A stretch of 20,000 nt of DNA from IMG/VR virus record IMGVR_UViG_3300022921_000003, one strand, 5' to 3'. The notes under the pieces are model-generated. The model was not told the DNA's origin. It saw nothing but the letters and a program-made list of their open reading frames with translations, and ran no database searches. Positions 1-20,000 of this stretch are shown here, one piece after another (position 1 is the first letter of the stretch; each line of letters begins with the position of its first letter). Both the position numbers and the translations under genes were made by a program. This DNA comes from an uncultured virus (IMG/VR IMGVR_UViG_3300022921_000003). Its lineage: Duplodnaviria > Heunggongvirae > Uroviricota > Caudoviricetes.

Positions 1-589
1 CTAGAATGACAGGGGGTGTTGGATTGTTCTCTGCGGCACCAACAACTGTGGCTTGATATGCCTGATTGAGTATCACTTGTCCTACGTCTGACTCAACTGA
101 TATCTCTCCCACACTTCCATCTGCATTGGGTAACAGAATGATGAGGGACTTACCAATCTCGTCAACTGTCATACTGAATGCAGTTCCAAGAACACCAATC
201 CTTGCGGTGGGTGTACTAATTGCGACTGCCTGACGATTGTTCTTTGCGATCAACCCACTTGCATATTTCACTGTGCCTAGTGCAACCTTGAGTCCAAGTT
301 TACTTGTCGTAGGTTTACTCGCATCATACACGAAATCATCAATGATAAGTTTACTGTGCTTCTCTATCTGCACCTTTGTCTTATCATCAAAACCAATGCC
401 GACCACACCGTTACCAGTGCGAATATCATCATTCATCTCAATACCAGTGTCTCTCTTTACGTCAAGTTTCTCCTTACTTCGAAAGAGTTCTGCTGGTCCT
501 GTTGCCTTCTCTACTGACCCTACTGCTGCAAACGAACTAGTCGGTAACAGTAATAGTGACAGAAGAACTACTGCCGTCCGTTGTAACAT
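1..589 (-). CDS. FecR-domain exported protein (3' end runs out of the window)
   Basis: Not in the ORF track; translated by hand from the ATG at 589: MLQRTAVVLLSLLLLPTSSFAAVGSVEKATG...MNDDIRTGNGVVGIGFDDKTKVQIEKHSKLIID...VAISTPTARIGVLGTAFSMTV. It has a Sec-type signal peptide (SFA|A) and the FecR-family patterns D.I.TG, F.D.T.V...S.L.I and TP.A.IGV.GT.F. The frame stays open to the window edge. Confidence 0.8.
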   Translation of the reverse strand, partial: MLQRTAVVLLSLLLLPTSSFAAVGSVEKATGPAELFRSKEKLDVKRDTGIEMNDDIRTGNGVVGIGFDDKTKVQIEKHSKLIIDDFVYDASKPTTSKLGLKVALGTVKYASGLIAKNNRQAVAISTPTARIGVLGTAFSMTVDEIGKSLIILLPNADGSVGEISVESDVGQVILNQAYQATVVGAAENNPTPPVIL

Positions 590-1238
590 CTACCGTACTT
601 GCCTCTGCACCAGATTGTGTAATACTTGCAGTATTACTGGAGCCTGTCATGTTTAGTGTTGTATCATGTTGTGACGCACCACTCTTGGTGATGGTCACTG
701 TATTTGTACTACCTGTGATATCAACATCTGTTAGTTTATCTGTGATACTTGCAGCAGTTGAGTTTTCTGTAATCGTTACATCATTACTGCCACCACTGAT
801 ATCTACATCAATATCAACATCGTCAACACCACTGGCAGTGTTACCAACATTAGTACTAACTGTGTTACTATTACCACCGCTGGCGTTGATTGTAATATTC
901 ACATCATCACTACCACCATTCGAACCACCCGTTGTACCAACTTCAATGTCAATATCAGAACTGTTACCTGTGATGTTAGATGTGATGTTCGCAGTATCAC
1001 CATAGATGTCATAATCTAGGGTGTTACTCGTACCCACTTGGTCGATGTCCATTGTGGTTGTAGCACCATCACTGATACTTGCATCACCACTAGCACCGAC
1101 ACGGTTACTTGTACCGTCTTGGTTTATGTTTATTGTTGCGCTTGACCCTGTTTGGTCAATGTAAATCACGTTATCAGCATATGCTGATGGTATCATAGTT
1201 AACAATGCTAAAGCCGCAACTGTTAACCTTGTTCTCAT
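537..1238 (-). CDS. Curlin-repeat (CsgA/CsgB-like) beta-solenoid secreted protein
   Basis: Signal peptide (AYA|DN) followed by imperfect repeats of alternating hydrophobic residues and Q/x-x-G-x-x-N turns (IYIDQTGSSA, ININQDGTSN, MDIDQVGTSN, VDISGGSN, VDITGSTN, LNMTGSSN, SITQSG). Rich in S/T/N/D/G. Lies directly downstream of csgG with an ATGA overlap. Confidence 0.72.
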   Translation of the reverse strand: MRTRLTVAALALLTMIPSAYADNVIYIDQTGSSATININQDGTSNRVGASGDASISDGATTTMDIDQVGTSNTLDYDIYGDTANITSNITGNSSDIDIEVGTTGGSNGGSDDVNITINASGGNSNTVSTNVGNTASGVDDVDIDVDISGGSNDVTITENSTAASITDKLTDVDITGSTNTVTITKSGASQHDTTLNMTGSSNTASITQSGAEASTVDVTTDGSSSSVTITVTD

Positions 1239-2026
1239 TGAGTCTCTCCTTTATAGTCCCAGAGTTTTTTTCTTCTACCTTCTTCCACCATTGCAATCAC
1301 CGCCTTTTCAATACCCTGTCTCACGGCATAATTTACTGGTTCATTCGTAGAAGTTCCCGCTTCAATCTCCAGAACTTTTGTTCCCATATCATAGAACTTA
1401 AATACATTCACCCCCATGTTTGTACTAAGAATAGTTTTCTCTGTTGTAATTGCCATCAAAACCTCACCAGTTAAAACACTGACGACACGAAGTCCAATCG
1501 TTACAACATCCATTCTCCACTCTGTCATTGGACCGATACCCATAACTCTGGCACCAAATCCACCAGTATACTTGTTAGAATCATAACCTACCACACCACC
1601 TTCGATCATAATTCCTGCAAACTGTAATGCCCCTAATTCTTTTGCCTTCTCCCCATCAAATTTCTGTCTCGTATTTCTTATCAACTGTCTTTCTTTGATA
1701 AGATTGTCTAGTCCTGACCTCTCCACTACATTGAAGAACTTACCATCCGCCATGTCCATCAATGCTTTTATCAAATAAATTTCTGCACCCTGTGTAACTG
1801 CACTACTCAGATTTGCGATATTGTCTGCTGGTTTTCTTTGTCCTGTTTTATCAGTAAAAGAATACACAGCAACACTGACAGGTTTACCGTTTAATATCTG
1901 TGGGAAATCTCTAAGTTTATTTCCCATAGGTGTCTTTGCTATCTCAGGTGGTTGTGTGATAGCCTCCGCCGACATACATCCTGCTAATGTAAGTGACAAC
2001 ATCAAACATAATATTATCTTTCGCAT
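1235..2026 (-). CDS. csgG: Curli secretion channel lipoprotein CsgG
   Basis: Lipobox LAGC at residue 17. Motifs VAVYSFTDKTGQRKP, SSAVTQGA, FNVVERSGLDNLIKERQLIR, IEGGVVGYDSN, TGGFGAR, D.VT..LRVVSV.TGEV, K.ILS and E.G...NEPV..AVR..IEKAV match CsgG along its whole length. Confidence 0.92.
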   Translation of the reverse strand: MRKIILCLMLSLTLAGCMSAEAITQPPEIAKTPMGNKLRDFPQILNGKPVSVAVYSFTDKTGQRKPADNIANLSSAVTQGAEIYLIKALMDMADGKFFNVVERSGLDNLIKERQLIRNTRQKFDGEKAKELGALQFAGIMIEGGVVGYDSNKYTGGFGARVMGIGPMTEWRMDVVTIGLRVVSVLTGEVLMAITTEKTILSTNMGVNVFKFYDMGTKVLEIEAGTSTNEPVNYAVRQGIEKAVIAMVEEGRRKKLWDYKGETQ

Positions 2027-2035
2027 CCATTCTTC

Positions 2036-2590
2036 CTAAAATCCAAATCCACTTGTTGGAATAACTAGAGTTGTTACTGTACCATCTGCGGCAGTTACAA
2101 CTAATGAAACCTCGTCTCCAACCGTACTGTAAGCAACTGTGTTTCCCATAATCTCAATTGTACCACTTTCCTCTGCGGCCTCTCCAAATAATTTCTCACT
2201 CAACTGTTTACTCAACTCTGCATACACTCTACTCTCAAAGTTCTTTAAGAACTTATTTAGATTGGTGTTCTCTGATTCTCTCTCTGCCTCTCTTCTTGCA
2301 GACTCTTCCTTCGCCTTGATATCCTGTTTTCTCTGAAACGTTAGGTTCTCAATTGTTAGAACATGTTGACTGTAACCGTTCCCTGTAAATACTGGTGACT
2401 TCCATGTGTGCTTCAACTCAGAACCATATGCAGCAGTCATCAGAAATAACCCAAGAAAAATTCCAAGAATTAGAGAGCAGATAAAAGTAGAAAAGTTGGA
2501 AAACAACATCTCCTTATATGTGTAAATGTATGGGTTAGATTTCCTTAATCTTTCCCATGCAAGTCTCTCAGTCTCGTTTTTGTACTTCAT
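2036..2590 (-). CDS. csgF: Curli assembly component CsgF-like protein
   Basis: Hydrophobic segment ending AYG|SELKHTWKSPVFTGNG, resembling the CsgF N-terminal EL.y.f.nPsFgG motif. Also LNKFLKNFESRVYAELSKQL and a C-terminal beta region (GTIEIMG...DGTVTTLVIP). Adjacent to csgG. Start codon uncertain. Confidence 0.78.
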   Translation of the reverse strand: MKYKNETERLAWERLRKSNPYIYTYKEMLFSNFSTFICSLILGIFLGLFLMTAAYGSELKHTWKSPVFTGNGYSQHVLTIENLTFQRKQDIKAKEESARREAERESENTNLNKFLKNFESRVYAELSKQLSEKLFGEAAEESGTIEIMGNTVAYSTVGDEVSLVVTAADGTVTTLVIPTSGFGF

Positions 2591-2828
2591 CTTGCTTTTC
2601 CTTATCCAGATATTCCAAAATCATAGTAAGTTTTTGATTCAGTCGTATTAAGTCATTATCCAACATACGAATACGATCAATCAAAGCAATCAAAGTAACA
2701 TTCGCTTCATTAATTACAGGGTCAACTTCCTTCGTTGCCCAATTCCAAACATAGTACACAAAATACCCAAGTCCTACTGCTGCTACAATTGGAAATCCAA
2801 AATCTTTTATCAGTGCAGCAATATCCAT
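2568..2828 (-). CDS. Small membrane protein (YvrJ/holin-like GFPI motif), paralog 1
   Basis: One TM segment (FGFPIVAAVGLGYFVYYVW) followed by a coiled-coil-like tail. ATG at 2828 has GAGG upstream; the ORF track starts at the TTG at 2834. Confidence 0.7.
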   Translation of the reverse strand: MDIAALIKDFGFPIVAAVGLGYFVYYVWNWATKEVDPVINEANVTLIALIDRIRMLDNDLIRLNQKLTMILEYLDKEKQDEVQKRD

Positions 2829-2830
2829 CG

Positions 2831-3115
2831 TCAATCTTTCCTCGTATCATTTTTACCATCAGCACGAGCAATACGGCTGATGTCTGGTTTCACACCAAAT
2901 GCGGTACTCATCAATGTATCAATTCGGATAATATCATGGTTCATGGTTTGTACTCTGTTGTCGAGGGCACCAATGATACCCTTCATGCGACCAACAGAGT
3001 CCATGACACCATTTAAAATAAAACGCATTGTCAGAAATACGAAATACCCACCGGCGCAGGCTGCAGCGATGGGGAATCCGACCTCTTTTATAAAGTCGAA
3101 AATACTTGGTTCCAT
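2831..3115 (-). CDS. Small membrane protein (YvrJ/holin-like GFPI motif), paralog 2
   Basis: One TM segment (VGFPIAAACAGGYFVFLTM) followed by a coiled-coil-like tail. GGAG RBS upstream. Aligns by eye to the neighbouring gene. Confidence 0.72.
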   Translation of the reverse strand: MEPSIFDFIKEVGFPIAAACAGGYFVFLTMRFILNGVMDSVGRMKGIIGALDNRVQTMNHDIIRIDTLMSTAFGVKPDISRIARADGKNDTRKD

Positions 3116-3137
3116 ATCAACTCCAAGAGTTAGATGT

Positions 3138-3683
3138 TTAGGACCAATTCAAAATCATGTAGTTATTGTCAAGACCATAAGTATGAACATGAGTATAAAC
3201 ACTTCTAGGTGCATGTCTATTTATCATTTCAACCCACCAATCCATCGGCTCAATTGTACAATGTGCATTTTCACCATTGGGTAATATTGTCACGGCAGGT
3301 CGAGTACATATACCTAAAAACACAAATTTCTGTGCATTACTATATATGTATTCAAAGATTGACGGAATTATCTCTCTAGGGATATGTTCCATAACATCTG
3401 TGGAATAGATACCGTCAAATGGACCTTCTGGTAGGTTTTCATACTCTGGTACTGCTGGGTCATAAAGTGTTGGCATAAAACCCCACTCTTCGTGTAGTTT
3501 CTCAACTGTGTACTGCCGAGCCTTACCACATCCATAGTCTAGGAGTGTTTTAGAGCCTGTCTCTTGCACCAAATGTGCAACGAGATTGTGTTGGTGTTTA
3601 TAAGAATTGCCTGGGAACTTTGTAGTATCACTGTGGTGCAGTTTATACTGTTCTATGTATTTCTGTTCAATCTCTTTCATCAT
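3138..3683 (-). CDS. Class I SAM-dependent methyltransferase
   Basis: Motif I LLDYGCGK, YDP, FDGIYSTDVMEHIP, and a C-terminal NAHCT...WW. Typical of small Methyltransf_23-like phage enzymes. Confidence 0.85.
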   Translation of the reverse strand: MMKEIEQKYIEQYKLHHSDTTKFPGNSYKHQHNLVAHLVQETGSKTLLDYGCGKARQYTVEKLHEEWGFMPTLYDPAVPEYENLPEGPFDGIYSTDVMEHIPREIIPSIFEYIYSNAQKFVFLGICTRPAVTILPNGENAHCTIEPMDWWVEMINRHAPRSVYTHVHTYGLDNNYMILNWS

Positions 3684-4005
3684 GTAGTCTCACGAAATAT
3701 TCTGCGTCAATAACGACAAGTGGTTTACTGTTGTTTCTTTTGATTATCAATAGAGGTTCGTAGTTACCAGAGTTCTCTGTTGCCTGTTCGTATGACTTCC
3801 ATACGTTCACTGCCTCTTGGTTCTTACATTCAATTGAGTAAGGAAACTTCTCTCTCGCAGCACGGGCCATGATGAGGTCTTCACCCCCTGCACCCATACT
3901 GCGAGACTCAATATCTTCTGGATGTACTTTCAGTTCTTCGATTAATAGATTGCGAACCCACTGTTGAAGTCTGCGTCCTTTTGCCTTTGCACTTTGAGTC
4001 TTCAT
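3667..4005 (-). CDS. PD-(D/E)xK nuclease, Holliday junction resolvase-like
   Basis: N-terminal helix SAKAKGRRLQ, GED-L, and IECKNQE (E-x-K), followed by PLLIIKRN. ATG at 4005 overlaps the upstream TGA (ATGA). Confidence 0.7.
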   Translation of the reverse strand: MKTQSAKAKGRRLQQWVRNLLIEELKVHPEDIESRSMGAGGEDLIMARAAREKFPYSIECKNQEAVNVWKSYEQATENSGNYEPLLIIKRNNSKPLVVIDAEYFVRLHDERD

Positions 4006-4436
4006 GGACACACCGTTATGTCTTTAACTCTGTATGGTTGATTAAGAATCCAATCAATCACACTCACACAATATGATACTGTCATTTTTGGTGCATCAAT
4101 ATGAGCAACTCTTTCAGTATCAAAACGACCAAATCTCACAATCGTCGTATTTATTCCAAGATAATATAATTGATCGTTAGCAAAGTCTAGTGCTGCTTTC
4201 TCAGTTGGATAAGTTCTAATCCTATTTCCACGTTGATCAGGTGAGTTTGATCCTATGTTGATTATACGTTTGTTGAGTTCAGCAGCCTTATACAACAGTT
4301 CAACTTGTTGAAACCCATCGTGTTTGTTGTTTATGAAAACGTCACATTCTTCTAGGGTGTCTACCGTGTCATAGAATGTACTAAGTGCTTTACCAAGACC
4401 CCTTCGTGTTCCATTAATATAAAAATTAGTCGTCAT
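4002..4436 (-). CDS. Compact short-chain dehydrogenase/reductase-like protein
   Basis: GTRRGLG (GxxxGxG), DVFINN, IINIGS and YPTEK (YxxxK) appear in SDR order within 144 aa. Confidence 0.7.
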   Translation of the reverse strand: MTTNFYINGTRRGLGKALSTFYDTVDTLEECDVFINNKHDGFQQVELLYKAAELNKRIINIGSNSPDQRGNRIRTYPTEKAALDFANDQLYYLGINTTIVRFGRFDTERVAHIDAPKMTVSYCVSVIDWILNQPYRVKDITVCP

Positions 4437-4581
4437 CCTCTTCCCATTCTATATCATGCTCAAGTTCGTCTTCCAAACCCTCACCACAGAATGGGCAAAA
4501 TGAAATCATGTAGTAATCATCATCCATATGATGTTTAATCTGACACTCTGCTTCACATGATTCACATACTACTAATTTCAT
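4426..4581 (-). CDS. Small Zn-ribbon protein
   Basis: MKLVVCESC...FCPFCG with an acidic tail. ATG at 4581 overlaps the nrdB TGA. Confidence 0.7.
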   Translation of the reverse strand: MKLVVCESCEAECQIKHHMDDDYYMISFCPFCGEGLEDELEHDIEWEEDDD

Positions 4582-5834
4582 GCTGCTTCTATCGAATATG
4601 CCTCGTCCCAACTACCTGACAATCCCGCGACTTCATATTCAGTAACACGATTTTCAAAGAAGTTTGTGTGGTCTGCACCGTTCAATACCCATTCCAACCA
4701 AGGCAGAGGATTCTCTTTCACCTTGAAGTTTGTCTTCAGACCAAGTTGTAGAAGTCTACGGTCTGTGATATATCTTATATAGGTCTTTACTTCAGATGCA
4801 TCTAGACCCTCAATCTCACCCATCTTGTATGCGAGGTCAACAAACTTATCCTCTAACTTGACTGCAATGCGAGCCATATTGTAAATCTCTGCTTTGAACT
4901 CGTCGTTCACAATCTTTGGTTTCTCTGAACAGAGTTGACGGAATGTCTTTGCATTTCCCTCGACATGCATGGACTCGTCACGAATACTCCACTCAACAAC
5001 CTTACCCATACCCTTCATCTTACCGTAACGTTGGAAGTTGAGGAGCATGACGAATGATGCGAAGAGTGCAACACCCTCGTTGAATACAGACTTTGCGAGT
5101 GCAAGTCCAAGACCACGAATGGTTCCAACGTCAGAGTCCTGCATGAATTCAATCTTGTCCATCATCTCTTTGTACTCAAGGAACGCATGGTACTCACTGT
5201 CTGACAGTCCAAGTGTCTCGTTCAGAAGTGCATATGCTCTCTGGTGGACACCCTCACGGGATGCAAAGGAACCGAGCATGTTTCTAATCTCGTTGTTCTT
5301 GAACTTGGGAATGAAGTGGTCATAGTAGTTCTGACCAACGGCAACGTCAGACTGTGTGAATAGACGAAGAATGTTTGTGATGTATTCCTTCTCTACCTGT
5401 GTAACCTTACCAGACTTCCAATCTGATACGTCCTCTGACAAGTCCAGTTCGTCCTCAATCCAATGCGCCTTCTCATGACGAGTGGTAATCTCCACAGCCC
5501 AAGGATAGTGGAAAGGTTTGTATGTCTTACTGAACTCAAGCAGACCACCACCACTTCTCTTGCGAAGAAGGTCATCTGCCTTCTTCATGAGGTCATCGTA
5601 ACCACCAATGTGTTCACCATCAATGAAAATCTGTGGGACAGAGTTCACTCGACGCACTGCTGTGTTCTCACCAACAGTCTCTTTGATACCGTTGATGGAC
5701 TGATAGAAAGCAAGACGTTCTTCCTCATTATCCATAAGTTCCTCTGCATACTCAAATCCATGATCCTTAAACCATGTCTTTGCCATAGTACAAAATGGAC
5801 AATCTGTTTTTGTTACGATTCTTATCCCTGACAT
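4578..5834 (-). CDS. nrdB: Ribonucleotide reductase class Ia beta subunit with N-terminal glutaredoxin domain
   Basis: Grx domain: CPFC, VPQIFIDGEHIGGYDDL. NrdB domain: FTQSDVAVG, EGVHQRAY (ExxH plus radical Tyr), EGVALFASF, DESMH, NFFENRVTEY. AGGAGG lies 10 nt upstream of the ATG at 5834. Confidence 0.95.
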   Translation of the reverse strand: MSGIRIVTKTDCPFCTMAKTWFKDHGFEYAEELMDNEEERLAFYQSINGIKETVGENTAVRRVNSVPQIFIDGEHIGGYDDLMKKADDLLRKRSGGGLLEFSKTYKPFHYPWAVEITTRHEKAHWIEDELDLSEDVSDWKSGKVTQVEKEYITNILRLFTQSDVAVGQNYYDHFIPKFKNNEIRNMLGSFASREGVHQRAYALLNETLGLSDSEYHAFLEYKEMMDKIEFMQDSDVGTIRGLGLALAKSVFNEGVALFASFVMLLNFQRYGKMKGMGKVVEWSIRDESMHVEGNAKTFRQLCSEKPKIVNDEFKAEIYNMARIAVKLEDKFVDLAYKMGEIEGLDASEVKTYIRYITDRRLLQLGLKTNFKVKENPLPWLEWVLNGADHTNFFENRVTEYEVAGLSGSWDEAYSIEAA

Positions 5835-7621
5835 GCGACACATTCCTCCTGGCTCATTGCTTGACTTTCATAATCCTTCAGTGCTTCTCTTTTAACCTTG
5901 ATAGACACGTTCTCTGCTTTGTTAGATGTTTCTGTGCGTAGATAATATAGACCTTTGCATCCATACTTCCATGCGTTGTAGTGTACCTTATGCAGTGACC
6001 CACGATCTGCACCAGAGGGAAAGAACACATTTAGTGACTGTCCCTGACATAGAAACTCCTGTCTGTGTCCACCCTGTCTCACGATTGCATCTTGGTCAAT
6101 CTCAATGGCAGTTCTGAATACATCCTTCACCTCGTCTGATAGGAAATCAAGGTGTTGCACAGAACCACCGTTTGTGATGATGCTGCTCCAAGTTGTCTGG
6201 TCATTCTTACCCACCTTCTCTAGTTCCTCTTCAAGATAGATATTCTTGACCAGATGTGAACCAGCACGAGTCCTATGCGTGTATGCGTTTGCCTTCAGTG
6301 GTTCGATAGAAGGTGATGTAGACACGATGATGGAACTGTTTGCGTTAGGTGCGATTGCAAGAAGATGTGAGTTACGTCTTCCTGTCCCTTCCATGTCTGG
6401 ACACTCACCACGTTCCTCTGCAAGTTTTTCTGTCTCCTTCACAGCCTGCGTCTTGATATACTCAAATACCTCGACGTTCTTTTTATCTGCATCCTCTGAA
6501 TCAAAAGGAATACGATGACGATTCAAATAAGAATGCCAACCCATTGCACCAAGACCAAGAGAACGTTCCTGTTGTGCAGAATAACGAGCACGGGAAATCT
6601 CATCACCAGCATGGTCGATAAAGAACTGTAGAACGTTGTCTAGGAATCGAATAAGATCACGAATCATGGGTGTCTTACTCCACTCATCATACTTCTCTAG
6701 GTTCACAGATGAAAGGCAGCACACAGCAGTGCGGTCTTCACTAGTAGGAAGATGAATCTCATTGCAGAGATTAGAACCGTGAATCTTTAGACCCTTCTCT
6801 TTCATCGTCTGTGGTAGGGCACGGTTTGCAGTGTCAATGAAATTTAGATATGGTTCACCTGTACGATACCGTGTCTCCAGTAGAAGTTCCCATAACTTCC
6901 TTGCCCTCATACTATCACGAACTGTGCCATCGTCTGGATCAACCAAGTCCCACACCTCGTCACGTTCTACTGCTCTCATGAAAGAGTCTGTCACGTTGAC
7001 TGCGTGGTGTAGGTTTAGGTTCTTACGGTTTACATCACCAGTAGGAATACGCATATTAACAAACTCAATGATGTCTGGATGTGAGATGTCCATGTATGCT
7101 GCATAGGAACCCTTGCGTGTCCTTCCCTGACGATATGCAGTCATGTCTGCATCTACCGTGTGTAGAAATGGCATAGGGCCTGGTGCTTTCTCTGATACTG
7201 CACGAACAGCAGACCAGTGTCCACCAACACCACCACCTTTGACAGACAACCAACGGAGTTCTGCACTATGGTCGATGAGTCCTTCTAGACTATCTGGAAC
7301 ATAGGTTAGGAAACAAGAAATAGGTAGAGACTTTACCTTTGCGCCTGGGAGTGGTGCATTGGAAAGAACAGGTGATGCAAACATGAACCACCCCTCTGAG
7401 ACATAATCATAGATGCGTTGTGCGAGGTCCATGTCTCCGTAGGAGTAGGCAACAGCGGCGCGAGCATATGATTGTTGTGCAGAGGTTTCTTCTTTTAACT
7501 GGTAATAATCTTTTAGGAGTTTTCTTGCTTGTTCTGATAAGTTGTTGTCTTTTGTTCTGTCGATTTTGATACCTAGATACTCTTCTTCTAGGTCAAGGTA
7601 AACTACCTCTGCTGTTGCCAT
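5822..7621 (-). CDS. nrdA: Ribonucleotide reductase class Ia alpha subunit (no ATP cone)
   Basis: SPVLSN, ISCFL, GGGVG, TGEPY, GSNLCNEI, VCCLSS, AIAPNANSS, CQGQSLN, KGLYYLR and the C-terminal CVACQG. Confidence 0.97.
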   Translation of the reverse strand: MATAEVVYLDLEEEYLGIKIDRTKDNNLSEQARKLLKDYYQLKEETSAQQSYARAAVAYSYGDMDLAQRIYDYVSEGWFMFASPVLSNAPLPGAKVKSLPISCFLTYVPDSLEGLIDHSAELRWLSVKGGGVGGHWSAVRAVSEKAPGPMPFLHTVDADMTAYRQGRTRKGSYAAYMDISHPDIIEFVNMRIPTGDVNRKNLNLHHAVNVTDSFMRAVERDEVWDLVDPDDGTVRDSMRARKLWELLLETRYRTGEPYLNFIDTANRALPQTMKEKGLKIHGSNLCNEIHLPTSEDRTAVCCLSSVNLEKYDEWSKTPMIRDLIRFLDNVLQFFIDHAGDEISRARYSAQQERSLGLGAMGWHSYLNRHRIPFDSEDADKKNVEVFEYIKTQAVKETEKLAEERGECPDMEGTGRRNSHLLAIAPNANSSIIVSTSPSIEPLKANAYTHRTRAGSHLVKNIYLEEELEKVGKNDQTTWSSIITNGGSVQHLDFLSDEVKDVFRTAIEIDQDAIVRQGGHRQEFLCQGQSLNVFFPSGADRGSLHKVHYNAWKYGCKGLYYLRTETSNKAENVSIKVKREALKDYESQAMSQEECVACQG

Positions 7622-7630
7622 TGTTGTCTC

Positions 7631-8626
7631 CTATACTCTTTTCCAATTCGCAAACCTCGCCTTTGCTTCTAAACCAGAAAAGATATTTTGATTTATTTGT
7701 GTTGTAATGTTTTCTTGGGTGTAACCACCGAGTATCATCTCGTTAATATCTTTGAAGGGATTCGATTCAGGCCATAAACAAACTCTTCTCCCTGCATTAA
7801 TCGCTTTGTCTATTCTCCTGCATATCTCCCTGTTTCGTGGTTCGTTATCAAAGACTAGGATACTGTCATCAAACTCTGCCTTTGTCAAGTCAGCGTCTGC
7901 TGTAGCAACCGCATTGTCTAGGAACATGCTGTCAATTGGACCCTCAACAACATAAACCGTTTTGTTCTTGTTCAGTCTGTCAAGACCGAAAACTTTCTCA
8001 CCATCGTCCAACTTGATGGTGATATACTTAGGTATCTCTACACCGAAGGCTCGACCTTGGTATGCAAAAATGTCACCCTTCTCGTCACGAAATGGAATAA
8101 GGAGTCTGGGGTGGTCGCCCTCCACAGACGGGAACTTATTCTTGATTAGAGTGTTCGTGAATTTAAAGAATGACTCACAGAGATACAGGTCAGATAGTCT
8201 GTCCTTTGGGAGTTGTCTTGCTTCGACAATCTTTCTTGCGGGGTGATCTTCTGAGAGTTCCGAGATGGAAGATAGACCTTTGAAGATATCCCGTTTGCGA
8301 AAGACTGGTGCATCGAACTTAAACTCCGGCTCAGGGTTGTTAGTCTTGACCCCTGATCTGTATCGTTCAAATATATAGTCTTTGTAAGTTTTTGAGTCTA
8401 CATGCTTGATGAGATTACCAAGTGTTGCTCCCACCCCACAGTTATGACACTTGAAGAACAGGTCATTCTTCTTACGAAAGACATACCCACGAGCCTTCGT
8501 GCGTGACTTCTGTGAGTCTCCACAGTATGGACAACGAAAGTTCCAACTATAGTCAGACTTCTTCTTGAACAAGAGAAGTTGACTACTGATAAGATTTAGA
8601 TATTTTATGTCAATGTACATGAACAT
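7631..8626 (-). CDS. T4-like DNA primase (gp61)
   Basis: Zn finger NFRCPYCGDS...FKCHNCG, RLLIPF, YQGR, KYITIK, and TOPRIM motifs VVEGPIDSMF, FDNEPRN, KDINEM. True start may be the ATG at 8620. Confidence 0.95.
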   Translation of the reverse strand: MFMYIDIKYLNLISSQLLLFKKKSDYSWNFRCPYCGDSQKSRTKARGYVFRKKNDLFFKCHNCGVGATLGNLIKHVDSKTYKDYIFERYRSGVKTNNPEPEFKFDAPVFRKRDIFKGLSSISELSEDHPARKIVEARQLPKDRLSDLYLCESFFKFTNTLIKNKFPSVEGDHPRLLIPFRDEKGDIFAYQGRAFGVEIPKYITIKLDDGEKVFGLDRLNKNKTVYVVEGPIDSMFLDNAVATADADLTKAEFDDSILVFDNEPRNREICRRIDKAINAGRRVCLWPESNPFKDINEMILGGYTQENITTQINQNIFSGLEAKARFANWKRV

Positions 8627-8655
8627 ACATTAACAGATTTATAGGATATTGTCAA
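8627..8655 (-). promoter_or_regulatory. Candidate sigma70-type promoter (TTGACA-N17-TAATGT) containing a near-consensus late motif TATAAATC
   Basis: Minus strand: TTGACA at 8655-8650, a 17-nt spacer, TAATGT at 8632-8627. TATAAATC sits at 8643-8636. All lie in or at the edge of the gap before the primase gene. Confidence 0.5.
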
Positions 8656-9083
8656 GTAAAGTCGATAAATTTATGCAATAAAAATCCAATAACAATAGAC
8701 CCACCAATTAGAACGTGTCTCCACTTCTCTAGGACACCGACACGGTGTTCAATCTCTCTCTGAATTTTCTGTATTTCTTTGTTCTGTTCTGCATGTTGTT
8801 GTGCTGCAGCAGCCATGATTTCTTTGGTATTCGTAGTGATACGAGAATGTAACTCGTCTATCTTTGACATCATTTCACTACGACGAACTTCAATCTGTTG
8901 TTCTGCACCATAGAGTGCTTCTTCCTGTCTTGCAATCTTCTCTTCATGCACCGCCAACATACGGTTAATGGAGTTGGAAACATCGGTAAGTTTCTCAATT
9001 GCGATATCTAGACGATCATGAATTTTTCTCTGGTCCTCTAGTTCTTTCTTGAGAAGACGAACCTCTGTTTCCAACTCACTCAT
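8652..9083 (-). CDS. Coiled-coil protein with C-terminal membrane anchor
   Basis: Long heptad-like helix followed by LEKWRHVLIGGSIVIGFLL. XhlA/holin-like architecture. Confidence 0.75.
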   Translation of the reverse strand: MSELETEVRLLKKELEDQRKIHDRLDIAIEKLTDVSNSINRMLAVHEEKIARQEEALYGAEQQIEVRRSEMMSKIDELHSRITTNTKEIMAAAAQQHAEQNKEIQKIQREIEHRVGVLEKWRHVLIGGSIVIGFLLHKFIDFT

Positions 9084-9086
9084 AAC

Positions 9087-9257
9087 TTAACCCTCTGACT
9101 TAACGAGAGTGATAACACCCCAAGCAATTGCTGCCCAACAAACGAGGTTCATTGGAATAATTGCTGAGAGGAACAATCCAATCACACCAACAGCGATAAG
9201 AGCACCACCGTCCCATGATGTACGTTCCATAATTCTATCTTTAATCCAACCAAACAT
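9087..9257 (-). CDS. Small two-TM membrane protein (56 aa)
   Basis: Below the ORF-track cutoff: MFGWIKDRIMERTSWDGGALIAVGVIGLFLSAIIPMNLVCWAAIAWGVITLVKSEG. AAGGAG RBS upstream; fills the gap between its neighbours. Confidence 0.75.
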   Translation of the reverse strand: MFGWIKDRIMERTSWDGGALIAVGVIGLFLSAIIPMNLVCWAAIAWGVITLVKSEG

Positions 9258-9258
9258 T

Positions 9259-9507
9259 TTACTTCTCCTTTTCTAGTTCTAAGATTCTTGCCTCCAAATC
9301 ATCAATCTTCTTAGCAACGTTAGGATATTTTTTTCGCCAGTTGTCTTCATTCTGTAGGACTTTTAATCCCAATTTTTTAGAGGACCATGATGCTACATCA
9401 TCTACCTTTTTATAGAACCAGCGTCCTAGTTTGGTATCGGCAAACCAACTATCTGCCGCACTTCCAATTATGCTACTTGCAATACTACTAATCAGAAAAA
9501 ACCACAT
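9259..9507 (-). CDS. Hypothetical protein with hydrophobic N-terminus
   Basis: 82-aa ORF with a GGAG RBS and CATAAATA just upstream. Confidence 0.7.
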   Translation of the reverse strand: MWFFLISSIASSIIGSAADSWFADTKLGRWFYKKVDDVASWSSKKLGLKVLQNEDNWRKKYPNVAKKIDDLEARILELEKEK

Positions 9508-9526
9508 GTCTTCTATTCTCCACTAA

Positions 9527-9534
9527 TATTTATG
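9527..9534 (-). promoter_or_regulatory. Near-consensus T4 late promoter (CATAAATA)
   Basis: 7/8 match to TATAAATA, in the intergenic gap 20 nt upstream of the start at 9507. Confidence 0.45.
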
Positions 9535-9535
9535 G

Positions 9536-10351
9536 TTAATAATAATCCAAGTATGGTAAAATTGGTCTTTCACGAGCAGCAGCTGCTATAGGTGACCTAT
9601 GTACCGCACCCCTGTAAATATAAGTTTCTGGGTCTGCTTCGTGTCTCCAAGGGCCGTAACTTCCTTTTTCTGCACAATACAAATCGAAATCTCTACCTGT
9701 CTTACCCTCACTGACAAATTTTTCATAGGTGCGCCAATACGCGCAATCACGGCACTGTCTTTTTTTACATGTCGATGTATGACATCTACGAGATAAAACT
9801 TTTAACTCATCTGGTAAAAATTCATATTGTTCAAATCTTCCCGTCAAAGTTTTGGCAATTTCATCATAATCAAAATCATCACCAGTTGGCACTGGCTCTA
9901 AATCAGGAGTCCCCGTTAAATATATGTCAACCTTTGCACTCTCAAGATGTTCTCTAAGCATATCATGACAGGAAGAAGCAGTATTTTCTAATGATATACC
10001 GACTGATATCGCATCAACGCCAGTCTCTTTAACCCATACAGGATAAGTTTCATATCTTGGTCTAAGAGCACCAATATTATAAGTTCCTGCTTTAAACCCC
10101 TTCCTAATCGGCACCCACTCTTCTTTATATGTCGGTGTCCAGTTAATCTCTTCAAAGACAAAATCTCTAGTTTCAGACTTTAAAAAAAGGATAATATCTT
10201 TAAGTTTTTTTATTGCAGCATCATTGGTGTCATCTTTTTCAAACTCTTCAGTAGCGTATCTTGCAACTATTTCACAGTCTGTTTCTGTTAACCATCTCCA
10301 CATAGTATATGTTGAATTAACTCCACCAGAGAATGGTATCAGTATTTTCAT
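9536..10351 (-). CDS. QueC-like / PP-loop adenine nucleotide alpha-hydrolase
   Basis: N-terminal KILIPFSGGVNST (PP-loop SGGxDS with Asp replaced by Asn) and a C-terminal Cys cluster RRCHTSTCKKRQCRDC. Confidence 0.6.
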   Translation of the reverse strand: MKILIPFSGGVNSTYTMWRWLTETDCEIVARYATEEFEKDDTNDAAIKKLKDIILFLKSETRDFVFEEINWTPTYKEEWVPIRKGFKAGTYNIGALRPRYETYPVWVKETGVDAISVGISLENTASSCHDMLREHLESAKVDIYLTGTPDLEPVPTGDDFDYDEIAKTLTGRFEQYEFLPDELKVLSRRCHTSTCKKRQCRDCAYWRTYEKFVSEGKTGRDFDLYCAEKGSYGPWRHEADPETYIYRGAVHRSPIAAAARERPILPYLDYY

Positions 10352-10381
10352 AATATTTCACTCCATTTTATAATTTATCAT

Positions 10382-10513
10382 TTAACCCCAATCTGGGCGT
10401 TTAGGTTCTTCTGCACAATTGCAACCACCACATTGACATTCTACACATACAAGTGTGTCACAATGACAATCGTGTTCACAAGACTTACACTTTTTTTCTG
10501 TATCCTGTTCCAT
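10382..10513 (-). CDS. Cys-rich metallothionein-like micro-protein (43 aa)
   Basis: Translated by hand: MEQDTEKKCKSCEHDCHCDTLVCVECQCGGCNCAEEPKRPDWG, with 9 Cys and 2 His. GGAG upstream. Confidence 0.6.
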   Translation of the reverse strand: MEQDTEKKCKSCEHDCHCDTLVCVECQCGGCNCAEEPKRPDWG

Positions 10514-10601
10514 TCGTTCTATCTCTCCATCTCTTGTTCCAAGCCCAACAATTTAGTTTTGAACCATATTTCTCACAGAATGCATAAAAACAGTCAAACA
10601 T
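10485..10601 (-). CDS. Hypothetical micro-protein (38 aa)
   Basis: MFDCFYAFCEKYGSKLNCWAWNKRWRDRTNGTGYRKKV. The ATG is coupled to the upstream stop (TAATG) and has GAGG upstream. Confidence 0.55.
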   Translation of the reverse strand: MFDCFYAFCEKYGSKLNCWAWNKRWRDRTNGTGYRKKV

Positions 10602-11083
10602 TAGTCTTCCTCTCTAGGTATAATTGACCACCTACCAAAGAGTACTACTGAATAGTACGCAGAATAAATCTTCCACTTTGGAACTGATGGGTCTGCATCT
10701 TTCATTGCAGCAAGGAATACCTTGTCTGCTTCCTTCTTTGCTGCCTTGTAAGTATCAACAACTTCCTGTGCATTTAAATTCTCAATCAAATCACCAGCCT
10801 CTGCCCGATACTGACGAATACGTTTGTAGAGAAGGTCATGAATAATTGCTGCACGGGCAATGTCCCAAGGTGCAATCAACATCCAACAGATGCGTGGAAC
10901 AGATGCAAGGTCTGTGACGAAACCTTTCTTACATGTAATCTTTCCATCCTTGGTGACTTGTACGCCAACACTCTTGAGACTATCCACATCAAGGTCTGCA
11001 TTTGTATAACTGAGAGCCCTTTCCAAAATCCACTTGCGTGGTGGATGAAACTCTGCACTGATTTTATCGTTAAACTTACCCAT
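10601..11083 (-). CDS. DUF1353-family protein
   Basis: KGFVTDLASVPR, AAIIHDLLY, EADKVFLAAM and Y.SVVLFG match the DUF1353 signature. Confidence 0.85.
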   Translation of the reverse strand: MGKFNDKISAEFHPPRKWILERALSYTNADLDVDSLKSVGVQVTKDGKITCKKGFVTDLASVPRICWMLIAPWDIARAAIIHDLLYKRIRQYRAEAGDLIENLNAQEVVDTYKAAKKEADKVFLAAMKDADPSVPKWKIYSAYYSVVLFGRWSIIPREED

Positions 11084-11094
11084 CGTATTATTCC

Positions 11095-11430
11095 TTATTT
11101 TTTAGGTTTTGCGATTGCCTGAGCACCAAAGAATGCTGCGACAATACCAGCGACTGCGATAAAGTATACTCCTGCCATATCACCAAGAATCTTTGCGGCC
11201 TGTTCTAAATTAAACACAGATGCAAGAACCACGATAACTGGATACACTAACATACCCCCTAGTGAGTACCATGCCATTGTTCTTTGTGCATCTCTCATCG
11301 CATCTGCATCTTCAAGTTCTTTGCGTTTGAACTCCAAATACATTTCATGTTCTACTGGGTCAACAACTCCATCTCCGTTTGTATCGGCAGGATGGCGTTC
11401 TATACTACTTGCTTTGACTTCCTCCGTCAT
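11095..11430 (-). CDS. Two-TM holin-like protein with an N-terminal EF-hand-like loop
   Basis: DTNGDGVVDPVE (DxDxDG-type loop), followed by two hydrophobic segments and a basic C-terminus. Located after the spanin-like genes. Confidence 0.6.
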   Translation of the reverse strand: MTEEVKASSIERHPADTNGDGVVDPVEHEMYLEFKRKELEDADAMRDAQRTMAWYSLGGMLVYPVIVVLASVFNLEQAAKILGDMAGVYFIAVAGIVAAFFGAQAIAKPKK

Positions 11431-11794
11431 CGGGTTTCTCCTTTTCTGGGGTCACCGCCTTCTCATAGTATAGAATGATTTGTTTCTGTTGTTCTATGTA
11501 TCTCCTAAGTTCTGCAAAATTCAAACTTAGGTTCTCGTAATCCTTTACTGACAGTGCAATATAAGAATCTGCACCGTTCTTCTTTTCATACTCTTTAATA
11601 AACTCATCGTAGTTCAGTTTTGATACAACGTAAATCTTTACGTCATTTAGTTGAACTTGCTTGGGGTGCTGCACTATTGGAACTTCCGTCCGTACTGTCT
11701 TTGTTACAGTTACTATTTTTGGTTCCGGCCTCCAACTGCACGCCGTTAGGGTTAGTAAGGTCAGCAAGACAATCCCATAACCTATTGGTCGCAT
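11405..11794 (-). CDS. Lipoprotein, o-spanin (Rz1)-like
   Basis: Lipobox LTAC, a Pro-containing linker and a C-terminal amphipathic helix (LSLNFAELRRYIEQQ). Overlaps the upstream gene by about 150 nt. Confidence 0.68.
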   Translation of the reverse strand: MRPIGYGIVLLTLLTLTACSWRPEPKIVTVTKTVRTEVPIVQHPKQVQLNDVKIYVVSKLNYDEFIKEYEKKNGADSYIALSVKDYENLSLNFAELRRYIEQQKQIILYYEKAVTPEKEKPDDGGSQSK

Positions 11795-12122
11795 TTTGCA
11801 TCCTCTTTTCTATCAATCCTGGCTTCTTATTTGCCAGATGTGTTAAGTTGTGTTTCTGCAAAGTTGCACGGAGTTGGTCACCATATCTCTCAGCAGTCTG
11901 CAATTCTTTCTGTAATTCTCTATTTATCTCTTCAAATTTCTGTCTGTCTTCAATCATGGTATTGATTGTCTCTTCTTGAAGTTTGGTTGCAACCTCTAAC
12001 TTCGCATTATTCTCAGAGAGAGTTTGAATACGTTGCTGTGTATCCTTGTAGTAATAGTATGCACCATACCCCACTCCACCAAGAAGACCTAACACGATTA
12101 GTAACATATAAATTTTCAACAT
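11643..12122 (-). CDS. i-spanin (Rz)-like protein
   Basis: N-terminal TM segment (MLKIYMLLIVLGLLGGVGYGAYYYY), a long coiled coil and KPGLIEKRMQ. AAGGA RBS precedes the ATG at 12122. Confidence 0.7.
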   Translation of the reverse strand: MLKIYMLLIVLGLLGGVGYGAYYYYKDTQQRIQTLSENNAKLEVATKLQEETINTMIEDRQKFEEINRELQKELQTAERYGDQLRATLQKHNLTHLANKKPGLIEKRMQNATNRLWDCLADLTNPNGVQLEAGTKNSNCNKDSTDGSSNSAAPQASSTK

Positions 12123-12132
12123 GGTTTTATCC

Positions 12133-12444
12133 TTAGAATGTGGCGTCACCACTGATAAATGGACCAATAACTGTTTTTAATGATGTTCCAGCAGAGTTTT
12201 TAATATTAGTAGTTGTACCACCAGCATTCAATCCAACTCTAATTTTGATTGTTGTACCACTGGAGTTTTTGATTAATACTTGTATAGGCGAAGAGGCAGC
12301 ATCCCCAACACCAATCAACTTTACAGTGCCACCATCATTTATATAAATCTTTTTTGCTGAGGTATCAACAGCAACCTCACCACTAGTAATATCACTATTG
12401 GTTGGTGTTGTTGTTCCCCTCTTTAACTTTATAACAGTTGGCAT
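12133..12444 (-). CDS. Short tail-fibre-associated protein (Mtd_N-like N-terminal anchor)
   Basis: MPTVIKLKRG...P......GEVAVD....KIYI, the same N-terminal type as the neighbouring fibre gene. Confidence 0.65.
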   Translation of the reverse strand: MPTVIKLKRGTTTPTNSDITSGEVAVDTSAKKIYINDGGTVKLIGVGDAASSPIQVLIKNSSGTTIKIRVGLNAGGTTTNIKNSAGTSLKTVIGPFISGDATF

Positions 12445-12455
12445 TTATACTACCC

Positions 12456-14342
12456 TTAGAACGTACCACCATCAATCGTTGTTACTGTTACTGCACCACT
12501 TGATACTGTGAAGTTGTCTGAACTGAATGAGGCAATACCCTTATTAGAAGTTGATGCATCTTCACCTGTAATTGTCAGGGTGTTAGATGAGATTGCCGTT
12601 ACGATACCCTCACCATTCGCAATTGTCAATGTTTCACCAAGTGCAACAGCATCAGATGATGAATCACTACCAGTAATAGTAATTGTACTATTTGACAGTG
12701 AAGAGTTAGCAATATTACTTAGGGTGTTTGAAGAACCACTAATCGTCTTGTTGGTTAGTGTCTGAGATGAAGTCAACAGAGCAATTGCAGAAGTGTTACT
12801 CAAGTCTGTTGATGCAATCGTAATGTTTGCAGTACCGTCAAAGGACTGACCAGCAATTGTTCTTGCGGTCTCTAGTGCAGTTGCGGTTGCGGCATTACCA
12901 GAAGTGTCCTGTGTACCAGAGGTATTAACACCAGGCAAGTTAATATTACCAGTACCATCGAATGACACACCACCGATTGTTCGGGCAGTCTCTAGTGCAG
13001 TAGCAGTAGCTGCATTACCTGTGATATCACTGGATGTTAGTGCAACTGTTCCTGTTACATTTGGTAGAGTAATTGTTCTATCAGCAGTTGGGTCTGTGAT
13101 GGTTAGAGTTGTTTCGAAATCGTCAGCAGTTGCACCCTCAAATACGATTGCATTTGCGGCGTTCATTGTAACTGTATCAACAGTCGTTGTAGTTCCTGCA
13201 ACCTGTAGATTTGGTACAAGTAGAGTTCCTGTACTTGGGTTATAACGCAATGCACCAGTGTCATCAAGTAGAGCATTGGACTCGTCATGGAACACAACAG
13301 GGAAGTTTGTGTTTGCAGTACTATCTGTAACTGTAACAAGTGCAGCCGTACCACTGGTGTCCTGTGTACCAGAAGTGTTAACGCCAGGTAGGTTGATGTT
13401 ACCAGTACCATCGAAGGATACACCACCAATCGTCCGTGCGGTTTCTAGTGCAGTTGCAGTAGCAGCGTTACCAGAAGTATCCTGTGTACCAGAAGTGTTA
13501 ACGCCAGGTAGATTGATGTTTGCAGTACCGTTAAAGGATACTCCACCAATTGTTCTGGCAGTCTCTAGGGCAGTTGCAGTTGCGGCATTACCTGTGATAT
13601 CATCAGAGGTAAGAGCAAGTGTACCTGTAGATGTAGGTAGAGTTAGTGTTCCTGTGTTACTAATTGTACTGATTACAGGAGCAGTAAGTGTCTTATTTGT
13701 TAGTGTCTGAGAACCAGTTAGTGTTGCAACTGTGCTATCAATTGCAACAGAAATCTGGTCATCTGAGACTGTTGTATCAATACCAGTACCACCAGCAAAA
13801 GTTAGTGTACCACCAGTATTGAAAATGTCATCTGAACCACTATCTGCGGCAATTGTAAATGAACTAGATGCGGCACTTGCAAAGGATAGTCCACCAGAAC
13901 CATCTGTTGTTAGAATCTGACCATTTGAACCGTCAGCAGATGGAAGAGTAAATGTTACAGAAGTGGTGATGTTATTAGGAGCTTTAAGTCCGACAAAGTT
14001 TGAACCATTGTCAGTACCTTCATTGATTTTTAAAGTACCACCAGTGGTCGCATTATTACCTACAAAGACTTCATCAATGGCCTTGTTACTATCTACGAGA
14101 AGTGCAGAAGACGCAGTTAGTGTACCAGCAACGTGGTCTAACTGGTCTATGAAATATTGACCGCCAATAGCAGTGATGTTATTTGCATCACCATTACCGT
14201 CAACACCACCTTCACCGATAAACAGTCTATCACCGTTGTTACCCTGTGTACCAGTTCCGTAGGTGTATGCTAATTCACCCAGTTTAAGTGTAGCTGGTGC
14301 AGAAGTACCTGTACTCCTCTTTATTTGAATTGTAGTTGCCAT
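12456..14342 (-). CDS. Tail fibre protein with internal repeats
   Basis: MATTIQIKRS...LKLGELAY N-terminus, T/G/S/A-rich shaft, repeats of GNAATATALETARTI.G.SF.GT.NI, and a DGGTF C-terminus. Confidence 0.85.
   Translation of the reverse strand: MATTIQIKRSTGTSAPATLKLGELAYTYGTGTQGNNGDRLFIGEGGVDGNGDANNITAIGGQYFIDQLDHVAGTLTASSALLVDSNKAIDEVFVGNNATTGGTLKINEGTDNGSNFVGLKAPNNITTSVTFTLPSADGSNGQILTTDGSGGLSFASAASSSFTIAADSGSDDIFNTGGTLTFAGGTGIDTTVSDDQISVAIDSTVATLTGSQTLTNKTLTAPVISTISNTGTLTLPTSTGTLALTSDDITGNAATATALETARTIGGVSFNGTANINLPGVNTSGTQDTSGNAATATALETARTIGGVSFDGTGNINLPGVNTSGTQDTSGTAALVTVTDSTANTNFPVVFHDESNALLDDTGALRYNPSTGTLLVPNLQVAGTTTTVDTVTMNAANAIVFEGATADDFETTLTITDPTADRTITLPNVTGTVALTSSDITGNAATATALETARTIGGVSFDGTGNINLPGVNTSGTQDTSGNAATATALETARTIAGQSFDGTANITIASTDLSNTSAIALLTSSQTLTNKTISGSSNTLSNIANSSLSNSTITITGSDSSSDAVALGETLTIANGEGIVTAISSNTLTITGEDASTSNKGIASFSSDNFTVSSGAVTVTTIDGGTF
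12820..13630 (-). repeat. Coding repeats of about 120 nt (40 aa) in the tail fibre, as two tandem pairs
   Basis: GNAATATALETARTIGGVSF(N/D)GT(A/G)NINLPGVNTSGTQDTS occurs three times in full and once partially. Approximate spans are 13350-13590 and 12820-13020, with synonymous divergence between copies. Confidence 0.9.
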
Positions 14343-14357
14343 TTATATGGTCTCCTA

Positions 14358-14672
14358 TTAGAACGCACCGCCGTTTAGGGTTAGTGTTCCTGTATTTTCA
14401 TTTACTTCGTTTCTTGCGACGAATTTAGAGGTTGAGCTATCGTATTGAAGAATAGACCCATTAGACTTTGCTGTTACATCAACATCAGTCAAATCAGCAA
14501 GAGTACTGACAGCAGAACTACCAGTATTCACCCAGTTTCCAGTTCCGGCATCATATGCAAGAACTTGATTATCTGATACTGATGTAATAGTAACGTCAGA
14601 AACGTCATTAATTACTAAAGCAGTGCCAACATCTCCATATGCAGCTTCACTATATTTTACTGGATCAGCCAT
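14358..14672 (-). CDS. Small fibre/baseplate-associated protein
   Basis: Two copies of an (L/I).D(V/L).DV......L.YD.....(W/F) repeat and an NGGAF C-terminus. Confidence 0.7.
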   Translation of the reverse strand: MADPVKYSEAAYGDVGTALVINDVSDVTITSVSDNQVLAYDAGTGNWVNTGSSAVSTLADLTDVDVTAKSNGSILQYDSSTSKFVARNEVNENTGTLTLNGGAF

Positions 14673-14686
14673 CTTAAGTATCCTTC

Positions 14687-16126
14687 TTACTTATTCGTTA
14701 ATATCCAACCTTGAGTACCGTCAGTAAATACCAGTTTAAATGCAGCACGGGCAGTATCGACGGTAATATTTTGGTTTACTCCGTTAAACAAATTTTCATT
14801 ACGATCAATAATAATATTGTTCGTATTTGCTGTCCCAGCATAATCAATAATCGCAACTTCATCGCCTAGTGCTGGAGCAGCGGGTAGAGTCATGGTAATT
14901 GCCTGACTCGTAGTATTTATAAAGTATCCTTCACCAGAAATTGCAGTAAAGTCATCTGTCTTTACGGCTTGCCATTCGATACCGTTTTGGTTATCACCCT
15001 CGGCATCAGCACCACCCCACATTCCAGTTGCGGCACTATATCTTAGATACTTACCATCTACTCTGGCACTGGTTCGATCAAGATCATCTAACCATTGTAG
15101 TTGGGTTTCACCACTACCATAGTCCATTTTACCAAACTGTGTGGCGATACTCTTCTTGAGAAGATTGAGTTCTTCACGAAGAATGTCTACTTCTGTTTTT
15201 GGTTTTACTTCTTGTGCATCAAAAGACTGATCAAATCTGTGTCTGTCGTCATGCAGTTTCTTGGCAATTCTCGTTGCCATGTTCTCTTCTTCGTATGCCT
15301 GAAGAGACTTGTCTGCAAGTTTCATTGCATCATCAACTACACTTGTATTGATACCAAGACGTTTACTCTGTTCCTTAATCTGATCTTCTTTTGAAGGTCT
15401 GTTAATCTCATACTGAATGACTTTGTTTGGTGTCTTAAAGTCCTTCTTACGCATGACTGTCTTATTGACAACTTCAAACTCACCATTCTTATAGTTGATG
15501 ACCACTGGAAGATTGATATCAGAGGCAAGGTCTTTGAGGACAACCTCGACATCTGGATTCTGTCGAATGTCCTTACCCTTGTTCTTCTGAATTTTCTTGA
15601 AGAACCTCTGTAGTTCTGCTACCTTGATTTCTGGTTTGTTTCGTTGGTCATTCAGTCGGTCCACGAAGTGGCGTGTGAACTCAACATCAATATCGTACTT
15701 CTTAAGAATACGGTCAGCAAACTTTTCTAGTCCATCAACGTCTGACTGTGAGAACTTTTCTTTTACTGGTTCGAAACGTTGAATAAGTCGTTCTCTTGGT
15801 TTCTTTGCGTCCTCTGGAATTTCTGAATCAATTAAAACGTTTTCTTTAACCTCTTCAACAACCTCTAGAAGTTGTACAGGATCAAAGGATTCAATTATAC
15901 TCTCAACCTCTACACTATTGTCCTCTGAAACTAAAAACTCAAAGATATTTCTCTTGATGCTTTTCTTTTCTTCAGCAACGACTTCTTTAAACTTAAACTT
16001 GTATTCAGTTGGTTCTACAGGTTTAGTCTCAACAGGAGTCTCAACAACCTCTTCCTTAATAGGTTGTGGTTTTGGTTCTTCTGGAACATCCGTTAGAAAA
16101 CTGTAAATATCAAGTTTGTTTTTCAT
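14687..16126 (-). CDS. Multidomain virion-associated protein (acidic N-terminus, central FTRHFxDR domain, C-terminal T4 gp9/gp10-like module)
   Basis: C-terminal GEGYFINTTSQAITMTLPAAPALGDEVAIIDYAGT...NNIII.RN...LVF.DGTQGW resembles T4-like baseplate/fibre modules. Confidence 0.7.
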   Translation of the reverse strand: MKNKLDIYSFLTDVPEEPKPQPIKEEVVETPVETKPVEPTEYKFKFKEVVAEEKKSIKRNIFEFLVSEDNSVEVESIIESFDPVQLLEVVEEVKENVLIDSEIPEDAKKPRERLIQRFEPVKEKFSQSDVDGLEKFADRILKKYDIDVEFTRHFVDRLNDQRNKPEIKVAELQRFFKKIQKNKGKDIRQNPDVEVVLKDLASDINLPVVINYKNGEFEVVNKTVMRKKDFKTPNKVIQYEINRPSKEDQIKEQSKRLGINTSVVDDAMKLADKSLQAYEEENMATRIAKKLHDDRHRFDQSFDAQEVKPKTEVDILREELNLLKKSIATQFGKMDYGSGETQLQWLDDLDRTSARVDGKYLRYSAATGMWGGADAEGDNQNGIEWQAVKTDDFTAISGEGYFINTTSQAITMTLPAAPALGDEVAIIDYAGTANTNNIIIDRNENLFNGVNQNITVDTARAAFKLVFTDGTQGWILTNK

Positions 16127-16683
16127 TAGGTGATATACATGTTAAGTTCATATCTCTTATTATCGAGATTAGCAACTTGAATATGTACCCTTTGTTTCTT
16201 ATCGGTATCTAGGATATAACTGTTAGTCTTACCAGAACTTGGTTTTCTTGGACCACTCGCAACCTTGTTATCAATCTCACTAGGTTGTACAGTGTATCCC
16301 TTGCTCTTTGCAAACTTGTATGCATGTTGCATGGCACCAGAAAAGGTTTTGTGGTAGAGGTCATATCCAGTTGCAGACTTCTGTGCGTTCAGTGCAGCCA
16401 TTGGTTTTGTGGTGTCGTAACCAGCACCATATGCCATCTCTGAAGTTACCTTCTTGACGAACTTAGACTCTTTCTGTGCAGCACGTCTCTCTCTTGCCGC
16501 CTCAAGTTTTGCACGATGTTGACGATATGCCTTGGTTCGTGCATCAAAGAGTGCATCTCTCTTCTTTTTCTTTTTGTCCATAACTGCATCTGGTGGCATA
16601 GAAACGTCACCACTGCTTGCGTTATTTGCGGGTGCATCTTCTTCAATTCCAGAATATGGGGAAACCTCTGTCCAGCGTTTCAT
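16126..16683 (-). CDS. Hypothetical protein (possible head-associated protein)
   Basis: 185-aa ORF coupled to both neighbours; contains IEEDAPAN and charged segments. Confidence 0.75.
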   Translation of the reverse strand: MKRWTEVSPYSGIEEDAPANNASSGDVSMPPDAVMDKKKKKRDALFDARTKAYRQHRAKLEAARERRAAQKESKFVKKVTSEMAYGAGYDTTKPMAALNAQKSATGYDLYHKTFSGAMQHAYKFAKSKGYTVQPSEIDNKVASGPRKPSSGKTNSYILDTDKKQRVHIQVANLDNKRYELNMYIT

Positions 16684-17300
16684 TTTATGTCCTCCAAACT
16701 GACGTATATTTTTTCTTGTGTCTTAACATGAATAATGGGGAAAATCTCTACTCCAAGAACAGTATCAACAGGTGGTTCATCATCATATGCAATCACCTTG
16801 TCTCCTGCCTTTGCAGTAAGTTCTTCCTCTTCATTATTTAGAATATCATTGACTAGTGTGTATTCTCCCTTTGGAAGTACCTCACCAAATCCTACAACCT
16901 CTTCCATGATGGTGTCATCAATCTCATATCCTTGTTCCTTGAGATACTTCATGAACTCTCTCTCAAACACATCAGGGTCATCTACCGATTCCTTGAATGT
17001 GTCTTTGAGTAGAAACAGGGCAGCAGCATAGGTTCCTAGTCTTGTTCTAAGACCAGGCACCTTGTCAAATATTTTCTTGATATTGAAAACCAGTTTATGC
17101 AGAATGGTATATGCGTTCTTCTCTTCAGATGTGCGAAGAGGCTCTGGTTTTGTCTGTCTCACACCATTCTTGGGCGGAGGCATAACACGATTACCCTTTG
17201 CATCAATGATGCCGAGTTTATATGCCTCTGTCTTGTCAAAGGGAGTGACAAGTAATTTTATGAATCTGTATGTTACAAATAAGTCTATCGCTCTACCCAT
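16680..17300 (-). CDS. Conserved T4-like phage hypothetical protein
   Basis: YRFIKLLVTPFDKTEAYKLGIIDAKG...YTILHKLVFNIKK, a pattern recognised from aquatic T4-like phages. Confidence 0.8.
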   Translation of the reverse strand: MGRAIDLFVTYRFIKLLVTPFDKTEAYKLGIIDAKGNRVMPPPKNGVRQTKPEPLRTSEEKNAYTILHKLVFNIKKIFDKVPGLRTRLGTYAAALFLLKDTFKESVDDPDVFEREFMKYLKEQGYEIDDTIMEEVVGFGEVLPKGEYTLVNDILNNEEEELTAKAGDKVIAYDDEPPVDTVLGVEIFPIIHVKTQEKIYVSLEDIK

Positions 17301-17665
17301 TAAACTCGTTTCCTTAATATTTCTAATACATGTGGATCAGTTTCGATACTCTTCAACTCATCCTCTCTAATCATATTTAGAAATATTAGGAAAGACTTTA
17401 ATGCGTTAAGATATTCCTTCTGAGTTTTAAAGAGTAGTAGTGTCACACATGCGTCATTACCAAATAGGTTTCTCAATATAATAATGTGGTTGAGAAGTAA
17501 CCTCTCCTTCAATATATTCGTAGTATTATACTTTTTCAGAAGACGTTTAATATACTTAAACCTCTTCATATCATCATGAAACTCTTTTTCGCCTTCACAC
17601 TGAGGATTTTCATAATGTCTTATTGCATACATCATGAAATTGTCTTGGGTTATCTTCTCATACAT
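17300..17665 (-). CDS. Conserved T4-like phage hypothetical protein
   Basis: NFMMYAIRHYENPQC...EFHDDMKRFKYIKRLL...ERLLLNHII, a pattern recognised from cyanophage-like myoviruses. Confidence 0.82.
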   Translation of the reverse strand: MYEKITQDNFMMYAIRHYENPQCEGEKEFHDDMKRFKYIKRLLKKYNTTNILKERLLLNHIIILRNLFGNDACVTLLLFKTQKEYLNALKSFLIFLNMIREDELKSIETDPHVLEILRKRV

Positions 17666-17667
17666 TC

Positions 17668-18108
17668 TTATTTAACTGAAGCAGTTAACTTATATGAATT
17701 TCCTTCAGCCATTTCGTAACCAATAACTAGTGTAAGACCACCTTCTTTGACATGAGAAATACCATCGTCTTCCTCAAACTCATCAAAGGGTGTATCTGTA
17801 CTCTTACCAAATCGACCCGCACCGACACTCAAAGGTAACTCAAAAGAACCACTTTCACCTTCCATTACTGGCACCTCACCAAAGGTGAGTTGGATTTTAC
17901 TAAGACTATTTCTTAGAACTCCAATTGCTTGTTCTGGGAAAATATGTTTATCACAGATTGTTCCCACAAAAGAATTTAGTGCGCGAATAACTGCGGGATT
18001 TGTGTAGTCTTGCATGTTAAGGTTAGTTGCAGCATCGGCAGTTGGACCACCTGATAGTCTACCATGACCTTCTGTTACGACTTTCTTAAATCTTTTCATT
18101 TTAGTCAT
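17668..18108 (-). CDS. Hypothetical protein
   Basis: 146-aa ORF tightly packed between its neighbours. Confidence 0.75.
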   Translation of the reverse strand: MTKMKRFKKVVTEGHGRLSGGPTADAATNLNMQDYTNPAVIRALNSFVGTICDKHIFPEQAIGVLRNSLSKIQLTFGEVPVMEGESGSFELPLSVGAGRFGKSTDTPFDEFEEDDGISHVKEGGLTLVIGYEMAEGNSYKLTASVK

Positions 18109-18271
18109 CCTTGGGTTCTACATCTGAAGGGAGAGTATCAGTAACTCTTTCCTCTAGAATTTGAACCTTCTTTGTTGTTTTCTTGGGTGCGGGTTTCTTT
18201 TCTACCTGTGGGGTAACTGTCTCAATGAGAGCACCACCAGCACCGTATCTTTTACCATCATCTCTTGCCAT
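18101..18271 (-). CDS. Small hypothetical protein
   Basis: GGAG RBS precedes the ATG at 18271 (MARDDGKRYGAGG...). The longer ORF-track start lies inside a hairpin. Confidence 0.65.
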   Translation of the reverse strand: MARDDGKRYGAGGALIETVTPQVEKKPAPKKTTKKVQILEERVTDTLPSDVEPKDD

Positions 18272-18289
18272 AATTGTCTCCAAATATGG

Positions 18290-18310
18290 GTGGGGGGACG
18301 AACCCCCCAC
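18290..18310 (-). terminator. GC-rich stem-loop (terminator or mRNA-stabilising hairpin)
   Basis: Minus strand GTGGGGGG-TTCGT-CCCCCCAC, just after the stop at 18323. Only a weak U tract follows. Confidence 0.6.
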
Positions 18311-18322
18311 ACCAAATTAATA

Positions 18323-18799
18323 TTAGGAAATAACTGGACCAGTACCAAGGTCGCCTGTAGCGCCTGTACCGTGACCAATCACTGCCCAACCGTCTGTACC
18401 TGTCCACTGTAGTGTGACAGATTCACCAACTGCGTTGAAGGTGAGTGTTGCTGCTGAACCAATTGTTGTTGTGAGGTCAACGTCAACTGTGTTTGACACA
18501 TCCTTAGCAACAATCATGTGAATCTGACCAACGATTGTTGCATCAGCAAGAGTTGTCTGAACAGTAGCACTTGCACCGTTTAGGATATGAATACCCTTTG
18601 TGATGTCAAGAGCACCATCAGCGGTTACTGTCTCTGCGGTGTTTGTTGCAAGGGGAACGGGGATATAGTTAAATACGTTTGCAACAGAAACCTTCTTGTT
18701 GATTGGTGTACCACTTGGGTCATCAACAACGTGGAAAAGGTCAGCGGTAGCAATACCTGTAGAAAGGTCTGTTAGTGCTGTAATCTTCTTGTCTGCCAT
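18323..18799 (-). CDS. Virion structural protein
   Basis: [13 protein letters not shown]-terminus, a beta-rich C-terminal domain (LADATIVGQ...[15 protein letters not shown]) and a strong AAGGAG RBS. Confidence 0.75.
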
Positions 18800-18820
18800 T
18801 TTGGCTTCTCCTTATATAAA

Positions 18821-18836
18821 CCCACAGTATTGTGGG
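18821..18836 (-). promoter_or_regulatory. Hairpin just upstream of the RBS
   Basis: Minus strand CCCACA-ATAC-TGTGGG followed by TTTATATAAGGAG. Confidence 0.4.
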
Positions 18837-18860
18837 AATGTTACTGAGGACATGAACGCA

Positions 18861-19055
18861 TCATTCCTCATCACTTGTTTCATCATTAATTTCTTTGAGG
18901 AACGCTTCGCACTGTTGGTATGCTCCCAACAGTGCGTTTAGCGTTGCCTTATCATCCATAATCTGCCTCTCGGCATTTGCAATCCGTTCTCGTACAGACT
19001 TTACATCTTCTACTAGAACTTCCATGCGATTCTTAATCATCTCTTCGTCAATCAT
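18861..19055 (-). CDS. Small coiled-coil hypothetical protein
   Basis: 64 aa, GGAG RBS, heptad pattern. Confidence 0.72.
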   Translation of the reverse strand: MIDEEMIKNRMEVLVEDVKSVRERIANAERQIMDDKATLNALLGAYQQCEAFLKEINDETSDEE

Positions 19056-19085
19056 AATATCTCCATTATAATGTTTAGTTAACTA

Positions 19086-19679
19086 TTATGCAGTAACAGT
19101 AACGGTTCCAGCAGCAGTGCCCTGTCCAGCAGTAATGACAAGTTCAGCATTTGTTGCTGTACCAGCATCCTTAATTGTACCACTGTTTAGTGCAACACTC
19201 TGTGCTCCAACTGAAAGAACGTCATCTTCGTTTGTTGCGGCATTAGCAGCAGCAATTGCAAGTGTGAACAGAAGTTCGTTTGTTCCAGTACCAGAAGCAT
19301 AAGATAGGGTGTGTGGTCCACGACCTGTACCTGTACCTTCGTTACCATTGGTAATAGAAATTGTTGGTGTACCACCTGTTGTGACAACATCAACTGCCTC
19401 ATTGTATCGAACCGTAACACTGAGTGTAAATCCATCAGACTTATCAGCAACAGTAGTATTGAGGTCAACACTGTCAATTGTAGCAGCACCAAGCGAGGTA
19501 GTGAGGTCACCGATTGCAACTAGAACCTCTGGGTCTGCGTTTGCATTATCGTTACCAGAAGAGGCGTTTCCTGCTTCACGAACCCAACCGGCTGTGGTCG
19601 CAAATACTTCTTTCTTCTCTGCTGTAGTTAGATTTTTTGGTTTGGACTCATCTGCGTCCGAAGCTCCCCATAAACCCAT
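19086..19679 (-). CDS. Virion structural protein with Ig-like beta domain
   Basis: MGLWG...GWV...EVLVAI N-terminus and VTVRYNEAVDV..GTP....LSYASGTGTNELLF. Downstream of a late promoter. Confidence 0.78.
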   Translation of the reverse strand: MGLWGASDADESKPKNLTTAEKKEVFATTAGWVREAGNASSGNDNANADPEVLVAIGDLTTSLGAATIDSVDLNTTVADKSDGFTLSVTVRYNEAVDVVTTGGTPTISITNGNEGTGTGRGPHTLSYASGTGTNELLFTLAIAAANAATNEDDVLSVGAQSVALNSGTIKDAGTATNAELVITAGQGTAAGTVTVTA

Positions 19680-19713
19680 TGTCTTTCTCCTTACTCTATA
19701 GAGTTTGTTTGTC

Positions 19714-19721
19714 TATTTATA
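19714..19721 (-). promoter_or_regulatory. T4-type late promoter TATAAATA
   Basis: Exact consensus on the minus strand, in the gap 34 nt upstream of the start at 19679. Confidence 0.8.
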
Positions 19722-20000
19722 CTATTTAAACCCCAGACGTTTAAGTTCTGAAATGGTTTTACTCACATTAGTGTGGTGGATACCGATTCCACCTTTGGCT
19801 TCCCACTCGTTAATATTCTTGATATAATCATCAATCAATACATTTGGTTTACCATTCGTTGTCGCATATTTCTGTTTATCAGAACGCATGACAAGATTAA
19901 TTTTACCACGTTTAATCTTCGTATTCTTGGATAACCATTTCAGTTTTCCATTCCGTGAAGTTCCATCACGGTTAGAATATGCAGATAGGATTTCAGTATC
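19722..20000 (-). CDS. 5'(3')-deoxyribonucleotidase (HAD family), C-terminal part
   Basis: Translated by hand: ILSAY...GKLKWL...DKQKYA...NVLIDDYIKNINEWEAKGGIGIHH, an NT5C-like C-terminus. Confidence 0.8.
   Translation of the reverse strand, partial: DTEILSAYSNRDGTSRNGKLKWLSKNTKIKRGKINLVMRSDKQKYATTNGKPNVLIDDYIKNINEWEAKGGIGIHHTNVSKTISELKRLGFK

Follow-up and report, generated by a model that had tools for sequence, protein, structure and literature searches.

What might a T4-like phage do with the genes of a curli pore? The question is raised by a block of genes at one end of a 20,000-nucleotide stretch of DNA from an uncultured virus (the window), which a sequence-only reading took for a six-gene cassette that encodes a curli channel together with its own substrate and a FecR-domain partner. 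The six ORFs lie where that reading had placed them, all intact and on the minus strand in the window's ORF list, and its gene identities are right. However, the cassette consists of eight genes, two and a half of which lie outside the window, where the FecR gene is completed and is followed by a second curlin-like gene and then by a CHASE2 adenylate cyclase.

3218..3225, minus strand: candidate T4-type late promoter (GATAAATA), about 109 nt before the first cassette gene
2831-3115, minus strand: small membrane protein 1, 94 aa
2568-2834, minus strand: small membrane protein 2, 88 aa
2036-2590, minus strand: CsgF-like protein, 184 aa
1235-2026, minus strand: CsgG, 263 aa
537-1238, minus strand: curlin-like protein 1, 233 aa
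2-589, minus strand: FecR-domain protein, N-terminal 196 of 353 aa, running off the window
G000:C1:40043-40846, past the window edge: curlin-like protein 2, 267 aa
G000:C1:37963-40041, past the window edge: CHASE2 adenylate cyclase, 692 aa

From small membrane protein 1 to FecR, the junctions are a 4-nt overlap, a 23-nt overlap, a 9-nt gap, a 4-nt overlap and a 53-nt overlap. A multi-pass membrane gene comes after the cyclase in this genome. The T4-like context is confirmed by a gp61-type primase, tail fibres and spanins, with TATAAATA ending at 14921 and 19721. A chimeric host-phage assembly is excluded because one DNA contig, from a run without a possible-source flag, crosses the whole cassette into nrdB. 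CsgC, CsgD and CsgE have no Pfam match in the 27 window ORFs and five downstream ORFs of the 67.5-kb contig.

The locus is almost certainly the published viral T8SS/curli-FecR-adenylate cyclase module, carried here by a T4-like phage that is uncultured and has about 40% GC. That module was described by Wittmers et al. in 2022 (PMC9599517). Its order, small gene(s)-csgF-csgG-csgA/B-fecR, in many cases extended by another csgA/B and a cyclase, is present in this phage. Like the genes scanned here, the published module lacks CsgC, CsgD and CsgE. The novelty suggested for a phage with its own substrate and FecR partner is therefore already in print there, and the association of channel, substrate and accessory genes in a single phage block holds up, with a very strict gene order, without being new. 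Aggregation and superinfection defence are likewise hypotheses of PMC9599517 itself. The gene block is thus real, intact and already known, and the sequence-only interpretation as a whole is partly supported.

Two cultured phages, HTVC008M (KC465899) and Methylophilales phage Melnitz (MZ577097), have a gene order identical to that of this phage: two small genes, csgF, csgG, curlin, FecR, curlin and cyclase. The CsgG of this phage belongs to a separate, well-supported subclade of 10 rows apart from both, with 41-45% identity to their CsgG proteins (45% to that of HTVC008M). Gene order was counted in 29 viral CsgG clusters at 95% identity, the downstream counts covering clusters with enough flank. 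csgF comes before csgG in 29/29; csgG is followed by a curlin in 27/27, then by FecR in 26/26, a second curlin in 24/24 and a cyclase in 14 of 16. Of all these genes, the cyclase varies most: it is missing within 7 kb in two of the 16 and is often set apart by inserted genes.

Bacterial curli systems (E. coli csgBAC-csgDEFG and the alphaproteobacterial clusters) share the CsgG lipoprotein, CsgF and β-solenoid substrates with the phage, and csgF-csgG-curlin is also the commonest order in the nearest bacterial loci. In contrast to the phage cassette, FecR, a cyclase or the small membrane pair is present in only 1 of the 79 nearest bacterial curli loci, on a contig of 35% GC with a CsgG that groups with phages. 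Conversely, csgG or csgF was found in none of 71 bacterial loci with related FecR domains. The nearest bacteria thus separate curli genes from FecR/CHASE2 genes, which is one of the observations added here. Cassettes found in bacterial MAGs (L065, L067, L069-L077 and L152) were taken to be mis-binned phage contigs, since they have 32-41% GC, most of their flanks match viral loci and their CsgG groups with phages; L073 had no flank match, the flank comparison excluded L152, and eight MAG CsgG sequences were placed in the tree.

The 1235..2026 product is a predicted CsgG outer-membrane lipoprotein pore subunit. It matches the Pfam CsgG profile (E 1e-50) and solved CsgG (3x2r, E 4e-45), and the lipobox noticed from the sequence has a Cys that is invariant in 32/32 CsgG sequences. 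In the CsgG tree, it falls on the cassette side (33 versus 26 rows, support 100/100). The CsgF assignment of the 2036..2590 product is borne out by Pfam CsgF (E 2e-12, 47.9 bits, above the 25.8 cut-off), with matches to solved CsgF chains only at E 0.26-0.29. It has a long N-terminal extension ahead of the signal peptide, seen in 7 of 28 aligned rows, and its mature part probably begins at SELKH.

Curlin subunits carry N-x-h-x-h-x-Q repeats in a left-handed, two-sided β-solenoid. The curlin call for the 537-1238 product is weak by profile (Curlin_rpt 15.9 bits, below the 20.7 cut-off; NCBIfam CsgA E 4e-6, far below its cut-off) and is suggested by fold and context. Curlin 1 has a signal peptide, read by eye, and an acidic β-solenoid with degenerate repeats, a net charge of -27, 2.4% Gln and two canonical motifs; phage curlins are degenerate and Gln-poor compared with bacterial ones. 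Its model (pLDDT 84.5) aligns with CsgA (8c50; Z 14.7, rmsd 8.8, 177 aligned; a second CsgA match has Z 12.8, rmsd 8.5), with SufBD-type helices matching ahead of CsgA (Z 17.1, rmsd ~3). Foldseek against the PDB gave nothing at E ≤ 0.001, and no curlin came up when PDB sequences were searched by profile. We read the model as an opposite-hand version of the CsgA solenoid, and opposite-hand solenoid models are a described artefact of sparse alignments (PMC10192328). Since the handedness of AlphaFold models is known to be ambiguous, curlin 1 may alternatively have a right-handed, non-curli fold. Of the 79 bacterial curli loci, 69 have a csgG-near protein that the phage curlin profiles match, as against none of the 71 FecR control loci. 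Curlin 2 is only about 110-117 aa in several phages, yet its C-x3-5-C end is kept in 27/27, so a cap fits better than a bulk subunit.

What is added here to the published picture is chiefly the layout of the FecR protein: an exported domain, an acidic linker and a β tail that weakly resembles the end of curlin 2. The domain itself had been recognised correctly (Pfam FecR E 8e-8, above cut-off); it resembles the PupR signalling domain (6ovm; Z 15.5, rmsd 2.8, 135 aligned; Foldseek E 2e-5 to 7e-5) and BDI_1681 (4m0h; Z 14.2, rmsd 2.8). In the model, the N-terminal domain is followed by a disordered stretch (187-235), a helix and a confident C-terminal β domain. All 89 sequences have the linker, of 49-61 aa with a net charge of -4 to -15, and 79 of them have a curlin-type [IV]x[IV]xQ strand at the protein end. 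The C-terminal 62 columns align end-to-end with the end of curlin 2 in hhalign (score 30.3, P 3e-4, probability 41%), a score reached by 0/220 shuffles (the best 8-column block shuffle gave 29.4). Against 18,865 ORFs, curlin-profile proteins were the top non-FecR matches of the C-terminal profile (best E 3e-4). The comparison with curlin 1 alone was not significant (P 0.04-0.06), the tail had no match in the Atlas, and a single-sequence search of 1.84 billion proteins found family members and multi-repeat proteins; none of seven of the latter checked had a curlin repeat and 6/7 had FG-GAP repeats. These comparisons suggest a weak similarity between the FecR C-terminal domain and the end of curlin 2. 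Homology of this domain to CsgF was ruled out (hhalign probability 1.6%, P 0.03).

The protein shares the periplasmic domain fold of the FecR/PupR anti-sigma factors. In aligned homologues, nothing but a signal-peptide-like leader of about 21 aa precedes the FecR domain; the cytoplasmic sigma-regulating part is therefore missing. Unlike those anti-sigma factors, the protein has neither a membrane anchor nor a sigma-binding cytoplasmic domain ahead of its FecR domain, carries the extra linker and curlin-like tail, and has no sigma or TonB partner in the block: neither a sigma factor nor a TonB receptor was found among the scanned neighbours (the window and five downstream ORFs). The curlin-like tail hints that the block serves for sensing at the surface and not for making fibres in bulk.

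The cyclase, which lay beyond the window of the sequence-only reading, moves the likely function towards signalling. It matches Pfam CHASE2 (E 2e-39) and Guanylate_cyc (E 3e-16) and has a membrane segment. D435, K477, D481, R562 and K599 are kept in 19/19 full-length homologues and D551 in 17/19; we take these residues to have metal-binding or adenine-specifying roles. The usual transition-state Asn is replaced by Ser in 17 of the 19. This membrane enzyme is predicted to make cAMP. Among the 71 bacterial FecR loci, a CHASE2 gene is near in 21 and a CHASE2 cyclase in 13. In Sinorhizobium meliloti, NsrA, which presumably carries a FecR domain itself, acts with such cyclases. That system, NsrA with CyaK and CyaD, is a tested outer-to-inner-membrane cAMP relay (PMC7529298). 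Like the phage cassette, the NsrA-CyaD1/CyaD2/CyaK relay combines an element in the outer membrane with a FecR-type domain and with a CHASE2 cyclase in the inner membrane; unlike in the cassette, the receptor is a β-barrel protein. Another S. meliloti FecR-domain protein, SMc02177, encoded beside cyaD1, is described as dispensable for signal perception (PMC5498481), and PMC9239204 reports clustering of FecR and CHASE2 in Campylobacterota.

Two further observations added here concern the promoter motif before the block and the small membrane proteins, which are unlike histidine kinases. The candidate late promoter lies inside the upstream methyltransferase ORF and has the same position in a second locus (L018). 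ATAAATA occurs close to the first gene of the cassette in 21 of 31 loci versus 78 of 836 background windows; in this window alone, the late-promoter motif is not significant (6 matches versus 3.4 expected). In three runs, RNA-library contigs span most of the cassette, and since strand, level and RNA origin are not readable from contigs, no evidence of expression was taken from them.

Small membrane protein 1 is a single-pass protein with a GFP motif and a coiled-coil-like tail, and protein 2 is its paralogue; each has one hydrophobic segment and matches phrog_18771, with no Pfam or NCBIfam match. The closest named Atlas cluster of protein 1 is YvrJ (0.89), a lead only, and nothing useful on YvrJ was found among the literature matches listed. 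In 15 of 29 clusters, genes for the pair accompany the cassette, upstream in nine and downstream in six. By position, these are probably the "HK" genes of PMC9599517. The histidine kinase label does not fit: the proteins have 88-94 aa and no HisKA or HATPase domains in Pfam or NCBIfam. No column exceeds 33% His among 45 sequences, as a conserved phospho-acceptor would require; His is present in 14/20 of the type-1 paralogue.

Gene identities, linkage, FecR domain layout, late-promoter enrichment and retained cyclase residues were established by computation. Our favoured reading, held tentatively and at a little less than an even chance, is a late, envelope-spanning sensor, in which a short curlin stalk signals via FecR to the cyclase; its export, every contact, its signal and its output are what we infer. 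Late in infection, the phage would assemble an outer-membrane pore from CsgG and CsgF. Curlins 1 and 2 would cross the pore and stack as a short acidic β-solenoid stalk, with the disulfide-bearing end of curlin 2 as its base or cap. The FecR protein would enter the stack by the curlin-like strands at its C terminus, and its acidic, unstructured linker would return through the pore to the periplasmic FecR domain. From there, a signal would pass to the CHASE2 domain of the inner-membrane cyclase and on to cAMP, which would most plausibly match the timing of lysis or the state of the host to conditions outside the cell, for example the presence of neighbouring cells, of lysate or of incoming phage. 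The positive charge predicted for the Melnitz CsgGF channel (PMC9004378) would suit an acidic tether. Counting against this reading are the weakness of the FecR-tail similarity, the inconstancy of the cyclase gene, the Ser at the usual Asn position of the cyclases and the dispensability of SMc02177 in S. meliloti.

A more specific version, which we consider distinctly unlikely, makes FecR a trans-pore tether: the tail would be exported via CsgG into the curlin stack, the acidic linker would sit in the channel, and the FecR domain would plug the periplasmic side in place of CsgE and drive the CHASE2 cyclase. The amyloid channel would thus become a cAMP-coupled surface receptor that times lysis, perhaps by sensing basic proteins of lysed neighbours, much as free uL2 is sensed by NsrA.

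The best surviving alternative to the envelope sensor, although rather unlikely, is bulk curli: the infected cell would grow long amyloid fibres, by which cells are clumped together ("sibling capture") or receptors are masked, with FecR and the cyclase regulating them or riding along. It was put forward in PMC7029224 and PMC9599517 and draws on the complete pore, the two curlin-like genes and the profile matches in 69/79 bacterial curli loci versus 0/71 FecR controls. However, clumping was not seen in Melnitz-infected cultures (PMC9004378), curlin 1 is poor in Gln and strongly acidic, and the shrinkage of curlin 2 around its kept Cys end fits a cap better. Bulk fibres would also leave unexplained why FecR sits between two curlins in 24/24 clusters.

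An improbable alternative, proposed for Melnitz (PMC9004378), is that the pore times lysis, like a pinholin or secretin. The late promoter motif would agree with this, and the small single-pass membrane proteins could be holin-like and assist. However, the proposal assumed that curlins were missing, whereas two curlin-repeat genes are annotated in the Melnitz record, along with FecR and a cyclase; the lipobox indicates the outer membrane, and the phage has a separate spanin pair. We give equally little credence to the idea that the pore is ungated and imports iron, cobalamin or other nutrients, FecR being a regulator that responds to iron. This idea, found in PMC9599517, would accommodate the FecR fold, a block with no CsgE gate and the multi-pass membrane gene after the cyclase. 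However, the FecR protein lacks the cytoplasmic sigma-regulating part, the block has no sigma factor or TonB receptor, and curlins would be needless. That the products are virion components is very improbable: late-promoter enrichment and the occurrence of β-solenoids in tail spikes would fit, but signal peptides, the lipobox and a membrane cyclase indicate the host envelope.

For this phage group, the block is ordinary: the module was published in 2020-2022, and PMC9599517 reports it at all 65 ocean stations examined. In literature searches with subscription journals outside their coverage, only PMC9599517 united curli, FecR, phage and adenylate cyclase, and none of the titles on CHASE2, FecR, adenylate cyclase and the outer membrane concerned phages; among the matches listed for curli, pelagiphage, HTVC008M and proteome from 2022 on, a functional test was absent. 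If the tether model is true, the phage would build a sensing circuit that crosses the host envelope, and the curli pore would have been put to a new use. The cassette is carried by two cultured phages, and the tether model makes the question of its function testable.

The cassette is a real and intact new example of a known phage module. All six minus-strand ORFs claimed by the sequence-only reading are present and tightly coupled, and Pfam searches identify CsgG (E 1e-50), CsgF (E 2e-12) and the FecR domain (E 8e-8). The first curlin is well supported as curlin-like, while the claimed curlin repeat falls short in Pfam (15.9 bits, cut-off 20.7). On the 67.5-kb contig, where the window occupies G000:C1:41258-61257, the cassette continues past the window edge: the FecR gene is completed there to 353 aa, followed by a second curlin of 267 aa (Curlin_rpt 19.8 bits, slightly below the cut-off) and then by a 692-aa CHASE2 adenylate cyclase. 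The T4-like setting also held up, with a primase, ribonucleotide reductase, RusA-like resolvase, spanins and tail fibres nearby; the top phage-record matches of the primase are Melnitz, Mosig, S-WAM2 and HTVC008M (48-50% identity).

A chimeric host-phage assembly is unlikely, because a single DNA contig from another run spans, without a break, everything between nrdB and a point past the FecR gene, and because curlin 1 and CsgG proteins identical to those here occur on two viral contigs with matching gene order. That other run is not flagged as a possible source, although the flagged runs have the same year and habitat label.

The idea that a phage encoding its own substrate and FecR partner was new did not survive, as the combination is already in print. 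The available text of Wittmers et al. 2022 (PMC9599517) describes the order HK-CsgF-CsgG-CsgA/B-FecR-CsgA/B-AC in podo- and myoviral pelagiphages, without CsgC, D or E, and a partial operon was first reported by Zaragoza-Solas et al. 2020 (PMC7029224). The GenBank records of the cultured phages HTVC008M (KC465899) and Melnitz (MZ577097) have the same gene order as this cassette.

Viral loci with CsgG numbered 50; complete csgG genes in 46 of them formed 29 clusters at 95% identity, across which gene order is strict. CsgF precedes csgG in 29/29 clusters and, wherever the flank suffices, a curlin follows csgG (27/27), FecR follows the curlin (26/26), a second curlin follows FecR (24/24) and the cyclase comes after that (14/16); the profiles were made from the same loci, which makes the gene calls, not the order, partly circular. 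In L027-L030 and L063, ORFs of 110-125 aa upstream of the block match the cyclase profile. Of 31 loci (the 29 cluster representatives, HTVC008M and Melnitz), 21 have the motif ATAAATA between -250 and +170 relative to the first cassette ORF; among background windows on the same strand it occurs in 78 of 836, and this enrichment points to probable late expression.

The small membrane pair lies inside the flank in 15 of the 29 clusters, upstream in nine and downstream in six. That it stays with the cassette even when shifted downstream suggests a shared function, and the two proteins perhaps work with the cyclase at the inner membrane. They are 88-94 aa long, with one hydrophobic segment each; of 45 sequences, 43 carry a G[FLA]P motif, and no alignment column exceeds 33% His. 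With this size, single segment and lack of a conserved His, they do not qualify as the histidine kinase of the published "HK" label. Their nearest named look-alike is YvrJ (0.89), a lead only.

Further features of the genome and of related loci (L numbers; L001 lies on this contig) are as follows.

G000:C1:36935-37894 (L001:2936-3895), minus strand: 319-aa multi-pass membrane protein, directly after the cyclase
G000:C1:24900-25233: tmRNA, asterisk-flagged by ARAGORN (read as permuted, two-piece), tag ANDNFAPMALAA
G000:C1:22846-35836: tRNA-Thr, -Pro and -Arg
L001:49-252: phage-encoded ribosomal protein bS21, exceeding the NCBIfam cut-off
Window 2506-2590: CsgF N-terminal extension of ~28 aa ahead of the hydrophobic leader, in 7/28 aligned homologues
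Window 4578-5843: ribonucleotide reductase small subunit with N-terminally fused glutaredoxin
Window 9536-10351: 271-aa ORF with a PP-loop-like start (read by eye) and Cys cluster
Window 11095-11430: small membrane protein before the spanin pair, possible holin
Window 11405-12167: overlapping Rz/Rz1-like spanin pair
L007:9611-11602, L037:10926-12824: secreted protein of 630-660 aa, after curlin 2 in some relatives
L036:10935-11411, also L038, L050, L053, L060, L064: conserved protein of ~160 aa (MIDP.TAI...), hydrophobic segment near its C-terminus

Searches of Pfam, PHROG, NCBIfam and the PDB gave the 319-aa protein no significant match; two similar motifs in it resemble those of PiT phosphate transporters. 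A 76% identical copy lies close to the cassette in L075, a bacterial-MAG contig taken to be mis-binned phage DNA. The 271-aa ORF has no Pfam, PHROG or NCBIfam match. A two-piece tmRNA with an ANDN-type tag suggests an alphaproteobacterial host. The secreted protein sits before the cyclase in L007; the ~160-aa protein, often after curlin 2 in relatives, is missing from this cassette. A csgG match also occurs in OR851715.1, an unannotated 1.5-kb record deposited under a Salmonella phage, whose sequence is probably host DNA.

The label "curlin-like" is well supported, and an amyloid nature is putative. The curlin 1 model (33 sequences, pLDDT 84.5) is an all-beta solenoid that matches CsgA of P. 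korlensis (Z 14.7, rmsd 8.8, 177 aligned) and E. coli (Z 12.8, rmsd 8.5, 111 aligned), outranked by SufBD-type helices (Z 17.1, rmsd ~3). Since Z is high while rmsd is also high, the model may be of opposite hand to CsgA, and models of opposite hand from sparse alignments are reported exactly so in the available text of Sleutel et al. 2023 (PMC10192328). The curlin 1 sequence is degenerate (Gln 2.4%, two canonical motifs, net charge -27). The two curlins are homologous (hhalign 99.6%); curlin 2 varies from ~110 to 480 aa, with a C-terminal C-x3-5-C in 27/27.

In the FecR model a domain of FecR/PupR type (Z 15.5, rmsd 2.8, 135 aligned) comes first; residues 187-235 are disordered, and after them come a helix and, at the C-terminus, a confidently modelled beta domain. 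The linker of 49-61 aa is acidic in 89/89 sequences, 79 of which end in [IV]x[IV]xQ. The tail aligns end to end with the C-terminus of curlin 2 (hhalign score 30.3, P 3e-4, probability 41%), a score reached by 0/100 column, 0/60 two-column and 0/60 eight-column shuffles, the top block shuffle giving 29.4. Against 18,865 ORFs, the tail profile ranks curlin-profile proteins first among non-FecR proteins. A global single-sequence search with the tail returned 29 proteins; seven non-family matches were checked, with FG-GAP repeats in six and a curlin repeat in none. These matches, together with a search of the Atlas that gave no match, count against a curlin-like tail. No description of a FecR domain, linker and curlin-like tail was found in the portion of the viral curli literature covered.

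By CsgG, the 79 nearest new genome loci include 72 with csgF and 69 encoding proteins matched by the phage curlin profiles, and only one has FecR, cyclase or small pair. Where related FecR domains were found in bacteria (71 loci), a CHASE2 gene lies nearby at 21 loci and a CHASE2 cyclase at 13; csgG and csgF occur at none, and the phage curlin profiles matched none. In a midpoint-rooted CsgG tree of 59 rows, taking in 25 of the 79 loci, a branch with 100/100 support sets all 33 cassette rows apart, and this phage falls in a separate 10-row subclade. The simplest reading of these best-ranked matches, which are not a full census, is that a single event in phages combined two bacterial modules, one for curli export and one for FecR/CHASE2 signalling.

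We tentatively favour an envelope-spanning sensor, at somewhat under even odds, in which a curlin stalk would signal through the FecR protein to the CHASE2 cyclase. Precedents appear in the available text on the S. meliloti NsrA-Cya relay (PMC7529298) and on FecR/CHASE2-cyclase clustering in bacteria (PMC9239204); as a counterpoint, the S. meliloti small FecR protein SMc02177 is described as dispensable for signal perception (PMC5498481). Production of bulk fibres is possible yet doubtful; superinfection defence and sibling capture are among the roles put forward in PMC9599517. A lysis pore is improbable; for Melnitz, the available text of Buchholz et al. 2022 (PMC9004378) proposes a lysis role and reports that clumping was not seen. 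Equally improbable is nutrient import (cofactor import is a further role in PMC9599517), and a role in the virion is very improbable. The main worth left lies in the hypothesis that the FecR protein would act as a tether spanning the CsgG pore and in the doubt over the "HK" label, and the cultured phages allow tests of both.
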